In this document: positions 1-64,000 of the stretch, one piece after another | Layout: each line of letters starts with the position of its first letter | Position numbering within the stretch: position 1 is the first letter of the stretch | Origin: Escherichia coli | Lineage (GTDB): Bacteria; Pseudomonadota; Gammaproteobacteria; Enterobacterales; Enterobacteriaceae | Reading direction: 5' to 3' (one strand) | Length of the DNA stretch: 64,000 nucleotides | Assembly (NCBI RefSeq): GCF_013315695.1 | Contig: NZ_CP054353.1 | Notes under the pieces: model-generated | The model's input: only the letters and a program-made list of their open reading frames with translations | Databases searched by the model: none | Told to the model about the DNA's origin: nothing | Made by a program: the position numbers and the translations under genes

Positions 1-14
1 GACTGTTTTTCTGA

Positions 15-1157
<1,143 letters not shown>

Positions 1158-1179
1158 TATTAATAATGAGGGAAATTTA

Positions 1180-1512
1180 ATGAGCTTTTTTATTTCTGAT
1201 GCGGTAGCGGCAACGGGTGCACCGGCGCAAGGTAGCCCGATGTCTTTGATTTTGATGCTGGTGGTATTCGGTCTGATTTTCTATTTCATGATCCTGCGTC
1301 CACAGCAGAAGCGCACCAAAGAACACAAAAAGCTGATGGACTCCATTGCCAAAGGTGATGAAGTTCTGACGAACGGTGGCCTGGTTGGTCGCGTAACCAA
1401 AGTAGCGGAAAACGGCTACATTGCTATCGCGCTGAATGACACCACTGAAGTAGTTATTAAACGTGACTTCGTAGCTGCCGTCCTGCCGAAAGGCACCATG
1501 AAGGCGCTGTAA
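1180..1512 (+). CDS. yajC: Sec translocon accessory subunit YajC
   Basis: 110-aa product starting MSFFISDAVAA with single TM segment; start chosen inside the longer ORF 1150..1512. Confidence 0.93.
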   Translation: MSFFISDAVAATGAPAQGSPMSLILMLVVFGLIFYFMILRPQQKRTKEHKKLMDSIAKGDEVLTNGGLVGRVTKVAENGYIAIALNDTTEVVIKRDFVAAVLPKGTMKAL

Positions 1513-1539
1513 TTAAAATTTTTCCCTAAGGGAATTGCC

Positions 1540-3387
1540 GTGTTAAACCGTTATCCTTTGTGGAAGTACGTCATGCTGATCGTGGTGATTGTCATCGGTC
1601 TGCTGTATGCGCTTCCCAACCTGTTTGGTGAGGATCCGGCTGTTCAGATCACTGGTGCGCGCGGAGTCGCCGCCAGTGAGCAAACGCTGATCCAGGTCCA
1701 GAAAACGTTACAAGAAGAAAAAATAACTGCTAAGTCTGTGGCACTGGAAGAGGGCGCTATTCTTGCGCGCTTCGACTCCACTGACACCCAGCTGCGCGCT
1801 CGTGAAGCATTAATGGGCGTTATGGGTGACAAATACGTCGTGGCGCTTAACCTTGCCCCGGCAACGCCGCGCTGGCTGGCAGCTATTCACGCTGAGCCGA
1901 TGAAGCTCGGCCTTGACCTGCGTGGCGGCGTTCACTTCCTGATGGAAGTGGATATGGACACCGCGCTTGGCAAACTCCAGGAACAAAATATCGATAGCCT
2001 GCGCAGCGACCTGCGTGAAAAGGGCATCCCGTATACCACCGTTCGTAAAGAAAACAACTACGGCCTGAGCATCACTTTCCGCGATGCTAAAGCTCGTGAT
2101 GAAGCCATTGCGTATCTGAGCAAGCGCCATCCGGACCTGGTGATTAGCAGCCAGGGCAGCAACCAGCTGCGTGCGGTAATGAGCGATGCTCGTCTGAGTG
2201 AAGCGCGTGAATATGCGGTGCAGCAGAACATTAATATCCTGCGTAACCGTGTAAACCAACTTGGCGTGGCGGAGCCGGTGGTTCAGCGTCAGGGTGCTGA
2301 CCGTATCGTTGTTGAACTGCCAGGTATTCAGGACACCGCGCGTGCGAAAGAGATTCTGGGTGCGACGGCAACGCTGGAATTCCGTCTGGTAAACACCAAC
2401 GTTGATCAGGCCGCTGCGGCATCCGGCCGCGTACCGGGCGACTCTGAAGTGAAACAGACCCGCGAAGGTCAGCCGGTTGTGCTGTACAAACGCGTAATTC
2501 TGACCGGTGACCATATCACCGACTCCACTTCCAGCCAGGACGAATACAACCAGCCGCAGGTTAACATTTCGCTCGACAGCGCAGGTGGCAACATTATGTC
2601 TAACTTCACCAAGGACAACATCGGCAAACCGATGGCGACCCTGTTTGTGGAGTACAAAGACAGCGGCAAGAAAGATGCTAACGGTCGTGCGGTTCTGGTG
2701 AAACAGGAAGAGGTGATTAACATCGCTAACATCCAGTCTCGTCTGGGTAACAGCTTCCGTATCACCGGTATTAACAACCCGAACGAAGCCCGTCAGCTTT
2801 CACTTTTGCTGCGTGCCGGTGCGTTGATCGCGCCAATTCAGATTGTTGAAGAACGTACCATTGGCCCGACTCTGGGTATGCAGAACATTGAACAGGGGCT
2901 GGAGGCTTGCCTTGCCGGTCTGCTGGTTTCTATTCTGTTTATGATCATCTTCTATAAGAAGTTTGGTCTGATTGCGACCAGTGCTTTGATTGCCAACTTG
3001 ATCTTGATCGTCGGCATTATGTCGCTGTTGCCAGGCGCAACGCTGAGTATGCCAGGTATCGCGGGTATCGTCTTAACCCTTGCGGTAGCGGTCGACGCGA
3101 ACGTACTGATCAACGAACGTATTAAAGAAGAGTTGAGCAACGGACGTACTGTTCAACAGGCAATTGATGAAGGTTATCGTGGCGCATTCAGTTCCATCTT
3201 CGATGCGAACATCACCACGCTGATTAAAGTCATCATCCTGTACGCAGTGGGTACCGGGGCAATTAAAGGGTTCGCGATTACTACCGGTATCGGTGTGGCG
3301 ACGTCGATGTTTACCGCGATTGTCGGTACGCGTGCCATCGTAAACCTGCTATATGGCGGCAAGCGCGTCAAGAAGCTGTCAATCTGA
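1540..3387 (+). CDS. secD: protein translocase subunit SecD
   Basis: 615-aa ORF, GTG start, SecD sequence and position. Confidence 0.95.
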
Positions 3388-3397
3388 GGAGTGCGAT

Positions 3398-4369
3398 GTG
3401 GCACAGGAATATACTGTTGAACAACTAAACCACGGCCGTAAAGTCTATGACTTTATGCGCTGGGACTACTGGGCTTTCGGCATCTCTGGTCTGCTGTTAA
3501 TCGCCGCTATCGTTATTATGGGCGTGCGCGGCTTTAACTGGGGGCTGGATTTCACCGGTGGTACGGTTATTGAAATTACGCTCGAAAAACCGGCTGAAAT
3601 TGACGTAATGCGTGATGCATTGCAAAAAGCCGGTTTTGAAGAGCCGATGCTGCAAAACTTTGGTAGCAGCCACGACATCATGGTCCGTATGCCGCCTGCT
3701 GAAGGCGAAACCGGCGGTCAGGTGCTGGGCAGCCAGGTTCTGAAGGTGATTAACGAATCCACCAATCAGAATGCGGCAGTGAAGCGTATTGAGTTCGTCG
3801 GTCCGAGCGTGGGGGCAGACCTTGCGCAAACCGGTGCGATGGCGTTGATGGCGGCGCTGCTGTCTATCCTCGTGTACGTAGGTTTCCGCTTTGAGTGGCG
3901 ACTGGCGGCAGGGGTTGTTATTGCGCTGGCGCACGACGTTATCATTACGCTGGGTATTTTGTCGTTATTCCATATCGAGATTGACCTGACCATTGTGGCA
4001 TCGTTGATGTCAGTTATCGGTTACTCGCTTAACGACAGTATCGTGGTATCGGACCGTATTCGTGAAAACTTCCGCAAGATCCGTCGCGGTACGCCTTACG
4101 AAATCTTTAACGTGTCCTTGACCCAGACGCTGCACCGCACCTTGATCACATCCGGTACTACCTTGATGGTTATCCTGATGCTGTACCTCTTCGGTGGTCC
4201 GGTACTGGAAGGCTTCTCGCTGACCATGCTTATCGGTGTTTCCATCGGTACTGCATCTTCCATCTACGTAGCATCGGCGCTGGCTCTGAAACTGGGTATG
4301 AAGCGCGAACACATGCTGCAGCAGAAAGTGGAAAAAGAAGGGGCGGATCAGCCGTCAATTCTGCCTTAA
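3398..4369 (+). CDS. secF: protein translocase subunit SecF
   Basis: 323-aa product starting [10 protein letters not shown] at an in-frame GTG; overlaps the end of secD. Confidence 0.93.
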
Positions 4370-4392
4370 GGGTGTTTTAAATCCGTTCATTT

Positions 4393-4428
4393 AAAAAACC
4401 GTGGCGTATTTGCGCTGCGGTTTTTTTT
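4393..4428 (+). terminator. rho-independent terminator after secF
   Basis: 8-bp stem (ccgtggcg / cgctgcgg, two G-U pairs) with 5-nt loop followed by T8. Confidence 0.55.
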
Positions 4429-4490
4429 CGATTGTTGATTATTTTACTGAATACAGCTTTGGTTGTAGAAAGAGTTCTGACATATACTTT

Positions 4491-4507
4491 GTATTAATAG
4501 TTAATAC
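4491..4507. promoter_or_regulatory. perfect palindrome gtattaa-tag-ttaatac upstream of the antitoxin gene; candidate autoregulatory operator
   Basis: 17-bp palindrome 14 bp upstream of the antitoxin ATG, next to a GGAG ribosome-binding site at 4510-4513. Confidence 0.4.
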
Positions 4508-4520
4508 ATGGAGATCGCTT

Positions 4521-4763
4521 ATGCGCAAAATTACCTCAGTAAGCGTTGGCGAACAATTAGATAGTTTTATTACCCGGATGGTCCAGTCTGGTCGTTATGG
4601 CTCGGCCAGTGAAGTGATGCGTTCAGCGCTTCGTCTATTGGAACAACAAGAATCCCGGGATGAAGCTGTCAGAAATGCAGTTATTGAAGGTCTTGAGAGC
4701 GGTGAAAGTTCGATGACGCTTCGTGATATCGCAGCAGAAAGGAAGCAAAAACATCGTGTATAA
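4521..4763 (+). CDS. type II antitoxin, ParD/ribbon-helix-helix family
   Basis: 80-aa product with RHH-like N-terminus and ...SASEVMRSALRLLEQQE... motif; stop overlaps the downstream toxin start by 8 nt. Confidence 0.8.
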   Translation: MRKITSVSVGEQLDSFITRMVQSGRYGSASEVMRSALRLLEQQESRDEAVRNAVIEGLESGESSMTLRDIAAERKQKHRV

Positions 4764-5037
4764 GCTTAGCGGAAAAGCTGTTGAAGATTTCAGAGGGATC
4801 TATGACTACACGCTGGGAAAGTTTGGTGAGGAGCAGGCGGATCGCTATACCGACTCTCTCGGCATTTTTTTGGATACACTCTCTCAAATGCCCGAGATTG
4901 GTCAAGACTATGATGCGATTCCAGAGGTAAAGAAGATCGCATTTAGGTTTCACACTGTTTATTACGTTATAAGAGTCGATGACATTCTCATTGCGCGCAT
5001 TCTTCATCAGCTGATGGAACCTCGCCGTCACTGGTAA
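4756..5037 (+). CDS. type II toxin, ParE/RelE family
   Basis: 93-aa product (GTG start) with ParE-like features: YKLSGKA...DF..IYDYT N-terminus, YYVIRVDDILIARILH C-terminus; start overlaps the antitoxin stop. Confidence 0.8.
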   Translation: MYKLSGKAVEDFRGIYDYTLGKFGEEQADRYTDSLGIFLDTLSQMPEIGQDYDAIPEVKKIAFRFHTVYYVIRVDDILIARILHQLMEPRRHW

Positions 5038-5124
5038 TGTGAGAATTTCTTGACTCAGGATTGCGAAAATCCCCGCATCTTGGGAAACTGCGCGTAACCC
5101 TACATTTCATCCAGGTAACTTTTC

Positions 5125-5472
5125 ATGGCTATAATCCCAAAAAACTATGCGCGGTTAGAAAGCGGTTATCGCGAAAAAGCATTAAAAATCTATCCGTGGG
5201 TCTGCGGTCGCTGTTCTCGCGAGTTTGTTTATTCCAACCTGCGTGAACTTACCGTTCACCACATTGATCACGACCATACCAATAACCCGGAAGACGGCAG
5301 TAACTGGGAGTTATTGTGTCTTTATTGCCACGATCACGAGCATTCAAAATATACCGAAGCAGATCAGTATGGTACGACCGTTATCGCAGGGGAAGATGCG
5401 CAGAAAGATGTCGGTGAAGCGAAGTACAACCCATTCGCTGACCTGAAAGCGATGATGAACAAGAAGAAGTGA
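5125..5472 (+). CDS. yajD: HNH endonuclease-family protein YajD
   Basis: 115-aa ORF with HHIDHDHTNN and CLYCHDHEH motifs; expected position. Confidence 0.9.
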   Translation: MAIIPKNYARLESGYREKALKIYPWVCGRCSREFVYSNLRELTVHHIDHDHTNNPEDGSNWELLCLYCHDHEHSKYTEADQYGTTVIAGEDAQKDVGEAKYNPFADLKAMMNKKK

Positions 5473-5473
5473 T

Positions 5474-5505
5474 AAAAAATGCCGGATATGAAATCCGGCA
5501 TTCTC
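5474..5505. terminator. bidirectional hairpin terminator between yajD and tsx
   Basis: perfect stem gccggat / atccggc with 5-nt loop, flanked by A-run and T-rich sequence. Confidence 0.6.
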
Positions 5506-5509
5506 ACAA

Positions 5510-6394
5510 TTAGAAGTTGTAACCTACTACCAGGTAACCACCCCAGCCGGTAGAGCGAACGTTGAAGTTGCCGTTGCCGAAGTTCAGTTCTGCATCGTCG
5601 TTCCACTGACCACCGTCGTGCCAGTAACGAGCTACGACAGAGTAGTGCCAATGATCGTAGTTCAGAGCCAGAATATGGCTGGAAGCGATAGAGTTATTAG
5701 TACGGGTCTTAATACCGTTGATTGCGTTACCGCTGTCATCCCCTAAATCGGAACCCCAGTCGAAGTTGGTGAAGCCGATGTAGCTCAGCTGACCGCCCCA
5801 CAGATCGGTAATCGGCACAAAGTATTTAATTTTGAAACGGTAACCGTCCCACTCGTTTTCGTTCGCTGCGCCATAGTTCTGCCACTGGTATTTCGCATAG
5901 ACGTTCATGGACAGGCTCATCGGCAGGCCAGTATCGATATCGGTACCCAGACCCATGTACCAGGTGCTCTGGCGACCATCTTTATTACGACCCATGTCGT
6001 AAATGTAGTTGTTCGCGAAGTACCACTCTTTGAACGGACCAAAGCTAAGGTCAGTATTGGTCAGCTTGTCGATGGAGAAACGTGGTTCGATTTCCATAAA
6101 CAGCGGAGAACCGTGGTTCCAGATACCTTTTGCATCGGAGTTACCGCCGAAGAATACCGGCGCATCCGCATAACCATAGAAGTCGAACCAGTCTTTTTTA
6201 GCGAATGCTTCGTACTCAAGGTAGGTATCGTTGCGGATCTGCGGTCCGAAACGGGTGTGATAGCTTCCGACAACGTTAACGCTCTGGTGCCACCAGTCGG
6301 AAAGATACTGCGGTTTGTCGTTTTCAGCTGCGTTGACAGTAAAAGACGAAGAGAGCGCCAGTACCGCACCGGCTGCCAGTAATGTTTTTTTCAT
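5510..6394 (-). CDS. tsx: nucleoside-specific outer-membrane channel Tsx
   Basis: 294-aa product starting [24 protein letters not shown]; ORF track extends 16 codons further upstream. Confidence 0.95.
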
Positions 6395-6692
6395 ATGTAT
6401 GCCACTGTTTGAAAATCCCTTGCGGGAGTGAAAAAGGCGCAAATTGCGTTTCTAAATATTTCGTATACAGAGGAGCCTATTATAAAAATCATTGCTCACA
6501 AAAATATGTTTCGTTTCACAGTTCTATCATTTACGTAATCGATTGCGTTCACGTTTACACACATTCGGGCGGGGATTGTACTGACTTTCACCCTTGTTGC
6601 AAACTTTTACTATCAATCCAGGTGATGTAAGCGGAGTAACAAAATGACGGGAAAAGATGTTGCGGGACGCACAAAATCGCCCCGCTATACGT

Positions 6693-7099
6693 TTACTGCA
6701 TAACAGGTTGAATGTCGTGGATACGTACAAAGTCTAACTGTTCTACAGAAATCCCCTTTAACTGTAACGGAATATCAACATCGCTGGGGACGAGGACGCT
6801 GGCAGGGGCATTAATCAATTGATTCTGCAAATTGATTTCCTGAAAGTTGTCTATTGTTCCCTGAATTTGCCCATATTCAACAGTTCCGCTGAATGCGGGC
6901 AAGGGGTCATTCGACTCGCCCTGAATACGTAGCGTCAGGGTGGTGCCATCTGTATCATGCGTAATATTCACTAGCGACATACGTAAAGTACCGATCTGGC
7001 TTTCCAGTCTTGCCGGTGTTTTCGCTCCAGGCAGAAGGTAAACCCCACTGCTGGATTTTGCATTCAGCCTGTTTTGCTGAGTGATTTTGACGGTTTCTT
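6693..7099 (-). pseudogene. yajI: yajI lipoprotein gene, 3' (C-terminal) fragment separated from its 5' part by an IS insertion
   Basis: reading frame open from about 7127 to stop at 6693 (about 135 codons); no start or signal peptide; matching N-terminal piece found at 8851..8979. Confidence 0.75.
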
Positions 7100-7118
7100 T
7101 ATCCGGTGCGCCGTAAAA

Positions 7119-7138
7119 CCCCGTCCTTCAGGGCGGGG
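7119..7138 (+). repeat. left-end subterminal hairpin ccccg-tccttcaggg-cgggg
   Basis: 5-bp stem with 10-nt loop; same orientation and same loop as the right-end hairpin. Confidence 0.7.
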
Positions 7139-7159
7139 ATATAAGGCGCGGTTTTCCAC

Positions 7160-7590
7160 CTGACCAGGTGTTTGCTGTTGTTCAATGTATTGGCGGATGA
7201 CGGATATTGGCGCACCTCCGCAGCTACTGGCAAAATAGCCAGGACTCCACAAAACGCCTTTGTAGTAATACCTGACTGCAATATCTGGTCGATCTCGTCG
7301 CAGTCACCTACCCGATACGCCTTTGAGGCTGTTTACCAGACTGGATATCGCCAGTTTGGGAGGATAGTTAATTAACAAATGGACGTGATCTGGTTCGCCA
7401 TCCATTTCAACCAGTTCAGCTTCAAAATCAGCACATACATTTGAATAGTAAGTGCGTAGTTTTTCTGTCGCGTCATGGTCAAAAATCTGGCGTCGGTATT
7501 TGGGACAAAGACCAGGTGAACATGCATCAGGAAAACACAATGCCTTCCACGCCGGATATCGGTTTCTTTTTTCACAGACCAAAGTATCAT
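7160..7590 (-). pseudogene. tnpA: IS200/IS605 Y1 (HUH) transposase tnpA, inactivated by a frameshift and an in-frame TGA
   Basis: frame A gives ...HVHLVFVP, frame B gives CPKYRRQIF...DHVHLLINYPPK...LKGVSGR then TGA at 7304-7306, then WSPGYFASSCGGAPISVIRQYIEQQ in the same frame. Confidence 0.8.
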
Positions 7591-7597
7591 TTGACCT

Positions 7598-8806
7598 GTG
7601 AAACGATTACAGGCATTTAAATTCCAGTTAAGACCAGGTGGTCAACAGGAGTGTGAAATGAGGCGCTTCGCAGGCGCATGTCGTTTCGTTTTCAATCGTG
7701 CTCTGGCGCTTCAGAATGAGAATCATGAGGCCGGTAATAAATACATCCCTTACGGGAAAATGGCTTCCTGGCTGGTTGAGTGGAAAAACGCCACTGAAAT
7801 GCAATGGCTTAAAGATTCGCCCTCACAGCCATTGCAACAGTCACTGAAAGACCTTGAGCGGGCTTACAAAAACTTCTTCCAGAAGCGGGCTGCTTTTCCC
7901 CGATTCAAAAAGCGGGGACAGAATGATGCATTCCGCTACCCGCAGGGCGTTAAGCTCGATCAGGAAAACAGCCGTATTTTTCTGCCGAAACTTGGCTGGA
8001 TGCGCTACCGGAACAGCCGTCAGGTCACGGGTGTTGTGAAAAATGTCACTGTCAGCCAGTCCTGCGGTAAGTGGTACATCAGTATTCAGACAGAAAGTGA
8101 AGTATCCACTCCGGTTCACCCTTCAGCATCAATGGTCGGGCTGGATGCTGGCGTGGCTAAACTCGCCACGCTGTCAGATGGCACAGTCTTTGAGCCTGTA
8201 AACAGTTTTCAGAAAAACCAGAAGACGCTGGCGAGACTTCAGCGACAGTTAAGCCGCAAGGTCGAATTCAGCAATAACTGGCAGAAGCAGAAACGCAAAA
8301 TACAGCGACTGCATTCCCGTATCGCAAATATCCGCAGGGACTACCTTCACAAAGTCACAACGACCGTCAGCAAAAACCACGCAATGATAGTCATTGAGGA
8401 TTTGAAGGTCAGCAACATGTCAAAGTCAGCAGCGGGTACGGTCAGCCAGCCGGGGCGCAATGTCCGGGCAAAATCAGGTTTAAACCGTTCGATACTGGAT
8501 CAGGGCTGGTATGAAATGCGCCGCCAGCTTGAGTACAAGCAGCTCTGGCGTGGCGGTCAGGTGCTTGCTGTTCCGCCAGCGTACACAAGCCAGCGTTGCG
8601 CGTGCTGTGGTCATACAGCGAAAGAAAATCGCCTGTCACAAAGTAAATTCAGATGCCAGGCATGTGGATATACAGCGAACGCTGATGTAAATGGCGCTCG
8701 TAACATTTTAGCGGCGGGGCACGCCGTTCTTGCCTGTGGAGGGATGGTGCAGTCAGGCCGCCCGTTGAAGCAGGAACCCACCGAAATGATTCAGGCGACA
8801 GCCTGA
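7598..8806 (+). CDS. tnpB: IS605-family TnpB (OrfB), RuvC-like RNA-guided endonuclease family
   Basis: 402-aa ORF, GTG start; N-terminus resembles the ISDra2 TnpB N-terminus as I recall it; RuvC motifs [22 protein letters not shown] and CxxC...CxxC zinc finger all present. Confidence 0.92.
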
Positions 8807-8870
8807 ACGTAGCAGGGATCCACGTCCTTCAGGGCGTGGAGGATGTCAATGAGTTGCGTCATCTCCTGGT
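8650..8870 (+). ncRNA. predicted TnpB guide RNA (omega/right-end RNA) spanning the tnpB 3' end, the right-end hairpin and a flank-derived guide; not directly observed
   Basis: inferred from the known architecture of TnpB elements; right-end hairpin at 8820-8839 and intact tnpB upstream. Confidence 0.35.
8820..8839 (+). repeat. right-end subterminal hairpin ccacg-tccttcaggg-cgtgg
   Basis: 5-bp stem with 10-nt loop, 14 bp downstream of the tnpB stop. Confidence 0.7.
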
Positions 8871-8979
8871 TCAGTGTGCTGACGCTGTGTTTCATCTGCC
8901 GCACTTCGCTTTGCTGCACACAGGCGCTAAGGCTGAACAGGCTTCCCAGCAGGAGCAGTCGAAAAACGTTAGTATTCAT
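8851..8979 (-). pseudogene. yajI: yajI lipoprotein gene, 5' (N-terminal) fragment with signal peptide and lipobox
   Basis: ATG at 8979 then MNTNVFRLLLLGSLFSLSAC (lipobox LSAC); frame runs into the IS right end. Confidence 0.75.
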
Positions 8980-9093
8980 AGGTCGTCCCTTTCTCGTCGC
9001 AATTAGCCTAATGGTAGAGGGTAAAAGCAGTGAAAGCATCGATCCTTTATCTCAAAAGCGTTGCGCCTTTGTTGTATCGTCAGTTCAGGGTAA

Positions 9094-9579
<486 letters not shown>

Positions 9580-9582
9580 GCC

Positions 9583-10686
9583 GTGCAGGACGAGTATTAC
9601 ATGGCGCGGGCGCTAAAGCTGGCGCAACGAGGACGTTTTACCACGCATCCCAACCCGAATGTCGGGTGCGTCATTGTCAAAGATGGCGAAACTGTCGGTG
9701 AAGGTTACCATCAACGAGCGGGTGAACCGCATGCCGAGGTACACGCGTTGCGCATGGCCGGCGAAAAAGCCAAAGGCGCAACGGCGTATGTCACACTCGA
9801 ACCCTGTAGCCATCATGGTCGTACGCCACCGTGTTGTGATGCATTAATTGCTGCGGGCGTGGCGCGCGTGGTTGCTGCAATGCAAGACCCCAATCCGCAG
9901 GTCGCTGGGCGTGGACTTTACCGTCTACAACAGGCTGGTATTGACGTCAGCCACGGGTTGATGATGAGTGAAGCCGAGCAATTGAATAAAGGCTTTCTCA
10001 AGCGGATGCGCACCGGCTTTCCTTATATTCAGTTAAAACTTGGCGCATCGCTTGATGGCCGCACGGCGATGGCGAGCGGCGAAAGCCAGTGGATCACTTC
10101 GCCTCAGGCGCGGCGCGACGTACAACGACTGCGCGCACAAAGTCATGCCATTTTAACCAGCAGCGCCACGGTGCTGGCGGATGATCCAGCCTTAACAGTG
10201 CGTTGGTCTGAACTGGATGAACAAACTCAGGCGCTCTATCCGCAACAAAATCTCCGTCAGCCGATACGTATTGTGATTGATAGCCAAAATCGCGTGACGC
10301 CGGAACATCGCATTGTGCAGCAGCCCGGCGAAACTTGGTTCGCGCGTACTCAGGATGATTCTCGTGAGTGGCCGGAAACGGTGCGTACCTTGCTGATTCC
10401 AGAGCATAAAGGTCATCTGGATCTGGTTGTACTGATGATGCAACTGGGTAAACAGCAAATTAACAGCATCTGGGTGGAAGCGGGGCCAACGCTCGCTGGC
10501 GCATTGCTACAGGCGGGGTTAGTCGATGAGCTGATTGTCTATATCGCACCTAAACTATTAGGCAGCGACGCCCGTGGATTATGCTCGCTGCCAGGGCTTG
10601 AGAAATTAGCCGACGCCCCCCAATTTAAATTCAAAGAGATACGTCATGTAGGCCCGGATGTTTGCCTGCATTTAGTGGGTGCATGA
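9583..10686 (+). CDS. ribD: bifunctional riboflavin biosynthesis deaminase/reductase RibD
   Basis: 367-aa ORF, GTG start, deaminase motif HAEVHAL...[13 protein letters not shown]. Confidence 0.95.
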
Positions 10687-10774
10687 TCTCCCGGCTCGAA
10701 AGGGAAGCAGAGCACGAAATATTATGCTAAAATCCGCCCCCCTGCGGGGCCATACTCGAACCCGAAGGAAGAAA

Positions 10775-11245
10775 ATGAACATTATTGAAGCTAACGTTGC
10801 TACCCCGGACGCTCGCGTCGCCATCACCATCGCGCGTTTCAACAACTTTATCAATGACAGCCTGCTGGAAGGTGCAATTGACGCACTGAAACGTATCGGT
10901 CAGGTAAAAGATGAAAACATTACCGTTGTTTGGGTGCCTGGTGCCTATGAGCTGCCGCTGGCGGCGGGTGCACTGGCTAAAACCGGTAAATACGACGCGG
11001 TGATTGCGCTGGGTACGGTTATTCGTGGTGGCACTGCCCACTTTGAATATGTCGCTGGTGGTGCAAGCAACGGCCTGGCGCATGTTGCCCAGGACAGCGA
11101 AATTCCGGTTGCTTTTGGTGTTCTGACCACTGAAAGCATTGAACAAGCGATCGAACGTGCTGGCACCAAAGCTGGCAACAAAGGTGCAGAAGCTGCACTG
11201 ACCGCGCTTGAAATGATTAATGTATTGAAAGCCATCAAGGCCTGA
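10775..11245 (+). CDS. ribE: 6,7-dimethyl-8-ribityllumazine synthase
   Basis: 156-aa product starting [17 protein letters not shown]; also known as ribH. Confidence 0.93.
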
Positions 11246-11264
11246 AATTAGTAAGGGGAAATCC

Positions 11265-11684
11265 GTGAAACCTGCTGCTCGTCGCCGCGCTCGTGAGTGT
11301 GCCGTCCAGGCGCTCTACTCCTGGCAGTTGTCCCAGAACGACATCGCTGATGTTGAATACCAGTTCCTGGCTGAACAGGATGTAAAAGACGTTGACGTCC
11401 TGTACTTCCGTGAGCTGCTGGCCGGGGTGGCGACTAACACCGCATACCTCGACGGACTGATGAAGCCATACCTGTCCCGCCTGCTGGAAGAACTGGGCCA
11501 GGTAGAAAAAGCAGTACTGCGCATTGCGCTGTACGAGCTGTCTAAACGTAGCGATGTGCCATACAAAGTGGCCATTAACGAAGCGATCGAACTGGCGAAA
11601 TCGTTCGGCGCAGAAGACAGCCATAAGTTCGTCAACGGCGTACTCGATAAAGCAGCACCTGTGATTCGCCCTAACAAAAAGTGA
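11265..11684 (+). CDS. nusB: transcription antitermination factor NusB
   Basis: 139-aa ORF, GTG start, NusB sequence. Confidence 0.95.
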
Positions 11685-11761
11685 TATCCAGGCCGGTAGA
11701 TTCACGGAAGACCGTTCCGCGATCGCCGGCCTTTTCTTTTTTACCTGCTGAGGCATAACGT

Positions 11762-12739
11762 ATGGCATGTGGCGAGTTCTCCCTGATTGCCCGTTATTTT
11801 GACCGTGTAAGAAGTTCTCGTCTTGATGTCGAACTGGGCATCGGCGACGATTGCGCACTTCTCAATATCCCCGAGAAGCAGACCCTGGCGATCAGCACTG
11901 ATACGCTGGTGGCGGGCAACCACTTCCTCCCTGATATCGATCCTGCTGATCTGGCGTATAAAGCACTGGCGGTGAACCTAAGCGATCTGGCAGCGATGGG
12001 GGCCGATCCAGCCTGGCTGACGCTGGCATTAACCTTACCGGACGTCGACGAAGCGTGGCTTGAGTCCTTCAGCGACAGTTTGTTTGATCTTCTCAATTAT
12101 TACGATATGCAACTCATTGGCGGCGATACCACGCGTGGGCCATTATCAATGACGCTGGGTATCCACGGCTTTGTTCCGATGGGACGAGCCTTAACGCGCG
12201 CTGGGGCGAAACCGGGTGACTGGATCTATGTGACCGGTACACCGGGCGATAGCGCCGCCGGGCTGGCGATTTTGCAAAACCGTTTGCAGGTTGCCGATGC
12301 TAAAGATGCGGACTACTTGATCAAACGTCATCTCCGTCCATCGCCGCGTATTTTACAGGGGCAGGCACTGCGTGATCTGGCAAATTCAGCTATCGATCTC
12401 TCTGACGGTCTGATTTCCGATCTCGGGCATATCGTGAAAGCCAGCGACTGCGGCGCACGTATTGACCTGGCATTGCTGCCGTTTTCTGATGCGCTTTCTC
12501 GCCATGTTGAACCTGAACAGGCGTTGCGCTGGGCGCTCTCTGGCGGTGAAGATTACGAGTTGTGTTTCACTGTGCCGGAACTGAACCGTGGCGCGCTGGA
12601 TGTGGCTCTCGGACACCTGGGCGTACCGTTTACCTGTATCGGGCAAATGACCGCCGATATCGAAGGGCTTTGTTTTATTCGTGACGGCGAACCTGTCACG
12701 TTAGACTGGAAAGGATATGACCATTTTGCCACGCCATAA
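11762..12739 (+). CDS. thiL: thiamine-monophosphate kinase
   Basis: 325-aa ORF, recognisable ThiL sequence. Confidence 0.93.
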
Positions 12740-13235
12740 AGATGTCGCGAAAAGTCGCCTGAAGATGAGTAATCCGTGGCATCTGCTTGCTGTCGGATTC
12801 GGAAGTGGATTAAGCCCAATCGTTCCTGGCACGATGGGATCGCTGGCAGCGATTCCGTTCTGGTATCTGATGACTTTTTTGCCCTGGCAGCTCTATTCGC
12901 TGGTGGTGATGCTGGGGATCTGTATCGGCGTGTATCTTTGTCATCAAACGGCGAAAGACATGGGTGTGCACGATCACGGCAGCATTGTCTGGGACGAATT
13001 TATCGGTATGTGGATCACGCTCATGGCGCTGCCGACCAATGACTGGCAGTGGGTTGCCGCCGGGTTTGTGATTTTCCGTATTCTGGATATGTGGAAGCCG
13101 TGGCCGATCCGTTGGTTTGATCGCAATGTACATGGCGGCATGGGGATCATGATTGACGATATTGTCGCCGGGGTGATTTCCGCAGGCATCCTGTACTTTA
13201 TTGGACATCACTGGCCGCTGGGTATTCTGTCGTAG
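12717..13235 (+). CDS. pgpA: phosphatidylglycerophosphatase A
   Basis: 172-aa ORF overlapping thiL 3' end by 23 nt. Confidence 0.93.
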
Positions 13236-13247
13236 TTGTGCACCGAT

Positions 13248-13280
13248 GCCTGATGTGACGCTTGTCACGTCTCATCAGGC
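13248..13280. terminator. hairpin between convergent pgpA and yajO
   Basis: inverted repeat gcctgatg...catcaggc in the 53-bp convergent intergenic gap. Confidence 0.45.
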
Positions 13281-13288
13281 CTGCATAC

Positions 13289-14263
13289 CTATTTAAATCC
13301 TACGACCGGATGCGGTTTATACGGCGTTTCCAGTTCAGCAATCTGTTCCGGCTTCAAGGTGATATCCACCGCGTTCAGCAATTCATCAAGTTGTTCTTCC
13401 CGCGAAGTACCAATAATCGGCGCGGCAATGCCAGGTTTGCTCAACAACCATGCCAGCGCGACTTGTGCTCGCGTTGCCCCCAGTTCTTCACTGACGTCCG
13501 TTAAGCGTTCTGCAATCTGCGCGTCATTTTCATCGCTTTCTTGGTAGAGATTTTTCCCCACTTCATCCGACACCAGCCGCGCGGTGGTTTCTCCCCACGG
13601 ACGCGTCAGACGTCCCCGCGCCAGCGGGCTCCACGGAATCACCGCTACGCCTTCCTGATAACACAGCGGCAGCATCTCGCGCTCTTCTTCACGATAAATC
13701 AGATTGTAGTGATCCTGCATACTGACAAACTGCGCCCAGCCGTGCTGTTTTTGTAGTTCCAGTGCTTGAGCAAACTGCGAAGCGTGCATGGATGACGCGC
13801 CGATATAACGCGCTTTCCCGGCTTTTACCACGTCGTTGAGGGCTTCCAGCGTCTCTTCGATCGGCGTGTTGTAATCCCAGCGATGAATTTGCAGGATATC
13901 GACATAATCCATGCCGAGACGGCGCAGGCTGTCGTCGATAGAGCGCAAAATTTGTGCACGGGATAATCCTTCCGGTAAATCACCAACGCGATGGAACACT
14001 TTGGTCGCAACGACCACGTCTTCACGACGGGCGAAATCCCGCAGTGCGCGACCGACGATCTCTTCGCTGCTGCCATCGGAATAGCTATTGGCGGTATCAA
14101 AGAAATTTATGCCGCCTTCCAGCGCACGTTTAATAATGGGACGGCTGCTCTCTTCCGGCAGTGTCCATGCGTGATTACCGCGATCTGGCTCGCCAAAGGT
14201 CATACAGCCGAGGCAAAGTCGGGAAACGCGAAGGTCGGTTTTTCCTAAGGGCTTGTATTGCAT
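13289..14263 (-). CDS. yajO: aldo-keto reductase YajO
   Basis: 324-aa ORF with aldo-keto reductase features; conserved position. Confidence 0.93.
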   Translation of the reverse strand: MQYKPLGKTDLRVSRLCLGCMTFGEPDRGNHAWTLPEESSRPIIKRALEGGINFFDTANSYSDGSSEEIVGRALRDFARREDVVVATKVFHRVGDLPEGLSRAQILRSIDDSLRRLGMDYVDILQIHRWDYNTPIEETLEALNDVVKAGKARYIGASSMHASQFAQALELQKQHGWAQFVSMQDHYNLIYREEEREMLPLCYQEGVAVIPWSPLARGRLTRPWGETTARLVSDEVGKNLYQESDENDAQIAERLTDVSEELGATRAQVALAWLLSKPGIAAPIIGTSREEQLDELLNAVDITLKPEQIAELETPYKPHPVVGFK

Positions 14264-14317
14264 GCTGCCACTCCTACCATGAATAATTTCTTAAGCATAG
14301 CAGGAGTGGAGTAGGGA

Positions 14318-16180
<1,863 letters not shown>

Positions 16181-16204
16181 CAGGGGCCTATTAATACTTA
16201 TTGT

Positions 16205-17104
16205 TTATTTATTACGCTGGATGATGTAGTCCGCTAGCGCTTCCAGTGCCGAGGTATCGAGTGACTGTTCAGTCAGTTGTTTCAGCGACTGACGGGCATC
16301 GTCGATCAGATCCCGGGCTTTCTTCCGGGCTTGCTCAAGACCCAGAAGTGCAGGGTAGGTACTTTTACCAAGTTGCTGGTCGGCACCCTGGCGTTTTCCC
16401 AACGTTGCAGTATCTCCCACCACATCCAGGATGTCATCCTGAACCTGGAAGGCAAGGCCGATGCTCTCTGCGTACTTGTCGAGTACAGGCAGAGCACGAC
16501 GTCCTTTATCTCCGGCGCTTAATGCACCAAGGCGAACGGCGGCGCGAATCAATGCGCCGGTTTTATGACGATGAATACGCTCAAGCGCCTCCAGAGGTAC
16601 GTGTTTGCCTTCCGCGTCTAAATCTAATGCCTGACCACCGCACATTCCGGCAATACCGCTGGCGCTCGCCAGTTCAGAAATCATCGAAATTCTGTCGCGA
16701 TCCGACACTTCCGGCATATCAGCATCGCTTAAAATCGAGAACGCCAGCGTTTGTAAAGCGTCACCAGCGAGAATCGCGTTCGCTTCGCCAAACTTCACAT
16801 GGCAGGTCGGCAAACCGCGACGCAGATCGTCATCATCCATCGCCGGTAAATCATCATGAATTAATGAGTAAGCGTGGATACACTCAACGGCGGCAGCGGG
16901 TGCGTCCAGCGTGTTTGTGCTAACGCCGAACATATGACCGGTGGCATAAACCAGGAAAGGTCGCAGGCGCTTACCACCTAATAATGCGCCATACTGCATG
17001 GTTTCGACCACGGGAGTGTTCTGAAAGGGCAGTGGGGCGATAAAACGGCTCAGCGCCTGGTTGGCCTGCTTAACGCAGGCTTCGAGTTGCTGCGGAAAGT
17101 CCAT
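16205..17104 (-). CDS. ispA: farnesyl diphosphate synthase
   Basis: 299-aa ORF with two aspartate-rich motifs (LIHDDLPAMDDDDLRRG, FQVQDDILD). Confidence 0.95.
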   Translation of the reverse strand: MDFPQQLEACVKQANQALSRFIAPLPFQNTPVVETMQYGALLGGKRLRPFLVYATGHMFGVSTNTLDAPAAAVECIHAYSLIHDDLPAMDDDDLRRGLPTCHVKFGEANAILAGDALQTLAFSILSDADMPEVSDRDRISMISELASASGIAGMCGGQALDLDAEGKHVPLEALERIHRHKTGALIRAAVRLGALSAGDKGRRALPVLDKYAESIGLAFQVQDDILDVVGDTATLGKRQGADQQLGKSTYPALLGLEQARKKARDLIDDARQSLKQLTEQSLDTSALEALADYIIQRNK

Positions 17105-17346
17105 TACTCATTGTCCGGTGTAAAAGGGGTTAGAGAGGCGTCTTCATTGTCAGACAGCAGAATTTGCACGCGCTGTTCGGCTTGTTGTAATTTGGCCTGC
17201 CCCTGACGTGCCAGTTGCACGCCGCGTTCGAACTCGTTCAGCGCCTCTTCCAGCGGCAGGTCGCCACTTTCCAGACGGGTTACAATCTGTTCCAGCTCGC
17301 TCAGCGCCTTTTCAAAGCTGGCGGGCGCCTCATTTTTCTTCGGCAT
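17104..17346 (-). CDS. xseB: exodeoxyribonuclease VII small subunit
   Basis: 80-aa ORF; stop overlaps the ispA start. Confidence 0.93.
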
Positions 17347-17551
17347 AATGAATGTCTGACTCTCAATATTTTTCGCCCCGTCATGGTAACGGACTCAGGG
17401 CAAATAGCAAATAACGCGCAATGGTAAGGTGATGTGCGCAGCAAAGCGATGTTAGTGGTATACTTCCGCGCCTGGATGCAGCCGCAGGTGTGGGCTGCTG
17501 TATTTTTCCCTATACAAGTCGCTTAAGGCTTGCCAACGAACCATTGCCGCC

Positions 17552-19000
17552 ATGAAGTTTATCATTAAATTGTTCCCGGAAATCACCATCAAAAGCCAAT
17601 CTGTGCGCTTGCGCTTTATAAAAATCCTTACCGGGAACATTCGTAACGTTTTAAAGCACTATGATGAGACGCTCGCTGTCGTCCGCCACTGGGATAACAT
17701 CGAAGTTCGCGCAAAAGATGAAAACCAGCGTCTGGCCATTCGCGACGCCCTGACCCGTATTCCGGGTATCCACCATATTCTCGAAGTCGAAGACGTGCCG
17801 TTTACCGACATGCACGATATTTTCGAGAAAGCGTTGGTTCAGTATCGCGATCAGCTGGAAGGCAAAACCTTCTGCGTGCGCGTGAAGCGCCGTGGCAAAC
17901 ATGATTTTAGCTCGATTGATGTGGAACGTTACGTCGGCGGCGGTTTAAATCAGCATATTGAGTCCGCGCGCGTGAAGCTGACCAATCCGGATGTGACTGT
18001 CCATCTGGAAGTGGAAGACGATCGCCTCCTGCTAATTAAAGGCCGCTACGAAGGTATTGGCGGTTTCCCGATCGGCACCCAGGAAGATGTGTTGTCGCTC
18101 ATTTCCGGTGGTTTCGACTCCGGTGTTTCCAGTTATATGTTGATGCGTCGCGGCTGCCGCGTGCATTACTGCTTCTTTAACCTCGGCGGCGCGGCGCATG
18201 AAATTGGCGTGCGTCAGGTGGCGCATTATCTGTGGAACCGCTTTGGCAGCTCCCACCGCGTGCGTTTTGTCGCTATTAATTTCGAACCTGTCGTCGGGGA
18301 AATTCTCGAGAAAATCGACGACGGTCAGATGGGCGTTATCCTCAAACGTATGATGGTGCGTGCCGCGTCCAAAGTGGCAGAACGTTACGGCGTACAGGCG
18401 CTGGTTACCGGTGAAGCACTCGGCCAGGTGTCCAGCCAGACGCTGACCAACCTGCGCCTGATTGATAACGTCTCCGATACGCTGATCCTGCGTCCGCTGA
18501 TCTCTTACGACAAAGAGCACATCATCAACCTGGCTCGCCAGATTGGCACCGAAGACTTTGCCCGCACGATGCCGGAATATTGCGGCGTGATTTCCAAAAG
18601 CCCGACGGTGAAAGCGGTTAAATCGAAGATTGAAGCGGAAGAAGAGAAGTTCGACTTCAGCATTCTCGATAAAGTGGTTGAGGAAGCGAATAACGTTGAT
18701 ATCCGCGAAATCGCCCAGCAGACCGAGCAGGAAGTGGTGGAAGTGGAAACCGTCAATGGCTTCGGCCCGAACGACGTGATCCTCGATATCCGTTCTATCG
18801 ATGAACAGGAAGATAAGCCACTGAAAGTCGAAGGGATTGATGTGGTTTCTCTGCCGTTCTATAAACTGAGCACCAAATTTGGCGATCTCGACCAGAACAG
18901 AACCTGGCTACTGTGGTGTGAGCGCGGGGTGATGAGCCGTCTGCAGGCGCTCTATCTGCGCGAGCAGGGCTTTAACAATGTGAAGGTGTATCGCCCGTAA
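17552..19000 (+). CDS. thiI: tRNA 4-thiouridine synthase / thiazole biosynthesis protein ThiI
   Basis: 482-aa ORF with THUMP, PP-loop (SGGFDSGV) and C-terminal rhodanese-like domains. Confidence 0.95.
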
Positions 19001-19013
19001 TATGTGGTTGTAA

Positions 19014-19040
19014 CGTCGCATCTGGTCAGATGCGACGTTT
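19014..19040. terminator. hairpin terminator between convergent thiI and yajL
   Basis: perfect 10-bp stem cgtcgcatct / agatgcgacg with 4-nt loop followed by TTT. Confidence 0.6.
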
Positions 19041-19053
19041 GCCGCATCCGACA

Positions 19054-20518
<1,465 letters not shown>

Positions 20519-20560
20519 TGTTCCTCCTCACCCGCAACCACTCCGGGTGTTCAATAAGGC

Positions 20561-20608
20561 TATCCCTTAATTGTGCATGCTGTTGCGACTATGCACAATT
20601 AAGGGATA
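20561..20608. promoter_or_regulatory. 18-bp perfect inverted repeat (tatcccttaattgtgcat / atgcacaattaagggata, 12-nt spacer) in the divergent panE-yajQ intergenic region
   Basis: reverse complement of the left arm equals the right arm exactly. Confidence 0.5.
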
Positions 20609-20685
20609 CGTCCTGGTGCAGGACTGTTGGTTATTTAACTTTGCAGGTATTATGCTTCGCATCAAAAATGAAGGTAGAGGAAAAG

Positions 20686-21177
20686 ATGCCATCTTTCGAT
20701 ATTGTCTCTGAAGTTGATCTTCAGGAAGCACGTAACGCGGTCGATAACGCGAGCCGCGAAGTGGAGTCCCGTTTTGACTTCCGTAATGTTGAAGCCTCAT
20801 TTGAGCTGAACGACGCCAGCAAAACCATCAAAGTGTTGAGCGAGTCCGATTTCCAGGTCAATCAGTTGCTGGATATTCTGCGTGCCAAGCTGCTGAAGCG
20901 CGGCATTGAAGGCAGTTCACTGGATGTACCGGAAAATATCGTTCATAGCGGTAAAACCTGGTTTGTGGAAGCGAAACTGAAACAGGGCATTGAGAGCGCG
21001 ACCCAGAAGAAAATCGTCAAGATGATTAAAGACAGCAAACTGAAAGTGCAGGCGCAAATTCAGGGCGATGAGATCCGTGTAACGGGTAAATCTCGTGATG
21101 ATTTGCAGGCTGTCATGGCGATGGTACGTGGGGGCGATCTCGGTCAGCCGTTCCAGTTCAAAAACTTCCGCGATTAA
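20686..21177 (+). CDS. yajQ: nucleotide-binding protein YajQ
   Basis: 163-aa product starting [18 protein letters not shown]; ATG at 20686 inside the longer track ORF. Confidence 0.93.
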
Positions 21178-21204
21178 TCGCGACAACCTGCGCTTTGTTC
21201 ATGT

Positions 21205-21295
21205 CAGATGCGGCATGAACGCCTGATTTGGCCTACAAAGGTTTATAACTCAGGAACTTTGTAGGCCTGGTAAGCGTAGCGCAGCAGGCAATTTC
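21205..21295. repeat. REP-like palindromic units (BIME-like) between yajQ and yajR
   Basis: gatgcggc...gcctgat..ggcctac motif plus an inverted copy; 11-bp inverted repeat ggcctacaaag / ctttgtaggcc. Confidence 0.5.
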
Positions 21296-21304
21296 GCCTC
21301 GCTT

Positions 21305-22669
21305 TTATGCCTGGCGAATTGCCTGTTCAACCTCAAAGCGATTCGTCACTTTGCTGTCGATTTTCACATACGCTGAATGTTCTTCTTCTGCAATCAACAC
21401 TTCTTTGACGCCTTCAGTTTCCAGCAAACGTACTTTTAACGCTTCGTTTGCGGCAATGTCCGCCGGGATTTCAATGCGCAAGCTGCTGACATACGGCGGT
21501 TCTTTCATGGTACTGGCGACTGCCAGCCACACTGCGGCCAGCATTGCGCCAGCGAGAAATACGCCCTGACCGTCAAACATGCCGTCAATCCAGCCGCCCA
21601 GCGAACCGCCAATCGCCACGCCAAGAAACTGGCTGGTGGAGTAAACACCCATCGCCGTACCTTTGTAACCTGCTGGCGATTCTTTACTGATAAGTGAAGG
21701 CAGAAGGGCTTCCATCAAATTAAACGCCACAAAGAAAAGCTGCACGCCGACCACCAGTTGCCAGAACTGCGTTTGTGCGTTCCACAACACAATTTCCGCA
21801 ACCACGATCAACCCGACGCAAAAGACAAAGACTTGCTTCATTTTGCGCTTAACTTCAGCGTAGATAATGAAAGGCACGACCGAGCCAAAGGCGATTAACA
21901 TCGTTGCCAGGTAGACCTTCCAGTGTTCAGCCGCCGGGAACCCCGCATCAGCCATCTGTCCGGGCAGGGCAACAAAGGTCGACATCAGCAAAATATGCAG
22001 ACACATAATGCCAAAGTTGAGTTTCAGCAGCCGCGGTTCCGCCAGCACTTTACTGAAACTGCCTTTCACCATTCCGGACTCACGATTAAGTACGTGAGTG
22101 CTACTGTTGGGCACAACCCAAATGGTCAACGCAATGCCGGTTGTTGCCAGAATAGCGATCATCCAGAACAGCGCGTGCAGCCCAAGTTTGTGAGTGATGA
22201 TCGGGCCAAGTACCATCGCAATGGCAAAGGTAATGCCAAAGCTCACGCCGATAAACGCCATCGCTTTGGTGCGGTTTTGTTCGCGCGTAAGATCGGAAAG
22301 CAGCGCCATAACGGCAGCGGCAATCGCACCGGAGCCTTGTAGCGCCCGGCCCAGAATAATTCCCCAGATGGAGTCAGAGAGCGCAGCGATAACGCTACCG
22401 GCGGCAAACACCGCCAGCCCACCGACAATTAATGGTTTGCGACCAATGCGGTCTGAAAGCAGGCCAAACGGAATCTGAAAAACGGCCTGCGTCAGACCAT
22501 AAATACCAATGGCAATACCGATTAATGCTTCGCTGGCACCTTGCAGAGCCATGCCGTACGTGGTCAGAACCGGCAGAACCATAAACATGCCCAGCATGCG
22601 CAACGAGAATACGGTGCCTAAACCCCAGGTCGCGCGCCGCTCACCTGGCGTCATTTTATAATCGTTCAT
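21305..22669 (-). CDS. yajR: MFS transporter YajR
   Basis: 454-aa product starting MNDYKMTPGERRA, AAGAGG ribosome-binding site 5 nt upstream; 12 TM-like segments plus C-terminal soluble domain. Confidence 0.92.
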   Translation of the reverse strand: MNDYKMTPGERRATWGLGTVFSLRMLGMFMVLPVLTTYGMALQGASEALIGIAIGIYGLTQAVFQIPFGLLSDRIGRKPLIVGGLAVFAAGSVIAALSDSIWGIILGRALQGSGAIAAAVMALLSDLTREQNRTKAMAFIGVSFGITFAIAMVLGPIITHKLGLHALFWMIAILATTGIALTIWVVPNSSTHVLNRESGMVKGSFSKVLAEPRLLKLNFGIMCLHILLMSTFVALPGQMADAGFPAAEHWKVYLATMLIAFGSVVPFIIYAEVKRKMKQVFVFCVGLIVVAEIVLWNAQTQFWQLVVGVQLFFVAFNLMEALLPSLISKESPAGYKGTAMGVYSTSQFLGVAIGGSLGGWIDGMFDGQGVFLAGAMLAAVWLAVASTMKEPPYVSSLRIEIPADIAANEALKVRLLETEGVKEVLIAEEEHSAYVKIDSKVTNRFEVEQAIRQA

Positions 22670-23075
22670 TACCACCTCTTAAAAAAATGCCCACATAGTG
22701 TAGTGCGGAGCGCATGTTGGGTAAACAGAGTGTTAATGAGAAAATATTACAGAGGAGAATAGTTTGTGTGTCAGGTATGTTTATTTTGCATTCATAAAAT
22801 GAATGCTCTATATGTTGAAAAAATTATTCTTAAAGCTAAATAGTTTTACATCAAAAGTAATAATATTATTTCTTGATTGCTATGTGCATTTTTTATCTTG
22901 CGAACATGCTATTTTTATCTCACTAAATAAACGATTTGGTGACATCGATGATAATGTTTCAGGTTAAATGTGTGCTTATTACTTGGGCCTTTATTGTACT
23001 GTATTTATTCATTAAATGGATGTTTGGTGGTTAATTATCATGGAAATATATGACAGAGAGAGCATAAAGGTATAC

Positions 23076-24011
23076 ATGTTAACTAAAAGAATATTATTTT
23101 CTTTAATGCTAATAGTTTCACCATGCGTGGTGGCAAGCGAGAAAGCGCATGAATTGTATGACAGCATATACGGTGGTCAACCTGCGCCCGATGTTATAAA
23201 TAGACTGCATAAAATGGCTGAATTGGGAGATGTCGACGCGCAGAGCCTGTTAGGCTGGGAATATTATCAGCCTCGCTTTGATACCAAACCTGATGTTCAG
23301 GAAGCGATTAAATGGTTTGAGTTAGCCGCTAAACACGGTGATAGAGAAGCTCCGTTAGCGCTGGGGAGTATCTACTACGACGGTGAGCTGGTGCGGGTGG
23401 ATTATGCCAAAGCGTATGCACTATTTAATCAGGCCGCGCAATACGGTGTGAATTTAGCATGGTCCAGGTTGGGCATGATGTACGCCAATGGTCAGTATGT
23501 TGAGGTCGATTGTAAGAAAGCGAAGGAATATCTTGATAAAGGTGTCCACATTTATGGTGGTCCGGAAGACTTTCTGGCTACATGTCGAAAAGACATGATT
23601 GACAGAAAAATGGTTGACGATACGTTACCCGTGATCACGGTTACCCGTTCTGGGATGCGGGATAATTTTTTAGATAAAGGTTTTTCCTGCATGGATAGCC
23701 TCTTCGCCACCACCAATAAATTAGGCGAAGTGGCCAATCTTCGCGTGACATTCAGCATTCGTAGCCCATCCGGTAAGGAGATTAACCAAACGGTTGGCTT
23801 CGCGCCTTTCGGTTTAAACCGGCTGAATATTAGCTTTACTGATTACATATTTGATTCATTTACCAGTAATTCGTCTCTAATTCTTTATAAACCGGAATTT
23901 GAGCGAAAATCTTGTGCAACTGTAAGGACCACAATCGTTGCCGCAACGGCAACCATTAACGGCAAGGATGTGGAGTTGCTGAAAGCGGGGGCAATTGAAC
24001 AAAAGTGGTAA
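23076..24011 (+). CDS. secreted Sel1-like repeat (SLR/TPR-like) protein with uncharacterised C-terminal domain; absent from the K-12 arrangement as I recall it
   Basis: ATG at 23076 with AAAGG ribosome-binding site; N-terminal signal peptide (cleavage around VVA-SE); repeats of LG..Y..G.GV..D..KA..WF..AA..G; AT-rich codon usage. Confidence 0.75.
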   Translation: MLTKRILFSLMLIVSPCVVASEKAHELYDSIYGGQPAPDVINRLHKMAELGDVDAQSLLGWEYYQPRFDTKPDVQEAIKWFELAAKHGDREAPLALGSIYYDGELVRVDYAKAYALFNQAAQYGVNLAWSRLGMMYANGQYVEVDCKKAKEYLDKGVHIYGGPEDFLATCRKDMIDRKMVDDTLPVITVTRSGMRDNFLDKGFSCMDSLFATTNKLGEVANLRVTFSIRSPSGKEINQTVGFAPFGLNRLNISFTDYIFDSFTSNSSLILYKPEFERKSCATVRTTIVAATATINGKDVELLKAGAIEQKW

Positions 24012-24066
24012 CGCTGCTCAGTCCCCGGCTGAGGCAAAACTAGCCCTGGCCGGAGGCGATAATAAT

Positions 24067-24609
24067 CTAAGCCGCGAGAATATGCTGAATCGCTAAAAAC
24101 ATCGGTACAGCACCGAAAACATTGGGCCTCGCTGAAAGCTGAACAAAGCCGAGGCGAGTATAAAAGTTAATGGCGGCAGGGTCAGCATCAAGATAAACCC
24201 CTTTAATTGGTAATGCACGGTGAATTATTTTTACATGTTCAAAAAAATCACATAGTAGGTCCTGACCAAAGCCCCGCTTTTGATATTTCCGCGCTACCCC
24301 TAACATGACTAATCTGACAACACCAATCTCTGAAGGTTGTGAACCCTGAAGGACGCCAGAAACGCGTTGTTTTTCCAGCGAATATGCCGTAAAAGTACAG
24401 ATGCCAATCAGTTCACCACTTTGTCTGTCAATAAGAGCTTTAGCAGCACAGTCGCTATTACGCACACTTTTCTTTAGCGATGCGCGTACAAATTTATCGA
24501 TAACAGGGTTACCGCAATCAAACTGTTTTTGCCCAGGATAAGTAATATCAGACTGATAATTACAGGAGAGGACTATGGGCAGAGTAATCTCTTCATGCTT
24601 GTCGACCAT
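24067..24609 (-). CDS. GNAT-family acetyltransferase toxin (TacT/AtaT/ItaT-like) of a type II toxin-antitoxin pair
   Basis: 180-aa ORF with FDCG motif near the N-terminus and acetyl-CoA-binding motif QKRGFGQDLL; start overlaps the stop of the upstream antitoxin gene. Confidence 0.75.
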   Translation of the reverse strand: MVDKHEEITLPIVLSCNYQSDITYPGQKQFDCGNPVIDKFVRASLKKSVRNSDCAAKALIDRQSGELIGICTFTAYSLEKQRVSGVLQGSQPSEIGVVRLVMLGVARKYQKRGFGQDLLCDFFEHVKIIHRALPIKGVYLDADPAAINFYTRLGFVQLSARPNVFGAVPMFLAIQHILAA

Positions 24610-24904
24610 CGCTGTTTTTCCTTTTCATTAACGCCTTGAGGGCGAGCGTCGGTTGAGCAGGTTCAGCGATGAGTTGGTTCATCAGTTCCCAGCTTTGATT
24701 CGAAAGCTCACGGCGACGTTGGTTATCAAGCACACTTTCGGCGCGTTCCATAGCTGCGCTCAAAATAAAAGCGCTTAAATCTACCCCAACGGCTTGCGCA
24801 GCTTCACGAAGTTTGTTTTTGGCGTCGGGACTGGTTTTGAGTTCAACCCGCGCATTTTTCAGCGTTTTATCGATATCGGGTAGAGCGACTGTTTTTCCAG
24901 GCAT
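24593..24904 (-). CDS. DUF1778/ribbon-helix-helix antitoxin (TacA/AtaR-like) partner of the GNAT toxin
   Basis: 103-aa product from ATG at 24904 with AAGAGG ribosome-binding site; RHH-like N-terminus; 17-nt overlap with the toxin gene. Confidence 0.7.
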   Translation of the reverse strand: MPGKTVALPDIDKTLKNARVELKTSPDAKNKLREAAQAVGVDLSAFILSAAMERAESVLDNQRRRELSNQSWELMNQLIAEPAQPTLALKALMKRKNSDGRQA

Positions 24905-25009
24905 TATGACCTCTTTGATTAACTGAATGAAATCGTAGGGAGTCGATCTCATGCATAATACGGCTATCAACCGTGTGATTAATTTATGTGCATATGCTCA
25001 CTCTGTCAA

Positions 25010-25034
25010 GAGATACGGTTATTAGCCGTATCTC
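25010..25034. promoter_or_regulatory. inverted repeat gagatacgg-N7-ccgtatctc upstream of the antitoxin gene; candidate operator
   Basis: perfect 9-bp arms, about 105 bp upstream of the antitoxin ATG. Confidence 0.35.
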
Positions 25035-25046
25035 TGATCTCAGACA

Positions 25047-25076
25047 ATAAAAAAGGTGCCGTAGCACCTTTTTTAT
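25047..25076 (-). terminator. rho-independent terminator of the cyoABCDE operon
   Basis: stem aggtgc-cgta-gcacct flanked by A6 and T6, directly downstream of the cyoE stop. Confidence 0.7.
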
Positions 25077-25088
25077 AGAGAGGTTGTA

Positions 25089-25979
25089 TTACCACACAGC
25101 AGCCAGCAGCGTATGCGAGTTCGGCACCATAAAATCAACGGACATCATCACCGAGAGGGCAGTGATGGCGATGATAGAGAAGCCGAACAGCTTGCGCGCC
25201 CAGATTCGATCATCAGCAACTTTATAGCCGCGCAGAGCCATGCCTAACCACCAGACGCTCACCGCAGCGGCGACCACCAGATATTTATACCCAGCGTAGC
25301 CGCCAAGAGAGAGCATCAGCGTGGCAACGGCAAAGGCGATGATATACAGCGTGATGTGATTCTTCGCCACCGAAATGCCTTTCACCACCGGCAGTACCGG
25401 AATGTTTGCCGCCTGATAATCCTTAAAGCGGAAAATGGCGATGGCATAAGAATGAGGCATCTGCCACAGGCTGAAGATAGCCAGCAGGATCGCTGCGCCG
25501 CTATCGAACTCGCCGGTTACCGCACAGTAACCGATCACCGGAGGCGCAGCGCCGGAGAGCGAACCAATCAATGTGCCGTAGACAGAATGACGTTTCATGT
25601 ACAGGCTATAAACGCCGACATAAACCACAAAGCCCATCACCCCCAGCCAGCAGGCCAGCGGATTCGCGCCAAACCACAGCAGCATAAAGCCAGCAAAGCC
25701 TAGCAAGGTGGCGTACACCAGCGAGACAGCAGGAGAGATCAGGCCTTTAACCAGCACCCGATTCTTCGTCCTTTCCATCTTTCTGTCGATATCCCTGTCG
25801 ATGTAGTTGTTAAACACACAACCCGACGCCACAACCAGTGACACCCCAACCAGCGTGTAGATAAACAGGGGATAATCAATGCTGCCCTTTGAGGCCAGCA
25901 GGAATCCCCCAATCACCGAGATCAGGTTGCCAAAGATGATGCCTGGTTTCGTTACTTGCAGGTATTGCTTAAACATCAT
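25089..25979 (-). CDS. cyoE: heme O synthase (protoheme IX farnesyltransferase)
   Basis: 296-aa product starting [18 protein letters not shown]; track ORF extends 15 codons upstream. Confidence 0.93.
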
Positions 25980-25990
25980 AACCGCCGCTC

Positions 25991-28927
<2,937 letters not shown>

Positions 28928-28936
28928 TCAACCCCT

Positions 28937-29884
<948 letters not shown>

Positions 29885-30343
29885 TTAACGACCTCAATTC
29901 CACGGGATCTGGTGGCGTTTAAAGTGTGTGGGCATTTTACGGGAAGGTTACATTACTGTAAACATGATTAAATTCCTGTTACTTGGATTTGGCTTCCAGG
30001 TCACATATGTTGCAAAACATATCGGATTGATTTTAAGAAGCTGTTGCAAAAGGGCGTTATAACAAAAGGGGAGTGCAGAAGGAGTCTGGGCGGGCAATTG
30101 GTATAACCAATGCGAAATAAAACAATTATTTAACAAATAATTATCATTAAAGTGACAACTTGGTAGTGAGAAAATAAAGCTTCATTAGCTGAATCGTGTA
30201 AGAAAAATAGAATTCATAAATGGCGTCAATAATTTCCAAACGCTAAGCCGCACAAAAGAACAAATATTAATAAGCGATGCTGATGTTTATTTAGCCGTAA
30301 TAATTACGGCGAGTGATTACTACAGCTAAATAATATTTACAGA

Positions 30344-31819
30344 TTACGTCAGATGTGTTTTTCGTAGCGCCAGATAATCCAGTAAACCACCAAGCACGAC
30401 GCCAGAAAGGGCGACTAAAACCCCGACTTCCAGCAGAGCAGGCAGGAAAGAGAAGTGCGTCAAATCCAGCGCGTCCATCGTCAACAGCAGTAACCACACG
30501 GCCAACAGGCTGACGCCCGCCGCCAGTGTCCACATGGCAAAGGCATAACCTGCCGGATATTCGGTACGGGAGATAAAGTTGTCATTTACTCGTGTATATT
30601 CAAGCGTCTGGCGACAAATCAGCAGTAAAATAAGCCCTGGTACGGCAGCGGCGACGGAGAACAGATAGAATGTCGACCAGCCGTGTGCTTCAACAAACCA
30701 ACCCGCCACGGGGCCGACATAAACTCGCCCTACAGCAGAAAGCGCTGAGAGCAGGGCAAATTGAGTAGCGGAAAATGACTTATTACACAGCGTCATTAAC
30801 AGCGCGACAAAGGCTGATGTACCCATCCCGCCACAGAGGTTTTCGAAAAAGACGGCTGCACCCATGCTGTAGAGATGCTTATCAGTAATCGACAGCAGCC
30901 AGTAACCGGCGTTAGATGCACCTTGTAAAATGCCGAAAATCAGCAGTGCACGGAACAGCGACAGGCGCTGCATCAAAATCCCACCGTACAATGCGCCAAC
31001 AATGGTCGCCAGTAAGCCAAGCGTTTTGTTAACCACGCCTACTTCACCCGCATCAAACCCGACGCCGCGAATCAAAAACGTGGTTGTCAGGCTCATAGCG
31101 AATGCGTCGCCCAGCTTATACAGCACGATAAGAAGCAAAATAAGCCAGGCATTATTGCGACCAAAGAAATCGCGCAGAGGTGCAACAACCGCTTGTTCCA
31201 GCGTTTTGGGCACAGGAATGGTGTCGGTGGGTTCTGGTGCAAGCAACGTCGCGATAATACAGGGGATCAACAGCGCCGCCATCAACCAGTACATGCCCTG
31301 CCAGCCCAGCCATTTATCTGCCAGCCACAGGGCTAAGCCGCCGGAAACCAGCATCCCTAAACGGTAACCCAGCACGCTGATTGCCGCGCCCGCACCACGT
31401 TCTTCTGCCGGGAGCACATCGGTTTTCCACGCATCGAAGACAATATCCTGGGAGGCAGAGCAAAAAGCGATCACCACCGCCAGTGCCGCCATCCAGCGGA
31501 GCTGGGTGCCTGGTTCGAGAAAACCCATCGCCGCAATGGCGACTAATAACAGAATTTGCGTGGCGAGCAGCCAACCGCGCCGCCGCCCGAAAAATGGGGG
31601 CGTGTAGCGGTCCATCAGTGGTGACCAGAGGAATTTAAAAACGTAAGCCTGGCCTACCAGAGAGAAGAAACCAATGGTTTTGAGATCGATATTCTCGACC
31701 GTCATCCAGGCCTGTAAGGTGCCGGACGTCAGGGCGAGCGGTAGCCCGGAAGCAAAACCCAGAATCAGCAATATGGCTGAACGTGGCTGTTGAAAAATAC
31801 GTAAATATTGACTGGACAT
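30344..31819 (-). CDS. ampG: muropeptide permease AmpG (MFS)
   Basis: 491-aa ORF, AmpG sequence. Confidence 0.95.
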   Translation of the reverse strand: MSSQYLRIFQQPRSAILLILGFASGLPLALTSGTLQAWMTVENIDLKTIGFFSLVGQAYVFKFLWSPLMDRYTPPFFGRRRGWLLATQILLLVAIAAMGFLEPGTQLRWMAALAVVIAFCSASQDIVFDAWKTDVLPAEERGAGAAISVLGYRLGMLVSGGLALWLADKWLGWQGMYWLMAALLIPCIIATLLAPEPTDTIPVPKTLEQAVVAPLRDFFGRNNAWLILLLIVLYKLGDAFAMSLTTTFLIRGVGFDAGEVGVVNKTLGLLATIVGALYGGILMQRLSLFRALLIFGILQGASNAGYWLLSITDKHLYSMGAAVFFENLCGGMGTSAFVALLMTLCNKSFSATQFALLSALSAVGRVYVGPVAGWFVEAHGWSTFYLFSVAAAVPGLILLLICRQTLEYTRVNDNFISRTEYPAGYAFAMWTLAAGVSLLAVWLLLLTMDALDLTHFSFLPALLEVGVLVALSGVVLGGLLDYLALRKTHLT

Positions 31820-31862
31820 GGGCGTCTACAGGCCCGGCTTGCACCGGGCCAGAGGGCAGAAA

Positions 31863-32441
31863 TTAACGCGCGTTCTGCTTGATGAATTCGTGGATGCTGG
31901 TGTCCTGAGACATATCAGCGATGGTATCGGTCAGCACACTGTTAACCGCATCGGCGATATTTTTGTTGGAGGCCTGGAACGCACCTTCAACGTTGTAGCT
32001 GGCACGATAGTTCTTGGTCATTTTGTTGCCATTCTGCGCGGTAGCGATGATGGCGATATCCGCTTTGGTGGCGATGTTATAGCGCACGTTGCCCTGGGAC
32101 ACATCAGCATACAGTTGGCTAACGATGATTTGCAGATTAACCGGGCCATTCGGACCGACCATGTAACCACGCGCGGTCATCTGTTTTTCCAGCACTTCTT
32201 GCAGCAGGAAACGCAGATCGCGGGAGGCGGTCAGGGTAACGATTTGATTATCGCGGGTGACTTTTGCCAGCGCCTGATCGGTACGCTGATCGGCACCATT
32301 AATGCTTACGGTGACGCCCATCAGGCTTGGATCCTGCTGTGGCAGTGTAATCGTCGGGGAAACTTCAATAGTTGTTGGCGGTTTTGCGCATCCTGCAAGC
32401 ATAAACAGAGCAACTAACGGGAAGAGGATTTTTTTGAACAT
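31863..32441 (-). CDS. yajG: lipoprotein YajG
   Basis: 192-aa product starting MFKKILFPLVALFMLAGC (lipobox); ATG inside the longer track ORF. Confidence 0.92.
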   Translation of the reverse strand: MFKKILFPLVALFMLAGCAKPPTTIEVSPTITLPQQDPSLMGVTVSINGADQRTDQALAKVTRDNQIVTLTASRDLRFLLQEVLEKQMTARGYMVGPNGPVNLQIIVSQLYADVSQGNVRYNIATKADIAIIATAQNGNKMTKNYRASYNVEGAFQASNKNIADAVNSVLTDTIADMSQDTSIHEFIKQNAR

Positions 32442-32745
32442 GTTCGGGCTCTCAGAGACTCTTAAGCGTGTTTGGTAAAAATTCCCGCCATCATAACATT
32501 GCCAACGGCGAGGGGAAGTGGGTAAGGCATGTAAATTCATCATGTTGACGAAATAATCGCCCCTGGTAAAAGAAACGCTGATGCGAGGCCTGTGTTTCAA
32601 TCTTTAAATCAGTAAACTTCATACGCTTGACGGAAAAACCAGGACGAAACCTAAATATTTGTTGTTAAGCTGCAATGGAAACGGTAAAAGCGGCTAGTAT
32701 TTAAAGGGATGGATGACATCTCAGCGTTGTCGGAGGAGATATTTC

Positions 32746-33063
32746 ATGATGATACGTGAGCGGATAGAAGAAAAATTAAGGGCGGCGTTCCAACCCGTAT
32801 TCCTCGAAGTAGTGGATGAAAGCTATCGTCACAATGTCCCAGCCGGCTCTGAAAGCCATTTTAAAGTTGTGCTGGTCAGCGATCGTTTTACGGGTGAACG
32901 TTTTCTGAATCGTCATCGAATGATTTACAGTACTTTAGCGGAGGAACTCTCTACTACCGTTCATGCGCTGGCTCTGCATACTTACACTATTAAGGAGTGG
33001 GAAGGGTTGCAGGATACCGTCTTTGCCTCTCCTCCCTGTCGTGGAGCAGGAAGCATCGCGTAA
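32746..33063 (+). CDS. bolA: stress-induced morphogene regulator BolA
   Basis: 105-aa product starting [11 protein letters not shown]. Confidence 0.93.
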
Positions 33064-33397
33064 AAACGCATTTGCAACTGTCGGCGCTTTTCCAGTATGT
33101 TGCTAAAGATTTTATGAAAAACGGCCTGCGGGCCGTTTTGTTTTGTCTGGATTTTGCGCTTTTTGCCCAGCATTCAGACGAAAATTGCCCGGGAATTGTG
33201 AAAAAATACGCGACAGCGCGCAATAACCGTTCTCGACTCATAAAAGTGATGCCGCTATAATGCCGCGTCCTATTTGAATGCTTTCGGGATGATTCTGGTA
33301 ACAGGGAATGTGATTGATTATAAGAACATCCCGGTTCCGCGAAGCCAACAACCTGTGCTTGCGGGGTAAGAGTTGACCGAGCACTGTGATTTTTTGA

Positions 33398-34705
<1,308 letters not shown>

Positions 34706-34738
34706 TTTACGCAGCATAACGCGCTAAATTCGCACAAA

Positions 34739-34771
34739 GGCCCGTCACCGCCAGGTGGTGGGCTTTTTTTT
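34739..34771 (+). terminator. rho-independent terminator after tig
   Basis: GC-rich stem cccgtcacc / ggtggtggg followed by T9. Confidence 0.6.
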
Positions 34772-34840
34772 GTCATGAATTTTGCATGGAACCGTGCGAA
34801 AAGCCTCTTTCGGTGTTAGCGTAACAACAAAAGATTGTTA

Positions 34841-34872
34841 TGCTTGAAATATGGTGATGCCGTACCCATAAC
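34841..34872 (+). promoter_or_regulatory. candidate sigma-32 heat-shock promoter of clpP
   Basis: CTTGAAA at 34843-34849 and CCCATAA-like -10 at about 34865-34871, about 80 bp upstream of the clpP ATG. Confidence 0.5.
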
Positions 34873-34950
34873 ACAGGGACTAGCTGATAATCCGTCCATA
34901 AGGTTACAATCGGTACAGCAGGTTTTTTCAATTTTATCCAGGAGACGGAA

Positions 34951-35574
34951 ATGTCATACAGCGGCGAACGAGATAACTTTGCACCCCATATGGCGCTGGT
35001 GCCGATGGTCATTGAACAGACCTCACGTGGTGAGCGCTCTTTTGATATCTATTCTCGTCTACTTAAGGAACGCGTCATTTTTCTGACTGGCCAGGTTGAA
35101 GACCATATGGCTAACCTGATTGTGGCGCAGATGCTGTTCCTGGAAGCAGAAAACCCAGAAAAAGATATCTATCTGTACATTAACTCCCCAGGCGGGGTGA
35201 TCACTGCCGGGATGTCTATCTATGACACCATGCAGTTTATCAAGCCTGATGTCAGCACCATCTGTATGGGCCAGGCGGCTTCGATGGGCGCTTTCTTGCT
35301 GACTGCAGGGGCAAAAGGTAAACGTTTCTGCCTGCCGAATTCGCGCGTGATGATTCACCAGCCGTTGGGCGGCTACCAGGGCCAGGCGACCGATATCGAA
35401 ATTCATGCCCGTGAAATTCTGAAAGTTAAAGGGCGCATGAATGAACTTATGGCGCTTCATACGGGTCAATCATTAGAACAGATTGAACGTGATACCGAGC
35501 GCGATCGCTTCCTTTCCGCCCCTGAAGCGGTGGAATACGGTCTGGTCGATTCGATTCTGACCCATCGTAATTGA
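34951..35574 (+). CDS. clpP: ATP-dependent Clp protease proteolytic subunit
   Basis: 207-aa ORF, ClpP sequence including the active-site region [11 protein letters not shown]. Confidence 0.97.
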
Positions 35575-35699
35575 TGCCAGAGGCGCAACTGTGCCGCTAT
35601 ACTTATCCAGGGCGGCACAACGCTGTAAGCGGCTTGCGCCTGAGAATGGCATTTGCGTCGTCGTGTGCGGCACAAAGAACAAAGAAGAGGTTTTGACCC

Positions 35700-36974
35700 A
35701 TGACAGATAAACGCAAAGATGGCTCAGGCAAATTGCTGTATTGCTCTTTTTGCGGCAAAAGCCAGCATGAAGTGCGCAAGCTGATTGCCGGTCCATCCGT
35801 GTATATCTGCGACGAATGTGTTGATTTATGTAACGACATCATTCGCGAAGAGATTAAAGAAGTTGCACCGCATCGTGAACGCAGTGCGCTACCGACGCCG
35901 CATGAAATTCGTAACCACCTGGACGATTACGTTATCGGCCAGGAACAGGCGAAAAAAGTGCTGGCGGTCGCGGTATACAACCATTACAAACGTCTGCGCA
36001 ACGGCGATACCAGCAATGGTGTCGAGTTGGGCAAAAGTAACATTCTGCTGATCGGTCCGACCGGTTCCGGTAAAACGCTGCTGGCTGAAACGCTGGCGCG
36101 CCTGCTGGACGTCCCGTTCACCATGGCCGACGCAACCACGCTGACCGAAGCCGGTTATGTGGGCGAAGACGTTGAAAACATCATTCAGAAGCTGTTGCAA
36201 AAGTGCGATTACGACGTACAGAAAGCGCAGCGCGGGATTGTCTACATCGATGAAATCGACAAGATTTCTCGTAAGTCAGACAACCCGTCCATTACCCGAG
36301 ACGTTTCCGGTGAAGGCGTACAGCAGGCACTGCTGAAACTGATTGAAGGTACGGTTGCCGCCGTTCCACCGCAGGGCGGGCGTAAACACCCGCAGCAAGA
36401 GTTCTTGCAGGTAGATACCTCTAAGATCCTGTTTATTTGTGGTGGTGCGTTCGCTGGTCTGGATAAAGTGATTTCCCATCGTGTAGAAACCGGTTCCGGC
36501 ATTGGTTTTGGCGCGACGGTAAAAGCGAAGTCCGACAAAGCAAGCGAAGGTGAACTGCTGGCGCAGGTTGAACCGGAAGATCTGATCAAGTTTGGTCTGA
36601 TCCCTGAGTTCATTGGTCGTCTGCCGGTTGTCGCAACGTTGAATGAACTGAGCGAAGAAGCTCTGATTCAGATCCTCAAAGAGCCGAAAAACGCCCTGAC
36701 CAAGCAGTATCAGGCGCTGTTTAATCTGGAAGGCGTGGATCTGGAATTCCGTGACGAGGCGCTGGATGCTATCGCTAAGAAAGCGATGGCGCGTAAAACC
36801 GGTGCCCGTGGCCTGCGTTCCATCGTAGAAGCCGCACTGCTCGATACCATGTACGATCTGCCGTCCATGGAAGACGTCGAAAAAGTGGTTATCGACGAAT
36901 CGGTAATTGATGGTCAAAGCAAGCCGTTGCTGATTTATGGCAAGCCGGAAGCGCAACAGGCATCTGGTGAATAA
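35700..36974 (+). CDS. clpX: ATP-dependent Clp protease ATP-binding subunit ClpX
   Basis: 424-aa ORF, N-terminal zinc-binding domain (CSFCGK...CDEC), Walker A GPTGSGKT. Confidence 0.97.
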
Positions 36975-37005
36975 TTAACCATTCCCATACAATTAGTTAA
37001 CCAAA

Positions 37006-37040
37006 AAGGGGGGATTTTATCTCCCCTTTAATTTTTCCTC
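37006..37040 (+). terminator. candidate terminator after clpX
   Basis: gggggga / tctcccc stem followed by T-rich tract. Confidence 0.45.
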
Positions 37041-37049
37041 TATTCTCGG

Positions 37050-37080
37050 CGTTGAATGTGGGGGAAACATCCCCATATAC
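37050..37080 (+). promoter_or_regulatory. sigma-32 heat-shock promoter of lon
   Basis: TTGAAT at 37052-37057, 13-nt spacer, CCCCATAT at 37071-37078; matches the sigma-32 consensus. Confidence 0.65.
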
Positions 37081-37161
37081 TGACGTACATGTTAATAGAT
37101 GGCGTGAAGCACAGTCGTGTCATCTGATTACCTGGCGGAAATTAAACTAAGAGAGAGCTCT

Positions 37162-39516
37162 ATGAATCCTGAGCGTTCTGAACGCATTGAAATCCCCGTA
37201 TTGCCGCTGCGCGATGTGGTGGTTTATCCGCACATGGTCATCCCCTTATTTGTCGGGCGGGAAAAATCTATCCGTTGTCTGGAAGCGGCGATGGACCATG
37301 ATAAAAAAATTATGCTGGTCGCGCAGAAAGAAGCTTCAACGGATGAGCCGGGTGTAAACGATCTTTTCACCGTCGGGACCGTGGCCTCTATATTGCAGAT
37401 GCTGAAACTGCCTGACGGCACCGTCAAAGTGCTGGTCGAGGGGTTACAGCGCGCGCGTATTTCTGCGCTCTCTGACAATGGCGAACACTTTTCTGCGAAG
37501 GCGGAGTATCTGGAGTCGCCGACCATTGATGAGCGGGAACAGGAAGTGCTGGTGCGTACTGCAATCAGCCAGTTCGAAGGCTACATCAAGCTGAACAAAA
37601 AAATTCCACCAGAAGTGCTGACGTCGCTGAATAGCATCGACGATCCGGCGCGTCTGGCGGATACCATTGCTGCACATATGCCGCTGAAACTGGCTGACAA
37701 ACAGTCCGTTCTGGAGATGTCCGACGTTAACGAACGTCTGGAATATCTGATGGCAATGATGGAATCGGAAATCGATCTGCTGCAGGTTGAGAAACGCATT
37801 CGCAACCGTGTTAAAAAGCAGATGGAGAAATCCCAGCGTGAGTACTATCTGAACGAGCAAATGAAAGCTATTCAGAAAGAACTCGGTGAAATGGACGACG
37901 CGCCGGACGAAAACGAAGCCCTGAAGCGCAAAATCGACGCGGCGAAAATGCCGAAAGAGGCAAAAGAGAAAGCGGAAGCAGAGTTGCAGAAGCTGAAAAT
38001 GATGTCTCCGATGTCGGCAGAAGCGACCGTAGTGCGTGGTTATATCGACTGGATGGTACAGGTACCGTGGAATGCGCGTAGCAAGGTCAAAAAAGACCTG
38101 CGTCAGGCGCAGGAAATCCTTGATACCGACCATTATGGTCTGGAGCGCGTGAAAGATCGCATCCTTGAGTATCTTGCGGTTCAAAGCCGTGTCAACAAAA
38201 TCAAGGGACCGATCCTCTGCCTGGTAGGGCCACCGGGGGTAGGTAAAACGTCCCTGGGGCAGTCCATCGCCAAAGCCACCGGGCGTAAATATGTCCGTAT
38301 GGCGCTGGGCGGCGTGCGTGATGAAGCGGAAATCCGTGGTCACCGCCGTACTTACATCGGTTCTATGCCGGGTAAACTGATCCAGAAAATGGCGAAAGTG
38401 GGCGTGAAAAACCCGCTGTTCCTGCTCGATGAGATCGACAAAATGTCTTCTGACATGCGAGGCGATCCGGCTTCCGCACTGCTTGAAGTGCTGGATCCAG
38501 AGCAGAACGTAGCGTTCAGCGACCACTACCTGGAAGTGGATTACGACCTTAGCGACGTGATGTTTGTCGCGACGTCGAACTCCATGAACATTCCGGCACC
38601 GCTGCTGGATCGTATGGAAGTGATTCGCCTCTCCGGTTATACCGAAGATGAAAAACTGAACATCGCCAAACGTCACCTGCTGCCGAAGCAGATTGAACGT
38701 AATGCACTGAAAAAAGGTGAGCTGACCGTCGACGATAGCGCCATTATCGGCATTATTCGTTACTACACCCGTGAGGCGGGCGTGCGTGGTCTGGAGCGTG
38801 AAATCTCCAAACTGTGTCGCAAAGCGGTTAAGCAGTTACTGCTCGATAAGTCATTAAAACATATCGAAATTAACGGCGATAACCTGCATGACTATCTCGG
38901 TGTTCAGCGTTTCGACTATGGTCGCGCGGATAACGAAAACCGTGTCGGTCAGGTAACTGGTCTGGCGTGGACGGAAGTGGGCGGTGACTTGCTGACCATT
39001 GAAACCGCGTGCGTTCCGGGTAAAGGCAAACTGACCTATACCGGATCGCTTGGCGAAGTGATGCAGGAGTCCATTCAGGCGGCGTTAACGGTGGTTCGTG
39101 CGCGTGCGGAAAAACTGGGGATCAACCCTGATTTTTATGAAAAACGCGACATCCACGTCCACGTACCGGAAGGTGCGACGCCGAAAGATGGTCCGAGTGC
39201 CGGTATTGCTATGTGCACCGCGCTGGTTTCTTGCCTGACCGGTAACCCGGTTCGTGCTGATGTGGCAATGACCGGTGAGATCACTCTGCGTGGTCAGGTA
39301 CTGCCTATCGGTGGTTTGAAAGAAAAACTACTGGCAGCGCATCGCGGCGGGATTAAAACAGTGTTAATTCCGTTCGAAAATAAACGCGATCTGGAAGAGA
39401 TTCCTGACAACGTAATTGCCGATCTGGATATTCATCCTGTGAAACGCATTGAGGAAGTTCTGACTCTGGCGCTGCAAAATGAACCGTCTGGCATGCAGGT
39501 TGTGACTGCAAAATAG
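37162..39516 (+). CDS. lon: ATP-dependent protease Lon
   Basis: 784-aa product starting [18 protein letters not shown]; Walker [10 protein letters not shown]; catalytic-serine region PKDGPSAG. Confidence 0.97.
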
Positions 39517-39548
39517 TGACCTCGCGCAAAATGCACTAATAAAAACAG

Positions 39549-39586
39549 GGCTGGCAGGCTAATTCGGACTTGCCAGCCTTTTTTTG
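39549..39586 (+). terminator. rho-independent terminator after lon
   Basis: stem ggctggcagg / cttgccagcc followed by T7. Confidence 0.7.
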
Positions 39587-39724
39587 TCTCGCTAAGTTAG
39601 ATGGCGGATTGGGCTTGCCCTTATTAAGGGGTGTTGTAAGGGGATGGCTGGCCTGATATAACTGCTGCGCGTTCGTACCTTGAAGGATTCAAGTGCGATA
39701 TAAATTATAAAGAGGAAGAGAAGA

Positions 39725-39997
39725 GTGAATAAATCTCAATTGATCGACAAGATTGCTGCAGGGGCTGATATCTCTAAAGCTGCGGCTGGCCGTGCGTTAG
39801 ATGCTATTATTGCTTCCGTAACTGAATCTCTGAAAGAAGGGGATGATGTAGCACTGGTAGGTTTTGGTACTTTTGCCGTTAAAGAGCGTGCTGCCCGTAC
39901 TGGCCGCAACCCGCAGACCGGTAAAGAGATCACCATTGCTGCCGCTAAAGTACCGAGCTTCCGTGCAGGTAAAGCACTGAAAGACGCGGTAAACTAA
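39725..39997 (+). CDS. hupB: DNA-binding protein HU-beta
   Basis: 90-aa ORF, HU sequence. Confidence 0.97.
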
Positions 39998-40031
39998 GCG
40001 TTGTCCCCAGTGGGGATGTGACGAAGTTCAA

Positions 40032-40058
40032 GGGCGCATCTACTGATGTGCCTTTTTT
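40032..40058 (+). terminator. rho-independent terminator after hupB
   Basis: stem ggcgcatc / gatgtgcc, 4-nt loop, followed by T6. Confidence 0.6.
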
Positions 40059-40188
40059 ATTTGTATTCGGTGACTTTCTGCGTCTTGTGGGCTGACAATT
40101 GCCCCCGTTTCTTGTCACAATAGGCCTTTGCGCGCATCGATACGTTGCGTGAGGTACACAGTCATCTACAGCGGAGTGTTGTTACACC

Positions 40189-42640
<2,452 letters not shown>

Positions 42641-42693
42641 TGACCTCTGTACTTATAACAGTTTTTATAAAAACAACGTAAGGTTATTGCGCT

Positions 42694-43110
42694 ATGCAAA
42701 CACAAATCAAAGTTCGTGGATATCATCTCGACGTTTACCAGCACGTAAACAACGCCCGCTACCTTGAATTTCTCGAAGAAGCCCGCTGGGATGGGTTGGA
42801 AAATAGCGACAGTTTTCACTGGATGACGGCCCATAACATCGCTTTCGTGGTGGTGAATATCAATATTAACTATCGTCGCCCGGCGGTATTAAGCGACTTG
42901 TTAACCATTACGAGCCAGTTACAGCAATTAAACGGTAAAAGCGGCATCTTAAGCCAGGTCATTACACTGGAGCCGGAAGGGCAGGTAGTAGCGGATGCGC
43001 TTATTACGTTTGTTTGTATTGATCTTAAAACGCAGAAAGCATTAGCTCTGGAAGGAGAATTGCGCGAAAAGCTGGAGCAGATGGTTAAGGTGATGCTGCC
43101 AACTTACTGA
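42694..43110 (+). CDS. fadM: long-chain acyl-CoA thioesterase FadM with 6-codon C-terminal extension read into IS1
   Basis: 138-aa ORF; first 132 aa end ...LEQMVK; final VMLPTY* is encoded by the IS1 left end. Confidence 0.88.
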   Translation: MQTQIKVRGYHLDVYQHVNNARYLEFLEEARWDGLENSDSFHWMTAHNIAFVVVNININYRRPAVLSDLLTITSQLQQLNGKSGILSQVITLEPEGQVVADALITFVCIDLKTQKALALEGELREKLEQMVKVMLPTY

Positions 43111-43143
43111 TTTAGTGTATGATGGTGTTTTTGAGGTGCTCCA

Positions 43144-43419
43144 GTGGCTTCTGTTTCTATCAGCTGTCCCTCCTGTTCAGCTACTGACGGGGTGGTGCGT
43201 AACGGCAAAAGCACCGCCGGACATCAGCGCTATCTCTGCTCTCACTGCCGTAAAACATGGCAACTGCAGTTCACTTACACCGCTTCTCAACCCGGTACGC
43301 ACCAGAAAATCATTGATATGGCCATGAATGGCGTTGGATGCCGGGCAACAGCCCGCATTATGGGCGTTGGCCTCAACACGATTTTACGTCACTTAAAAAA
43401 CTCAGGCCGCAGTCGGTAA
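43144..43419 (+). CDS. insA: IS1 InsA (transposition repressor / N-terminal part of the transposase)
   Basis: 91-aa product [40 protein letters not shown]... Confidence 0.95.
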
Positions 43420-43841
43420 CCTCGCGCATACAGCCGGGCAGTGACGTCATCGTCTGCGCGGAAATGGACGAACAGTGGGGCTATGTCGGGGCTAAATCGC
43501 GCCAGCGCTGGCTGTTTTACGCGTATGACAGGCTCCGGAAGACGGTTGTTGCGCACGTATTCGGTGAACGCACTATGGCGACGCTGGGGCGTCTTATGAG
43601 CCTGCTGTCACCCTTTGACGTGGTGATATGGATGACGGATGGCTGGCCGCTGTATGAATCCCGCCTGAAGGGAAAGCTGCACGTAATCAGCAAGCGATAT
43701 ACGCAGCGAATTGAGCGGCATAACCTGAATCTGAGGCAGCACCTGGCACGGCTGGGACGGAAGTCGCTGTCGTTCTCAAAATCGGTGGAGCTGCATGACA
43801 AAGTCATCGGGCATTATCTGAACATAAAACACTATCAATAA
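43338..43841 (+). CDS. insB: IS1 insB reading frame, expressed as InsAB' transposase by -1 frameshifting
   Basis: 167-aa frame carrying the InsB sequence; lies in the -1 frame relative to insA. Confidence 0.85.
43393..43401 (+). promoter_or_regulatory. IS1 programmed -1 ribosomal frameshift site (A6C slippery motif)
   Basis: ttaaaaaac within the insA/insB overlap. Confidence 0.8.
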
Positions 43842-43876
43842 GTTGGAGTCATTACCGATGGTTAAGTAAACGTTTT

Positions 43877-43906
43877 GTGGTGCCGGATGCTCAAGCCGCA
43901 TCCGGC
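43877..43906. terminator. REP-like hairpin between fadM/IS1 and convergent queC
   Basis: perfect inverted repeat gccggatgc / gcatccggc with 6-nt loop. Confidence 0.5.
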
Positions 43907-43920
43907 GACACCCGGAATAA

Positions 43921-44616
43921 TTAATTCAACCCGGTTTTCTGCTTCATCGCTGCCATCACCGTCGGTTTATCGGCCAGATAATGATTCAAACCGTTGGCAC
44001 GTAAATTACACGCCGCACAATGACCGCAACCGTCGCCTTTAATGCCGTTATAACAGGTCAGCGTTTCGTTACGGACTAAATCCAGCTTGCCGTAATAATC
44101 TGCCAGCGCCCAGGTTTCCGCTTTATCAATCCACATCAGCGGCGTTTCAAAACGAATATCTTTCGCCATGCCCAAACTGACGGCATGGTTTAGTGCTTTC
44201 ACAAACTCATCGCGGCAATCCGGGTAGCCGGAGAAATCCGTTTCGCAGACGCCGGTAATTACGGCTTCTGCTTTTACCTGATACGCATATATTGCCGCCA
44301 GCGTCAGGAACAAAATATTACGCCCAGGGACAAACGTATTCGGGATGCCATCGGCTTCAGGTTCATAATCAGGCACCGGAATGCTGTCACGCGTCAGGCT
44401 GCTGACCGCCAGCTCGTTGAGCAGCGTTACATCAAGAACCTTATGCGCGCGTGCTCCCAGTTTCAGCGCCAGTTCGCGTGCCACGTCGATTTCTGCGCGA
44501 TGTCGCTGACCGTAATCGAACGTCACGCAATGGACTTCATCATATTGTTGTAATGCCTGCACCAGACAGGTGGTGGAATCCTGGCCTCCACTGAACACAA
44601 CGACAGCACGTTTCAT
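43921..44616 (-). CDS. queC: 7-cyano-7-deazaguanine synthase
   Basis: 231-aa ORF, PP-loop SGGQDS, C-terminal zinc cysteines. Confidence 0.95.
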
Positions 44617-44680
44617 AGATAATCCTGCTTGAACAATAAAAGCGTTATGGTAACGCCTGCGATGAACCCGGACCAGCTAT

Positions 44681-46381
44681 TCATTGCGACGGCGCGGGAA
44701 GCCAGGCTTCGGTAAATTCAAACCAGCCTCGCGGTGTCAGTCGCACACCGTTCACGCCGGGAGGGGCGCTAATGCGATAGTGATAGTTGAACAGCGGCGT
44801 CAGCGTCGCATCTGCCATTAACTGGCTAAAAACCGCTTTCAGGGCATTAAATCGGTTTTCCTCATCAGGCATTACTTGCACCGCGTCCAGTGTCGATTGC
44901 AAATGTGCATATGCTGGAGCGTCGAAAACATGTGGCCATAGTGGATCGCAACGCAGCCATTGCTCCAGGGTATATTCCGGTGCTTCGCCAATTAATCTGT
45001 CGCCCATCATGAGGTCTGCGTGTGCCAGTAGGGTCGTGTCGTCCCAGTTTTTTGCGTTATGAAAAATAATTGTGAGTTCACAGCCTTCCGCTGCCAGTGT
45101 CGCCTGTAGACGTTCTGCCATGGTATGAAGTTCTATCGGTAGGTGATAAACCAGCGTCAAGGTTTTCGGTAGTTTGACCTCATCCGGTACTTGCCATTGC
45201 GGAATAGTCCAGCCTGGCAGTAATGCATTACTGGCGGTGATCAGGTTTTCTCCGACTTCTAACGTTTGTAATAAACCGGATTGATGAATAATGGAGATCA
45301 CTTTTCGCGCCTGCCAGAGGGACAGTCGGGGACTTTTGCGCAACGTTAAATAGCAAAAACCTAAACTGATGCCACTACTGACCTGGCTGACCCGTTGCAG
45401 CTCCTCCGGTTTGCCGATGGTGATTTGCACGGGATGCCGACAACTGGTTCCCAAATCTTTTTCGAAAAGCGGCGGAGTTATCCAGTACTCAACCGCTTTA
45501 AGCAGCGGATGACGTAAATGGTAATAATCATGGCTTTCCAGGCGCACCAGCTCCGCTGTGAATTGTGTTAAGCGAAAAGGACCCGTGCCGATCAGTGGGA
45601 ATTGCGGATGCGCCAGATGGCTGCAATAGCTCGCCAGTCGGTGCGCAAGCCAGTAATCGGGGCGATGTAAAAAGAAGGTCAGACACTGCGGATGGGTGAC
45701 TTCAATACGCTTCACGCTAATAAATAATTGATCCAGTGCTGGCAGTTGTAACAGCAGCAATAATCGCTGGTGTAAGTGTGAGGCTTTTACTGCATCGCCG
45801 TTATGCCAGTGTAGGGTTGAACGAAGATAAAAGTCCCAGCGTAACCCGTCAGTAGAGGTTTCCCAGTGATGTGCTAAATCGCCAATCGGGCGCTGAGTAT
45901 TATTATCGAAGCGGGTCAGGCCGGAAAATATCTGCCCGGCCAGATGCTGCTCGGCACGGCCGGGCAAAAAGCCCGGTTGTAGCGGTTCGAGCGGGCGATA
46001 GTAGGGAATACGCAACGTGGGCGTATCGTTTTGCCATTGTCCGCCCATAAACGGCTGTAACAGAGTGCGCAGCTCACCTGGGGCCAGTTGCGCCAGCTCC
46101 AGCACATCTTGCTGCTTTCCGGTTTCCAGTGCCTGTTCCATCATCGCATTGCGTAGCGATTCTGGCGTGACCAGAAAGCGTAATTGTCCGCGCTTTCCGC
46201 GTCCTGACTGCGCCTGCCACTCCAGCCATCCCGCCTCCTGTGCCTGACGCAACAGCGTACGAACATGGCGTTCGCTGCAAAAACAGCGTTCGGCCAGTTC
46301 GCTGACGGTGACGGTTTGCGGCTTTCCGGCGGAAGGTTGCCACAGACGTTGATACTGGTTAAGACGGTTGAGCAGTCGCAT
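44681..46381 (-). CDS. ybaE: putative ABC-transporter periplasmic substrate-binding-like protein YbaE
   Basis: 566-aa product from ATG at 46381 (start MRLLNRLNQYQRLWQ); track ORF begins 5 codons earlier. Confidence 0.88.
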   Translation of the reverse strand: MRLLNRLNQYQRLWQPSAGKPQTVTVSELAERCFCSERHVRTLLRQAQEAGWLEWQAQSGRGKRGQLRFLVTPESLRNAMMEQALETGKQQDVLELAQLAPGELRTLLQPFMGGQWQNDTPTLRIPYYRPLEPLQPGFLPGRAEQHLAGQIFSGLTRFDNNTQRPIGDLAHHWETSTDGLRWDFYLRSTLHWHNGDAVKASHLHQRLLLLLQLPALDQLFISVKRIEVTHPQCLTFFLHRPDYWLAHRLASYCSHLAHPQFPLIGTGPFRLTQFTAELVRLESHDYYHLRHPLLKAVEYWITPPLFEKDLGTSCRHPVQITIGKPEELQRVSQVSSGISLGFCYLTLRKSPRLSLWQARKVISIIHQSGLLQTLEVGENLITASNALLPGWTIPQWQVPDEVKLPKTLTLVYHLPIELHTMAERLQATLAAEGCELTIIFHNAKNWDDTTLLAHADLMMGDRLIGEAPEYTLEQWLRCDPLWPHVFDAPAYAHLQSTLDAVQVMPDEENRFNALKAVFSQLMADATLTPLFNYHYRISAPPGVNGVRLTPRGWFEFTEAWLPAPSQ

Positions 46382-46480
46382 ATAAACCCGGAACAATATT
46401 ATTTAACTATTCACTATTACTTCCGTATATATCAGGTGATACTCAATCACCATTAACCGTGTCACAGAGTGGAGAAAGAA

Positions 46481-47299
46481 ATGGCTCGTCTGGCAGCATT
46501 TGATATGGATGGCACTTTATTGATGCCTGACCATCATTTAGGTGAGAAAACCCTCTCTACTTTGGCGCGGCTGCGTGAACGCGACATTACCCTCACTTTT
46601 GCCACGGGGCGTCATGCGCTGGAGATGCAGCATATTCTCGGGGCGCTATCGCTGGATGCATATTTGATTACCGGCAACGGAACGCGCGTGCATTCTCTGG
46701 AAGGTGAACTTTTACATCGTGATGATTTACCTGCGGATGTCGCGGAGCTGGTGCTGTATCAGCAATGGGATACCCGAGCCAGCATGCATATCTTCAATGA
46801 CGATGGTTGGTTTACCGGGAAAGAAATCCCTGCGTTGTTGCAGGCATTTGTCTATAGCGGTTTTCGTTATCAGATAATCGATGTCAAAAAAATGCCACTC
46901 GGCAGCGTCACCAAGATCTGCTTCTGTGGCGATCACGACGATCTTACACGCTTGCAGATCCAGCTATACGAAGCATTAGGCGAGCGTGCACATTTGTGTT
47001 TTTCCGCCACGGATTGCCTCGAAGTGCTGCCGGTGGGCTGCAATAAAGGCGCTGCATTGACGGTGCTGACCCAACATTTAGGTTTATCGTTGCGCGATTG
47101 CATGGCCTTTGGTGATGCGATGAACGATCGCGAAATGTTAGGCAGCGTCGGTAGCGGATTTATTATGGGCAATGCGATGCCGCAATTGCGCGCGGAGCTC
47201 CCGCATTTACCGGTGATTGGACATTGCCGAAATCAGGCTGTCTCTCACTATTTGACGCACTGGCTGGACTATCCACATCTACCTTATTCCCCCGAATAA
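46481..47299 (+). CDS. cof: HAD-family HMP-PP phosphatase Cof
   Basis: 272-aa product starting [14 protein letters not shown] (HAD motif I). Confidence 0.93.
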
Positions 47300-47451
47300 C
47301 GAGATCCCTTCCAGCACCGGGCAATTGCCCGGTTTTTTTTGCGTTGAATTTGTCATTTTGTGCCGTGGTGTTTAAACCGCACAGAATAAATTGTCGCGAT
47401 TTCACCTTTAAAATAGAATTAAAAGAGAAAAAAATTCTCTGTGGAAGGGCT

Positions 47452-47910
47452 ATGTTAGATAAAATTGACCGTAAGCTGCTGGCCTTGCTACAGCAGGATT
47501 GCACCCTCTCTTTGCAGGCACTGGCTGAAGCCGTTAATCTGACAACCACCCCCTGCTGGAAGCGTCTGAAACGGCTGGAGGACGACGGTATTCTTATCGG
47601 CAAAGTCGCCCTGCTGGATCCGGAAAAAATAGGCCTCGGCCTGACCGTCTTTGTGCTGATAAAAACGCAACATCACAGCAGCGAATGGTATTGCCGCTTT
47701 GTCACGGTGGTTACCGAAATGCCAGAAGTGCTGGGGTTCTGGCGCATGGCTGGTGAATACGATTATCTGATGCGCGTCCAGGTTGCCGACATGAAACGCT
47801 ACGACGAGTTTTATAAGCGTCTGGTAAACAGTGTACCGGGGCTGTCGGACGTCACTTCCAGCTTCGCGATGGAACAGATTAAATACACCACTTCTTTACC
47901 CATCGAATAA
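47452..47910 (+). CDS. ybaO: Lrp/AsnC-family transcriptional regulator
   Basis: 152-aa product starting [16 protein letters not shown]; HTH plus RAM domain; also called decR. Confidence 0.92.
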
Positions 47911-47939
47911 ATATCCAGAATCAGGTCAGGACACAACGC

Positions 47940-51486
<3,547 letters not shown>

Positions 51487-51666
51487 ATAGCGCAATATTT
51501 CATCGTTGGTGCAAAAATGTAACGCACTGTGCACTGTCATAGTGCGTTTTCATTTTCAATCTTCTTAACTTCCTGCTCTCTTTCTCGTTTTTCATTTCTG
51601 GCACACCGCTTGCAATACCTTCTTCGTGTAGCAGAACCATTACCGAATTCTGACCGGAGGGGATCT

Positions 51667-52005
51667 ATGAAGCTGGTGACCGTGATAATCAAACCATTCA
51701 AGCTGGAAGACGTTCGTGAAGCGTTATCTTCCATTGGTATTCAGGGCCTGACCGTCACCGAAGTGAAAGGTTTCGGGCGTCAGAAAGGACATGCCGAGCT
51801 GTACCGGGGGGCGGAATACAGCGTCAATTTCCTGCCAAAAGTAAAAATTGATGTGGCGATTGCTGATGACCAACTCGATGAAGTGATCGATATCGTCAGT
51901 AAGGCGGCTTACACCGGAAAAATTGGCGACGGCAAAATCTTCGTCGCTGAATTGCAACGCGTCATTCGTATTCGTACCGGCGAAGCCGACGAAGCGGCGC
52001 TGTAA
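51667..52005 (+). CDS. glnK: nitrogen regulatory protein PII-2 GlnK
   Basis: 112-aa product MKLVTVIIKPFKLEDVREAL...; T-loop with uridylylation-site region RGAEY. Confidence 0.97.
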   Translation: MKLVTVIIKPFKLEDVREALSSIGIQGLTVTEVKGFGRQKGHAELYRGAEYSVNFLPKVKIDVAIADDQLDEVIDIVSKAAYTGKIGDGKIFVAELQRVIRIRTGEADEAAL

Positions 52006-52034
52006 TCTCTGGCACACAGCAACAGGAACGAAAA

Positions 52035-53321
52035 ATGAAGATAGCGACGATAAAAACTGGGCTTGCTTCACTGGCGATGCTGCCGGGACTGGTAATGGCT
52101 GCACCTGCGGTGGCCGATAAAGCCGACAATGCGTTTATGATGATTTGTACTGCGCTGGTGCTGTTTATGACTATTCCGGGGATTGCCCTGTTTTACGGTG
52201 GGTTGATTCGCGGCAAAAACGTGCTGTCGATGCTGACGCAGGTGACGGTGACGTTTGCACTGGTCTGTATTCTCTGGGTGGTTTACGGTTACTCGCTGGC
52301 GTTTGGTGAGGGAAACAACTTCTTCGGCAACATTAACTGGTTGATGCTGAAAAACATCGAACTGACGGCGGTGATGGGCAGCATTTATCAGTATATCCAC
52401 GTAGCGTTTCAGGGATCGTTTGCCTGCATTACCGTAGGCTTGATAGTTGGAGCACTGGCGGAACGAATCCGTTTCTCAGCTGTGTTGATTTTCGTGGTGG
52501 TATGGCTGACGCTCTCCTACATTCCGATTGCGCATATGGTCTGGGGCGGCGGTTTGCTGGCTTCTCACGGTGCACTGGATTTTGCGGGTGGCACTGTGGT
52601 GCACATTAACGCCGCAATCGCCGGTCTGGTGGGCGCGTATCTGATAGGCAAACGCGTGGGCTTCGGCAAAGAGGCGTTTAAACCGCACAACCTGCCGATG
52701 GTCTTCACCGGGACTGCCATTCTCTATATCGGTTGGTTTGGCTTTAACGCCGGGTCAGCGGGCACGGCGAATGAAATCGCAGCACTGGCATTTGTGAATA
52801 CTGTGGTCGCAACGGCGGCGGCAATTCTTGGCTGGATCTTCGGTGAATGGGCGCTGCGTGGTAAGCCTTCACTGCTGGGAGCGTGTTCAGGCGCGATTGC
52901 CGGTCTGGTCGGCGTGACGCCAGCGTGTGGCTACATTGGTGTTGGCGGCGCGTTGATTATCGGCGTGGTAGCTGGTCTGGCGGGCTTGTGGGGCGTTACC
53001 ATGCTCAAACGCTTGCTGCGGGTGGATGATCCCTGCGATGTCTTCGGTGTGCACGGCGTTTGTGGCATTGTCGGCTGTATCATGACCGGGATTTTTGCCG
53101 CCAGTTCGCTGGGTGGCGTGGGCTTCGCTGAAGGTGTGACGATGGGCCATCAGTTGCTGGTACAGCTGGAAAGCATCGCCATTACGATCGTCTGGTCCGG
53201 TGTGGTGGCATTTATTGGCTACAAACTGGCGGATCTGACGGTTGGCCTGCGTGTGCCGGAAGAACAAGAGCGAGAAGGGCTGGACGTCAACAGCCACGGC
53301 GAGAATGCCTATAACGCGTAA
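52035..53321 (+). CDS. amtB: ammonium transporter AmtB
   Basis: 428-aa ORF with signal peptide and Amt family sequence. Confidence 0.97.
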   Translation: MKIATIKTGLASLAMLPGLVMAAPAVADKADNAFMMICTALVLFMTIPGIALFYGGLIRGKNVLSMLTQVTVTFALVCILWVVYGYSLAFGEGNNFFGNINWLMLKNIELTAVMGSIYQYIHVAFQGSFACITVGLIVGALAERIRFSAVLIFVVVWLTLSYIPIAHMVWGGGLLASHGALDFAGGTVVHINAAIAGLVGAYLIGKRVGFGKEAFKPHNLPMVFTGTAILYIGWFGFNAGSAGTANEIAALAFVNTVVATAAAILGWIFGEWALRGKPSLLGACSGAIAGLVGVTPACGYIGVGGALIIGVVAGLAGLWGVTMLKRLLRVDDPCDVFGVHGVCGIVGCIMTGIFAASSLGGVGFAEGVTMGHQLLVQLESIAITIVWSGVVAFIGYKLADLTVGLRVPEEQEREGLDVNSHGENAYNA

Positions 53322-53332
53322 CAAGCACTGCA

Positions 53333-53373
53333 AAAAACAGCCGGACGGTTTTCACCTCCGGCTATTTTTTTAA
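53333..53373. terminator. bidirectional terminator between amtB and tesB
   Basis: stem agccggacg / ctccggct followed by T8. Confidence 0.6.
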
Positions 53374-54230
53374 TTGTGATTACGCATTACCCCTTCCTGA
53401 ACGGTCGAGGCAACCAGCACGCCGTCCTGAGTATAAAACTCACCGCGCACAAAGCCGCGTGCGCTGGACGCCGAGGTGCTCTCCACGCTATACAGCAGCC
53501 ATTCATTCAAATTAAACGGGCGATGGAACCACATGGAATGGTCGATGGTCGCTATCTGAATTCCTGGTTCGAGAAAACCGATGCCGTGCGGCTGTAGAGC
53601 TACCGGCAGGAAGTTAAGATCAGAAGCGTAACCGAGCAGATACTGATGAACGCGCAGATCATCCGGCACGCTACCATTTGCGCGGATCCACACCTGACGA
53701 TGTGGTTCTGCGACGTGACCTTTCAATGGGTTATGAAATTCCACCGGACGGACTTCCAGCGGACGATCGCAGATGAATTTATCTTTCAGCACTGGCGGCA
53801 GCAGGTGCGCCAGCGATTGGGCGATTTGCGTTTCCGAAGGCAGGCCATCAGGTGCTGGCGCGGACGGCATTGTTTTTTGATGTTCGAAACCCGCTTCTGG
53901 TGCCTGGAAAGAGGCAGTCATATAAAAAATCGGTTTGCCGTTTTGAATAGCAGCAACCCGGCGGGCGCTGAAGCTGTTACCGTCACGCAGCGTTTCGACA
54001 TCATAAATAATCGGTTTCTTACTATCGCCTGGGCGAAGAAAGTAGCTGTGAAACGAATGTACCAGCCGCTCTTCAGGGACGGTCTCTTTTGCAGCATACA
54101 AGGCCTGACCCACGACCTGGCCGCCAAACACCTGGCGTAAACCTAAATCTTCACTCTGGCCGCGAAAGAGTCCTTCCTCAATTTTTTCCAGATTTAACAA
54201 TGTCAGTAAATTTTTTAGCGCCTGACTCAT
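53370..54230 (-). CDS. tesB: acyl-CoA thioesterase II
   Basis: 286-aa product starting [24 protein letters not shown]. Confidence 0.95.
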
Positions 54231-54447
54231 ATAACTCTCCAGTAACAAAGCTGCCGCAGCAAGCCAAAGTGAGTTGAGTATAACGCAAATTTGCCACTGG
54301 TCCGATGGGTGCAATGGTCTGAATTACGGGCTAATTACAGGCAGAAATGCGTGATGTGTGCCACACTTGTTGACGTTACTATTTTGTTAACCACTCTTCC
54401 GGCGAGGAAAGTTAGCCCGCTGGTGCATTGATAATAAGGAGAAGTGA

Positions 54448-55020
54448 ATGAAACTCGTGCACATGGCCAGTGGTTTAGCGGTTGCGATTGCGTTGGCGGC
54501 TTGCGCAGATAAAAGCGCGGATATTCAGACGCCAGCACCGGCTGCAAATACGTCTATTTCAGCAACACAACAACCTGCTATCCAGCAACCGAATGTCTCC
54601 GGTACCGTTTGGATCCGTCAGAAAGTCGCACTGCCGCCTGATGCCGTGCTGACCGTGACACTTTCTGACGCGTCGTTAGCCGATGCACCGTCAAAAGTGC
54701 TGGCGCAGAAAGCGGTGCGTACCGAAGGTAAACAGTCACCATTCAGCTTTGTTCTGCCATTTAACCCGGCAGATGTTCAGCCGAATGCGCGTATTCTGTT
54801 GAGTGCGGCGATTACCGTGAATGACAAACTGGTATTTATTACCGATACCGTTCAGCCGGTGATCAACCAGGGCGGAACTAAATCCGACCTGACATTGGTG
54901 CCGGTGCAGCAAACCGCCGTGCCGGTTCAGGCCAGCGGTGGCGCAACGACTACCGTACCTTCGACTTCACCAACTCAGGTGAATCCGTCTTCGGCAGTTC
55001 CAGCTCCTACGCAATATTAA
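54448..55020 (+). CDS. ybaY: lipoprotein YbaY
   Basis: 190-aa ORF with lipobox LAAC. Confidence 0.92.
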   Translation: MKLVHMASGLAVAIALAACADKSADIQTPAPAANTSISATQQPAIQQPNVSGTVWIRQKVALPPDAVLTVTLSDASLADAPSKVLAQKAVRTEGKQSPFSFVLPFNPADVQPNARILLSAAITVNDKLVFITDTVQPVINQGGTKSDLTLVPVQQTAVPVQASGGATTTVPSTSPTQVNPSSAVPAPTQY

Positions 55021-55027
55021 GCGCAGT

Positions 55028-55053
55028 TAACCCTCTCCGCCCGGAGAGGGTTA
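55028..55053. terminator. hairpin between convergent ybaY and atl
   Basis: perfect stem aaccctctccg / cggagagggtt. Confidence 0.5.
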
Positions 55054-55440
55054 GTAGTTCCAGCGATAACGCTGCAAGTCGATTTGCCCGCTTCCCGATA
55101 CCATCACACCTTCTGCCAGTAATGCCTGTCGTTGACGCTGTAAATCCGGTCCGGTTAGCGAAATTGTGCCGTGGCGATTAACCACCCGGTGCCAGGGCAA
55201 GGTGCTGCCTTCAGGGAGACGCTTTAACACACCGCCCACCTGGCGCGCGGCGCGGGGCGATCCTGCCAGTTTCGCCACATCACCGTAAGTGGTGACATAG
55301 CCTTCGGGAATAGCGGCGACGATTTGCCAGACGCGTTGGGGAAATGAATCTTCTTTTTCCATCTTTTCTTCCTGAGGTAATTTTTCAGCATAATCTGGAA
55401 AAACGCCCGAGTGAAGTCGCATTGCGCAAGAAACCAGCAT
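55051..55440 (-). CDS. atl: alkyltransferase-like DNA-repair protein Atl (YbaZ)
   Basis: 129-aa product from ATG at 55440; MGMT-like HTH region; start uncertain by 7 codons. Confidence 0.85.
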   Translation of the reverse strand: MLVSCAMRLHSGVFPDYAEKLPQEEKMEKEDSFPQRVWQIVAAIPEGYVTTYGDVAKLAGSPRAARQVGGVLKRLPEGSTLPWHRVVNRHGTISLTGPDLQRQRQALLAEGVMVSGSGQIDLQRYRWNY

Positions 55441-55516
55441 CCGGCACGCAATGGGTTGCAATTAGCCGGGGCAGCAGTGATAATGCGCCTGCGCGTTGGT
55501 TCTCAACGCTCTCAAT

Positions 55517-55630
55517 GGGGGCTCTGTTGGTTCTCCCGCAACGCTACTCTGTTTACCAGGTCAGGTCCGGAAGGAAGCAGCCAAGGCAGATGACGCGTGT
55601 GCCGGGATGTAGCTGGCAGGGCCCCCACCC
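55517..55630 (+). ncRNA. ffs: 4.5S RNA (signal recognition particle RNA)
   Basis: 114-nt sequence GGGGGCUCUGUUGGUUCUCCCGCAACGC...GGCAGGGCCCCCACCC recognised as E. coli 4.5S RNA, including the conserved domain IV motif. Confidence 0.95.
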
Positions 55631-55740
55631 ATTTCTGCCTCCCCCCGTTTCGTCAAAAAATCCCAACATGGCTAAACTTTAACCACAACTGACGTCGCAA
55701 GAATTGTCTGGCTGCGCAGTACGCTTCGGAGGTATGTCTG

Positions 55741-56094
55741 ATGAAGTATGTTGATGGTTTTGTTGTTGCCGTTCCTGCCGATAAAAAGGATGCCTATCGG
55801 GAAATGGCCGCTAAGGCCGCGCCATTATTTAAAGAGTTCGGTGCGCTTCGTATTGTCGAATGCTGGGCCAGCGATGTACCGGATGGTAAAGTGACCGATT
55901 TTCGTATGGCGGTGAAAGCGGAAGAGAATGAAGAGGTTGTCTTTAGCTGGATTGAATACCCTTCAAAAGAGGTCCGCGACGCTGCTAATCAAAAGATGAT
56001 GTCGGACCCACGGATGAAAGAGTTCGGCGAGTCCATGCCGTTTGACGGCAAGCGAATGATCTATGGTGGATTCGAATCAATCATTGACGAGTAG
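55741..56094 (+). CDS. ybaA: DUF1428-family protein YbaA
   Basis: 117-aa ORF in the conserved position. Confidence 0.9.
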   Translation: MKYVDGFVVAVPADKKDAYREMAAKAAPLFKEFGALRIVECWASDVPDGKVTDFRMAVKAEENEEVVFSWIEYPSKEVRDAANQKMMSDPRMKEFGESMPFDGKRMIYGGFESIIDE

Positions 56095-56134
56095 GTAGCG
56101 GACGGGCTGTGCGGCGTACCGTCAGCCCTAAAAT

Positions 56135-57691
56135 TCACAAATGTTGCTCGGCCCAGCGTAAGAAATCCTCTTTCGGTAATGCCTTGCTGTAGAGCCAGCC
56201 CTGGCCGTAGTGCACGCCATGCTGACGTAGCCACTCTTCTTGTTTACTGGTTTCGATTCCCTCCGCTACCATTTTCAGTTTCAGTGTTTTTGCCATTTCG
56301 ATGATATGTGGCGTGACATTTTTATATTCCAGCGCATCAACGAAAGATTTATCGATCTTCAGAATGTCGACATCCAGATCCTGTAAATAGCTTAAACTTG
56401 AATACCCCGTACCAAAATCATCGAGATAAATTTCATGGCCCGCCTCCCGGTAGCGAGAAATTATCGGGGCGCTGGTTTTCGGATCGGCAAACTCGCGTTC
56501 AGTGAGTTCAAGCGCGATCTGTCTGGGATTAACCTGATAGTGATTGATCATTTCACGCAGCAATTGCGGGATTTTTTCCGAGGTGAGCACGGTGGATTCA
56601 AGATTGATCGAAATATGCTGCTGCGGATGCTGACGCAGCCAGTCGCCCATATCTTCAAAGACACTTTTTATAATCAGTAGCGTCAACGGCTCAGAAAGCC
56701 CCGTTTGCTGTGTCAGCGGAATAAAACTATCTGGTGACAACCAACTACCGTCTGTCTGCGGCCAGCGCGCCAGTGCCTCAGCACCGACAATTTTGCCATT
56801 GGCTAAGGAGACAATCGGCTGATAGTGCACGCAAATATCACGATTTTCGATAGCATCCTGCAGCCGATGATGCGGTGACTGGATACGGCGCAAAATACGC
56901 AGCACAAACATCGCTGCCAGCAGGCCAATCACCAACCCGAACGGTAACCAAATAAAGACTTGCCGATGCCAGCCTTTCTGCAACATTTTCGTTGAAGCCC
57001 AGGTGATGATCGAAATATTCATCTCCGGTAAGGGCAGGATATCGTAAATGATTCCATTATTTTCGATATGCTCACCGGGTGTTTTTTGTAGTCTGGTAAT
57101 AATTCCCTGAGCAATTTCATCGCTGCTGGTTATCACAACGTTATGGGCATTGCCAATAATGGCGGCATCAATTTGCCATGAGCTATAGGGAATGACATCA
57201 ATAAAGGAAGCGGGGTCGATCATGACGACATAATGTGCCGTTCCCATGGCGACCATGTAACGGATAATGCCTAAATCGTTATGCGATGTTAACCAGACAC
57301 GATAACCATCTTTCGAAATTTTACCTGGCTCGGGGAAGGTATCGGGCGGGCTTTCATGCTCCAGAGACGAACACTGGGGAACGTTGTTATCGATATAAAC
57401 CACTTCCTGAATATAGCGATAACTGTAAGATACCCGACGCATTTCCATGAGATGGGCTTCGCTACAGGCAGCGCCTTGCCATCTTTCCAGCTCTTGCAGC
57501 GCATCTTTCCCTTGTGTCGCCACCTTATTGGCCCGAATAGCGACGCGGGAGGAATACGTATTCAGCTCTTCAATAAATGATGTTTCTACCTGCTGATGGG
57601 CCAGCCAGATGCTTAAGCCGACAGGCAGCAATACTGAAAGAATCAGTACTCCCGAAATAAGGCCGACCAGATGTCGTGTTCTCACCAGCAT
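56135..57691 (-). CDS. pdeB: cyclic-di-GMP phosphodiesterase PdeB (YlaB), CSS-motif sensor plus EAL domain
   Basis: 518-aa ORF with N-terminal TM/periplasmic domain and C-terminal EAL domain; start may be 2 codons downstream. Confidence 0.9.
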   Translation of the reverse strand: MLVRTRHLVGLISGVLILSVLLPVGLSIWLAHQQVETSFIEELNTYSSRVAIRANKVATQGKDALQELERWQGAACSEAHLMEMRRVSYSYRYIQEVVYIDNNVPQCSSLEHESPPDTFPEPGKISKDGYRVWLTSHNDLGIIRYMVAMGTAHYVVMIDPASFIDVIPYSSWQIDAAIIGNAHNVVITSSDEIAQGIITRLQKTPGEHIENNGIIYDILPLPEMNISIITWASTKMLQKGWHRQVFIWLPFGLVIGLLAAMFVLRILRRIQSPHHRLQDAIENRDICVHYQPIVSLANGKIVGAEALARWPQTDGSWLSPDSFIPLTQQTGLSEPLTLLIIKSVFEDMGDWLRQHPQQHISINLESTVLTSEKIPQLLREMINHYQVNPRQIALELTEREFADPKTSAPIISRYREAGHEIYLDDFGTGYSSLSYLQDLDVDILKIDKSFVDALEYKNVTPHIIEMAKTLKLKMVAEGIETSKQEEWLRQHGVHYGQGWLYSKALPKEDFLRWAEQHL

Positions 57692-57848
57692 ATCCTTATT
57701 AACACAGTGTAGGGAAAGTATATCTGATTGTGGAAAAAGGCTGGCAGGAGATAAGGAGGTAGAGCCGGGATTTCATGAAGTGATGGGTGGAAACGAACGT
57801 TGTCATTTGACCAGGCGCAGAGCTTTACGCCTGGTATGTAACCCTAAC

Positions 57849-58319
57849 TTAAGATGTTGATTCGGCGCGAGCGAGGGTAAAAATATCGTAAAAAGACAGT
57901 TCACCTTTACGGACGATCATTTTTTGCAGTTGTTCTTTATGAACATCCGCGACACGCGGAGAGTTCAAGATGGCTTCAACCAGCGCGGCAGGTACAAAGC
58001 GCGTGTTGTACCATTCGCCGTTATAGCAAACGCGGAAATCCAGCACGTCGATATCTTCATAGCGGTAGCGTGGGTAGACATCGAAAAAGAAGAAACCATT
58101 TAGCAGGATAAATAATACCACCAGTAGCCAGACAGAGCCTGAAAGCGTTTCGGACTGCAACATCACCGCCAGGGTGGCAAAAAAAGCAACATACATACCG
58201 ATAAATAGCCCCGGATGTTTACGGATAAAACTGATACTAAAGCGGGGTTTGTTGTCGCGTTTTTCGCGGGTATTCAGAGACTCAATCGTTTCGGTCAGCA
58301 GGCGTTGTATTTCGGTCAT
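57849..58319 (-). CDS. ylaC: inner-membrane protein YlaC
   Basis: 156-aa product starting [14 protein letters not shown]; two TM segments. Confidence 0.9.
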
Positions 58320-58434
58320 CGTTTGCCTTCGTGGTATCTGCAACTTTCCAGGGAACACCCTATTTTAACGTGGGAATAGTAGAGGGAAAGTAACAGATTT
58401 GCCACGATTTTGCATAACAGTTGCGAAAAACTGG

Positions 58435-58986
58435 TTACAATTTTTTAATTATTCTGGCTGGATTACCGCCCACGACAACGTTGTCCGGGACATCTTTTGT
58501 GACAACTGCACCTGAGGCTACCACGACGTTATCACCAATGGTCACACCAGGGTTAATGATCGCGCGTCCGCCAATCCAGACGTTATTACCGATGGTGACG
58601 GGTTTCCCCAGTTCAGCACCGCTATTACGTGCTACAGGGTCGATGGGATGTGTTGCCGTGTAGATATGAACGCCTGGTGCCAACATACAGTTATCACCGA
58701 TGCGAGTAGGGCAGACATCAAGCATCACGCAATCGAAGTTGGCGAAAAAATTATTGCCGAGAAAAATGTTATAGCCATAATCACAGCGAAACGTTGGCTC
58801 AATATAAGCCTCTGTCACCTGACCGAATAAATCAGCGAGAATTTGCTGGCGTAATGTGTGCTCTTCCGCCAGGGAATGATTGTATCGGTGAATAAGCTGA
58901 CGAGCGCGCAGGCGATCGCGAGATAACGTCTCATCTGCCGAGCGATACAACTCACCAGCAATCATCTTTTCTTTTTCTGTGCTCAT
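58435..58986 (-). CDS. maa: maltose O-acetyltransferase
   Basis: 183-aa ORF with hexapeptide-repeat acyltransferase sequence. Confidence 0.93.
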
Positions 58987-59157
58987 TACTGACCTCCGGT
59001 TGCTGAAAATGCGGCAACACAGTAAGACGAAAAGTCAGTGAAGAGAACGTTCCCATTACGTCTGTGTGATGAAGATCACATAGGGTATGCCTTCATGGCG
59101 ATAAAGTATAAAATTCTTAATAAACAGCTGGTTATAGCTCCGAAAGCCAATTATTTA

Positions 59158-59376
59158 TTAGCGAATAAATTTCCATACTGAGGAAGGGATCTTGTCGTAC
59201 AGTTTATTCATAGTCAATTCGGCGAGGCGGTGATCTGCGGCTGAGTAAAATACCGCCAGTTCATTATCTGATAATTCGTATTTATTTTTCTCGATAACAC
59301 GCTCCAGCGTGTCAATTGTCTGGCAACGACGTAAACGCATTAAATAATCGGTTTTCGTTAAAGGTTTTTCGGACAT
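59158..59376 (-). CDS. hha: haemolysin expression modulator Hha
   Basis: 72-aa product [35 protein letters not shown]... Confidence 0.95.
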
Positions 59377-59401
59377 ACTTCTACCCATGGTTGTAATAAT
59401 T

Positions 59402-59776
59402 CTAACAAGATAAACTCGCAGGATTCTCTTTCGTCGCATTGACAAAACAACGGAATAGTCGATTACCTGACTTCCGCCATTTCTGAAGATCCTGCATATT
59501 AATACCATAACTGCTGAACAACATAAAGGTGTCATCCAGATATTCGTCGATCTGCTCAATGAGCTTATTGTCTTCATTATACTTAATTTTGTAATTAAGT
59601 GCGAAGGTCGCAATATGCTCAATCAGTTCATTCAACTGGAGGTTGATCGCCGAGGTTGGGTCGTTAACCCAGCCATGATTGCTTTCTTCAAGGTTTGCAA
59701 GACAGTCATGATACAGGGTTTCACAGAGAAACTTAAGCTGTGCGATATCATGTCTTTTGGGTGAGTATTCATCCAT
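59402..59776 (-). CDS. tomB: Hha toxicity modulator TomB (YbaJ)
   Basis: 124-aa ORF immediately upstream of hha. Confidence 0.93.
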
Positions 59777-60320
59777 AACGCGTCCCCTTCTTAGCGGTTG
59801 AACTAACGGACACCTTTCGGGATGGAAAAAACTTACTGACCTGGACTTGCCCTCTCGTTTGTTAGCTTAACTATAAGCCACTCTTTGCAGGTTTTCATCG
59901 CATTATTACGAAAAATTACAATTAGGAGGAAGCGGGACAGGACTTACTTTTTCATACTAGCACTAACCCGCAGCAGGTAAAAGCAGTTTGCTCGAACTGT
60001 TCATAACATTTCAGGATTATCGCCAGATGAAATTGGTAACACTAATACCAGGATTGCTCTGAATATGACGTAATAACCGAGGAATGAATAAAGAATTACC
60101 GCAAATAATTAAGAATAGCCTCTAAATGATTATGGATTATTAAATCTATTAGCGCTACTTAATATAAATTAACTAACAATCAGTATTTTTTATGAATTTT
60201 ATACGTGTTTAATACTGGTTTTCGTATGAGATCCTGAGTTGGTGGTTCAATGACTCCTTAATGTTCGTAGGTTATGCATAAAAAAGGCCGCTTGCGCGGC
60301 CTTAGTGATTACACGTTGTA

Positions 60321-63473
<3,153 letters not shown>

Positions 63474-63492
63474 TTAACGGCTCCTGTTTAAG

Positions 63493-64000
63493 TTAAGACT
63501 TGGACTGTTCAGGCTGAGCACCGCTTGCGGCTTGCTGGTTATTATCAGCGGTAACTTCTTGTGCTTTTACTTGGACACCAGGACGCACTTTCTGCAGCCC
63601 ACTTATTACTACGCGATCGCCTGCTTTCAGACCTTCTGTCACCAGCCACTTATCGCCGATAGCCTGGCTTGCAACGATCGGACGGGTTTCCACTTTGTCA
63701 TCCGCGCCAACCACCAGTACGGTGGCATCGCCACGCGGCGTACGGGTTACGCCCTGTTGCGGGACTAAAATAGCGTTTGGATTAAGCCCTTCTTCCAGAC
63801 GCGCACGTACGAACATACCCGGCAGCAGAGTGTGATCCGGGTTCGGGAAGATAGCGCGTAGGGTGATAGACCCGGTGGTCTGATCAACGGTAACGTCAGA
63901 GAATTCCAGCGTACCGTCCTGCGGGAACTTAATGCCGTCACTGGTGATCAGCGACACTTTGGCTTTGCCGTTCTCTTGTTTCAGCGTGCCATTTGCCAGT
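63493..64000 (-). CDS. acrA: RND efflux membrane fusion protein AcrA, 3' part only (gene continues past the window end)
   Basis: C-terminal AcrA sequence ending ...QQAASGAQPEQSKS; frame open to the window edge. Confidence 0.95.
   Translation of the reverse strand, partial: LANGTLKQENGKAKVSLITSDGIKFPQDGTLEFSDVTVDQTTGSITLRAIFPNPDHTLLPGMFVRARLEEGLNPNAILVPQQGVTRTPRGDATVLVVGADDKVETRPIVASQAIGDKWLVTEGLKAGDRVVISGLQKVRPGVQVKAQEVTADNNQQAASGAQPEQSKS

What the first reader, a model, noticed from the sequence alone, without database searches (positions are those of the whole stretch)
4393..5505. The toxin-antitoxin insertion sits between two intact terminators
The secF terminator (4393-4428) and the yajD/tsx bidirectional terminator (5474-5505) both look intact, and the parDE module with its own palindrome-bearing promoter region lies cleanly between secF and yajD. 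The module therefore appears to be an insulated, self-contained unit. Whether yajD is transcribed from its own promoter (5038-5124) or by read-through from parE is not evident.
Basis: inference. Interest (0 to 1): 0.25.

Follow-up and report, generated by a model that had tools for sequence, protein, structure and literature searches.

The report
ParDE toxin-antitoxin islet between secF and yajD
A small, already annotated ParD/ParE toxin-antitoxin gene pair sits in the gap between the E. coli core genes secF and yajD in about 8% of strains; a terminator shields it from secF, but nothing separates it from yajD, so this is an ordinary strain-variable islet rather than a sealed unit.

Summary
The features are real. 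The hairpin at 4393-4428, with a run of 8 T, and the hairpin at 5474-5505 are two of only six strict terminator-like sites in the 64-kb window. parD (4521-4763) and parE (4756-5037) are intact, overlap by 8 nt and are under purifying selection. A perfect 8-N3-8 palindrome (4490-4508) lies between a -10-like TATACT and the ribosome-binding site.

The interpretation needs three corrections.

1. The left terminator is not the K-12 secF terminator. Strains without the module (5,000 of 5,424 matching genomes) carry a different hairpin there. The module-bearing allele swaps 62 bp for 689 bp (4370-5058). Its hairpin resembles secF terminators of another Escherichia lineage and of Kluyvera.
2. No terminator lies between parE and yajD. 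The two terminators therefore bracket parD-parE-yajD, and read-through into yajD is expected. The conserved yajD upstream block (5059-5124) is untouched, so yajD probably keeps its own promoter.
3. The right hairpin is a good terminator for tsx but has a poor U-tract in the yajD direction. The K-12 allele, which has a better tail, does terminate yajD experimentally.

This kind of chromosomal toxin-antitoxin islet is known. Interest is low.

The parts
3398..4369 (+). secF coding sequence. The stop codon TAA at 4367-4369 is the left edge of homology with module-free strains.
   Evidence: RefSeq annotation of identical or near-identical loci; alignment A1.
4370..5058 (+). Allele-specific block of 689 bp. 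It is present in 424 of 5,426 complete E. coli genomes and replaces 62 bp of K-12-type spacer.
   Evidence: The right junction is identical in all six module-bearing alleles examined.
4393..4428 (+). Intrinsic terminator downstream of secF ('type B'). A6, 9-bp stem 4399-4420 with loop ATTT, then T8 at 4421-4428. The A-run also gives a T-run on the - strand.
   Evidence: Fold -19.3 kcal/mol, z = -5.5; strict scan. Similar secF-downstream hairpins occur in Escherichia sp. MOD1-EC7003, Kluyvera, Phytobacter and Kosakonia.
4429..4447 (+). Variable patch just after the T-run, about 17-19 nt, in two unrelated versions. Window and IAI39 have CGATTGTTGATTA(T/G)TTTA; the other module-bearing strains have (T)GCCTGTTTCACA(T/G)GCA.
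   Evidence: Alignment A2.
4459..4488 (+). Candidate parDE promoter: TTGGTT (4459-4464), 18-bp spacer, TATACT (4483-4488).
   Evidence: Relaxed hexamer scan, 8 of 12 matches. By my reading of alignment A4, the -10 corresponds to the -10 of the plasmid homologues' TTGACA-17-TAT(C/T)AT; MAFFT itself places a gap there. Not experimentally mapped.
4490..4508 (.). Candidate ParD operator: perfect inverted repeat TGTATTAA-TAG-TTAATACA between the -10 and the ribosome-binding site GGAG (4510-4513).
   Evidence: Plasmid homologues keep the dyad with a matched change on both arms, TGTGTTGA-TAG-TTAACACA.
4521..4763 (+). parD, ribbon-helix-helix antitoxin, 80 aa.
   Evidence: PF03693 1.7e-22, TIGR02606 1.2e-27; PDB 7b22 2.9e-19; 0 nonsynonymous and up to 5 synonymous differences among six alleles.
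4756..5037 (+). parE, toxin, 93 aa. GTG start overlaps the end of parD by 8 nt (GTGTATAA).
   Evidence: PF05016 4.7e-14, covering 1-88 of 89 profile positions; PDB 7ycs, 8c24, 3kxe; RefSeq annotation with the same start; only 2 nonsynonymous changes, both in the O157 allele.
5038..5058 (+). Module-specific tail after the parE stop. No hairpin and no T-run.
   Evidence: Fold of 5020-5135 gives z = 0.0; strict scan finds nothing.
5059..5124 (+). Conserved yajD upstream block. It holds -35-like TTGCGA (5061-5066), a 17-bp spacer and -10-like GAAACT (5084-5089). A second candidate is TTGGGA-15-TACATT (5080-5106).
   Evidence: Identical across the six module-bearing alleles. Identical to the module-free strain 51489 and 2 differences from DH5alpha. 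Conserved across Escherichia, Salmonella, Citrobacter, Phytobacter and Kosakonia; hexamer scan.
5125..5472 (+). yajD, HNH nuclease, core gene.
   Evidence: NF008448 5.3e-63, PF01844 1.1e-12.
5474..5505 (.). Hairpin shared by convergent yajD and tsx. Core stem 5481-5499. Tail is TTTTTTAT on the - strand (tsx) and TTCTCACA on the + strand (yajD).
   Evidence: Stem changes are compensatory between haplotypes (GCCGGAT/ATCCGGC versus GCCGGGA/TCCCGGC). The K-12-type allele terminates yajD transcripts in Term-seq and in vitro (PMC12207403).
5510..6394 (-). tsx, nucleoside channel, convergent with yajD.
   Evidence: RefSeq annotation of matching loci.

Best explanation
This is a strain-variable chromosomal type II toxin-antitoxin islet of the ParD/ParE family. 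It occupies the secF-yajD spacer as an alternative allele of that spacer.

Transcription from the yajC-secDF operon stops at a strong intrinsic terminator (4393-4428) that belongs to this allele.

A sigma-70-type promoter (-10 TATACT at 4483-4488) then drives parD and parE. The two genes overlap by 8 nt and are probably translationally coupled.

The 8-N3-8 palindrome at 4490-4508, between the -10 and the ribosome-binding site, is the likely operator. ParD, or the ParD-ParE complex, would bind it to repress its own promoter.

No terminator follows parE. These transcripts should therefore run on through the intact yajD upstream block and yajD itself. They would end, less efficiently than in K-12, at the hairpin shared with tsx (5474-5505).

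yajD most likely also keeps its own weak promoter inside 5059-5124. It would then have two inputs: its native promoter and ParDE-autoregulated read-through.

The allele spreads within E. coli by homologous recombination through the conserved flanks, not by a transposase or integrase.

Shown: sequence features, family membership, distribution, junctions, selection on the genes and discordant flank histories. Inferred: promoter use, operator binding, read-through, toxicity and the route of spread.
For: Family and integrity. All parD differences among six alleles are synonymous.

Distribution: 424 of 5,426 complete genomes carry the module, always at this locus. None of the secF-yajD loci examined in Salmonella, Kluyvera, Phytobacter, Kosakonia or other Escherichia lineages carries it.

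Junctions: homology with module-free E. coli ends at the secF stop codon and resumes at 5059. Homology with the type-B allele of Escherichia sp. MOD1-EC7003 runs through the T-run to 4428 and resumes at 5059. The right junction is identical in six alleles.

Terminators. The K-12 allele of the right hairpin is an experimentally confirmed yajD terminator (PMC12207403).

No structure between parE and yajD.

Operator and promoter.

yajD block conservation.

Recombination: window and IAI39 are nearly identical in parDE (0 and 1 differences) but differ at 12 of 348 yajD positions. O157 and IAI39 have identical yajD but differ at 5 + 7 parDE positions and in the variable patch.

No inverted repeats, transposase or integrase at the borders.
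Against: No transcript data for a module-bearing strain were found, so promoter use and read-through are untested.

The parDE -35 is weak (TTGGTT, 3 of 6 matches). The tool's own promoter scan found nothing on the + strand.

The yajD -10 candidate GAAACT matches only 3 of 6. In Buttiauxella the TTGATA block lies inside an upstream coding sequence, and in two Buttiauxella species (B. noackiae, Buttiauxella sp. B2) the spacing is also lost. Part of that conservation may therefore be a relic rather than a promoter.

No donor lineage carrying both a type-B terminator and this parDE was found. The nearest ParE outside E. coli is 66% identical.

The resemblance between type-B terminators could be partly convergent, because A-run/GC-stem/T-run hairpins look alike.
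Confidence: 0.75

Rival explanations
1. The toxin-antitoxin pair is a fully insulated cassette dropped between two pre-existing terminators. It leaves host transcription units unchanged, and yajD is expressed only from its own promoter.
For: There is a strong terminator upstream. The yajD upstream block is conserved and untouched.
Against: No terminator lies between parE and yajD. The upstream terminator differs from the one in module-free E. coli and lies inside the allele-specific block.
Confidence: 0.15
2. The whole 689-bp block, terminator included, is a mobile cassette that came from a plasmid or other element and carries its own upstream terminator as an insulator. The resemblance to other secF terminators is convergent.
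For: In E. coli the type-B hairpin is found only together with the module. Plasmid parDE homologues exist at about 69% nucleotide identity.
Against: Similarity to the plasmids starts only at about 4489, at the operator, and does not include the terminator. The 3' end of secF, the TAAGG after the stop and the hairpin align with a module-free Escherichia lineage. Kluyvera, Phytobacter and Kosakonia have related hairpins at the same place. There are no terminal repeats and no recombinase gene.
Confidence: 0.1
3. The module-bearing allele is ancestral in E. coli, and most lineages lost it by deletion.
For: Divergence in parDE among alleles (about 2%) is similar to or below that of yajD (about 3.4%). 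This suggests long residence in the species.
Against: A deletion cannot recreate the different type-A terminator, which E. coli shares with Salmonella and another Escherichia lineage. No outgroup examined has the module.
Confidence: 0.05

Closest known systems
Chromosomal type II toxin-antitoxin islets in core intergenic regions of E. coli (ccdO157 between folA and apaH; mazEF between relA and mazG; yafNO between dinB and yafP), as reviewed in PMC7167474
   Same: It is a small two-gene module without a recombinase, present in some strains only. It sits in a spacer between core genes that are intact without it. The insertion locus is plastic, with REP elements and other inserts at or near it. 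The review states that the integration mechanism is unknown.
   Different: Here the module lies between an operon terminator and the next gene's promoter rather than inside an operon. The module-bearing allele also carries a different upstream terminator from the empty allele.
ParDE systems with solved structures: Vibrio cholerae ParD2/ParE2 (7b22, 7r5a), Caulobacter ParDE1 (3kxe), M. tuberculosis ParDE1 (8c24), and entry 7ycs
   Same: Ribbon-helix-helix ParD antitoxin and ParE toxin, with the antitoxin gene first. Sequence matches: ParD to 7b22 at 2.9e-19; ParE to 7ycs and 8c24 at about 1e-7.
   Different: The relationship is distant, and no experimental work on this E. coli pair was found. 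Gyrase poisoning is assumed from the family and was not tested.
Plasmid parDE of IncX5, IncFII and other enterobacterial plasmids (for example pKPC-bca9, pRHBSTW-00452_4)
   Same: Same gene order, same 8-nt overlap layout and the same operator dyad position, with a compensated base change.
   Different: Only about 69% nucleotide identity. The plasmids have a consensus -35 (TTGACA) where the chromosomal copy has TTGGTT. The flanks are unrelated.
Bidirectional intrinsic terminators between convergent genes (K-12 yajD terminator validated in PMC12207403)
   Same: It is the same hairpin, at the same place relative to the tsx stop codon, between the two stop codons.
   Different: The window allele has TTCTCAC instead of TTTTCAT after the stem. 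It also lacks the 139-bp REP-type insert found between yajD and the hairpin in K-12 and O157.

Membership tests
Type II toxin-antitoxin system, ParD/ParE family | Antitoxin with a ParD ribbon-helix-helix domain | tested here: met
   PF03693 1.7e-22; TIGR02606 1.2e-27, score 95.7 against a cut-off of 46.2; PDB 7b22 2.9e-19.
Type II toxin-antitoxin system, ParD/ParE family | Toxin of the ParE (RelE/ParE superfamily) type, full length | tested here: met
   PF05016 4.7e-14, covering profile positions 1-88 of 89; PDB ParE entries 7ycs, 8c24, 3kxe. No NCBIfam model matched.
Type II toxin-antitoxin system, ParD/ParE family | Two adjacent co-oriented genes, antitoxin first, overlapping or closely coupled | tested here: met
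   parD 4521-4763 and parE 4756-5037 overlap by 8 nt. RefSeq annotates homologous loci the same way.
Type II toxin-antitoxin system, ParD/ParE family | Autoregulation through an operator with dyad symmetry at the promoter | tested here: inconclusive
   A perfect 8-N3-8 palindrome at 4490-4508 sits next to the -10. It is kept in plasmid homologues with a change on both arms. Binding and repression cannot be tested here.
Type II toxin-antitoxin system, ParD/ParE family | Toxin inhibits growth (DNA gyrase for ParE) and the antitoxin neutralises it | not testable with these tools
   The only support is indirect. Purifying selection on both genes argues that they are functional.
Intrinsic (Rho-independent) terminator, site 4393-4428 | GC-rich hairpin followed directly by a U-tract, just downstream of a stop codon | tested here: met
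   9-bp stem with 6 G-C pairs, followed by T8, starting about 24 nt after the secF stop. z = -5.5.
Intrinsic (Rho-independent) terminator, site 5474-5505, tsx direction | GC-rich hairpin followed directly by a U-tract | tested here: met
   On the - strand, a 7-bp GC core is followed by ATTTTTTA. Fold -19.8 kcal/mol, z = -6.1.
Intrinsic (Rho-independent) terminator, site 5474-5505, yajD direction | U-tract after the hairpin on the + strand | tested here: not met
   The tail ATTCTCAC has 3 T in 8. The K-12 allele, with ATTTTCAT, does terminate in vitro and in vivo (PMC12207403). Partial function is therefore likely but unproven for this allele.
Transposable element or integron cassette | Terminal inverted repeats, target-site duplication, recombinase gene or attC-like site | tested here: not met
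   No terminal inverted repeats and no recombinase ORF. The only candidate is a 5-bp GATTG at both junctions of the window/IAI39 allele, and it is absent from the other module-bearing alleles.

The most novel reading that the evidence does not exclude
The islet rewires a core gene. With no terminator after parE, the HNH nuclease gene yajD would gain a second promoter repressed by ParD-ParE. YajD would then be induced whenever the antitoxin is degraded or the module is derepressed. Separately, the clean junctions fall exactly at the edges of inter-genus conservation, and the flank histories are discordant. Both points suggest that such islets travel between chromosomes as spacer alleles by homologous recombination. 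That would bear on the open question of how toxin-antitoxin modules integrate.
Probability: 0.2. Interest if true: 0.35.

Novelty: already known. Interest (0 to 1): 0.13.

Why it matters
It matters little beyond annotation. The gene pair is already named ParD/ParE in RefSeq for hundreds of genomes, and chromosomal toxin-antitoxin islets in core spacers are a described phenomenon.

Three modest points are useful.
- The transcription unit in module-bearing strains, O157:H7 included, is probably parD-parE-yajD. yajD expression data from K-12 may therefore not transfer to them.
- The secF terminator exists in two unrelated forms within Escherichia.
- The junction pattern offers a simple, testable route by which such islets spread: allele exchange through conserved flanks.

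Tried and rejected
- Built-in promoter/terminator scan. It found no terminator and only one - strand promoter-like site. I treat the terminator result as a false negative, apparently because the rule pairs the A-run with the T-run.
- First terminator scan of my own. It was too permissive, with 86 merged sites on the + strand alone and many more on the - strand. I discarded it and replaced it with a strict rule.
- Global pairwise alignment with cheap gap extension. It scattered spurious matches through the insert. Only the junctions were used.
- Search for a module-free type-B allele inside E. coli, using the MOD1-EC7003 spacer as query. None was found.
- Literature searches for guessed O157 locus tags, for yajD with secF and ParE, and for a yajD promoter or start site. 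Nothing turned up on this module or on a mapped yajD start.
- Rfam. No family matched in 4300-5600. The sub-threshold hits are driven by the terminator hairpins.
- Sigma-E and sigma-32 readings of the yajD upstream block. I considered these by eye and dropped them, because the would-be -10 elements are not conserved in Salmonella or Buttiauxella (inference only).
- Weak similarity between the left arm of the K-12 terminator and 4375-4390. I noted it but judged it too short to support an insertion into the loop of the K-12 terminator.

Full report
**What the window holds.** The region is the E. coli tgt-yajC-secD-secF-yajD-tsx neighbourhood. Window 4300-5560 is 100% identical to strain MS 21-1. 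Two small genes lie between secF (stop codon at 4367-4369) and yajD (5125-5472).
- parD, 4521-4763, 80 aa. It matches Pfam ParD_antitoxin at 1.7e-22 and NCBIfam TIGR02606 at 1.2e-27.
- parE, 4756-5037, 93 aa, GTG start. It matches Pfam ParE_toxin at 4.7e-14 over the whole profile.

RefSeq annotates the same two genes with the same boundaries in related genomes. The closest solved structures are ParD2 of Vibrio cholerae (7b22) and the ParE toxins in 7ycs, 8c24 and 3kxe. This is a canonical ParDE pair.

**Are the two terminators real?** Yes.
- Positions 4393-4428 fold into a 15-pair hairpin at -19.3 kcal/mol, z = -5.5. The GC core is 4399-4420 and T8 follows it.
- Positions 5474-5505 fold at -15.0 kcal/mol, z = -6.5.

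The built-in scan reported no terminator here. This is most likely because the stem is extended through the flanking A-run and T-run, which uses up the T-tract. A strict rule of my own required a stem of at least 7 bp, at least 4 G-C pairs, a loop of 3-8, and at least 6 T in the next 8 bases. It finds only six distinct sites in the whole 64-kb window on both strands (11 nested hits). Shuffles gave a mean of one hit. Two of the six are the secF hairpin on the + strand and the tsx-side reading of the second hairpin on the - strand.

On the + strand, the yajD direction, the second hairpin is followed by TTCTCACA and fails the rule. The K-12-type allele of this hairpin has the tail TTTTCAT. It was identified by Term-seq as the yajD terminator and confirmed by single-round in vitro transcription. 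The termination point is marked directly after the hairpin in the construct sequence (PMC12207403). 'Bidirectional' is therefore experimentally true for a close allele and plausible but weaker here. The stem differs between haplotypes by compensatory changes (GCCGGAT/ATCCGGC versus GCCGGGA/TCCCGGC). That is consistent with selection for the hairpin.

**The module is an allele of the spacer, not a simple insertion into the K-12 sequence.** Of 5,426 complete E. coli genomes, 424 carry the block, always at this locus. Carriers include O157:H7, IAI39 and CE10. Aligning the window with module-free strains (DH5alpha, 51489) shows that homology stops at the secF stop codon and resumes at 5059, at GATTGCGAAAATCCCC.

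In between, module-free strains have 62 bp containing a different terminator, AAAATCCCGGTCAGAAGATCGGGATTTTTTTT ('type A'). The window has 689 bp (4370-5058), which begins with its own hairpin ('type B').

**Where the type-B hairpin comes from.** A scan of one genome per species with YajD returned 80 loci. secF and yajD are neighbours in Escherichia, Salmonella, Kluyvera, Phytobacter, Kosakonia and Pseudocitrobacter. None of these has parDE in the spacer, so the empty state is ancestral.
- Type-A hairpins occur in Salmonella and in one other Escherichia lineage.
- Type-B hairpins (AAAACCGTG...TGCGGTTTTTTTT and relatives) occur downstream of secF in Escherichia sp. MOD1-EC7003, Kluyvera, Phytobacter and Kosakonia.

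A direct comparison of the window with MOD1-EC7003 aligns the secF end, the stop codon, the hairpin and the T-run up to 4428, and then again from 5059. Relative to a type-B spacer, the module-specific DNA is therefore 4429-5058. It starts immediately after the T-run. No E. coli genome in the collection has a type-B spacer without the module.

**Junctions and spread.** The right junction is identical in six module-bearing alleles, which suggests a single origin. A patch of about 17-19 nt just after the T-run (4429-4447) exists in two unrelated versions. I cannot explain this. There are no terminal inverted repeats and no recombinase gene.

Both junctions with module-free E. coli fall exactly where sequence conserved between genera begins. 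One is the end of the secF reading frame and the other is the start of the conserved yajD upstream block. The histories of module and flank also disagree.
- Window and IAI39 are almost identical in parDE (0 and 1 differences) but differ at 12 of 348 yajD positions.
- O157 and IAI39 have identical yajD but differ at 12 parDE positions and in the variable patch.

I infer that the block moves among E. coli lineages as a spacer allele by homologous recombination through the flanks. How it first entered a type-B spacer is unknown. The nearest ParE outside E. coli is only 66% identical, and plasmid homologues are about 69% identical in DNA.

**Is the module functional and self-regulated?** Among six alleles, every parD difference is synonymous (up to 5 synonymous, 0 nonsynonymous). 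parE has two amino-acid changes, both in the O157 allele. This argues for maintained function.

Upstream of parD there is a -10-like TATACT (4483-4488) with a weak -35, TTGGTT, 18 bp away. The perfect palindrome TGTATTAA-TAG-TTAATACA (4490-4508) follows, and then GGAG (4510-4513).

Plasmid homologues have TTGACA-17-TAT(C/T)AT. By my reading of the alignment its -10 corresponds to the window's TATACT, although MAFFT places a gap there. The plasmids carry the same dyad as TGTGTTGA-TAG-TTAACACA. The A-to-G change on the left arm is matched by T-to-C on the right arm. This fits an operator for a ribbon-helix-helix dimer that overlaps the transcription start, as in other type II systems. Binding itself is inferred.

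**Is the module insulated?** Only on its upstream side. The 87 nt between the parE stop and the yajD start have no stable structure (z = 0.0) and no T-run. They are also too short, and too closely followed by a translated gene, to make Rho-dependent termination likely; this last point is inference. Transcripts from the parDE promoter should therefore continue into yajD. The two terminators bracket parD-parE-yajD.

**Does yajD keep its own promoter?** Positions 5059-5124 are identical across the six module-bearing alleles. They are identical to the module-free strain 51489 and differ at 2 positions from DH5alpha. The block is also conserved across Escherichia, Salmonella, Citrobacter, Phytobacter and Kosakonia.

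The pattern is TTG(C/A)NA, 17 bp of variable sequence, then GAAACT; here that is 5061-5066 and 5084-5089. A conserved AACCCTACATTT and CAGGTA follow. The module's right junction lies 2 bp upstream of the -35-like hexamer. This is what one expects if a native yajD promoter was preserved.

The hexamers are weak, however. In Buttiauxella the TTGATA element lies inside an upstream coding sequence, and in two Buttiauxella species the spacing is also lost. The promoter assignment is therefore tentative. No mapped yajD start site was found in the searchable literature.

**Comparison with what is known.** Chromosomal type II modules that sit in spacers between core genes, are present in only some strains and lack any recombinase are well described. 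Examples are ccdO157 between folA and apaH, mazEF between relA and mazG, and a parDE in the relA-mazG spacer of Salmonella. The review that lists them notes that such loci are plastic and that the integration mechanism is unknown (PMC7167474).

The present case is another example. The gene products already carry RefSeq family names, and I found no experimental study of this particular pair. No Rfam family matches the region.

**Verdict.**
- The module is shielded from secF.
- It is not sealed off from yajD.
- The left terminator is specific to this allele.
- The right hairpin is a good terminator mainly for tsx.

The finding is ordinary, and I score interest at 0.13.

Noticed in passing
window 6693-9039 (IS element about 7095-8850): yajI (SadB/YajI lipoprotein, DUF3251) is split by an IS200/IS605-family element of the IS609 type. 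The N-terminal piece is at 8794-9039 (-) and the C-terminal piece at 6696-6980 (-). Between them lie a 402-aa TnpB/InsQ gene (7598-8806, +) and a Y1 transposase gene broken into two reading frames (7307-7582 and 7067-7252, -). The same arrangement covers at least 80% of the query in 340 complete E. coli genomes.
   Followed up: partly
window 5472-5478, compared with L001:846-1023 and L003:1473-1650: K-12 (DH5alpha) and O157 (F3398) carry an extra 139-bp REP/BIME-type insert between the yajD stop codon and the shared hairpin. The window and strain 51489 lack it. Its presence is independent of the toxin-antitoxin module.
   Followed up: partly
window 4429-4447: A patch of about 17-19 nt directly after the secF T-run has two unrelated versions among module-bearing strains. 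In O157 it is a palindrome, TGCCTGT-TTC-ACAGGCA. In the window and IAI39 it starts with GATTG, the same 5 bases that start the conserved block at 5059. Whether that is a target duplication, microhomology or chance is unexplained.
   Followed up: partly
L014:947-2501, L016, L024 (Pseudocitrobacter): The secF-yajD spacer of Pseudocitrobacter holds a different insert, a 466-aa ORF of unidentified function in a 1,557-bp gap. This spacer therefore accepts various inserts in different genera.
   Followed up: no
loci L009-L083, 100 nt upstream of yajD: In many Enterobacterales (Enterobacter, Pantoea, Serratia, Providencia and others) yajD is not next to secF. There it is preceded by a much better -10-like element (GGGATATAAT or GGGATATATT) at the position of the E. 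coli GGGAAACTG. In Buttiauxella and Cedecea the GATTGATAAAG block is the 3' end of an upstream reading frame. The E. coli block may be partly a relic of that gene.
   Followed up: partly
window 4441-4469, - strand: The only sigma-70-like site the tool reported in 4200-5700 is on the - strand (TCTACA-17-TAAAAT), pointing towards secF. The A-run/T-run symmetry of the secF hairpin would also stop such antisense transcripts.
   Followed up: no
window 36995-37090 (-) and 55525-55621 (+): Rfam matches above the gathering score: sraA sRNA and the small SRP RNA (ffs). Both are ordinary landmarks of this chromosomal region.
   Followed up: no

Follow-up and report, generated by a model that had tools for sequence, protein, structure and literature searches.

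The window, a 64,000-nt stretch of Escherichia coli DNA, starts with tgt-yajC-secD-secF and goes on to yajD and tsx, the usual E. coli gene order. Between the secF stop at 4369 and the yajD start at 5125 lie two ORFs on the same strand. The first, parD (4521-4763, + strand; ATG 4521 to TAA 4763), encodes an 80-aa ribbon-helix-helix antitoxin (WP_001226938.1) and is preceded by a Shine-Dalgarno sequence, GGAG at 4510-4513 (+ strand), which can be read directly 7 nt before the ATG. The second, parE (4756-5037, + strand; GTG 4756 to TAA 5037), encodes a 93-aa ParE-class toxin (WP_000277485.1). The downstream core gene, yajD (5125-5472, + strand), is annotated by RefSeq as an HNH nuclease. RefSeq, in a genome that matches the window without a difference across the region, names the two small proteins "type II toxin-antitoxin system ParD family antitoxin" and "RelE/ParE family toxin", and in O157:H7 Sakai the pair carries the locus tags ECs_0461 and ECs_0462. 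The pair is already annotated by RefSeq in hundreds of genomes and is not a new find.

The two genes overlap by 8 nt (4756-4763, GTGTATAA), as the first-pass annotation of this DNA had reported. Of the 97 homologous loci (L005-L103), 96 retain this overlap as RTGTATAR; parE starts with GTG in 38 and ATG in 57. By this arrangement, parD and then parE are read as one small operon with translational coupling. A scan found no terminator between parE and yajD, and the stretch 5038-5124 folds no better than shuffled sequence (z = 0.03), so transcripts may run on into yajD.

The secF-yajD interval in E. coli

In K-12 MG1655 the secF-yajD gap measures 128 nt, in agreement with the short intergenic spacer that the first-pass annotation gave for K-12. 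By megablast, K-12-type genomes share with the window only the 66 nt adjoining yajD (5059-5124). The remaining 689 nt (4370-5058, + strand), which hold the whole parDE module, stand in place of a non-homologous 62-nt K-12 spacer, as judged by megablast and pairwise alignment. No significant local similarity was found between the 62 nt of K-12 and the 689 nt of the window except for a T-run, which means that neither haplotype derives simply from the other.

Each haplotype also has its own hairpin downstream of secF. In the window, a terminator-like hairpin flanked by A- and T-runs (4393-4428, + strand) has a predicted RNA folding energy of -23.1 kcal/mol (z = -4.97) and is confined to this haplotype. 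At the same place, the K-12-type haplotype (L001 1458-1490) has a different, non-homologous A-run/stem/T-run hairpin of -22.2 kcal/mol. The secDF terminator, as predicted by folding, is exchanged together with the cassette. Because only the 66 nt on the yajD side are shared, the rest being unrelated, and because each haplotype has a separate secF hairpin, sequence comparison indicates that the parDE haplotype is a replacement of the K-12 spacer rather than a clean insertion. The first-pass annotation had placed the module at the right site, although the picture of an insertion into the K-12 gap does not hold, since 4370-5058 replaces 62 unrelated nucleotides. Outgroup spacers traced via the YajD cluster were uninformative on gain versus loss, as yajD does not adjoin secF in Shimwellia and Atlantibacter.

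The same annotation had proposed comparing this interval across E. coli genomes. The module occupies the secF-yajD site in 424 of 5426 complete genomes (~8%), always on the chromosome, and its placement was seen directly in all seven loci inspected. Listed carriers include O157:H7, O55:H7 and O7:K1 CE10 among others, and the module is present in every O157:H7 genome listed.

When the window was compared with six other alleles, differing by up to 4% in DNA, 11 of 13 polymorphic coding sites were synonymous (6/6 in parD and 5/7 in parE), indicating that both genes are under purifying selection. The ParD protein is identical across these alleles. Most of the divergence falls in non-coding 4388-4457. 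Of the 2.5-4% by which alleles diverge, most is due to a patch at 4429-4445, upstream of the proposed promoter, which reads CGATTGTTGATTATTTT in the window and GCCTGTTTCACA(G/T)GCA, a small hairpin, in the other six alleles compared.

Family assignment of the two proteins

The description of the first ORF as an 80-aa ribbon-helix-helix antitoxin was correct in its ORF details and agrees with the family searches. ParD matches the NCBIfam ParD family antitoxin model TIGR02606 at 1.2e-27 (95.7 bits, above the curated cut-off of 46.2) and Pfam PF03693 (ParD_antitoxin) at 1.9e-22. Its N-terminal ribbon-helix-helix domain is homologous to solved ParD proteins. The best match in the PDB is ParD2 of Vibrio cholerae (7B22/7R5A; 2.9e-19, with residues 1-69 aligned to 7B22), also of 80 aa (PMC10776004, PMC3001019). 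ParD1 of Caulobacter crescentus (3KXE; 1.9e-13, residues 3-62) and ParD1 of Mycobacterium tuberculosis (8C24; 3.3e-10, residues 2-64) belong to the same family. The founding gyrase poison of the ParE family comes from RK2 ParDE, and RK2 ParD is absent among the ParD matches.

The toxin matches Pfam PF05016 (ParE_toxin) at 5.2e-14 over model positions 1-88 of 89; no NCBIfam model matches it. Every ParE member of the homologue alignment begins MYKL, which fixes GTG 4756 as the parE start, and the window protein has all family-invariant residues, including a C-terminal RILHQxM motif. By sequence, the PDB chains matched are of ParE type only (8e-8 to 5e-4). An AlphaFold (AF2) model built on 41 homologues (pLDDT 94.7) was compared with solved structures by Foldseek, and the best 23 matches are all ParE-class. 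The top five (TM 0.86-0.90) are PrpT, two chains of MtbParE1, CcParE1 and VcParE2; the others range from 0.67 to 0.85.

That the toxin might instead be a RelE-like, ribosome-dependent mRNA endonuclease is suggested by the RefSeq name, merely "RelE/ParE family", and by PF05016, which covers RelE-type toxins as well. However, no RelE, YoeB or HigB chain in the PDB was matched by sequence at E <= 1, and the fold matches of RelE, YoeB, HigB and YafQ are much poorer (TM about 0.5-0.7 versus 0.86-0.90). The partner, moreover, is a ParD (TIGR02606) and not a RelB. An mRNA endonuclease is almost certainly not what this gene encodes. The sequence and model evidence assigns the 93-aa protein to the ParE branch of the RelE/ParE superfamily. 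A placement outside the ParE/RelE fold would have spoken against the first-pass reading; the searches put the protein inside that fold and, within it, in the ParE class.

Within the ParE class, the cellular target is a separate matter. VcParE2, MtbParE1 and CcParE are stated to be gyrase inhibitors (PMC10776004), and ParE of the Yersinia plasmid pYV causes DNA compaction and SOS (PMC10203498). The window ParE has the same fold as VcParE2 (TM 0.86, at only 28% identity) and as the C. crescentus and M. tuberculosis ParE1 proteins (TM 0.87-0.88, 31-32% identity). These last two belong to chromosomal type II modules with gyrase-inhibiting toxins, but their sequences are distant and their hosts different. 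Overall, it is no more than 28-36% identical to the ParE proteins for which gyrase is the proven target. Gyrase poisoning by the window ParE is thus a prediction from family membership and from these relatives.

The low identity leaves room for a genuine ParDE-type module whose toxin has a target other than DNA gyrase, a situation reported for some toxins of the ParE fold. Two structural matches are in keeping with this. The best match of the toxin, in fold and in sequence, is PrpT of Pseudoalteromonas rubra (7YCS; TM 0.90, E 8e-8, 28% identity), and PaaA2-ParE2 of E. coli O157 (5cw7/5czf) is also among the Foldseek matches. The O157 ParE2 is said to be unable to interact with, or act on, GyrA. 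Against this, the proven gyrase-poisoning ParEs (8c24, 3kxe, 7r5a), at TM 0.86-0.88, are on a par with PrpT and ahead of ParE2 (0.79), and the C-terminal RILHQxM motif is common to MtbParE1 and PrpT (RVLHQ[RS]M). A non-gyrase target is judged unlikely, although it is the foremost of the alternatives to the full ParDE reading.

PrpT/PrpA differs from the window module in being plasmid-borne. PrpA also controls plasmid replication; the chromosomal module shows no sign of such a role. PaaA2-ParE2, for its part, is a prophage system of three genes whose antitoxin is a different one, and its toxin is only 18% identical to the window ParE at a TM of 0.79.

A candidate operator and a putative promoter

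The candidate ParD operator is a 19-bp dyad, TGTATTAA-TAG-TTAATACA (8+3+8), at 4490-4508 (strand-neutral), put forward from an inverted repeat and its conservation. Its core had been described as a perfect 17-bp palindrome 14 bp upstream of the antitoxin start. The repeat and its place stand: GTATTAATAGTTAATAC lies at 4491-4507 with its last base at -14 from the parD ATG, leaving 13 nt between. The perfect 17-mer does not, as the 7-nt arms surround a non-symmetric TAG and are extended by one further pair, giving the 8+3+8 dyad. When the 60 nt that precede the ATG are shuffled, perfect 7-nt arms set <=6 nt apart turn up by chance in 2.5% of shuffles; for the 151-nt spacer the figure is 7%. Taken alone, the inverted repeat is only suggestive; the comparative data are what make it a convincing candidate operator.

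The upstream DNA of about 90 homologous loci has a single common element, TGTRTKAAnnnTTMAYACA, 9-25 nt before the parD start. This box is conserved across many genera of Gammaproteobacteria and its flanks are not; among the E. coli alleles compared it varies at 4508 only. In 59 distinct boxes, the symmetric positions 4 and 16 are G:C in 46, A:T in 8 and mismatched in 5. The boxes were gathered with a loose pattern of our own that left both arms free to vary independently, and the pair-counting tool scores G-T as a pair. Dyad-preserving double changes occupy 15 cells, compared with 6.8 +/- 2.1 after shuffling (0 of 500 shuffles as high), and the symmetric register scores 90.7% against <=52% for slid registers. 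The box variant also covaries with ParD ribbon residues 3-4: all TGTA..TACA boxes accompany a ParD that begins MRKIT(S/T), and all TGTG..CACA boxes one that begins xxRTTS (MxRTTS). This covariation may stem from only one or two evolutionary events.

A promoter can be proposed just upstream. A -10-like hexamer, TATACT (4483-4488, + strand), ends 1 nt before the operator box, and a weak -35-like hexamer, TTGGTT (4459-4464, + strand), lies 18 nt upstream of it, where homologues have TTGACA or TTGGCA. Among 74 distinct homologue upstream contexts, 56 have a TAnnnT hexamer whose end is 0-2 nt from the box, and TTGACA often lies 17 nt upstream of that hexamer. A consensus scan called no promoter on the + strand, nor a terminator. 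The putative promoter is thus weak by consensus and is drawn from comparison of homologues. With the box directly after the -10-like hexamer, the dyad would cover the likely transcription start. The autoregulatory operator that the first-pass annotation envisaged accordingly gains comparative support from the conserved box after the -10, the symmetric covariation and the match to the ribbon, all read from sequence.

The V. cholerae system offers a parallel. Its ParDE2 footprint extends from -21 to +13, a position that the window box after its -10 resembles, and the conserved Lys/Thr/Ser of the ribbon are modelled as base contacts (PMC10776004). The predicted window ribbon (MRKITS) has Lys, Thr and Ser as does that of V. 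cholerae ParD2, which differs in sequence (MAKNTS), and the candidate window operator would likewise overlap the promoter and transcription start. The operators themselves differ, with three GGTA / GTA[C/T] motifs in V. cholerae versus a TGTATTAA-N3-TTAATACA dyad in the window; the GGTA motif was considered as a match for the window box and rejected, as it does not match. The V. cholerae module, unlike that of the window, sits in the chromosome II superintegron.

Relatives, proposed mode of action and possible plasmid cross-talk

A profile scan of species-representative genomes found 208 relatives, the best of them 60% identical, while a scan of such genomes with ParE alone found none. Among the 80 loci kept, none is from Escherichia and none lies between secF and yajD; no relative was found at that position in species other than E. 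coli. The distribution is accessory and horizontally mobile, with relatives on plasmids and in unrelated chromosomal contexts. On IncX5 and IncFII plasmids and on one from Serratia, relatives adjoin rep or par genes; others are carried by large Salmonella plasmids and by 5-kb Salmonella Rep_1 plasmids, or occupy unrelated places in the chromosomes of Erwinia and further genera. The Enterobacterales plasmid modules (IncX5, IncFII, Salmonella 5-kb Rep_1) share with the window a 243-nt parD, the 8-nt overlap and the operator family, and their ParE proteins are 56-66% identical to that of the window. However, they adjoin rep or par genes, whereas the window module lies between core chromosomal genes, and most of them have the TGTG..CACA operator variant and an MARTTS ribbon. 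ParDE of pYV likewise has an 80-aa ParD and the 8-nt overlap, with a ParE 36% identical to that of the window; it is toxic, induces SOS and stabilises its own plasmid (PMC10203498). The ParDE-I modules of IncI/IncF plasmids (PMC6614396) were set aside as relatives, being by their own description a far more distant family with 15-21% identity to Caulobacter ParDE1.

Homology, fold, gene order and the comparative operator agree in pointing to a ParD/ParE type II system. The locus is probably a functional, autoregulated chromosomal toxin-antitoxin operon of this family, belonging to the E. coli accessory genome. In such an operon, ParD dimers would place their N-terminal beta-ribbon (M-R-K-I-T-S) in the dyad spanning the likely transcription start and so repress transcription, a step with indirect comparative support. 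ParE would be neutralised by binding the ParD C-terminus, as expected from family membership and from relatives 28-36% identical, and would probably modulate repression according to the toxin:antitoxin ratio, by analogy with V. cholerae ParDE2. Were ParD lost by proteolysis, free ParE would be expected to poison DNA gyrase, leading to DNA breaks, an SOS response and growth arrest.

Other observations bear on how the toxin gene has fared in nature. In each of the 97 homologous loci, conservation is higher for ParD than for ParE, for example 88% versus 65% in the Salmonella small plasmids; the usual expectation is for the antitoxin to be the faster-evolving partner. In E. coli E105 (L023 3377-4698), an IS3-family element lies 10 nt before the parE GTG, with GCA/GCAA repeated at both junctions. 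Through it, ParD loses its four C-terminal residues (KHRV) and parE is no longer linked to its promoter and Shine-Dalgarno sequence, and from this arrangement the insertion is read as a natural silencing of the toxin gene.

These observations could also describe a domesticated or attenuated chromosomal copy, with a toxin that is weak or barely expressed and a pair kept mainly for a ParD that neutralises or cross-represses plasmid parDE (anti-addiction). The close relatives are plasmid-borne, and the Salmonella 5-kb Rep_1 plasmids have exactly the same 19-bp box and a ParD of 88% identity; the -35 is weak, and the greater conservation of ParD and the tolerance of the insertion by E105 would fit as well. 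Yet parE is intact, under purifying selection and in possession of every family-invariant residue, and the insertion in E105 shuts the toxin gene off instead of leaving it unopposed, and so says nothing on toxicity. We consider such a domesticated copy improbable, more so than a toxin with a target other than gyrase, and retain the functional ParDE operon as the preferred reading.

The operator data raise a more specific possibility. The 19-bp operator and ParD residues 3-4 may form a matched specificity pair, Lys3-Ile4 going with A:T at positions 4/16 (TGTA..TACA) and Arg3-Thr4 with G:C (TGTG..CACA), which would insulate chromosomal autoregulation from the commoner Enterobacterales plasmid parDE modules while allowing cross-talk with the small Salmonella Rep_1 plasmids. 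Such cross-talk would be expected from the 19-bp box of these plasmids, identical to that of the window, and their 88%-identical ParD. This proposal is offered tentatively, as one that could well be wrong. If true, the specificity switch and the Rep_1 cross-talk would fit an anti-addiction or exclusion role.

In scale, the locus is one more accessory type II toxin-antitoxin cassette separating O157:H7/O55:H7 and O7:K1 CE10 lineages from K-12, of little importance beyond bookkeeping. Its kind, family and annotation were established, and the only mildly new product is an operator common to the family, together with the change in the ParD ribbon that matches it. The match of operator and ribbon nevertheless provides a simple, testable case of how ribbon-helix-helix proteins recognise specific DNA and of how chromosomal and plasmid parDE copies might cross-talk. 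No experimental study of the locus was found in the literature, which was searched by gene neighbours, by Sakai and EDL933 locus tags (the latter, Z0509/Z0510, guessed) and by parDE with EDL933. One figure of a 2020 review displays TAfinder-predicted EDL933 modules and marks the experimentally unvalidated ones (PMC7167474). As portrayed in that review, paaR-paaA-parE and ccdO157 of O157:H7 are comparable, in that the same strains have other ParE-fold toxins and toxin-antitoxin cassettes at intergenic sites empty in K-12; ccd, however, is an unrelated family. A phage-defence role or prophage origin of the window module was also considered and is without support, as neither PADLOC defence-system models nor phage genomes matched it.

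Elsewhere in the window, an IS200/IS605-family element splits a yajI-like DUF3251 lipoprotein gene (6693-8979), leaving fragments at 6693-7103 and 8851-8979 on the - strand. The element contains a frameshifted tnpA pseudogene (7166-7590, - strand) and an intact 402-aa TnpB/InsQ (7598-8806, + strand), and both it and the split gene are annotated alike in strain TCM3e1. Rfam hits in the window comprise the sRNA sraA (36995-37090, - strand; 106.7 bits) and the small SRP RNA ffs (55525-55621, + strand; 68.1 bits), both expected E. coli core RNAs.

What the first reader, a model, noticed from the sequence alone, without database searches (positions are those of the whole stretch)
6693..8979. Loss of the YajI lipoprotein through insertional splitting
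yajI is separated into a 5' fragment encoding only the signal peptide, lipobox and about 25 mature residues, and a promoter-less 3' fragment. The strain is very likely YajI-null. The tsx promoter region downstream (6395-6692) appears untouched, so polarity on tsx is not expected.
Basis: partly seen in the sequence, partly recalled or inferred. Interest (0 to 1): 0.3.

Follow-up and report, generated by a model that had tools for sequence, protein, structure and literature searches.

The report
yajI lipoprotein gene split by IS609
The E. coli lipoprotein gene yajI is cleanly cut in two by a 1.7-kb IS609 insertion sequence; this ordinary gene knockout is already annotated in about 6% of complete E. 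coli genomes and affects a protein of unknown function.

Summary
yajI lies on the minus strand and is split into a 130-nt 5' piece (8979..8850) and a 410-nt 3' piece (7102..6693). Joining the two pieces restores an exact 540-nt, 179-aa YajI ORF.

The 1747-bp insert (7103..8849) is IS609, of the IS200/IS605 family:
- Its ends are the same as those of the IS609 annotated in K-12, and it is 98.2% identical to it.
- There is no target duplication.
- TTTAT sits on the left flank and the right end is TCAA.
- Both ends carry subterminal hairpins.
- tnpA is decayed, and tnpB/insQ is intact at 402 aa.

The same insertion is present, and annotated by PGAP as a yajI pseudogene, in 340 of 5426 complete E. 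coli genomes, including IAI39. yajI is single-copy in essentially all of these genomes, so YajI-null is the likely state. The tsx upstream region has the same length as in K-12 and is intact.

- The 5' ORF runs 19 codons into the IS before it stops.
- The 3' piece lies downstream of tnpA on the same strand, so it may still be transcribed.
- tnpB points toward nrdR.

One side observation is unexplained. This IS copy differs at 15 positions from the copy in near-clonal relatives, which suggests gene conversion or an assembly chimera.

Verdict: real, ordinary and already known. Interest is low.

The parts
8850..8979 (-). yajI 5' fragment: codons 1-43 plus the first base of codon 44 (signal peptide, lipobox LSAC with Cys20, 24 mature residues)
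   Evidence: Alignment to K-12 yajI; tblastn 100% over residues 1-43; Pfam DUF3251 profile positions 1-26
8791..8979 (-). Truncated fusion ORF of 62 codons: 43 YajI codons plus 19 codons read from the IS609 right end ([19 protein letters not shown]), then a stop
   Evidence: Translation
7103..8849 (+). IS609 (IS200/IS605 family), 1747 bp, oriented with tnpB on the + strand
   Evidence: Same ends as the mobile_genetic_element IS609 annotated in K-12 MG1655, and 98.2% identical to it. The ends are shared by copies at 5 independent loci
7098..7102 (+). TTTAT target motif, the expected TAM, immediately 5' of the IS left end. It belongs to yajI (Lys45 allele), not to the IS
   Evidence: TTTAT precedes the left end at all 5 independent insertion sites. 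Intact yajI alleles with TTTAT exist and are found in 1889 genomes
7119..7138 (+). Left-end subterminal imperfect palindrome (CCCCGTCC-TTCA-GGGCGGGG)
   Evidence: Pattern search finds only 2 matches in the window, against 0.02 expected; DNA fold -14.1 kcal/mol, z -2.8
7166..7590 (-). tnpA (Y1/HUH transposase) pseudogene with one frameshift near 7503 and one in-frame stop near 7302
   Evidence: Pfam Y1_Tnp matches on two separate ORF pieces; three-frame translation compared with the intact IS609 TnpA of L016; PGAP annotation in relatives reads 'frameshifted; internal stop'
7598..8806 (+). tnpB/insQ, intact at 402 aa, RNA-guided endonuclease family. D183/E267/D363 and both CxxC pairs are present
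   Evidence: Pfam HTH_OrfB_IS605, OrfB_IS605 and Cas12f1-like_TNB; NCBIfam guided_TnpB at 390.9 bits; PDB ISDra2 TnpB at 1e-53; motif positions
8679..8865 (+). Expected omega-RNA (reRNA) region: 3' end of tnpB plus the right end, followed by about 16 nt of yajI flank (TGAGTTGCGTCATCTC) as the guide. This is inferred, not shown
   Evidence: Only sub-threshold Rfam hits, all at this spot: HgcC 8739..8862, RAGATH-18 8733..8776, sot0042 8679..8840. RNA fold of 8640..8865 has z -2.85
8820..8839 (+). Right-end subterminal palindrome (CCACGTCC-TTCA-GGGCGTGG). The IS ends in TCAA at 8846..8849
6693..7102 (-). yajI 3' fragment: the last two bases of codon 44, codons 45-179 and the stop. Covers the rest of the coiled coil and the whole C-terminal beta-sandwich domain
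   Evidence: tblastn 94% over residues 44-179; Pfam DUF3251 profile positions 27-157, E 9e-71
6662..6685 (-). Terminator-like hairpin just after the yajI stop
6395..6692 (-). tsx upstream region, intact: 298 bp with 6 substitutions against K-12
   Evidence: identical to relative AF3

Best explanation
An IS609 element (IS200/IS605 family, which moves as single-stranded DNA by a 'peel-and-paste' mechanism) inserted once, precisely and without target duplication. It landed 3' of a TTTAT pentanucleotide inside codon 44 of a Lys45 allele of yajI.

The insertion separates the yajI promoter, signal peptide and lipobox from the rest of the coiled coil and the whole C-terminal domain, so no functional YajI lipoprotein can be made. 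At most, two products are possible:
- a 43-residue mature lipopeptide (24 YajI residues plus 19 IS-encoded residues)
- a cytoplasmic C-terminal fragment, which is unlikely

The element is non-autonomous because its tnpA carries a frameshift and a stop, but it keeps an intact tnpB. The disrupted allele is an inherited lineage marker shared by about 6% of sequenced E. coli. tsx keeps its own upstream region and is not expected to be affected.

Shown: the anatomy, the identity of the IS, the precision of the insertion, and its distribution. Inferred: the absence of YajI protein, a single origin, and no effect on neighbouring genes.
For: - Exact junctions, and a perfect 540-nt ORF when the insert is removed.
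- The insert has the same ends as the IS609 annotated in K-12 and is 98.2% identical to it.
- IS200/IS605 hallmarks are present: Y1_Tnp and OrfB_IS605 domains, subterminal hairpins, TTTAT left of the element at 5 independent loci, a TCAA right end and no target duplication.
- 340 of 5426 complete genomes carry the same insertion. This equals the number of genomes lacking an uninterrupted junction, 5424 - 5084.
- PGAP annotates both yajI halves as pseudogene pieces, for example in IAI39, 2016C-3878, AF3 and MS 21-1.
- The yajI::IS609 copy is nearly uniform across divergent backgrounds: 3 differences between AF3 and IAI39.
- 1889 genomes keep an empty TTTAT site although 4858 carry IS609, so the site is not a frequently hit hot spot.
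- IS609 never transposed in E. coli mutation-accumulation lines (PMC5009759).
- yajI is single-copy.
Against: - No expression data are available.
- The rest of this genome is unseen.
- One yajI::IS609 (strain 2012C-4221, L005) has a rather different IS variant, 22 differences from the AF3 copy, and K-12-like flank SNPs. A second independent insertion, or later gene conversion, cannot be excluded.
- The window's own copy differs at 15 positions from the copy in clonal relatives.
Confidence: 0.93

Rival explanations
1. YajI function persists despite the split. This could happen through a second intact copy elsewhere in the genome, or because the 5' lipopeptide and a separately translated C-terminal fragment still work.
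For: - The yajI promoter, signal peptide and lipobox are intact, and the truncated ORF is open for 62 codons.
- The 3' fragment lies downstream of tnpA on the same strand and has an in-frame ATG at 6980.
- 4 of 5424 genomes have two places matching the 3' part.
Against: - The C-terminal fragment would lack a signal peptide and lipid anchor.
- No Shine-Dalgarno-like sequence precedes the ATG at 6980.
- The predicted coiled coil is cut at residue 44. In the paralogue SadB the coiled coil holds the trimer together (PMC3953254).
- yajI is single-copy in more than 99.9% of genomes, and in every insertion-bearing genome listed.
- tblastn finds nothing else in the window.
Confidence: 0.04
2. The locus is more than a dead insertion: it is an actively self-maintaining one. 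The intact TnpB, with an omega-RNA whose guide is the adjacent yajI sequence, would cut any restored or incoming intact TTTAT-type yajI allele and force the IS to be re-copied (homing). This would explain how a tnpA-dead element persists and appears in divergent backgrounds.
For: - tnpB is intact, with its catalytic D-E-D residues and zinc-finger cysteines.
- The TAM-like TTTAT and the flank TGAGTTGCGTCATCTC are exactly what an empty site would present.
- The mechanism has been demonstrated for related elements (Meers et al., bioRxiv 10.1101/2023.03.14.532601).
- Sub-threshold HgcC, RAGATH-18 and sot0042 hits fall at the expected omega-RNA position. RAGATH-18-derived RNAs guide IS607 TnpBs (PMC11061315).
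- The IS is nearly identical in backgrounds whose flanks differ by about 1%.
Against: - IS609 TnpB activity and its TAM were not tested here.
- The Rfam hits are below gathering scores.
- Ordinary vertical descent plus homologous recombination explains the distribution equally well.
- 1889 genomes keep the empty TTTAT allele although most carry IS609. This is expected, since their omega-RNAs have other guides.
- With tnpA dead there is no excision to counteract.
Confidence: 0.15
3. The split is an assembly artefact, with an IS placed wrongly in a repeat-collapsed assembly.
For: The IS sequence in the window looks like a mosaic of several IS609 alleles. Consensus polishing of a multi-copy repeat can produce such a mosaic.
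Against: The identical junctions occur in 340 independently finished genomes. These include five with flanks essentially identical to the window. Only the interior of the IS is unusual, not its position.
Confidence: 0.01

Closest known systems
IS609 of E. coli K-12 MG1655 (ydcL-ydcO locus; yncK tnpA pseudogene plus insQ)
   Same: Same termini (CCGGTGCGCC...GGATGTCAA), the same TTTAT on the left flank, 98.2% nucleotide identity, a decayed tnpA and an intact 402-aa TnpB/InsQ.
   Different: Different chromosomal site, yajI rather than ydcL/ydcO. It is 1747 bp against 1748 bp, with 30 substitutions and 11 amino-acid differences in InsQ.
yajI::IS609 pseudogene annotated in RefSeq genomes (IAI39 NC_011750.1, 2016C-3878, AF3, MS 21-1 and others; 340 of 5426 genomes)
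   Same: Identical insertion point and orientation, and the same split into a 130-nt and a 410-nt piece. Flanks are identical to AF3.
   Different: The window's IS interior differs at 15-19 positions from these otherwise uniform copies, giving 7 amino-acid changes in TnpB.
IS608 / ISDra2 (the mechanistic reference elements of the IS200/IS605 family)
   Same: A Y1 transposase plus TnpB, subterminal hairpins, no target duplication, and insertion 3' of a short AT-rich motif. IS608 uses TTAC with a TCAA right end and ISDra2 uses TTGAT (my own knowledge). Here the motif is TTTAT and the right end is TCAA. ISDra2 TnpB is a clear homologue.
   Different: tnpA and tnpB are divergent here, and tnpA is dead. 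No transposition or nuclease activity was tested.
SadB (Salmonella), the characterised paralogue of YajI
   Same: [quoted passage not shown]
   Different: Only 14% identical. SadB works with the SadA autotransporter, whereas YajI is not linked to any autotransporter and has no known function.

Membership tests
SadB/YajI lipoprotein family (Pfam DUF3251, NCBIfam PRK11530) | Sequence match to the family models over the full length | tested here: met
   The fragments match DUF3251 profile positions 1-26 and 27-157. The rejoined protein matches PRK11530 over residues 1-179 at 308 bits against a cut-off of 158, and PDB 2JWY 'lipoprotein yajI' at E 3e-94.
SadB/YajI lipoprotein family (Pfam DUF3251, NCBIfam PRK11530) | Lipoprotein signal peptide with a lipobox cysteine | tested here: met
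   MNTNVFRLLLLGSLFSLSA-C20 contains the lipobox LSAC, and the DUF3251 profile starts at Cys20. No dedicated signal-peptide predictor was available.
SadB/YajI lipoprotein family (Pfam DUF3251, NCBIfam PRK11530) | Conserved position between tsx/yajC-secDF and nrdR-ribD | tested here: met
   PMC3953254.
IS200/IS605 family, element IS609 | Y1 (HUH) transposase gene tnpA | tested here: met
   Pfam Y1_Tnp on two pieces (E 2e-21 and 3e-6). The gene is inactivated by a frameshift and a stop.
IS200/IS605 family, element IS609 | tnpB (OrfB_IS605) accessory gene | tested here: met
IS200/IS605 family, element IS609 | No terminal inverted repeats; subterminal imperfect palindromes at both ends | tested here: met
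   Hairpins at 7119..7138 and 8820..8839 on the same strand.
IS200/IS605 family, element IS609 | No target-site duplication; insertion 3' of a fixed short motif | tested here: met
   Removing 7103..8849 restores the exact ORF. TTTAT precedes the left end at 5 independent loci.
IS200/IS605 family, element IS609 | Identity to the named reference element | tested here: met
   98.2% identical over 1748 bp to the IS609 feature of NC_000913.3, with the same ends. ISfinder itself was not available.
TnpB RNA-guided endonuclease | RuvC D-E-D residues and zinc-finger cysteines | tested here: met
   D183, E267, D363; C334/C337 and C353/C356.
TnpB RNA-guided endonuclease | Omega-RNA encoded at the 3' end of tnpB and the right end | tested here: inconclusive
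   Only sub-threshold Rfam hits at the expected place, and a fold z-score of -2.85.
TnpB RNA-guided endonuclease | TAM-dependent, guide-dependent DNA cleavage | not testable with these tools
   Needs an interference or cleavage assay.

The most novel reading that the evidence does not exclude
The yajI::IS609 copy is tnpA-dead but keeps an intact TnpB and an omega-RNA whose guide is the neighbouring yajI sequence. It would then act as a self-maintaining allele that cuts intact TTTAT-type (Lys45) yajI alleles arriving by recombination, and those alleles are present in at least 1889 sequenced E. coli. The 15-position mosaic of this copy would record DSB-stimulated or ordinary gene conversion between IS609 copies.
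Probability: 0.12. Interest if true: 0.4.

Novelty: already known. Interest (0 to 1): 0.1.

Why it matters
It matters little. The insertion is a lineage marker and a natural yajI knockout. Such strains could serve as ready-made nulls for a conserved envelope lipoprotein whose function is still unknown: yajI is induced 11- to 16-fold on LolCDE inhibition (PMC5105897), and no functional data were available as of PMC3953254. The locus is also a convenient natural substrate for testing whether E. coli IS609 TnpB is an active homing nuclease, because the empty target allele is common in the species.

Tried and rejected
1. The idea that the TTTAT on the left flank was brought in by the IS, because K-12 has TTGAT there. 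Rejected: intact yajI alleles with TTTAT (Lys45) exist and occur in 1889 genomes, against 2030 with TTGAT.

2. The idea that the site is a recurrent hot spot. Not supported: 1889 empty TTTAT sites stand against 340 occupied ones, although 4858 genomes carry IS609.

3. Rfam with permissive E-value filters (max E-value 1) over 6000..9600. No hit reaches its family's gathering score, and there are only weak HgcC, RAGATH-18 and sot0042 hits.

4. A search for a donor identical to the window's IS copy. None was found among 5426 genomes (best 99.1%) or in PLSDB plasmids (best 98.6%). The pair 8661C/8683T does exist in other IS609 copies, but the O157:H7 copy carrying them is 33 differences away overall.

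5. A literature search for yajI pseudogenes found nothing specific.

6. The first Pfam call failed because of a frame error in my coordinates. It was repeated correctly.
Full report
**What is there.** The window is E. coli chromosome with the order secF, parDE, yajD, tsx (5510..6394, minus strand), yajI region, nrdR (9130..9579, plus strand), ribD. Against K-12 MG1655, window 6301..7099 and 8850..9227 align to contiguous K-12 sequence, and 1.7 kb lies between them.

Base-by-base inspection fixes the junctions. The left flank ends ...GGTTTCTTTAT at 7102. The insert runs from 7103 (CCGGTGCGCC...) to 8849 (...GGATGTCAA). The right flank resumes with TGAGTTGCGTC at 8850.

On the minus strand, 8979..8850 (130 nt) plus 7102..6693 (410 nt) make an exact 540-nt ORF. 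Its 179-aa product differs at 4 to 9 residues from intact YajI alleles. The two pieces hit Pfam DUF3251 at profile positions 1-26 and 27-157, so nothing is missing or duplicated. The rejoined protein is a full-length match to NCBIfam PRK11530 and to PDB 2JWY, 'lipoprotein yajI'.

The observation and its coordinates (6693 = stop, 8979 = start) are therefore correct.

**The insert.** The insert is IS609.
- K-12 carries an annotated 'insertion sequence:IS609' between ydcL and ydcO with exactly the same first and last bases. It is 98.2% identical over 1748 bp.
- The insert encodes, on the minus strand, a Y1 transposase gene broken by a frameshift near 7503 and an in-frame stop near 7302. This follows from Pfam Y1_Tnp matches on two pieces and from comparison with the intact 143-aa IS609 TnpA of an O157:H7 copy.
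- On the plus strand it encodes an intact 402-aa TnpB/InsQ at 7598..8806. The RuvC residues D183, E267 and D363 and both CxxC pairs are present.
- Both ends carry the same-strand imperfect palindrome CC(C/A)CGTCC-TTCA-GGGCG(G/T)GG. There are 2 matches in the window against 0.02 expected.
- Copies at five independent loci (yajI, ydcO, a TetR gene near ytfB, yfeD, ygjK) all have TTTAT immediately left of the element and TCAA as its last four bases, with unrelated sequence beyond.

Together with the absence of any target duplication, these are the defining features of IS200/IS605 elements.

**The target.** K-12 has TTGAT (Gln45) where the window has TTTAT (Lys45). This is natural polymorphism and not something brought in by the IS. 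Intact yajI alleles with TTTAT followed directly by TGAGTTGCG exist. The empty TTTAT site is found in 1889 genomes and the TTGAT form in 2030.

**Distribution.** The same insertion covers at least 80% of a 2.5-kb query in 340 of 5426 complete E. coli genomes. Independently, 5424 - 5084 = 340 genomes lack an uninterrupted junction. PGAP annotates the two halves as incomplete DUF3251 or SadB/YajI pseudogenes flanking 'IS200/IS605 family transposase (frameshifted; internal stop)' and 'RNA-guided endonuclease InsQ/TnpB', for example in IAI39, 2016C-3878, AF3, AF14 and MS 21-1. The finding is therefore already recorded in public annotation.

IS609 itself is present in 4858 genomes. It did not transpose at all in E. 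coli mutation-accumulation lines (PMC5009759). With 1889 empty TTTAT sites still unoccupied, the yajI insertion looks like a rare event that was then inherited or moved by homologous recombination, rather than a hot spot.

One carrier, 2012C-4221, has a noticeably different IS variant and K-12-like flank SNPs. A second event or later conversion cannot be excluded.

**Consequences.**
- *5' piece.* It keeps its promoter region, signal peptide, lipobox LSAC (Cys20) and 24 mature residues. It then reads 19 codons of the IS right end to a stop at 8791..8793. At most a 43-residue lipopeptide could result.
- *3' piece.* It encodes residues 45-179, the rest of the predicted coiled coil and the whole beta-sandwich domain (structure context from PMC3953254). 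It has no signal peptide. Its first in-frame start is the ATG at 6980 (Met85), which has no evident ribosome-binding site. It is not necessarily untranscribed, because tnpA lies directly upstream on the same strand.
- *Copy number.* No other yajI-like sequence is in the window. The 3' part occurs 5428 times in 5424 genomes, and once in each listed carrier.

YajI-null is therefore the well-supported inference, limited only by not seeing the rest of this genome.

**Neighbouring genes.**
- *tsx side.* The tsx-yajI spacer is 298 bp as in K-12, with 6 substitutions. Two of these (6652, 6686) recur in both aligned intact-yajI strains and a third (6685) in one. The spacer is identical to that of relative AF3. 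A terminator-like hairpin follows the yajI stop. The SadB paper also judged tsx and yajI not to be an operon.
Only a weak terminator-like site (8872..8887) lies in between. This is untested.

**Mechanistic extras (inferred).** In this family the omega-RNA spans the 3' end of tnpB and the right end, and takes its guide from the adjacent flank. TnpA and TnpB use the same motif as target and TAM (Meers et al.). Here that would give TAM TTTAT and guide TGAGTTGCGTCATCTC, which is the intact Lys45 yajI allele.

Only sub-threshold Rfam hits (HgcC, RAGATH-18, sot0042) mark the expected region 8679..8862. The region folds somewhat better than shuffles, with z -2.85. Because the ends and cleavage motifs are intact, an IS609 TnpA supplied in trans could in principle excise the element precisely and restore yajI.

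**Unexplained side observation.** Outside the IS the window is essentially identical to AF3, MSB1_4I, MS 21-1 and AF14. There are 0 differences in 5.7 kb of flank against AF3 and 14 in about 32 kb against AF14. Inside the IS it differs from them at 15-19 positions.
- Those genomes, and the distant IAI39 and 2016C-3878, share one uniform yajI::IS609 sequence.
- Twelve of the 15 window bases are the majority base of IS609 copies at other loci.
- 8661C/8683T occur together in copies of 657 records.
- 7800T was seen in none of the 10 copies compared.
- No copy anywhere is more than 99.1% identical over the whole element.

Patchy gene conversion from another IS609 copy, or a polishing chimera in the assembly, would both explain this. 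Neither affects the yajI conclusion.

**Verdict.** This is a real, precisely defined and ordinary IS609 knockout of a conserved lipoprotein of unknown function. It is already annotated in hundreds of genomes.

Noticed in passing
window 7103..8849 (positions 7319, 7413, 7446, 7607, 7636, 7652, 7653, 7797, 7800, 8455, 8492, 8600, 8645, 8661, 8683): The IS609 copy differs at 15 positions from the otherwise uniform yajI::IS609 of near-clonal relatives, whose flanks are identical. Most of the variant bases match IS609 copies at other loci. This points to gene conversion between IS copies or to an assembly or polishing chimera. It changes 7 residues of TnpB, none of them catalytic.
   Followed up: partly
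window ~4521..5037 (+): A ParD/ParE-type toxin-antitoxin pair lies between secF and yajD. K-12 has only a 128-nt spacer at this position.
   Followed up: no
window ~23076..24904: By ungapped correspondence with AF14 (L015), a small accessory islet lies between yajR and cyoE. It holds a TPR protein, a GNAT-family acetyltransferase toxin and a TacA-family antitoxin.
   Followed up: no
L016 1030..1461 (E. coli O157:H7 PV15-279, yjfZ/ytfB locus): This IS609 copy has an intact 143-aa tnpA (WP_000604943.1). Functional IS609 transposase therefore exists in the species and could mobilise tnpA-dead copies in trans.
   Followed up: partly
window 8806..9130 (+): tnpB reads toward nrdR-ribD-ribH-nusB, with only a weak terminator-like site (8872..8887) in between. 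Read-through into the nrdR operon is a more plausible neighbour effect than polarity on tsx.
   Followed up: no
window 7098..7102 and codon 45 of yajI: The Gln45/Lys45 polymorphism of YajI (TTGAT against TTTAT) decides whether the allele carries the IS609 target motif. An exact 35-nt probe finds 2030 genomes with TTGAT and 1889 with TTTAT.
   Followed up: yes

Follow-up and report, generated by a model that had tools for sequence, protein, structure and literature searches.

A Non-Autonomous IS609 Copy with an Intact tnpB Gene Interrupts yajI in Escherichia coli

Organization of the Locus and Identity of the Element

In the 64-kb window, i.e., the whole stretch of E. coli DNA that was analyzed, the yajI lipoprotein gene is split into two pieces by a 1747-bp insertion carrying a broken tnpA, an intact tnpB, and a predicted omegaRNA (Table 1). 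Both yajI pieces are called partial by RefSeq, the 3′ piece as a SadB/YajI (DUF3251) lipoprotein and the 5′ piece as DUF3251. An earlier note on this DNA had recognized an IS200/IS605-family element inside yajI, and this is borne out by alignment to the yajI genes of K-12 and 042 and by the 98–99% identity to IS609. Judged by its sequence, the insertion is IS609, a catalogued member of the family: the identity to IS609 copies in E. coli genomes is 98.0–99.1% over the full length, whereas more than 90% full-length nucleotide identity defines the same IS according to the ISfinder isoform convention. For this convention, the O157:H7 copies served as the reference, which RefSeq names IS609 via their TnpA (“IS200/IS605-like element IS609 family transposase”); the level of nucleotide identity to these copies is 98.0–98.1%. 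Membership in the IS200/IS605 family is also indicated by the Y1 HUH TnpA gene (a pseudogene here), the end hairpins, the seamless insertion, and the strand placement.

IS609 copies with 98–99% full-length identity are present in 4858 of the 5426 complete E. coli genomes (~90%), and the exact yajI::IS609 junction was found in 340 of them (~6%). No second IS609 copy was detected within the 64-kb window. The window copy has two private substitutions, at positions 7446 and 7800. As for its 15 window-specific differences, none of the sampled copies matches their pattern as a gene-conversion donor.

Table 1. Features of the yajI::IS609 locus (positions in the window)
Feature	Position	Strand	Description and basis
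yajI 3′ fragment	6693..7102	-	Last 2 nt of codon N44 to the stop codon, including the C-terminal domain; alignment to K-12 and 042 yajI
TTAT target tetranucleotide	7099..7102	+	Left cleavage site and predicted TnpB TAM; part of yajI (codons N44–K45, opposite strand), outside the element
IS609 copy, 1747 bp	7103..8849	+ (top/active strand)	Identity 98.0–99.1%; ends from empty-site alignment and from relatives diverging after GTCAA
Left end (LE)	7103..7160	+	Guide tetranucleotide AAAA 7115–7118; imperfect hairpin CCCCGTCC-TTCA-GGGCGGGG 7119–7138 within a longer GCGCC/GGCGC stem
tnpA pseudogene	7160..7590	-	Y1 HUH transposase, 143 aa if intact; three-frame translation, comparison with intact IS609 TnpA
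tnpB	7598..8806	+	Intact 402-aa predicted RNA-guided endonuclease, GTG start; ISDra2 structure match, Pfam, NCBIfam
Predicted omegaRNA (reRNA) scaffold	8703..8849 (5′ limit approximate)	+	Overlaps the tnpB 3′ end and RE; sub-threshold Rfam, covariation
Right end (RE) core	8816..8849	+	Guide tetranucleotide GGAT 8816–8819; imperfect hairpin CCACGTCC-TTCA-GGGCGTGG 8820–8839; right cleavage site TCAA 8846–8849
Predicted 16-nt guide segment TGAGTTGCGTCATCTC	8850..8865	+	yajI sequence, read-through past RE; inferred from the position 3′ of RE
yajI 5′ fragment	8850..8979	-	Start codon, signal peptide, lipobox (LSAC), through L43 and the first nt of codon 44; ORF list, alignment to intact YajI

Boundaries, Target Site, and Ends

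The ends of the element were determined by alignment to uninterrupted yajI alleles (K-12 and E. coli 042), as the earlier note had proposed. In a test of the alternative that the 1747 bp are not an insertion, these alleles were found to be intact and free of the element. The note had placed the element at 7100–8850 and the yajI pieces at 6693–7099 and 8851–8979; these positions are correct to within 3 nt, and the exact ones are those of Table 1. The insertion lies directly 3′ of TTAT, with neither duplication nor deletion. The empty site of 042 reads ...GTTTCTTTAT^TGAGTTGCG..., which is the same as the joined flanks of the window at the junction and agrees with the absence of a target-site duplication stated in the earlier note. 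In silico excision produces a 540-nt yajI and restores a 179-aa YajI, as expected from the previous summing of the N- and C-terminal fragments; hence, no nucleotides were duplicated or deleted. In this strain, the frame of the yajI 5′ fragment extends into the RE and ends with a stop at 8791, forming a 62-aa remnant ORF.

YTTAT is located directly 5′ of CCGGTGCG at all seven IS609 loci examined, and the empty yajI alleles of 042 and haplotype B contain TTTAT at the insertion position. The TTAT and TCAA of the window copy agree with the published IS609 cleavage sites, TTAT on the left and TCAA on the right (PMC6906374). From the K-12 alignment alone, an ISDra2-like TTGAT target, whose TAM had later mutated from G to T, was considered; it was dropped given the YTTAT at every IS609 locus, the natural TTTAT empty alleles, and the TTAT of the literature.

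Both subterminal hairpins, which had been noticed earlier, are intact and located on the + strand, without terminal inverted repeats. DNA folding indicated that they fold better on this strand (−14.6 kcal/mol for the LE, and worse for its − strand); each contains a T–G pair that becomes a mismatch on the opposite strand. The LE is conserved in the relatives, and its guide tetranucleotide covaries with the target: the pairs are AAAA/TTAT and AAAG/TTAC. The latter pairing is reportedly the recognition rule described for IS608 by Barabas et al. in 2008. In the RE, all 10 relatives have GGAGGATGTCAA unchanged, and their sequences part directly after it. A regular-expression search for RE-like ends in the relatives gave no match, and alignment was used instead. 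The + strand of the window is G-rich (positive GC skew). In K-12, the collinear region lies at 0.43 Mb of the clockwise replichore and has the same orientation; the top strand is therefore on the lagging-strand template. According to Ton-Hoang et al. (2010), this placement is said to be expected in the IS200/IS605 family.

tnpA Pseudogene

The divergent orientation of tnpA and tnpB had been described correctly; however, the fact that tnpA is a pseudogene had been missed. The gene has three lesions: one nucleotide is missing between 7503 and 7504 (codon 30), a TGA stands in frame at 7304–7306 (L96*), and the natural stop codon at 7160–7162 has changed from TAG to CAG. The RefSeq note to the gene reads “frameshifted; internal stop; incomplete”. 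The HUH motif (HVH) and the C-terminal Tyr motif can still be recognized in the remnant, and its 65-aa in-frame piece matches the NCBIfam model transpos_IS200 (E = 6e-21). The frameshift is located upstream of both the HUH motif (H69/H71) and the catalytic tyrosine (Y135), and there is no slippery run at GGGAC. Given the frameshift, L96*, and the lost stop codon, the window copy is a non-autonomous element rather than a complete transposon and, as read from these lesions, is unable to move or excise on its own. Among the IS609 copies compared, most tnpA genes are broken. L96* is common to the copies at three loci (ydcO, yedK, and yajI), and the additional 1-nt deletion is limited to window-type yajI copies. 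The K-12 IS609, with the same stop codon in tnpA, is reported to be inactive (PMC2891674; PMC5009759).

Intact TnpB

The TnpB of the window matches the structures of ISDra2 TnpB (8bf8, 8ex9, and 8exa; E = 1e-53), with the catalytic D/E/D residues aligned. The RuvC residues D183, E267, and D363 correspond to D191, E278, and D361 of ISDra2, and the zinc-finger cysteines C334/C337 and C353/C356 correspond to its cysteine pairs. Thus, the alignment to ISDra2 TnpB suggested in the earlier note shows the catalytic residues to be kept, and the 402-aa protein with three RuvC motifs and a zinc finger was described accurately. The motifs are GLDAGV (181–186), IVIEDL (264–269), the third RuvC motif (361–370), CACCG (334–338), and CQACG (353–357), so that the RuvC D-E-D triad and the CxxC...CxxC zinc finger are both complete. 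The Pfam domains HTH_OrfB_IS605, OrfB_IS605, and Cas12f1-like_TNB were identified; the NCBIfam model guided_TnpB scored 390.9 bits against a cut-off of 100, and RefSeq names the product “RNA-guided endonuclease InsQ/TnpB family protein”. It differs from WP_000826423.1 by seven residues.

The tnpB dN/dS is 0.14–0.45 among IS609 copies and 0.19–0.21 between orthologous yajI copies on diverged backgrounds. When comparing the window with its closest relative (L001), eight nonsynonymous and four synonymous substitutions can be noted; the resulting dN/dS of 0.58 is indistinguishable from relaxed constraint on the window lineage. The full-length tnpB ORF is present in nine of the ten copies compared. 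In one yajI copy on the other flank haplotype (L022), TnpB is cut to 385 aa.

A consensus scan revealed no sigma-70-like promoter upstream of tnpB or for tnpA. The terminator-like matches of the scan fall within the coding sequence. No obvious Shine–Dalgarno sequence precedes the tnpB start. In the literature on insQ/IS609 TnpB function, no published activity was found; one screen included the purification of an IS609-labelled protein, for which the text consulted gives no activity (PMC12781874).

Predicted omegaRNA and Guide

There are no Rfam matches above the gathering thresholds at the 3′ end of the element. On the right strand and at the right position, the sub-threshold matches are HgcC at 8739–8862 (E = 0.01), sot0042 at 8679–8840, and RAGATH-18 at 8733–8776. 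The consensus fold of ten relatives contains 44 pairs, 13 of them with compensatory changes. In the alignment, 94.3% of the cells are paired, compared with 41–49% in the slid controls, and none of the 500 shuffles reached the observed value. The helices are all intact in the window copy. Helix 8 of the RNA model doubles as the DNA hairpin to which TnpA binds, and covariation in this helix is therefore not RNA-specific. The conservation of the sequences up to GTCAA and their divergence beyond it also point to a structured omegaRNA that ends with the element.

The position of the guide follows the ISDra2 model (PMC8612924). The predicted guide has its sole perfect match in the 64-kb window at its own position, with no second match. 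At this occupied site, the RE end GTCAA stands before the match in place of TTAT, and for this reason the site should escape targeting. TnpB is predicted to target TTAT followed by the guide sequence, i.e., the empty yajI site; the role of TTAT as the TAM is deduced from the TnpA target site. Transcripts started at the yajI promoter would be antisense to the RE and the omegaRNA.

Comparison with Known Systems

The closest relatives are the E. coli IS609 copies. The K-12 copy is the yncK/insP pseudogene with insQ next to ydcO, and intact copies exist in O157:H7. The window element shares 98.0–98.7% nucleotide identity with these copies over the whole 1.75 kb, the order of LE, reversed tnpA, forward tnpB, and RE, the same end hairpins, and the TTAT/TCAA cleavage sites. 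Like the K-12 copy, it has the L96* nonsense codon; unlike it, it is located inside yajI rather than beside ydcO and has the extra 1-nt tnpA deletion.

With ISDra2 of Deinococcus radiodurans (structures 8EXA, 8BF8, and 8H1J), the element shares divergent tnpA and tnpB genes, an alignment over TnpB residues 3–376, and, as predicted here, an omegaRNA that spans the 3′ part of tnpB and the RE and takes its guide from beyond the RE. However, the TnpB sequences are only distantly similar, and the target and predicted TAM is TTAT instead of TTGAT. IS608 of Helicobacter pylori, the reference for the TnpA mechanism, has imperfect subterminal hairpins on one strand, the right cleavage site TCAA, and cleavage sites read by the tetranucleotide 5′ of each hairpin foot, as in the window. 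In contrast, its tnpA and tnpB are co-oriented, its target is TTAC, and the H. pylori match is only 26% identical to the window TnpB.

IS609-like LE-tnpB-RE elements occur in P1-like phage-plasmids and in Klebsiella and Xylella plasmids. Their TnpB is 80–95% identical to that of the window, and they have the same LE and RE and a TTAT (or TTAC) target; the P1-like insertion was described as IS609 (PMC6906374). They have no tnpA, and their LE is joined ~25–35 nt upstream of tnpB, whereas the window copy keeps a full-length, though broken, tnpA.

Two Flank Haplotypes and History of the Insertion

On two different flank haplotypes, IS609 occupies the same TTAT of yajI and has the same orientation. 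Of the 340 genomes with the insertion, 86 have haplotype A and 254 have haplotype B. The ~2% difference between these haplotypes extends to within 10 nt and 26 nt of the junctions, and the elements on them differ by 1.2%. The dN/dS of the split yajI pieces is 0.16. The tnpB gene remained open and under purifying selection, though tnpA was killed differently on each haplotype. Transfer of the insertion between the haplotypes by homologous recombination or homing appears to be disfavored, since there is no shared donor tract beyond 10 nt and 26 nt of the junctions and the elements are 1.2% apart. The two occurrences could be a trace left in nature by TnpB/omegaRNA, which would have helped a non-autonomous IS609 to persist in E. 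coli populations or to be re-acquired through homing into TTAT-allele yajI. We consider this improbable; a single old insertion followed by ordinary recombination of the flanks is the alternative.

Interpretation and Alternative Explanations

The locus is very probably best explained as a non-autonomous IS609 in yajI with an intact TnpB/omegaRNA module, for which the standard TnpB activity is the likeliest. In this explanation, IS609 transposed as a single strand (“peel-and-paste”) to a position 3′ of a TTAT located in the lagging-strand template, and its insertion within codon 44 knocked out yajI. The tnpA gene may have been destroyed after the insertion or already before it. Since the cis ends are intact, TnpA from another IS609 could still mobilize the window copy. 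If tnpB is expressed, its mRNA would be processed into the omegaRNA, with the flanking yajI sequence as the 3′ guide, and the TnpB–omegaRNA complex would cut DNA bearing 5′-TTAT and then the guide sequence. Such DNA would be the empty yajI site of the K45 allele, arising from excision or gene transfer; the cut would favor repair from the IS-bearing copy and thereby retention of the element. This scheme is modelled on work on ISDra2 and Geobacillus IS605-family elements (PMC8612924, PMC10055086, PMC10278001). With tnpA dead, excision must be rare or absent, which leaves little for a retention function to act on.

The dead tnpA also fits a fully inert relic, in which tnpB is open only for lack of time and TnpB and omegaRNA are neither made nor active here. 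The dN/dS of 0.58 between the window and L001 involves just 12 substitutions, and by a rough estimate an ORF hit by that many at random would stay open more often than not. The truncated TnpB of L022 at the same locus, the absence of a promoter-like site in the consensus scan, and the inactivity of IS609 in K-12 are consistent with such a relic as well. However, the low tnpB dN/dS across IS609 copies and across orthologous yajI copies on diverged backgrounds, the retention of full-length tnpB in almost all copies while most tnpA genes are broken, and the integrity of the catalytic and zinc-binding residues and RNA helices in the window copy argue against it, and we regard it as rather unlikely. 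The survival of tnpB beyond tnpA at several fixed loci, the near-universal ydcO copy among them, together with a dN/dS well below 1, could alternatively reflect the domestication of TnpB for a host function, e.g., RNA-guided repression or the exclusion of DNA entering the cell. RuvC residues have been lost in the TnpB regulators known to be exapted (TldR), whereas D183, E267, and D363 are kept here. In addition, the guide is simply the sequence next to the RE, a different one at each locus, 94% of the genomes lack the insertion, and no host gene is linked to it; domestication thus seems very improbable.

It is hardly credible that the element is still autonomous, with TnpA produced because the UGA-C stop is read through and the ribosome or RNA polymerase slips at the 1-nt deletion. 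UGA-C is indeed a weak stop context in E. coli, and the occurrence of L96* at three loci could mean that nonsense-bearing elements still move. However, trans-mobilization or gene conversion explains the shared L96* equally well, the codon-30 frameshift precedes the HUH motif and the catalytic tyrosine with no slippery run at hand, and even the K-12 IS609, with the stop codon only, shows no transposition (PMC2891674; PMC5009759).

Significance

IS609 is in ISfinder and is routinely reported by mobile-element finders, and NCBI RefSeq already annotates the yajI::IS609 insertion in 340 genomes; the locus is a correct identification of something already known. For these reasons, its interest is lower than first thought, and it has little significance beyond correct annotation. 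The strain is a natural knockout of yajI; no function is known for YajI, a paralogue of SadB (PMC3953254). Whether the site is targetable at all is predicted to depend on the K45/Q45 polymorphism of yajI (TTTAT versus TTGAT). With its complete predicted TnpB/omegaRNA module and predicted TTAT TAM, the element is a candidate native RNA-guided nuclease of E. coli.

Exact Ends of the Element and Its Identity

The element lies in the E. coli tgt-yajC-secDF-yajD-tsx-yajI-nrdR-ribD region and splits the lipoprotein gene yajI, one piece of which is found on each side. The earlier note had recognized an IS200/IS605-family element in yajI, and this was correct; judged from its sequence, the member is IS609. 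The intact transposase of the O157:H7 copy, to which the window copy is 98.0–98.1% identical, is named 'IS200/IS605-like element IS609 family transposase'. The cleavage sites of IS609 given in a paper on P1-like plasmids are TTAT (left) and TCAA (right) (PMC6906374); the former is the sequence 5′ of the left end (LE) of the window copy, and the latter forms the final four bases of its right end (RE).

When the window is aligned with K-12 yajI, the match runs to 7099 and picks up again at 8850, with TTTAT at the junction in the window versus TTGAT in K-12. This alignment might indicate that the target was an ISDra2-like TTGAT that mutated later. That reading was rejected: all IS609 loci examined have YTTAT, and natural TTTAT empty alleles exist. 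YTTAT stands directly 5′ of the first bases of the element, CCGGTGCG, at each of seven further chromosomal loci of IS609. Intact yajI in many E. coli, e.g., strain 042, reads ...GTTTCTTTAT^TGAGTTGCG..., lacks the 1747 bp and, save for a single synonymous SNP at a distance of 10 nt, equals the joined flanks of the window. The ends of the element are placed on the basis of these YTTAT sequences and empty alleles, and the boundaries proposed in the earlier note were right to within 3 nt. Its removal in silico yields a 540-nt ORF for a 179-aa YajI of the K45 allele; comparison of the flanks with uninterrupted yajI revealed neither duplication nor deletion, and the predicted lack of a target-site duplication is thus upheld by the seamless junction and the restored protein.

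Features of the yajI-borne IS609 copy (window positions)
Feature	Position	Strand	Basis or remark
TTAT target	7099–7102	+	element inserted seamlessly 3′ of TTAT
IS609 element	7103–8849 (1747 bp)	+	empty-allele alignment
LE hairpin	7119–7138	+	folding
tnpA-like ORF pieces	~7160–7590	−	two frames
tnpA lesion 1, 1-nt deletion	between 7503 and 7504		frameshift at codon 30
tnpA lesion 2, TTA to TGA	7304–7306		L96*
tnpA lesion 3, natural stop TAG to CAG	7160–7162
tnpB	7598–8806	+	unbroken 402-codon ORF, GTG start
sot0042 (Rfam, sub-threshold)	8679–8840		expected strand and place
RAGATH-18 (Rfam, sub-threshold)	8733–8776		expected strand and place
HgcC (Rfam, sub-threshold)	8739–8862		expected strand and place
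RE hairpin	8820–8839	+	folding
Predicted guide	8850–8865		TGAGTTGCGTCATCTC; occurs once in the 64-kb window

The site itself is polymorphic (7099–7102 versus 2917–2921 of the K-12 yajI region, L003). Both alleles are natural: K45 (TTTAT on the + strand) occurs in insertion-bearing lineages, and Q45 (TTGAT) in K-12 and O157. Going by these sequences, only the K45 allele offers the TTAT site, and the K45/Q45 polymorphism would decide whether yajI is a target for IS609 and TnpB.

On the minus strand (8791–8979), the 5′ part of yajI, with its start, signal peptide and lipobox, reads on in frame through 19 IS codons and could yield a lipoprotein remnant of 62 aa; transcripts from the yajI promoter would pass antisense through the RE and the scaffold of the TnpB guide RNA (omegaRNA). 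Nearby, the interval from secF to yajD, which in K-12 is just a spacer of 128 nt, holds a two-gene toxin–antitoxin pair (4401–5037). The first ORF matches NCBIfam TIGR02606 (94 bits) and encodes an antitoxin of the ParD family, and the downstream ORF is annotated in relatives by RefSeq as a RelE/ParE toxin.

Distribution of IS609

The 1747-bp query matches 4858 of the 5426 complete E. coli genomes (coverage at least 80%), mostly at 95–99% identity, the median number of places in a genome being two. The best-known copy adjoins ydcO, where K-12 has insQ. A left-junction probe, with 28 nt each from yajI and LE, found yajI::IS609 in 340 of the 5426 genomes, 86 of them exactly and 254 with one mismatch. 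RefSeq lists at these loci a partial DUF3251/SadB-YajI lipoprotein, a tnpA pseudogene, an 'RNA-guided endonuclease InsQ/TnpB family protein' and a partial DUF3251. The insertion is therefore already known: the IS is catalogued, and the site is annotated in hundreds of public genomes.

IncF plasmids of Klebsiella, a P1-like IncY plasmid of Salmonella and a plasmid of Xylella carry IS609-like elements without tnpA (L013, L015, L017, L020). In these elements, LE is joined ~25–35 nt upstream of tnpB, followed by RE, and TnpB is 80–95% identical to that of the window.

Transposase Pseudogene and Cis Ends

Intact IS609 TnpA has 143 aa, an HUH motif (H69/H71) and a likely catalytic tyrosine, Y135; it scores 145.7 bits against NCBIfam transpos_IS200. 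The divergent arrangement of tnpA and tnpB had been described properly in the earlier note, but tnpA is not a working gene, three lesions having been missed. The 1-nt deletion is confined to window-type yajI copies. L96* and the lost natural stop are common to the window, the K-12-type ydcO copy and the yedK copy, and recur at three IS609 loci, ydcO, yedK and yajI (L96* in L004, L008, L012 and L022). The L96* TGA stands in a leaky UGA-C context. Its presence at three loci implies either trans-mobilization of an already defective element or gene conversion spreading the lesion. The K-12 IS609 bearing this stop codon is reported to show no transposition activity (PMC2891674) and never moved in mutation-accumulation lines (PMC5009759). 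From its reading frames, the window copy is judged non-autonomous, with a dead transposase gene.

The cis ends are intact. Both hairpins fold better on the + strand than on the complement, where their T-G pairs turn into A-C mismatches. Under the IS608 rule, the tetranucleotide at the hairpin foot reads the cleavage site. That 5′ of the LE hairpin is AAAA in the window and in TTAT-inserting relatives (Salmonella P1-like plasmid, Klebsiella plasmids), and AAAG in TTAC-inserting relatives (Xylella, Enterobacteriaceae Kacie_13). The covariation in IS609 relatives thus follows the IS608 rule and, at the sequence level, shows TTAT to be the true target. The + strand, which is the top strand, is the lagging-strand template, since it is G-rich here and collinear with K-12 at 0.43 Mb; this is the orientation expected of the family.

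TnpB and Its Predicted Guide RNA

Residues 3–376 of TnpB match the ISDra2 TnpB structures 8bf8, 8ex9, 8exa and 8h1j (E = 1e-53). D183, E267 and D363 fall opposite the catalytic residues D191, E278 and D361 of ISDra2, and C334/C337 and C353/C356 opposite its zinc-finger cysteines, which bears out the intact 402-aa nuclease reported earlier. HTH_OrfB_IS605, OrfB_IS605 and Cas12f1-like_TNB Pfam domains are present, and the NCBIfam guided_TnpB score is 390.9 bits (cut-off 100). The same-locus RefSeq protein WP_000826423.1 differs at seven residues, none of them catalytic.

Among ten IS609 copies, pairwise dN/dS of tnpB is 0.14–0.45; the exception is the TetR-locus copy, whose comparisons with two yajI copies yield 0.72 and 0.86. 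For yajI copies compared across the two flank haplotypes, the range is 0.19–0.21; the value of 0.58 between the window and its closest relative comes from only 12 substitutions, too few to inform. In the ydcL-ydcO locus, both sampled copies (L004, L012) have full-length tnpB despite the tnpA stop codon. The ydcO-linked tnpB of strain D7 versus K-12 gives dN/dS 0.26 (dS 0.045), and long-term TnpB retention in an immobile element is possible there.

Ten relatives (TnpB identity 58–98%) align across the tnpB 3′ end to an invariant GGAGGATGTCAA and are unrelated directly after it; at this sudden break the RE ends and the locus-specific guides begin. The RNAalifold model has 44 pairs, and compensatory changes occur in 13. 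Paired cells amount to 94.3%, versus 41–49% when partners were slid by 1–3 columns, and 13 pairs changed on both sides versus 2–3 in the slid controls; 0 of 500 shuffles reached the observed covariation values, although the terminal helix doubles as the TnpA-bound DNA hairpin. Helices 8711–8727, 8741–8763 and 8786–8810 covary too. The Rfam scan of the element gave sub-threshold matches only, though to families of the fitting kind. The TnpB/omegaRNA module of the window is, by these comparisons, predicted to be intact.

History of the yajI Insertion

yajI::IS609 is found with two haplotypes of the flanks. The window and the 86 genomes with the exact junction have haplotype A; in haplotype B, the flanks resemble those of K-12 and the site reads TTTAT. 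Both one-mismatch genomes examined (L021, L022) carry haplotype B, as probably do most or all of the 254. Flank divergence between the haplotypes is ~2% and extends to within 10 nt and 26 nt of the junctions; the elements they carry differ by 1.2–1.8%. Reconstructed yajI shows nine synonymous and five nonsynonymous changes between them, and the resulting dN/dS of 0.16 suggests divergence while yajI was still functional. The mutations that inactivate tnpA differ between the backgrounds: Y76* in L021, L96* in L022, and in the window group the deletion together with L96*. In one haplotype-B copy, TnpB is cut short at 385 aa. Empty TTTAT alleles were found for haplotype B, and a search among E. 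coli genomes for an exact empty allele of haplotype A found none. Possible explanations are a single old insertion with later recombination in the flanks and precise excisions, two independent insertions at the same TTAT, and guided re-acquisition of IS609 at yajI.

Fifteen sites (within 7319–8683) distinguish the window IS609 from its closest database counterpart at this locus, with no difference in 1054 nt of flank. Seven of these sites show the IS609 consensus base in the window; two (7446 and 7800) are private to it. This pattern suggests gene conversion among IS609 copies, and no single donor was found among those sampled.

Proposed Action of TnpB at yajI

According to the models from ISDra2 and Geobacillus work (PMC8612924, PMC10055086, PMC10278001), TnpB with omegaRNA would cut 5′-TTAT plus guide, that is, the empty K45-allele yajI site. 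The occupied site would escape, as the guide match there is preceded by GTCAA, and the K-12-type TTGAT allele would probably not be cut. Because tnpA is dead, excision is expected to be rare in the absence of TnpA from another IS609, so the TnpB module may now have nothing to act on.

Follow-up and report, generated by a model that had tools for sequence, protein, structure and literature searches.

Direct subterminal hairpins of an IS609 copy inserted into yajI of Escherichia coli

The window, meaning the whole 64-kb stretch of E. coli DNA that was analysed, contains a yajI gene divided into two minus-strand fragments by an insertion sequence with divergent tnpA and tnpB genes and a hairpin close to each end. 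Features of the locus are listed below from left to right.

6693..7102, minus strand: 3' fragment of yajI (C-terminal part of the lipoprotein, DUF3251), severed by the insertion from the start codon side
7099..7102, plus strand: TTAT, target and left cleavage tetranucleotide (CL), host sequence outside the IS and predicted TAM of TnpB
7103..8849, plus strand (the top, active strand is the plus strand of the window): IS609 copy of 1747 bp, with limits from the empty-site allele
7115..7118, plus strand: left guide (GL), AAAA, directly 5' of the foot of the left hairpin
7119..7138, plus strand: left subterminal imperfect palindrome (IPL), 8-bp stem CCCCGTCC/GGGCGGGG with one T·G pair, loop TTCA
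7160..7590, minus strand: tnpA pseudogene (Y1/HUH transposase) with fragmented ORFs, delimited by alignment to the intact copy L003 (A30)
7598..8806, plus strand: tnpB/insQ, intact gene for a 402-aa RNA-guided endonuclease according to Pfam and structure matches
8739..8849, plus strand: predicted guide-RNA (omega RNA or reRNA) scaffold, formed by the 3' end of tnpB and the right end
8816..8819, plus strand: right guide (GR), GGAT, pairing with TCAA through G:C(-3), G·T(-4) and T:A(-1)
8820..8839, plus strand: right subterminal imperfect palindrome (IPR), stem CCACGTCC/GGGCGTGG, loop TTCA
8846..8849, plus strand: right cleavage site (CR), TCAA, the 4 nt with which the element ends
8850..8865, plus strand: predicted 16-nt guide segment of TnpB, TGAGTTGCGTCATCTC, yajI sequence, assigned on the ISDra2 model
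8850..8979, minus strand: 5' fragment of yajI (signal peptide and lipobox, MNTNVFRLLLLGSLFSLSAC...), recognized by translation against intact YajI and now reading into the IS

Limits of the insertion were determined by comparison with an allele of yajI that lacks it (L001), in which the junction reads ...CGTTTCTTTAT|TGAGTTGCG.... No bases are common to both junctions, and the 1747-bp insert is fixed exactly at 7103-8849, although the sequence-only reading had considered the junctions ambiguous. The same limits were obtained in a three-way alignment; where copies from other loci were aligned by megablast, the match begins at 7098 and finishes at 8849 or 8850. The empty junction, TTTAT|TGAG, is without duplicated bases, indicating that the insertion produced no target-site duplication. 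Furthermore, the repeat search disclosed no terminal inverted repeats that would pair the two termini of this copy. Both hairpins are missing from this uninterrupted allele, which argues against the possibility, raised with the original observation, that one of them is native to yajI.

The earlier uncertainty about the junctions arose from open frames that cross the hairpins, both of which had been described as read through in the yajI frame. This holds for the right one, where the N-terminal YajI fragment continues into the IS and through the hairpin up to a stop at 8791-8793. On the left, the yajI frame encounters a TGA in the loop, and the hairpin is read through by the mutated tnpA frame only. 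Both short frames that cross the hairpins are thus products of the insertion and not real genes. The translated 3' fragment agrees with the intact YajI protein of L001, starting at ...NKETVKITQQ. In orthologous genomes PGAP annotates this fragment as a pseudogene and describes the same locus as an IS200/IS605 tnpA pseudogene, InsQ/TnpB and a split yajI. For genome annotation, the exact limits of the insertion are now fixed and yajI is inactivated.

Across 7098-8850, which comprises the full element, the insert shows 98.2% identity to the IS609/insQ copy of E. coli K-12. According to ISfinder practice, nucleotide identity above 95% over the whole element assigns two copies to the same IS. The element in the window is an ordinary, already annotated IS609, the same element as K-12 insQ, and intact TnpA is named “IS609 family transposase” in RefSeq. 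The K-12 copy (insQ/ydcM) shares with it the divergent tnpA/tnpB layout and the ends but is located in ydcL-ydcO instead of yajI. The window copy has its own set of tnpA lesions and an intact left hairpin, whereas in K-12 a broken tnpA is accompanied by a G-to-A change in the IPL stem.

Among 5426 complete E. coli genomes, at least 340 were found to have the insertion in yajI at this site. A much higher figure, 5425 of 5426 genomes with a match, was rejected as an estimate of IS609 prevalence because the query included yajI flanks. Elements of the IS605 group have been reported in about 91% of E. coli genomes (PMC9956272).

The hairpins are positioned as originally described, at 7119-7138 (ccccgtccttcagggcgggg) and 8820-8839 (ccacgtccttcagggcgtgg), and their coordinates, sequences and plus-strand orientation proved exact. 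Their substructure had to be revised, however. Instead of a 5-bp stem and a 10-nt loop, folding of both ends as single-stranded DNA forms an 8-bp stem (CCNCGTCC/GGGCGNGG) with one T·G pair and a 4-nt TTCA loop. The foot of IPL lies 16 nt inside the left IS609 end, and the right end is 10 nt further 3' of the foot of IPR; the hairpins mark the element ends, as had been proposed, but are not the ends themselves. The repeat search retrieved them as a 21-nt direct repeat at 7119-7139 and 8820-8840, identical in 19 of 21 positions. The four positions that are asymmetric within a hairpin (stem position 6, with T opposite G, and the loop TTCA) are the same in both copies, in agreement with the direct, not inverted, relationship noted before. 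The two differences, C to A at stem position 3 and G to T at position 18, compensate each other. When the pattern CCNCGTCCTTCAGGGCGNGG was searched on both strands with up to three mismatches, IPL and IPR were the only two sites in the 64 kb; shuffling gave an expectation of 0.07 matches, and none of 100 shuffled sequences reached two.

Folding is better on the plus strand. On the minus strand, C·A takes the place of the T·G pair as a mismatch, and the structure is weaker. The same preference is visible among 121 related right ends, in which base changes within the stem are compensatory. Pair 4-17 of IPR is C:G in 110 of them and G:C in 5, while pair 6-15 is C:G in 77, T·G in 14, G:C in 12 and T:A in 4. 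The frequency of T·G and the rarity of C·A in this sample indicate selection acting on folding of the plus strand only. A GC skew of +0.035 was measured, with Chi sites distributed 12:1 in favour of the plus strand; the active strand belongs to the lagging-strand template, which gives indirect support to strand-specific transposition. Tolerance of T·G, avoidance of C·A and better folding of the plus strand likewise suggest, indirectly, that TnpA may excise and insert the element as a single, specific strand.

We have also addressed sequences adjacent to the hairpins and at the insertion sites. At seven independent IS609 insertions, YTTAT is found directly 5' of the element without exception, and the right flanks are mutually unrelated. 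In the window, position -5 of the target (7098) is T, and TTTAT is retained in the empty allele. All seven insertions finish with ...TCAA, as AGGATGTCAA in six and as AGGAGGTCAA in the decayed copy L007. TTAT is the commonest left-end and TCAA the commonest right-end cleavage site of IS elements that contain TnpB (PMC9956272).

In IS608, the left guide AAAG corresponds to the cleavage site TTAC, with A+16:T-3 and A+17:T-4 pairs, and the right guide GAAT corresponds to TCAA (PMC5934647). When this rule is applied to IS609, the left guide AAAA predicts TTNT, and TTAT is observed. On the right, the second guide position forms a G·T instead of an A:T pair. The guide/cleavage rule (PMC3201880, PMC5934647) is obeyed at both ends, and cleavage would be expected 10 nt 3' of the IPR foot. 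Among 21 related left ends, the rule predicts the upstream tetranucleotide in 17. Shuffled guides fit 4.4 ± 1.7 of the 21, and 17 was not reached in any of 2000 shuffles. GAAT occupies the GR position in 71 of the 121 related right ends; in another 27 the hairpin is preceded by AAAA or AAAG, which do not fit the rule for TCAA. In 92 related loci, an upstream TTCA hairpin is direct in 22 and inverted in 4.

Ends of IS609 were compared with those of IS608 and ISDra2 through published descriptions. Like IS608 of Helicobacter pylori, IS609 has direct subterminal palindromes on the top strand, 4-nt guides 5' of the hairpin feet, TCAA as the right cleavage site, no target duplication, and a location in the template of the lagging strand. 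Moreover, IPL is followed by AT (7139-7140), comparable to A+42/T+43 of IS608, and the right spacing of 10 nt equals that of IS608 if the published figure counts to the cleavage point (PMC3201880). Target TTAT replaces TTAC, and the guide changes in a matching way, from AAAG to AAAA. Other differences are the left spacing (16 nt versus 19 nt in IS608), the right guide (GGAT versus GAAT), the irregularity of the hairpin (a T·G pair versus an extrahelical T; PMC3201880), and the orientation of tnpA and tnpB, which is divergent in IS609 and co-directional in IS608.

Combining these results, we consider the two hairpins to be IPL and IPR of an IS609 element (IS200/IS605 family, divergent tnpA/tnpB) that spans 7103-8849 and splits yajI, with a probability of roughly 0.93. 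The original suggestion that they are IS200/IS605 hairpins for a Y1 transposase is well supported by sequence comparison: identity to the K-12 copy, the Y1_Tnp domain of a sister transposase, the lack of target-site duplication and terminal inverted repeats, and TTAT...TCAA limits in seven of seven insertions all point to it. Established knowledge already covers IS609, its single-strand mechanism guided by hairpins, and the guide RNA of TnpB, and nothing in this copy is new in kind.

By homology with IS608 and ISDra2, from which the mechanism is transferred, the plus strand would become single-stranded at the replication fork, and a dimeric Y1 (HUH) TnpA would bind each hairpin with one of its sites. 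Guides AAAA on the left and GGAT on the right would base-pair with TTAT of the host flank and TCAA at the IS end, respectively. The top strand would then be cut, depart as a circle, and re-insert 3' of another TTAT without target duplication. Literature found on IS609 consists of surveys and IS inventories, and in it we found no study in which the action of IS609 TnpA on its ends was examined by biochemistry or genetics.

The transposase gene of this copy has a 1-nt deletion after 7503, an internal TGA at 7304-7306, and a change of the stop codon TAG to CAG at 7160-7162. PGAP describes an orthologous tnpA as “frameshifted; internal stop”. With a frameshift, an internal stop and a lost stop, tnpA is dead, so that any use of the hairpins would depend on TnpA provided by a different copy. 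Intact copies are present in E. coli; the sister TnpA of A30 (L003) matches Pfam Y1_Tnp (E 3e-42), and both its HVH motif and the tyrosine of RQYIEQQ near the C-terminus are present.

The three lesions raise the question of whether the hairpins are inert relics of an old, vertically inherited and immobile insertion, with no transposase using them and their survival due only to the short time available for decay. Occurrence of the same insertion in at least 340 genomes, together with dS of 0.015-0.034 between orthologous tnpB copies, indicates that the insertion is old. Hairpins are decaying in other copies (K-12, L004, L005, L006 and L007), and the K-12 copy did not transpose in mutation-accumulation lines (PMC5009759). 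On the other hand, intact tnpA copies such as that of A30 could act in trans, and selection on the guide RNA may maintain the right hairpin, given that tnpB is under purifying selection. IPL is identical in the orthologous copies AF3 and E26 and in five of seven independent insertions. Both hairpins are unchanged between the window copy and its two orthologues, but this comparison has no power, as at such divergence the number of changes expected over 40 nt is below one. We regard inertness as a real possibility, although a doubtful one. It concerns current activity and not identity, and is compatible with the assignment of the hairpins to IS609.

In contrast to tnpA, the tnpB ORF is intact in all eight copies compared, with dN/dS of 0.17-0.57, values consistent with purifying selection. 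Its product matches Pfam OrfB_IS605 (5e-34), Cas12f1-like_TNB (1e-24) and HTH_OrfB_IS605 (4e-13), as well as the ISDra2 TnpB structures 8bf8, 8exa and 8h1j (E 1e-53), in agreement with a RuvC-like fold and a zinc-ribbon TNB domain. Motifs GLDAG, IEDL and NADVNGA and two CxxC motifs were recognized in an alignment to a related designed nuclease, not to ISDra2.

As in ISDra2 (Karvelis et al. 2021, PMC8612924), the right end follows directly after tnpB, and the guide would be provided by the flanking sequence. In ISDra2, the flank contributes the final ~ 16 nt of the reRNA, and the TAM is expected to be the same as the transposase target (PMC8612924). The predicted TAM of IS609 is TTAT, compared with TTGAT in ISDra2. 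IPR would be transcribed with the 3' end of tnpB and form the final stem-loop in the RNA that guides TnpB/InsQ. The 5' limit of the predicted scaffold is uncertain and could extend to about 8679.

No Rfam match was found within the element at gathering thresholds. Below them, HgcC (RF00062) aligns to 8739-8862 with 23.8 bits (gathering score 50) and sot0042 (RF02656) to 8679-8840 with 17.5 bits (gathering score 88), so by the Rfam criterion the window is not a member of either family. Both families are tnpB 3'-end RNAs (PMC4615843), and both consensus sequences contain an IPR-like hairpin and tail, to which the resemblance is limited. This hairpin is the “RE-like tetraloop” of Gomes-Filho et al. 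2015 (PMC4615843), which in sotRNAs and HgcC has an 8-bp G+C-rich stem and a UUCA loop and is located at the 3' end of transcripts overlapping tnpB. Its consensus, CCccCGcccUUcAGGGCGggG, is nearly the IPR sequence (PMC4615843; RF02656, RF00062). Unlike the window, these families were built from archaeal RNAs, and a sotRNA has also been reported for E. coli K-12 (PMC4615843). IPR is best seen as also providing the predicted guide RNA with its terminal stem-loop, a role additional and not alternative to that in transposition.

The empty allele reads TTTAT|TGAGTTGCGTC, and TTAT with the 16-nt guide segment is predicted to specify the empty yajI allele, or donor joint. Because the guide segment is the adjacent yajI flank and the TAM is TTAT, TnpB would cut the empty yajI joint, and such cutting could favour re-copying of the element. 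It is conceivable, but improbable in our estimate, that the insertion persists as a TnpB-only unit, with tnpA dead and a guide RNA aimed at uninterrupted yajI. If so, the nuclease would cut incoming intact yajI alleles and guard the insertion against recombinational loss, forming a small allele-specific barrier independent of transposition.

A still weaker possibility, which we consider very unlikely, is that the hairpins are primarily RNA elements, the right one being the stem of a guide RNA and the left one, on the minus strand, a terminator-like stem behind tnpA. In the HgcC and sot0042 models, the terminal stem does align with the right hairpin, which corresponds to the published tetraloop, and on the minus strand the left hairpin is located between the tnpA stop and a TTTTAC sequence. 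Such roles leave unexplained why a hairpin of the same orientation is present at the left end, outside the guide RNA, and why the four preceding nucleotides covary with the insertion target; the minus-strand fold is also the weaker one, with its C·A mismatch. Neither of the two was called in a terminator scan, and a T tract is missing at the right hairpin. The terminator role was rejected for the right hairpin and is weak for the left.

An origin of the hairpins in host sequence (native yajI or a REP-like palindrome) or by chance, with no mobile element, could be suspected from their location inside long minus-strand open frames, but is already refuted by the intact yajI allele without both hairpins and without the 1747 bp, by the presence of the hairpins with the element at at least six other loci, and by the low number of matches expected by chance. 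Against a REP or other host repeat, no further hairpin copies were found in the 64-kb window and none in the empty yajI allele.

Among other relatives, one from Serratia and one from Methylomonas (66% TnpA identity) share with IS609 the arrangement TTTAT, 16 nt, AAAA, hairpin. In the relative on a Shigella sonnei plasmid (L010), no left hairpin similar to its right one was found. A 30-nt right-end motif recurs in bacteria and haloarchaea. This motif, the stem covariation and the prediction of 17 of 21 tetranucleotides by the guides are in-silico confirmations of published rules and not discoveries. In the case of the Klebsiella relative L009, full-length plasmid matches are all at one site and all alignments stop at ...GTCAA, while the last ~ 95 nt of its right end recur in many taxa.

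The sequence-only reading, in which two near-identical hairpins mark the ends of an element with a Y1 transposase, was correct in substance: these hairpins define the ends of an insertion sequence that is well known and annotated as a matter of routine. In a megablast search of 5426 complete E. coli genomes, the inner 1.75 kb was identified as IS609 (IS200/IS605 family; K-12 insQ), with 98.2% identity to the K-12 copy over the full length. The same yajI insertion was found in at least 340 genomes of this collection. In the NCBI pipeline annotation of the orthologous locus, yajI is present as two pseudogene fragments, tnpA is a pseudogene (“frameshifted; internal stop”), and the gene for “RNA-guided endonuclease InsQ/TnpB” is intact.

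Features of the IS609 copy in the window
7103-8849: IS609 insert, 1747 bp
7119-7138, + strand: left hairpin (IPL), ccccgtccttcagggcgggg
7160-7590, - strand: tnpA, Y1/HUH transposase gene, broken
7598-8806, + strand: tnpB (insQ), RNA-guided endonuclease gene
8820-8839, + strand: right hairpin (IPR), ccacgtccttcagggcgtgg
Neighbouring genes: tsx (-), split yajI (-), nrdR (+), ribD (+)

Hairpin positions agree with those proposed initially, while the junctions, considered ambiguous at that stage, could be determined exactly. Uninterrupted yajI of strain GPEC1165 reads ...GACCGTTTCTTTAT|TGAGTTGCGTC..., and its alignment to the window follows the left flank to 7102 and the right flank from 8850. Since no base is common to both sides at either junction, the insert is limited to 7103-8849, without target duplication. 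Neither hairpin occurs in this empty allele, contrary to the outcome that the sequence-only reading had named as its refutation. Both are subterminal: 16 nt separate the left end from the foot of the left hairpin, and 10 nt separate the foot of the right hairpin from the right end. The proposed read-through in the yajI frame holds for the right hairpin (N-terminal YajI fragment, stop at 8791-8793) and fails for the left one, which has TGA in the loop; the open frame across the latter is that of tnpA, whose own stop codon is lost. Among the 5426 genomes, isolate AF3 gave the best match to window segment 6650-9100, with no more than 99.4% identity, and orthologous yajI::IS609 copies differ by 12-15 substitutions in tnpB; the insertion is therefore old, and the source strain has no close representative in the collection.

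A search of both strands of the 64 kb with CCNCGTCCTTCAGGGCGNGG, allowing up to three mismatches, disclosed two matches, at IPL and IPR only; shuffled sequence is expected to give 0.07 matches, and two were reached in 0 of 100 shuffles. Direct orientation was confirmed by a 21-nt direct repeat (19/21 identity), and the repeat search gave no inverted repeat between the left and right termini of the element. The suggested 5-bp stem and 10-nt loop had to be replaced, since each hairpin folds as ssDNA into an 8-bp stem, CCNCGTCC/GGGCGNGG, in which one pair is T·G, and a TTCA tetraloop. Folding is better on the + strand than on the - strand, in which T·G turns into a C·A mismatch. The two differences between IPL and IPR (C to A, G to T) are located in the same base pair and compensate each other. 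In addition, the left end as ssDNA forms an outer helix of 7108-7112 with 7145-7149 (GCGCC/GGCGC plus GT/AT) around IPL and the AAAA guide at its foot. The downstream block of this helix, TAAGGCGCGGTTTTC, is kept in a Klebsiella relative, where it can likewise pair with the upstream arm, GCGTCTTA. In IS608, an accessory structure of the left end has been discussed, and this helix may be its counterpart.

TnpA of an intact sister copy was assigned to Y1_Tnp (E 3e-42); it carries the HVH motif and, around the C-terminal tyrosine, RQYIEQQ. All three Pfam domains expected of TnpB were identified in the protein of the window, which also matches solved structures of ISDra2 TnpB (E 1e-53). Compared with the intact A30 copy, tnpA of the window lacks 1 nt after 7503, contains TGA at 7304-7306, and reads CAG instead of the stop codon TAG at 7160-7162. 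Because of these three lesions, the hairpins of the window are usable only with TnpA from elsewhere in the genome, and it is quite possible that they are at present idle relics, their identity being unaffected. The gene is also broken in 5 of 6 other tnpA-bearing IS609 copies inspected (L002, L004, L005, L012, L013), A30 alone being intact. As each of the eight copies compared has a full-length tnpB (pairwise dN/dS 0.17-0.57) and tnpA is mostly broken, tnpB seems to be maintained without its own transposase. Zero transposition events were recorded for the K-12 IS609 copy in mutation-accumulation lines (PMC5009759), in keeping with its broken tnpA and mutated left hairpin. Start codons of the divergent tnpA (7590) and tnpB (7598) are only 7 nt apart, and adjoining them is a 14-nt inverted repeat (7570-7583/7590-7603, 86% complementary, 6 nt apart) whose right arm covers both. 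It may represent a regulatory site or an RNA structure.

Seven independent insertions were compared (window, K-12 ydcL/ydcO, a TetR gene in A30, yeaR-yeaQ, yfaY/yfaV, and two plasmids). YTTAT is located directly 5' of the element in 7/7, and all seven end with TCAA, as AGGATGTCAA in six and AGGAGGTCAA in L007, a decayed mini-derivative. Right flanks show no relation to each other. The IS609 target is the one-sided fixed target typical of the IS200/IS605 family. L007 (~2005-2300; plasmid pCR0563_2, E. coli strain 361) is about 300 bp long and has little beyond the IS609 left and right ends, with hairpins 245 nt apart, mismatches in both stems, the flank TTTTAT and the end ...GGTCAA. In appearance, it is a PATE-like miniature of IS609 and non-autonomous. 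Another derivative, L006 (401-1740; plasmid p1_000200, strain WCHEC96200), is devoid of tnpA, and its left-end hairpin is followed almost immediately by tnpB in an IS1341-like layout; in its right hairpin, two C-to-T changes retain T·G pairing and the loop is changed to TTGA.

In IS608, the transposase binds hairpins, and the four bases preceding each hairpin foot on the 5' side recognise the cleavage sites by pairing with them: AAAG with TTAC, 19 nt 5' of IPL, and GAAT with TCAA, 10 nt 3' of IPR, with documented pairs A+16:T-3 and A+17:T-4 (PMC3201880, PMC5934647).

Guides, cleavage sites and spacing in IS608 and in IS609 of the window
Left guide/cleavage site: IS608 AAAG/TTAC; IS609 AAAA (7115-7118)/TTAT (7099-7102)
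Right guide/cleavage site: IS608 GAAT/TCAA; IS609 GGAT (8816-8819)/TCAA (8846-8849)
Left spacing to hairpin foot: IS608 19 nt; IS609 16 nt
Right spacing from hairpin foot: IS608 10 nt; IS609 10 nt

In the left end of IS609, base 4 of the guide and the final base of the target are changed together, from G:C to A:T, and right-end pairs are G:C, G·T and T:A. Next to the left hairpin, on its 3' side, is AT, like A+42/T+43 of IS608.

Species-representative genomes were scanned with the right-end motif, leaving six stem positions free (CCNNGNCCTTCAGGNCNNGGAGGATGTCAA). It was detected at no fewer than 120 loci (Halobacteria, Streptomyces, Burkholderiales, Nitrospira, Planctomycetota, Serratia, and others); the matches listed (L014-L133) have the 30-nt motif, a TTCA-loop hairpin followed by AGGATGTCAA, in haloarchaea and many bacterial phyla, with loop and tail exact. 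Among these matches, free stem positions are almost always paired and compensatory changes are present: pair 4-17 is C:G in 110 and G:C in 5 of 121 right ends, pair 6-15 is C:G in 77, T·G in 14, G:C in 12 and T:A in 4, and pair 3-18 is T·G in 73 and C:G in 41. In the stems listed, T·G occurs often and C·A seldom, which means that selection for folding acts on this strand only. Among listed loci with enough upstream sequence, an upstream TTCA-loop hairpin was found in the same orientation in 22/92 and inverted in 4/92. The tetranucleotide that fits the local guide under the IS608 rule is located 14-20 nt upstream of the foot in 17 of the 21 distinct left ends listed, with guide and target combined as AAAA-TTAT, AAAG-TTAC, GAxA-TCAT, and GAxG-TCAC. 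Shuffled guides fit 4.4 ± 1.7 left ends, and 17 was reached in 0 of 2000 shuffles; this argument is statistical and not site-by-site, because left boundaries of the relatives are not set by empty sites. AAAA or AAAG precedes the hairpin in 27 of the 121 right ends listed, a misfit to the IS608 pairing rule for TCAA.

In permissive Rfam searches, three matches below threshold were located on the 3' end of tnpB and the right end.

Sub-threshold Rfam matches
8739-8862, + strand: HgcC, 23.8 bits (gathering score 50)
8679-8840, + strand: sot0042, 17.5 bits (gathering score 88)
8733-8776, + strand: RAGATH-18, 28.1 bits (gathering score 44.9), inside the tnpB 3' end, upstream of IPR

The RAGATH-18 match may be part of the same predicted guide-RNA scaffold. 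Consensus sequences of HgcC and sot0042 both end in nearly the same hairpin as the IS609 right end, followed in HgcC by AGGAGGUCA, close to the IS609 tail AGGAUGUCAA. An “8-bp stem with UUCA loop” was described as the RE-like tetraloop of tnpB-overlapping transcripts, linked to HgcC, and one such transcript was reported in E. coli K-12 (Gomes-Filho et al. 2015, PMC4615843). In ISDra2, this class of RNA guides TnpB, the flank supplies its last ~16 nt, and the TAM equals the transposase target (Karvelis et al. 2021, PMC8612924). By analogy, the IS609 RNA would carry the guide TGAGTTGCGTCATCTC and recognise the adjoining TTAT. The predicted target, TTAT plus this guide, is exactly the empty yajI joint. 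Hairpins acting purely at the RNA level would account neither for the same hairpin at the left end nor for the guide-target covariation there, and a terminator scan calls neither hairpin. The empty site and the shuffles exclude that the hairpins are native host or REP-like sequence or a chance resemblance.

Returning to the hairpins as transposon ends, TTAT, the foldable hairpins and TCAA are all on the + strand. With a GC skew of +0.035 and Chi sites 12:1 in its favour, this strand has leading-strand composition and is the template of lagging-strand synthesis. The placement agrees with the published preference of the IS200/IS605 family for the lagging-strand template (PMC5027513), a single insertion being no proof of bias.

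In the window as a whole, tRNA genes and tandem repeats are absent, and two RNAs reach the gathering threshold.

36995-37090, - strand: sraA small RNA
55525-55621, + strand: 4.5S SRP RNA (ffs)

This content fits the tsx-to-ffs region of the E. coli chromosome on the K-12 map.

Follow-up and report, generated by a model that had tools for sequence, protein, structure and literature searches.

An IS609 copy with a tnpA pseudogene and an intact tnpB interrupts yajI in an Escherichia coli chromosome

In a 64,000-nucleotide stretch of Escherichia coli DNA, which we call the window, a copy of the IS200/IS605-family element IS609 spans positions 7103-8849 (1747 bp) and interrupts the lipoprotein gene yajI. 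We consider it very probable that this is an ordinary copy of the element, non-autonomous because its tnpA is dead, with an intact tnpB; the parts of this reading that concern an ωRNA, nuclease activity and mobilization in trans are carried over from relatives. The combination of a dead tnpA and an intact tnpB in IS609 is already known and annotated, as yncK and insQ in K-12 and by a RefSeq pseudogene flag, and the window adds nothing categorically new. The proper label is IS609 (non-autonomous; tnpA pseudogene, insQ/tnpB intact) interrupting yajI, as in the RefSeq annotation of related genomes. Our survey of other copies is a modest population-level illustration of an idea already in print, that of an IS200/IS605 transposase that decays repeatedly and a nuclease gene that persists under some constraint; E. 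coli could therefore serve as a convenient natural system for studying the function of TnpB after the transposase has gone.

The element and its insertion site in yajI

The chromosomal gene order around the element, yajD - tsx - yajI - nrdR - ribD, matches that of K-12. We set the boundaries by aligning the K-12 empty yajI region, which leaves 7103-8849 as the unmatched block, and both ends of this block agree base for base with the K-12 mobile_genetic_element feature 'insertion sequence:IS609' (1748 bp), which contains yncK and insQ. This end-to-end match therefore identifies the block as an IS609 copy, and in alignment it is 98-99% identical to other copies. The features of the site and of the two ends are as follows.

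7103..8849, plus strand: IS609 element, from the K-12 empty-site alignment and the K-12 IS609 annotation
7098..7102, plus strand: TTTAT target/TAM, in the flank directly 5' of the left end and outside the element
6693..7102, minus strand: yajI 3' fragment (C-terminal part of the lipoprotein), 96.8% identical to K-12 yajI
8850..8979, minus strand: yajI 5' fragment (N-terminal signal and lipobox), 98.3% identical to K-12
7119..7138, plus strand: left-end subterminal hairpin CCCCGTCC-TTCA-GGGCGGGG (DNA fold z=-2.4)
8820..8839, plus strand: right-end subterminal hairpin CCACGTCC-TTCA-GGGCGTGG (DNA fold z=-2.5; pattern search)

The unoccupied yajI allele reads ...TTTCTTTAT|TGAGTTGCG..., with the junction TTTAT|TGAGTT, and from this empty allele it follows that IS609 inserted without duplicating its target. 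The same kind of 5' flank, YTTAT, precedes the left end at all seven independent loci that we recovered (TTTAT at five, CTTAT at two), namely yajI, ydcL-ydcO, gltX-yfeD, ybcM-yedK, yeaR-yeaQ, yfaY-yfaV and a tetR-like gene near ytfB. The element thus bears the hallmarks of the IS200/IS605 family: imperfect subterminal hairpins at both the left end (LE) and the right end (RE) with no terminal inverted repeats, insertion 3' of the pentanucleotide YTTAT with no target-site duplication, and near-identity over its full length (98.2%) to the K-12 reference IS609. The two hairpins lie on the same strand and share the core GTCCTTCAGGGCG, which occurs twice in the window; a search with this core matched the two ends only, and there is no second IS609 copy within the 64 kb. 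The element terminates in ...GTCAA at position 8849. On either side of it the interrupted gene is still recognizable: the 3' fragment contains an ORF at 6693-6980 that syntenic genomes annotate as a partial SadB/YajI lipoprotein, and they annotate the 5' fragment as a partial DUF3251 protein.

Elsewhere in the window, a ParD antitoxin/ParE (RelE family) toxin pair lies at 4520-5037 on the plus strand, between secF and yajD, where K-12 has just a short intergenic gap and strains AF3 and IAI39 are annotated as in the window. The sraA sRNA (36995-37090, minus strand) and the SRP (4.5S) RNA (55525-55621, plus strand) score above their Rfam gathering thresholds and are ordinary chromosomal features.

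A decayed transposase gene beside an intact nuclease gene

The two genes of the element are divergent, with start codons 7 bp apart.

7160..7590, minus strand: tnpA pseudogene (Y1 HUH transposase), from Pfam Y1_Tnp and comparison with the intact O157 copy
Between 7503 and 7504, minus strand: 1-bp deletion that shifts the tnpA frame at codon 30 (alignment column 415)
7304..7306, minus strand: Leu96 changed from TTA to TGA (plus-strand C at 7305, A in O157)
7160..7162, minus strand: stop-loss, TAG to CAG at the natural tnpA stop (plus-strand G at 7162, A in O157)
7598..8806, plus strand: tnpB (insQ), a single intact 402-codon ORF with a GTG start

The stitched frames of tnpA match Pfam Y1_Tnp (PF01797, E=8.7e-37), and both the HVH of 'DHVHLL' and the Tyr of 'IRQYIEQQ' that characterize a Y1 HUH transposase can still be read in the pseudogene. 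A first-pass annotation, made from the letters of the sequence, had described this transposase as readable only across two frames and interrupted by an in-frame TGA at 7304-7306. Three-frame translation of the minus strand bears out both statements: the first frame gives MILWSVKKETDIRRGRHCVFLMHVHLVFVP, and the next gives CPKYRRQIFDHD...DHVHLLINYPPK...LKGVSGR, followed by the in-frame TGA (TCA on the plus strand) and then LRRDRPDIAVRYYYKGVLWSPGYFASSCGGAPISVIRQYIEQQ. As a reference for the lesions we used the intact IS609 tnpA of O157:H7 (WP_000604943.1, 143 aa), in which the TGA position is Leu96. At the deletion site the intact gene has GTC ACC AGA TAC and the window has GTC-CCAAATAC (GTC-CCAAA). 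The two-frame split was thus read correctly, but the 'CPKYRRQIF' of that reading is not native, since the intact protein has VFVTRYRRQIF; likewise, comparison with an intact family member places the frameshift and the TGA and adds a third lesion that had been missed, the stop-loss at 7160-7162. PGAP labels the syntenic tnpA 'frameshifted; internal stop', and the Leu96 TGA allele is shared with K-12 yncK. With its frame shifted at codon 30, Leu96 replaced by TGA and the stop lost, tnpA is a pseudogene, and the copy therefore cannot excise or transpose unaided. Autonomous transposition, the remaining property of a complete family member, is thus missing, and the window copy is a non-autonomous derivative, as the first-pass annotation had proposed for an element without TnpA supplied in trans; the three lesions, the intact hairpins and the intact tnpB with its catalytic residues all support that description, as does the immobility of the K-12 IS609 with which it shares the TGA.

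Single-base deletions can in general come from long-read errors, and one might ask whether the frameshift and the stop are sequencing or assembly errors in a tnpA that is truly intact. Nothing specific to this assembly points that way, and the identical alleles recur in hundreds to thousands of independent complete assemblies, including those of IAI39 and K-12, so we take the lesions to be real alleles, reject the error explanation and leave it a vanishingly small chance.

Recoding would be another route to a full-length protein. On the minus strand, GTC CCA AAT ACC (7498-7506) fits the slippery pattern X_XXY_YYZ, and a -1 slip at C_CCA_AAT would restore the TAC CGA CGC frame and give ...VFVPNYRRQIF...; combined with readthrough of the UGA, which is followed by C, this could yield traces of full-length TnpA. 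In E. coli, a UGA with C as the next base terminates weakly, and slippage is poor with AAU in the A site. The scheme requires two independent low-efficiency events to occur together, the downstream TGA still lies in the path of any shifted ribosome, and tnpA is free of detectable purifying selection, with pN/pS above 1, as set out below. Moreover, the K-12 IS609, which carries the same TGA alone, gained no further insertions in the mutation-accumulation lines of a large study (PMC5009759). We therefore regard programmed recoding as extremely improbable. It takes both the 1-bp deletion and a neighboring G to A change to form the heptamer, whose in-frame position is probably a coincidence.

The adjacent 1.2-kb tnpB had been described as free of lesions, and it is indeed an uninterrupted ORF of 402 codons. 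Its product has the full domain set expected of a TnpB (HTH/WED-REC, RuvC and a zinc-ribbon TNB domain), with OrfB_IS605 (PF01385), Cas12f1-like TNB (PF07282) and HTH_OrfB_IS605 (PF12323) all above their cut-offs, and it matches ISDra2 TnpB (8BF8/8EXA) with E=1.1e-53. D183, E267 and D363 align with the DVG, E-H/D-L and D-E-N positions of ISDra2 TnpB, leaving the RuvC triad intact, and Cys334, Cys337, Cys353 and Cys356 preserve the CxxC...CxxC zinc finger. Judged by these residues, the window TnpB looks catalytically competent. A simple σ70 promoter scan returned no match upstream of tnpB or tnpA and is uninformative, and our literature searches for IS609, insQ and ydcM found no functional study of IS609 TnpB.

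Alleles and selection across E. coli IS609 copies

We counted alleles in 5426 complete E. coli genomes using short allele-specific queries in which each 28-nt seed word spans the variant.

TGA at codon 96 (41-nt allele query): 3371 places in 2726 genomes
TTA (sense) at codon 96: 4481 places in 2532 genomes
Frameshift at codon 30: 300 places in 213 genomes
Natural TAG stop: 1742 places in 1560 genomes

At most about 1742 of the roughly 10,500-11,000 IS609 places in E. coli thus keep the natural tnpA stop codon. The yajI site is occupied by IS609 in 342 genomes, empty with TTTAT in 1894 and empty with TTGAT, the K-12 form, in 2032. The pentanucleotide at the insertion point is therefore polymorphic, TTTAT and TTGAT corresponding to a Gln/Lys codon difference in yajI, and for the window TnpB a TTGAT site would have a mutated TAM.

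We also retrieved 21 IS609 copies from the seven loci, picked by tnpA allele. A fully intact tnpA is present in two of them, and the independent knock-outs comprise L96*, Y76*, loss of the start codon (M1I), the codon-30 deletion and the stop-loss. At ydcL-ydcO the state of tnpA differs between strains (L96*, Y76*, or stop-loss only), and at yajI it is either the frameshift with L96* or Y76*. Considering the ydcL-ydcO and ybcM-yedK copies together, the same locus carries different knock-outs depending on the strain (L96*, Y76*, M1I, stop-loss only), which indicates that the IS609 transposase has been inactivated repeatedly and independently, or that copies have exchanged alleles. The window copy itself looks like a mosaic: its left third, 7103-7765 (the first 662 columns), is identical to the gltX-yfeD copy of MS 21-1 and differs at 8-9 sites from the yajI copies of other strains. 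This suggests gene conversion between copies, and because copies recombine, lesions common to several loci may stem from gene conversion as well as from mobilization in trans.

Of the 21 copies, 18 have an intact tnpB. The three broken ones are HL15, where IS66 has inserted (retrieved segment from 2308 onward), Trh52 with Q315* (2120-3328) and Z226 with frameshifts (Z226-1, 2120-3329). The last two belong to the sister locus gltX-yfeD; the Z226-1 copy is 97.1% identical and rich in indels, and its tnpB frameshifts may be sequencing errors. At ydcL-ydcO, all six fully recovered copies keep the 402-codon tnpB, and the seventh is the IS66-cut HL15 copy.

Selection was measured by counting segregating sites over 19 copies, which replaced a pairwise dN/dS on five copies that was too thin.

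tnpB, all 19 copies: 34 synonymous and 50 non-synonymous changes, pN/pS 0.42 (P=1.4e-4 vs neutrality)
tnpA, all 19 copies: 4 synonymous and 20 non-synonymous changes, pN/pS about 1.5 (not significant)
tnpB, TGA carriers: pN/pS 0.48 (P=0.006)
tnpB, frameshift carriers: pN/pS 0.60 (P=0.08, not significant)

tnpB is under moderate purifying selection, and it is still constrained among copies that share the TGA, whose divergence probably post-dates the death of tnpA. By the same segregating-site counts, no purifying selection on tnpA is seen in TGA carriers (2 synonymous vs 12 non-synonymous changes) or in frameshift carriers (1 vs 7). The first-pass annotation had suggested that tnpB persists because of its own function, and had proposed a substitution-ratio comparison across copies. 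That comparison now gives the overall value of 0.42, which stands on the side of the suggestion; on the other side are the non-significant value in frameshift carriers and the loss of tnpB in three of 21 copies, and we consider retention for its own function weakly supported. The constraint agrees equally well with the selfish role known for TnpB and its ωRNA and with a host function.

If the element is immobile, it is also conceivable that both genes simply drift and that tnpA happened to be hit first. The yajI copies, which share a locus, differ from one another by only about 1%, so few disrupting hits would be expected in 1.2 kb; a tnpB ratio that is not significantly below 1 in frameshift carriers agrees with such a lag, as do the tnpB pseudogenes at gltX-yfeD and the IS66 insertion in HL15. 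Across copies, however, this explanation is disfavored. The ratios for tnpB and tnpA over the 19 copies lie on opposite sides of 1, and tnpB is 2.8 times as long as tnpA, yet shows one nonsense change among 84 point changes against four knock-outs among 24 in tnpA (Fisher p=0.008), a comparison in which the tnpA knock-outs are biased upward because copies were picked by tnpA allele. In addition, ydcL-ydcO carries three tnpA states, yet its fully recovered copies have all kept tnpB. For the window copy taken singly, we regard a neutral lag as possible, if rather doubtful.

Predicted ωRNA, proposed mechanism and relation to known systems

Our preferred reading, an ordinary IS609 copy that has lost its transposase, comes with a mechanism modeled largely on relatives, in which two further features have a part.

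8679..8849, plus strand: predicted ωRNA scaffold, which overlaps with the 3' end of tnpB and with the right end (sub-threshold Rfam matches, fold)
8850..8865, plus strand: predicted 16-nt ωRNA guide template TGAGTTGCGTCATCTC, in the yajI flank directly 3' of the right end

At gathering thresholds, Rfam finds no ωRNA family in the whole window, only sraA and the SRP RNA. At relaxed thresholds, HgcC matches 8739-8862 (E=0.008, 23.8 bits against a gathering score of 50), and sot0042 (8679-8840) and RAGATH-18 give weak matches below their gathering thresholds. Together these weak matches cover 8679-8862 on the plus strand, and the last letters of the HgcC alignment are GGAGGAUGUCAA, exactly at the transposon boundary. 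The RNA fold of the candidate region is modest (z=-2.25). HgcC and sot0042 are archaeal RNAs that originate from the 3' ends of tnpB genes, and the sub-threshold matches to them would be consistent with an ωRNA, short of proving one. The 16 nt that follow the right end, joined to TTTAT, reconstitute the empty yajI site of 1894 genomes, and we infer their role as a guide from the mechanism of the family.

IS609 is a 'peel-and-paste' single-strand transposon, and this copy of it entered yajI 3' of TTTAT. According to the model, transcription across the 3' end of tnpB and the right end would yield an ωRNA carrying a guide copied from the yajI flank; TnpB would bind this ωRNA, and the complex would cleave empty yajI sites flanked by TTTAT, biasing retention of the element. 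Meers et al. (bioRxiv 10.1101/2023.03.14.532601) report that TnpB cuts the donor joint adjoining the TAM, that GstTnpB2 has a TTTAT TAM and is sensitive to mutations in it, and that tnpA lies nearby for only about 25% of tnpB genes. Because the LE and RE hairpins are intact, TnpA from an autonomous IS609 elsewhere could mobilize the window copy, and we infer such mobilization in trans on that basis.

We speculate that, after the loss of TnpA, TnpB and its ωRNA might be kept as an 'allele drive' independent of transposition, which would protect and spread the occupied yajI allele by cutting TTTAT-flanked empty alleles (1894 of the 5426 genomes) as they arrive by recombination or horizontal transfer. 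We think this unlikely. If it were true, the recurrent tnpA knock-outs and the TTGAT yajI allele found in 2032 genomes could be side effects of the resulting conflict.

A still less likely possibility is that the host has domesticated tnpB as an RNA-guided regulator or defense nuclease, with a function unrelated to the transposon. IS609 does sit at fixed loci in thousands of genomes with tnpB mostly intact and under some constraint, and domesticated relatives of TnpB, the TldRs, are documented (bioRxiv 10.1101/2023.11.30.569447). But the constraint is weak and some strains have lost tnpB, and the predicted guide is flank sequence that differs at each locus, so TnpB has no common target. The transposon ends and hairpins are preserved and, unlike in the nuclease-dead TldRs, the RuvC triad is intact; on these two grounds we reject a domesticated nuclease-dead TnpB outright and judge domestication in general very unlikely.

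The closest relatives of the window copy are other IS609 copies. The K-12 copy (the yncK pseudogene and insQ/ydcM, between ydcL and ydcO) is 98.2% identical over 1747/1748 bp and shares the ends, the TTTAT flank, the Leu96 TGA, the tnpA stop-loss and an intact InsQ of 402 aa; it differs in locus, the window copy has the codon-30 deletion of 1 bp in addition, and the two TnpB proteins differ at 11 amino acids. The autonomous O157:H7 copy, in the tetR-like gene near ytfB, is 98.0% identical, with the same divergent arrangement of tnpA and tnpB and the same LE and RE hairpins, but its tnpA is intact at 143 aa whereas that of the window has the frameshift, the TGA and the stop-loss.

Farther away, IS608 of Helicobacter pylori and ISDra2 of Deinococcus radiodurans share with the window element a Y1 HUH TnpA (E ~1e-17 to 1e-19 to PDB 2A6M/2VHG and 2XM3), subterminal hairpins and insertion 3' of a short motif with no target duplication. 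The right end finishes in TCAA, like that of IS608, and the window TnpB matches ISDra2 TnpB with E=1e-53. The target/TAM differs among the three (YTTAT for IS609, TTAC for IS608, TTGAT for ISDra2), and the window element is set apart from the other two by divergent genes with 7 bp between their start codons and by its dead tnpA. The TldRs resemble it in being TnpB homologs that keep a fixed place in the chromosome with no functional transposase, but the inactivated RuvC site and lost transposon ends that define them are not found here, and with RuvC residues and ends intact and a predicted guide that is locus-specific flank, the window copy bears no sign of exaptation. Finally, the tnpB-only elements of the IS200/IS605 family (IS1341-type; the ISGst families of Meers et al. 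2023) also combine a tnpB, an ωRNA (predicted in our case) and both ends, and like the window copy they have no working tnpA and are presumed to be mobilized in trans. In contrast to them, the window copy retains a tnpA remnant of nearly full length, which marks it as a recently decayed autonomous element.

Follow-up and report, generated by a model that had tools for sequence, protein, structure and literature searches.

The segment at 7103-8849 (+) of the window, the whole 64-kb stretch of Escherichia coli DNA that was analysed, is, to judge from its ends and its similarity to the K-12 element, an ordinary copy of IS609 (IS200/IS605 family) inserted in yajI. Its 3′ part, at 8643-8849 or, as a core, 8703-8849, together with the first 16 bases of the flank (8850-8865), probably constitutes the omega-RNA (reRNA) gene of this copy, a reading to which we assign a probability of about 0.8. 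A preliminary description of this DNA had predicted a TnpB guide RNA whose guide is drawn from the yajI flank; at the sequence level this interpretation is supported, with slightly corrected coordinates.

Identity and boundaries of the IS609 copy

The genomic setting is the Escherichia tsx-yajI-nrdR region, with tsx at 5510-6442 (− strand), a split yajI (−), nrdR at 9130-9579 and ribD at 9583-10686. Between the two yajI pieces there are a broken tnpA (−) and a 402-residue open reading frame at 7598-8806 (+). The limits of the insertion were obtained from an empty site: yajI of E. coli 042 is uninterrupted and reads ...GTTTCTTTAT|TGAGTTGCGTC..., the same junction also being written ...GACCGTTTCTTTAT|TGAGTTGCGTCATCTCC.... 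When 7102 is joined to 8850, the YajI frame is restored without interruption, and the resulting site, TTTAT|TGAGTT, contains zero duplicated bases, that is, no target-site duplication. The E. coli 042 junction therefore defines a complete element of 1747 bp, 7103-8849, inserted without target duplication, whose right end is ...GGAGGATGTCAA, the last base being 8849. A scan of 100,044 species genomes for relatives yielded 57 related loci, and in 30-40 independent insertions in Enterobacterales the homology ends exactly after GTCAA, with unrelated flanks beyond. The annotated limits of the K-12 IS609 agree with the same boundaries. The identity to the feature “insertion sequence:IS609” of K-12 MG1655 is 98.2% over the full length (1747/1748 bp) and the termini coincide, so the element in the window is an IS609 copy; it also displays the insertion 3′ of a fixed tetranucleotide and the + strand hairpins of this IS200/IS605-family element. 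A BLAST search of the whole element against the window found a single copy, and GGAGGATCTCAA (42516-42527), considered as a second right-end terminus, was discarded as a chance near-match.

Both ends carry a subterminal hairpin. At the left end (7103-7160, +), where the hairpin is conserved in the related loci, the stem pairs 7119-7126 with 7131-7138 around a ttca loop, and AAAA (7115-7118) lies directly 5′ of its foot. The hairpin that had been noticed at 8820-8839 is real: it reads ccacgtcc-ttca-gggcgtgg, extends to 9 bp (8819-8827 with 8832-8840) closed by a UUCA tetraloop, lies on the same strand as tnpB, 13 nt past the stop codon of that gene (8804-8806), and is 90% identical to its left-end counterpart at 7119-7139. 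The spacing between hairpin and element end is 10 nt on the right and 16 nt on the left (7103-7118); equality of the left-end spacing with that of IS608 (19 nt) was rejected on this count.

Several side observations concern the immediate junction and the related loci. The 5′ fragment of yajI (8791-9039, −) crosses the junction into the right end, giving an 82-residue open reading frame in which 17 residues encoded by the IS follow the signal peptide and N-terminus of YajI; transcripts from the yajI promoter would be antisense to the scaffold's 3′ part as well as to the predicted guide. The left-end hairpin is split by other DNA in Klebsiella indica (about 2026, 570-597) and in Photorhabdus heterorhabditis (about 2374-2500); the interruption in the latter begins with CTGTCTCTTGATC, which we take to resemble an IS50-type terminal repeat, and both look like nested insertions. 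Four related loci occupy whole contigs about as long as one IS609-like element (1752 and 1753 bp for two of them) in assemblies of insect and nematode symbionts (Candidatus Erwinia dacicola, Plautia stali symbiont, Xenorhabdus). Contigs of element length are typical of collapsed multi-copy repeats, which suggests IS609-like expansions in symbiont genomes. A TnpB fragment in a 672-bp contig of an actinobacterial assembly (Herbiconiux daphne) is 87% identical to the enterobacterial TnpB described here and is probably contamination, not transfer.

The predicted omega-RNA scaffold

An omega-RNA scaffold that takes in both the tail of tnpB and the right end had been anticipated, and the comparison with a published counterpart bears this out. 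In PMC12781874, an “IS609 omega-RNA scaffold” is listed, 207 nt long and ending in GGAGGAUGUCAA. It corresponds to 8643-8849, to which it is identical at 173 of 207 positions (84%), without gaps and with the same 3′ terminus, whereas the K-12 IS609 copy matches this segment at 203 of 207. The candidate RNA thus lies on the tnpB strand, overlaps both the tnpB 3′ end and the right end, and would end its scaffold at the element boundary. The preliminary description had let the scaffold end near the 8820-8839 hairpin, which was close; the true end is 10 nt further on, at 8849, as placed by the empty site, the independent insertions and the K-12 copy.

The predicted core, 8703-8849 (+), was delineated from the identity with the published scaffold, from covariation and from sub-threshold Rfam matches. 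In the proposed fold, 8703-8708 pair with 8841-8846 in a long-range helix and 8713-8716 with 8722-8725 in a hairpin; to these are added a RAGATH-18-like k-turn hairpin at 8733-8774 (8733-8737 with 8770-8774, enclosing 8741-8748 with 8757-8763), a stem-loop at 8786-8810 (8786-8796 with 8801-8810) with a further stem outside it (8781-8782 with 8815-8816), the right-end hairpin (8819-8840) and the terminal TCAA (8846-8849), all on the + strand. The whole of this structure, right-end hairpin included, was tested for covariation on 30 distinct sequences, where 95.4% of the cells were paired as opposed to 41-49% with the partners slid, a count that includes a tenth right-end-hairpin pair (8828-8831) which is unphysical (2-nt loop), the real hairpin having 9 bp. 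Compensatory changes back the secondary structure: 9 pairs, comprising 49 cells, changed on both sides, and the covariation score was reached by none of 500 shuffles. Synonymous third-codon positions of tnpB also covary, as at columns 82/88, where Ala GCG/GCA changes together with His CAC/CAT (15 GC, 13 AU). RNAalifold recovered, unprompted, helices 4, 6 and 7 and the long-range helix, and the single-sequence fold reaches −67.6 kcal/mol (z = −2.6). The proposed long-range helix is nearly invariant and thus no more than consistent with a structure.

Since the scaffold is mostly coding sequence, its conservation is partly protein constraint; and since TnpA also uses the right-end hairpin as a DNA signal, covariation there, which could equally reflect that role, is by itself no argument for an RNA. 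Taken to the limit, these two considerations would dispense with RNA function altogether: the conservation would come from TnpB together with a single-stranded DNA hairpin and cleavage motif needed by TnpA, the right-end hairpin and TCAA being established DNA signals of Y1 transposases from the work on IS608, and most of the scaffold lying inside the tnpB frame. We consider this very improbable, given that the covarying pairs include helices 2, 4 and 6, which are situated within the frame 40-130 nt upstream of the right-end hairpin, involve synonymous positions and have no known TnpA requirement. Two parts of the scaffold, the k-turn hairpin of RAGATH-18 type and the 3′ module resembling HgcC, are moreover RNA motifs, and an IS609 scaffold with the same limits was synthesised as guide RNA (PMC12781874).

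A covariance-model search, proposed earlier as a check on the omega-RNA reading, gave matches to three TnpB-associated RNA families, all of them below the gathering score. In the permissive Rfam scan of the + strand these were HgcC (RF00062) at 8739-8862 (23.8 bits, E = 0.008; gathering 50), RAGATH-18 (RF03064) at 8733-8776 (28.1 bits; gathering 44.9) and sot0042 (RF02656) at 8679-8840 (17.5 bits; gathering 88). At the gathering score, the scan of the whole window gave no match at the locus, the only matches being far off and unrelated: the sraA sRNA at 36995-37090 (−, 106.7 bits) and the bacterial small SRP RNA at 55525-55621 (+, 68.1 bits). Whatever the threshold, none of the matching Rfam families is described as an IS605-type omega-RNA of gamma-proteobacteria. 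PMC4615843 describes HgcC and the sotRNAs as transcripts or motifs at tnpB 3′ ends with a common UUCA-tetraloop hairpin, and RAGATH-18 is the guide RNA (reRNA) of IS607 TnpBs (PMC11061315).

Among the related loci, ten from Photorhabdus, Klebsiella pneumoniae and Pantoea form a sub-family with TnpB 61-64% identical, in which the 5′ scaffold and the terminal GGGGGAGGATGTCAA are shared and the last stem-loops are swapped for a different, longer hairpin, CCCCCTCTTGAGTCACGAAGTGCGAAAGTGGGGG.

Target-adjacent motif, predicted guide and target site

The target-adjacent motif (TAM) had been expected just 5′ of the left end, around 7090-7105, and it is indeed found there: the last flank bases before the element are TTAT (7099-7102, +), or TTTAT if 7098 is included. 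All 19 independent left-end junctions have TTAY, 13 of them TTAT and 6 TTAC. As a side observation, the motif's final base varies in step with the base (A or G) immediately preceding the left-end hairpin; G stands there in 5 of the 6 TTAC elements and in none of the 13 with TTAT. In IS608, the target site is chosen by an internal DNA guide, and the covariation between motif and hairpin-foot base fits this rule by analogy. The 5′ flank of the K-12 IS609 is likewise TTTAT. The TAM of IS609 TnpB is taken as TTAT in Table S2 of PMC12781874, and TTTAT is the TAM of ISGst2 TnpB (Meers et al., 10.1101/2023.03.14.532601).

Because the right end stops at 8849, the guide would start at 8850; its predicted sequence, TGAGTTGCGTCATCTC, is made up of the 16 yajI nucleotides that adjoin the right end (8850-8865, +), or 8850-8869 if 20 nt are counted. 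Guides in characterised TnpB systems are 16-20 nt long. PMC12781874 employs 20-nt guides. In the preliminary description the guide had been located within 8840-8870, as found here, although the example given there, gagttgcgtcatctcc, was off by one, the guide beginning one base 5′ of it. The guide occupies the variable flank directly 3′ of the right end, the sequences after GTCAA being unrelated among the loci. Comparing it with the reconstructed empty site had also been proposed, and the uninterrupted yajI of E. coli 042 confirms that the guide sequence directly follows TTAT. As an observation on related loci, Photorhabdus khanii and P. thracensis have a common flank past the right end, ATGAGTAAAATGCCTTGCCA, so that their insertion is orthologous and vertically inherited. 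Beyond the guide in the window, about 25 nt past the right end, there is a weak terminator-like hairpin (8872-8887, +; CAGTGTGCTGACGCTG then TGTTTCATCT), which could provide the primary 3′ end of read-out transcripts.

Within the 64-kb window, the guide matches its own flank only, where it is preceded by TCAA instead of TTAT; since the protospacer of the occupied site follows TCAA, the occupied locus is predicted to be immune. The vacant target is common in the species. Of 5426 complete E. coli genomes, at least 1864 contain an exact copy of the 36-nt vacant site, in which TTAT is followed by the guide, and the yajI site is uninterrupted in 5084 genomes and split in about 340. The 4305 genomes matching with ≥80% query coverage were rejected as a count of yajI insertions, since the IS alone makes up 81% of the query and copies elsewhere qualify. 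The best full-length matches all have the same yajI::IS609 arrangement.

Expected activity and comparison with known systems

The two genes of the element are in very different states. The Y1 transposase gene tnpA (7160-7590, −) has become a pseudogene, its reading frame interrupted at least twice and split across three frames (open reading frames 7372-7590, 7304-7582 and 7064-7252), whereas in intact relatives it encodes 138 residues; for the same locus in strain AF3 the annotation gives a frameshift and an internal stop. This copy therefore has no functional TnpA, is non-autonomous and is unable to excise itself, which leaves its assignment to IS609 unaffected. The insQ-type tnpB (7598-8806, +; GTG start) is intact and encodes a 402-residue protein that matches the NCBIfam model guided_TnpB (“RNA-guided endonuclease TnpB family”) with 391 bits (cutoff 100) and the ISDra2 TnpB structures 8bf8/8exa (E = 1e-53). 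The RuvC triad D183, E267 and D363 and the zinc-finger CxxC pairs C334/C337 and C353/C356 are retained, and at positions invariant in 16 relatives there is no private substitution. The same asymmetry, a broken tnpA (the pseudogene yncK) beside an intact tnpB (insQ), is observed in K-12. Across the family the dN/dS of tnpB is 0.05-0.15; with respect to the AF3 copy, which is the same insertion, it is 0.57, calculated from about a dozen substitutions and compatible with relaxed constraint.

This last value, the several tnpA lesions and a simple sigma-70 scan of the + strand (7300-9150), which found no promoter-like site for tnpB or the RNA, are what would be seen if the locus were an inactive relic, a fossil insertion that knocked out yajI and in which an omega-RNA homologue and tnpB persist without useful expression. 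Such a state appears unlikely to us for a copy whose tnpB has kept its full frame and all catalytic and zinc-binding residues next to a decayed tnpA, and whose scaffold differs from that of K-12 at only 4 positions; transcripts overlapping a tnpB 3′ end are, in addition, reported in E. coli K-12 RNA-seq data (PMC4615843). Fixation in place without a working transposase could also point to domestication, either as a TldR-like RNA-guided repressor or through a read-out transcript, directed on the + strand at nrdR (start 9130), that modulates the nrdR-ribD operon, with no nuclease role; domesticated TnpB relatives do exist (PMC10705468). The intact RuvC residues, unlike those of the nuclease-dead TldR, the 98% identity to mobile-type IS609 copies at other sites, and a guide whose only match in the window lacks a TAM make this the least probable of the readings considered, with hardly any weight in our view.

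We infer that the omega-RNA exists in this strain and is transcribed, processed and loaded into TnpB to direct cleavage, and the omega-RNA reading leads to the following sequence of events. Transcription of the + strand through the tnpB 3′ end and the right end would run on into the flanking yajI sequence, since the right-end hairpin lacks the T-run of a terminator. TnpB would be bound by the structured scaffold, with the first ~16 flank nucleotides acting as guide, and would cut DNA in which the guide sequence directly follows TTAT, i.e. uninterrupted yajI. The targets would be the “donor joint” that an excision leaves behind, or else a yajI+ allele; repair with the IS-bearing copy as template would restore the insertion, and the occupied locus would be spared by the TCAA that precedes its protospacer. 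With tnpA dead, the activity would be exerted only against yajI+ DNA arising through TnpA supplied in trans or through gene transfer. The biology is that of the established TnpB–omega-RNA homing model (Meers et al., preprint 10.1101/2023.03.14.532601) on a known E. coli insertion sequence, and is already known. The TnpB of H. pylori IS608 has no interference activity in that same work, so not every TnpB is active. For the purified IS609 ortholog of PMC12781874, trans-cleavage was the only activity assayed, and the paper does not present it as a strong enzyme. A literature search on the native function of E. coli TnpB/InsQ found nothing relevant.

The locus adds a further example to a mechanism already well described and brings no conceptual change; its practical value is a precise annotation of TAM, scaffold and guide. 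The one mildly interesting angle is that the nuclease of a transposase-dead copy has stayed intact, its predicted guide matching an allele widespread in E. coli. For this immobile IS609 one might imagine a role in allele-specific homing, as a gene drive, or in keeping out incoming yajI+ DNA, a proposal that we put forward as speculative and rather doubtful. If it were true, yajI+ DNA arriving by conjugation or transduction would be cut and converted to yajI::IS609, and homing would explain why tnpB has outlived tnpA. An intact nuclease, a dead transposase and a common target allele would make the locus a convenient natural test bed for native TnpB, suited to asking whether the native E. coli protein is active and whether inheritance of the insertion is biased without transposition.

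Among known systems, the IS609 ortholog of PMC12781874 (Tables S1-S3) shares with this copy the 207-nt length, the register, the 3′ terminus and the TAM TTAT, with 86% amino-acid identity; it differs in coming from a metagenome screen, in being closest to Pantoea-type copies (L019 among our related loci, for example) and in carrying an artificial guide. The IS609 of K-12 (insQ/yncK; mobile element 1503161-1504908 of NC_000913.3) has the same ends, CCGGTG...GGAGGATGTCAA, the same TTTAT flank and a tnpA pseudogene, and its InsQ is identical to the TnpB described here at 391 of 402 positions. It is inserted at another site and therefore has a different flank-derived guide, TATCGGTTTCTGTCAG as against TGAGTTGCGTCATCTC. 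With ISDra2, whose TnpB–omega-RNA system was reportedly presented by Karvelis in 2021, and with ISGst2, the copy has in common a guide RNA made from the tnpB 3′ end and the right end, a guide given by the right flank and a TAM given by the left-flank motif, a likeness of layout; in contrast to those elements, tnpA is here divergent from tnpB and dead. Finally, the HgcC, sot0042 and RAGATH-18 families have in common with it a right-end hairpin closed by a UUCA tetraloop, GAGGAnGUCA after this hairpin, and the k-turn hairpin (CCUGUGGAG...CGUUGAAGCAGGAA), although their models derive from archaeal or IS607-type elements.

Follow-up and report, generated by a model that had tools for sequence, protein, structure and literature searches.

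A perfect palindrome between panE and yajQ of Escherichia coli, an RNase III hairpin that probably also carries mirror-image promoters

Between the divergent genes panE and yajQ of Escherichia coli lies a 48-bp palindrome which, with a probability that we put at roughly 0.6, is a single-copy, constrained element used at two levels, as a hairpin cleaved by RNase III in RNA and as a pair of mirror-image promoters in DNA. The inverted repeat is real and functional, and its identity as an RNase III target is already known, having been published in 2017. What we add here, from public data and sequence analysis, is a correction of the strand and of the transcription start sites (TSSs), the mirror-promoter reading and the insertion history of the element. 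Positions refer throughout to the window, the 64-kb stretch of E. coli DNA that was analysed.

Results and discussion

A long perfect palindrome in the panE-yajQ spacer

An earlier note on this DNA, made from the sequence alone, had described two 18-nt arms that are exact reverse complements 12 nt apart, placed 43 bp from the panE start and 78 bp from the yajQ start. On re-check the arms were 100% complementary and the coordinate differences agreed, with 42 and 77 nt lying between the repeat and the start codons (panE ATG at 20518-20516 on the minus strand, yajQ ATG at 20686); in window order, 20561-20608 reads TATCCCTTAATTGTGCAT-gctgttgcgact-ATGCACAATTAAGGGATA. The coordinates of all features are collected in Table 1. 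The repeat is the longest perfect inverted repeat of the window, the runners-up being 13-nt stems of the terminator type, and the view that it is unlikely to have arisen by chance was borne out by 30 simulated, composition-matched first-order Markov sequences, in which the longest perfect repeat with a loop of 3-40 nt measured 9-13 nt and never exceeded 13 nt. No second copy of an arm was found in the window with up to 3 mismatches allowed, where chance would be expected to give 0.07 matches. As RNA, the 48-mer has a folding energy of -26.9 kcal/mol (plus strand) or -26.3 kcal/mol (minus strand), and on either strand the stem comprises the 18 perfect pairs and 2 inner G-C pairs, a duplex that attains the roughly two helical turns (~20 bp) of an RNase III hairpin. 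The folding z-score of the spacer (172 nt) is -3.97.

Table 1. Features of the panE-yajQ spacer and its surroundings, in window coordinates
Feature	Position	Strand	Details
panE CDS (2-dehydropantoate 2-reductase)	19607-20518	minus	
Distal yajQ-sense / panE-antisense promoter	20407-20419	plus	-10 TACAAT 20407-12; TSS 20419 (443640)
panE-side 48-mer	20513-20560		identical in 5287/5424 E. coli genomes, 97.5%
panE 5' UTR hairpin CACCCG-N9-CGGGTG	20529-20549	minus	immediately upstream of the Shine-Dalgarno sequence
Repeat 48-mer	20561-20608		identical in 5383/5424 E. coli genomes, 99.2%
Left palindrome arm TATCCCTTAATTGTGCAT	20561-20578		exact reverse complement of the right arm
Candidate panE promoter	20564-20598	minus	-35 TTGTGC (complement 20593-98), N17, -10 CACAAT (complement 20570-75); TSS 20564
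Candidate secondary yajQ-sense promoter	20571-20606	plus	-35 TTGTGC 20571-76, N17, -10 CACAAT 20594-99; TSS A20606
RNase III-dependent RNA-seq position	20576 (NC_000913.3 444573)		in the left arm; PMC5371410 Table 1, Table S1
12-nt loop GCTGTTGCGACT	20579-20590		belongs to the 17-nt promoter spacer on both strands
Right palindrome arm ATGCACAATTAAGGGATA	20591-20608		
yajQ-side 48-mer	20609-20656		identical in 3065/5424 E. coli genomes, 56.5%
Hairpin GTCCTG-gtg-CAGGAC with T-rich tail	20610-20634	plus	Escherichia-specific; called terminator-like; contains TGGTGCA
Main yajQ promoter	20643-20661	plus	-10 TATTAT 20648-53; TSS 20661 (443882, two datasets)
yajQ CDS (nucleotide-binding protein)	20686-21177	plus	

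The hairpin is a published RNase III site

Window coordinates equal NC_000913.3 coordinates minus 423,997, the alignment to MG1655 being free of indels over 20500-20700. With this offset, the repeat coincides with a site that Gordon, Cameron and Pfleger (mBio 2017; PMC5371410) placed among the top RNase III-dependent positions, 444573 or "intergenic (panE-yajQ)", at which the rnc/WT read ratio was 48 and 32. Locus and hairpin are identical to those studied here, so the core finding is not new. The same authors found that purified RNase III cleaved RNAs of both senses, yajQ and panE, in vitro, placed multiple cuts by 5' RACE, remarked themselves that the hairpin is able to form on either strand, and reported a yajQ half-life of 6 min in the wild type and 3 min in the rnc mutant (PMC5371410). 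Altuvia et al. (2018) found in vivo cleavage for nine of the ten transcripts that Gordon et al. had seen cleaved; the main text of that paper names neither panE nor yajQ.

Gordon et al. treat the hairpin as a 5'-UTR element of yajQ, and the natural 5' ends, the promoter content and the evolutionary origin of the sequence lie outside their account. Because their RNA-seq "did not contain stranded information" (PMC5371410), the strand of the signal at 20576 is not given, and their T7 templates, which ran from 20380 to 21117 (yajQ sense) and from 20731 to 19967 (panE sense), were artificial run-offs spanning the repeat. The 5'-UTR label thus rests on unstranded RNA-seq and artificial templates, and for the principal mRNAs it is contradicted by the start-site maps.

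Only one mapped start gives an RNA with the whole hairpin

For start-site tables in U00096.2 coordinates, the window position equals the coordinate minus 423,221. Cappable-seq (Ettwiller 2016) gives plus-strand TSSs at 20419 (score 35.9), 20606 (43.2), 20661 (63.7) and 20681 (2.3). In the TAP-based dRNA-seq of Romero et al. 2014 (PMC4681348), FWD-443882 (20661) is a class I start flagged as present in RegulonDB, while FWD-443827 (20606) and RVS-443785 (20564) belong to class II, that is, they are enriched for TAP-sensitive triphosphate ends and show no visible coverage step. TSS 20606 is therefore called by two independent 5'-triphosphate methods, TSS 20419 is seen in Cappable-seq only, and the minus-strand TSS 20564 comes from the dataset of Romero et al. 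alone, in which it is the sole minus-strand TSS upstream of panE and in which no panE-sense TSS is mapped upstream of the hairpin. No start at the panE-yajQ locus is listed in the ROSE and Shigella M90T TSS supplements. The block GCrGGTATTATGC (20643-20655), within the main yajQ promoter, is invariant in 15 of 15 aligned spacers, which represent about 12 genera; with CATAAT in its reverse complement it could conceivably initiate leftward as well, and no such TSS is listed.

Since the main panE and yajQ mRNAs start inside or downstream of the repeat, the hairpin is missing from them. Folding agrees: RNAs that begin at 20564, 20606 or 20661 cannot form it, and the plus-strand RNA from 20419 is the only one with a mapped start that holds the whole hairpin and keeps it in its fold. 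The suggestion in the earlier note of a stable leader hairpin accordingly survives in part, in that the hairpin is real and is cut by RNase III on both strands in vitro, and fails in part, in that the main mRNAs of panE and yajQ do not contain it. Given that the RNase III signal is unstranded, we can only infer that in vivo it belongs to the 20419 RNA. The published effect on yajQ half-life could be indirect, because most yajQ mRNA starts at 20661 and lacks the hairpin. The 20419 RNA would overlap the first 146 nt of the panE mRNA, ribosome-binding site included, and then continue through the palindrome into yajQ; with respect to panE this resembles an excludon-like arrangement, which could itself form RNase III substrates.

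In the classical RNase III leader hairpins of rnc, pnp and T7 R1.1, cleavage alters the stability of the downstream mRNA. The panE-yajQ hairpin resembles them as a long, near-perfect duplex upstream of a coding region. It differs in being a perfect DNA palindrome, both strands of which encode a substrate, and in that transcription of both flanking genes starts mainly within or past the repeat.

Candidate mirror-image promoters in the arms

Upstream of the plus-strand start at 20606 the palindrome reads TTGTGC-N17-CACAAT, which scores 6.63 bits on a rough sigma-70 weight matrix and so falls at the 98.8th percentile of window positions; the same matrix gives 7.34 bits for the main yajQ promoter and 6.26 bits for that of TSS 20419. 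Because the palindrome is perfect, the same TTGTGC-N17-CACAAT promoter must also be present on the minus strand, with a start predicted at 20563. This position was forecast from symmetry before the minus-strand entry of Romero et al. was looked up, and the published TSS, 20564, is 1 nt off. The two starts lie in the outer ends of the arms, divergent, nearly mirror-symmetric and 42 bp apart, with -10 to TSS distances of 7 nt and 6 nt and a spacer of 17 bp, which lie within the 6-8 nt and 16-18 bp asked of a sigma-70 promoter, and the panE 5' UTR that begins at 20564 is 46 nt long. Since the heptamer ATTGTGC/GCACAAT serves as the -35 element on one strand and as the -10 element on the other, the palindrome would constitute an interdigitated, mirror-image pair of sigma-70 promoters. 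From the published TSS maps together with the sequence we infer that the arms act as such promoters for panE and for a secondary yajQ mRNA. The hexamers are weak (they agree with the consensus at 7 of 12 positions), and a standard, stricter consensus scan left the promoters in the palindrome uncalled; the TSSs inside it may be weak or background starts.

These observations also bear on a rival explanation, in which the element is an RNase III hairpin only, where a long leader of yajQ (and/or panE) is processed, and the TSSs in the arms are weak, incidental and without a role. Cleavage is the sole activity that has been shown experimentally, and the internal TSSs are of class II. Watson-Crick perfection on two strands would be expected if the hairpins of both strands are substrates, and the G·U pattern of the Citrobacter relatives described below is one of RNA-level selection. 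We nevertheless consider this explanation rather unlikely, though plausible should the internal starts be background. TSS 20564 is the only E. coli start mapped upstream of panE and Escherichia has lost the presumed ancestral -10 box (see below), for which reasons panE needs a promoter in the palindrome; a mapped panE-sense TSS upstream of the hairpin is absent; the start at 20606, found by both 5'-triphosphate methods, has a read score of 43 compared with 64 for the main start; and the mirror symmetry of the starts was forecast in advance. A promoter model alone is likewise incomplete, as it leaves the pairing of all 18 arm positions unexplained: a promoter needs its hexamers only. The combined use of the element as RNA hairpin and as promoter pair is the reading that we prefer.

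Symmetric bidirectional promoters have been described by Warman, Grainger and colleagues (PMC12825309; bioRxiv 10.1101/2020.01.31.928960), where symmetry allows RNA polymerase to bind in either orientation, yielding divergent transcripts and competition for the DNA. In that class a single -10 element is shared and the TSSs are ~18 bp apart (also 10 or 23 bp), whereas the TSSs of the palindrome are 42 bp apart and there are separate -10 elements, each of which overlaps the -35 element of the opposite promoter. Distance and separate -10 elements rule out a promoter of the shared -10 type. A similar competition between the two orientations should apply.

The element is nearly invariant in Escherichia

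The panE-yajQ spacer was found in 5424 of 5426 complete E. coli genomes, and the identity of the repeat and of the two flanking 48-mers across them is given in Table 1. E. coli and E. albertii agree at all 90 positions of 20519-20608, arms and loop included, and differ at 6 of the next 77, while third codon positions differ by 16-27%. These comparisons indicate very strong purifying selection on the element within Escherichia. Each E. coli genome holds a single copy, the two places reported per genome being its two strands, and no relatives occur in true plasmids or phages, since the five plasmid matches were megabase records, that is, mislabelled chromosomes. In the clinical urine isolate E. 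coli 13TMH22 an IS1203 element of the IS3 family (NZ_CP019256.1, 1246-2459) sits in the left arm at about 20567-20570 of the window, which amounts to a natural knock-out allele of the palindrome.

REP/BIME, ERIC and MITE sequences are likewise small palindromic intergenic inserts with empty sites in relatives. They are dispersed and multicopy, whereas the palindrome is single-copy in every genome examined and has no family members; with one locus per genome, and none elsewhere in the window, in plasmids or in phages, membership in such a repeat family was rejected. To our knowledge its sequence is also unrelated to the REP and ERIC consensus. That the palindrome is no more than the remnant, without function, of a small insertion (MITE- or REP-like, or a templated quasi-palindrome), and that its transcripts are cleavable by happenstance, seems very improbable to us. 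In favour of this view are the restriction to one lineage with clear empty sites in close relatives, and the one clinical strain that tolerates the IS1203 copy in the left arm. Against it speak the absence of related copies from plasmids, phages and the rest of the E. coli genomes, a 48-mer without a single substitution between E. coli and E. albertii in the face of 16-27% difference at synonymous sites, and an invariance of 99.2% within E. coli beside a highly polymorphic neighbouring spacer.

Empty sites point to an insertion in the panE leader

The earlier note had named a lack of conservation in related genomes among the things that would count against it. This is half the case: most genera of Enterobacteriaceae lack the element, yet inside Escherichia it is under very strong purifying selection. 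Among 80 species representatives that bear yajQ, E. albertii alone carries the element. The divergent panE-yajQ order is conserved across Enterobacterales with spacers of ~125 bp, and empty sites are seen in Citrobacter amalonaticus/farmeri (113 bp), Salmonella (125 bp), Enterobacter and others; when Escherichia species other than E. albertii were sought through the PanE cluster, E. coli alone came up, and of two further variants one had an empty-site spacer while the contig of the other was too short for use. In panE sense the empty site reads ...GCGCTATACT-ATGTTAGCAA-ACACCTGG..., and its 10 nt are replaced by 71 nt in the C. freundii complex and by 64 nt in Escherichia. The insert is flanked on one side by a conserved TATACT/TATAAT box and on the other by the small conserved hairpin that adjoins the ribosome-binding site, and no target-site duplication is evident when empty and filled sites are compared. 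Because the box is 41-42 nt from the ATG in the empty-site species, we take it as the probable ancestral panE -10 element; in Escherichia the TATACT box is replaced by GTCCTGCACCAGGAC. On this comparison the element would be a lineage-specific palindromic insertion of ~60 nt that entered the panE leader directly after the ancestral -10.

In Citrobacter the stem, represented by eight distinct sequences, is longer (25 columns) and imperfect, with 88.7% of cells paired as against 31-52% when partners are slid. One stem pair is changed on both sides between Escherichia and Citrobacter, G-C to A-U or the reverse. The arms drift asymmetrically, a G·U pair in one strand corresponding to C·A in the opposite strand in 9 columns: of the cells that are not Watson-Crick, 37 form G·U pairs in the panE-sense RNA and 2 in the yajQ-sense RNA (9 columns versus 1). 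The folds accordingly reach -27 to -35 kcal/mol in panE sense compared with -14 to -22 kcal/mol in yajQ sense, the panE-sense structure being 7-13 kcal/mol stabler. This pattern points to RNA-level selection on the panE-sense strand in Citrobacter. In the C. freundii complex the hairpin follows directly on the conserved -10 box, which should place it at the extreme 5' end of the panE mRNA as a 5'-terminal stem-loop. The ompA leader is a 5'-terminal stabilising stem-loop, and the C. freundii hairpin may be likened to this type; the E. coli stem-loop differs in lying outside the panE mRNA, because the panE TSS lies within its 3' arm. The sole contiguous run of stem positions that is invariant across Escherichia and Citrobacter is ATTGT/ACAAT, the core of the hexamers, and 18 of 18 Watson-Crick pairs, as found in Escherichia, are what selection on both strands, or on the DNA itself, should produce.

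The spacers of Kluyvera (L009) and of a metagenome-assembled genome (MAG; L012) contain unrelated extra segments of ~45-55 nt at other positions. The extra leader sequence of Kluyvera does not form a hairpin comparable to the palindrome; the panE-yajQ spacer has gained inserts repeatedly in different lineages.

Operators, terminators and other classes

The earlier note had also considered a regulator-binding site. The binding evidence for this option consists of one NtrC gSELEX peak, obtained in vitro at low resolution and with 41% intensity, that is centred at ~20625, ~20 bp to the right of the repeat (PMC8743547), and it gives no direct support. Of the NtrC consensus only a half-site is present, a perfect TGGTGCA at 20614-20620, and as it lies outside the repeat an NtrC site within the repeat was ruled out. 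A sigma-54 promoter read as TGGTGC...TGTTGG was discarded by eye, its spacing being off by 2 nt. We know of no established operator motif that the palindrome matches. An ancient conserved operator is rejected because at least 70 Enterobacterales spacers are without the element, and in the relatives that do carry it half-sites are not kept as DNA, the Citrobacter arms diverging asymmetrically.

A dimeric or tetrameric regulator that bound the dyad would co-regulate panE and yajQ much as BirA does its targets. The operator bioO, of 40 bp, overlaps the divergent bioA and bioBFCD promoters, and BirA acts there. The palindrome shares with bioO a dyad of 40-48 bp that spans both divergent promoters next to a gene of vitamin biosynthesis; it differs in that bioO is an imperfect palindrome with a known repressor, whereas the panE-yajQ palindrome is perfect and no binding protein is indicated. 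A perfect dyad across both mapped promoters, sequence conservation that includes the loop and so exceeds the needs of pairing, and the NtrC peak in the spacer would all suit an operator. We still judge it improbable, as no known motif was recognised and the NtrC half-site is outside the repeat, perfect arms of 18 bp far exceed typical half-sites, and the strand-asymmetric, G·U-tolerant drift in Citrobacter is incompatible with a DNA-binding site. A literature search for a panE regulator returned none and was uninformative, the gene name being confounded with 'panel'.

If the palindrome served as an intrinsic terminator or attenuator of RNAs that run into the spacer, the strong hairpin would fit, as would the small G+C-rich stem with its T-rich tail that follows at 20610-20634. 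This we regard as hardly credible: the 18-bp stem is A+T-rich, with 7 G-C pairs, and no T run follows 20608, so that a Rho-independent terminator was excluded, and the single call of the terminator scan was the neighbouring 6-bp stem, not the repeat. Scanning with the Rfam 15 covariance models gave chance-level matches only (E-values 3 and 7.4).

A dual-use model

In the model that we favour, any read-through transcript folds into the 18-20 bp hairpin and is cut by RNase III, as the published work has shown, the likeliest carrier in vivo being the yajQ-sense RNA that starts at 20419 within panE and is antisense to the panE 5' end. Cleavage would split the antisense segment from the yajQ mRNA and leave a new 5' end just before the GTCCTG/CAGGAC hairpin, a placement that would explain the reported two-fold stabilisation of yajQ mRNA. 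At the DNA level, the palindrome would fire leftward at 20564 to give the panE mRNA and rightward at 20606 to give the secondary yajQ mRNA. As to its history, a palindromic unit of ~60 nt would have entered just downstream of the ancestral panE -10 box; the C. freundii complex would have retained it as a panE-sense RNA stem-loop downstream of the old -10, while in Escherichia the old box would have been lost and the promoter inside the palindrome have taken over. A demand on two strands and at two levels would explain why Escherichia keeps 18 of 18 Watson-Crick pairs where Citrobacter shows G·U drift. In its most specific form, with symmetric promoters that have replaced the ancestral panE promoter and an RNase III switch that uncouples the anti-panE RNA from the yajQ mRNA, the model is possible and is put forward tentatively. 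A dyad-binding protein or supercoiling-driven extrusion of a cruciform may add a further layer of control.

If the mirror-promoter reading is true, the locus would be a natural example of a small palindromic insertion captured as a promoter after decay of a -10 box, with a bidirectional geometry unlike that of the shared -10 class and with one sequence selected at once as DNA and as RNA, on both strands. The experimental system is an easy one, the element being only 48 bp long and natural empty-site and IS-disrupted alleles being at hand. As panE provides the pantoate needed to make coenzyme A, the locus is of real and probably modest physiological importance.

Other features of the locus

The Escherichia-specific GTCCTG/CAGGAC hairpin is 4 nt away from where the 20606 transcript starts and occupies the position of the presumed ancestral panE -10 element (GCGCTATACT in other genera). 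On the other side of the palindrome, the hairpin at 20529-20549 reads CACCTG/CAGGTG across Enterobacteriaceae, with a compensatory change from T-A to C-G in Escherichia and G·U variants elsewhere, and could be a conserved structure of the panE leader. Between the convergent genes thiI and yajL, at 19012-19039, there is a further perfect inverted repeat of 13 nt with a 2-nt loop, AACGTCGCATCTG / CAGATGCGACGTT, which probably terminates transcription in both directions. On the minus strand panE and yajL share 38 nt (19607-19644), the 3' end of the former running into the annotated 5' end of the latter, which fits the panE-yajL operon listed in PMC8743547.
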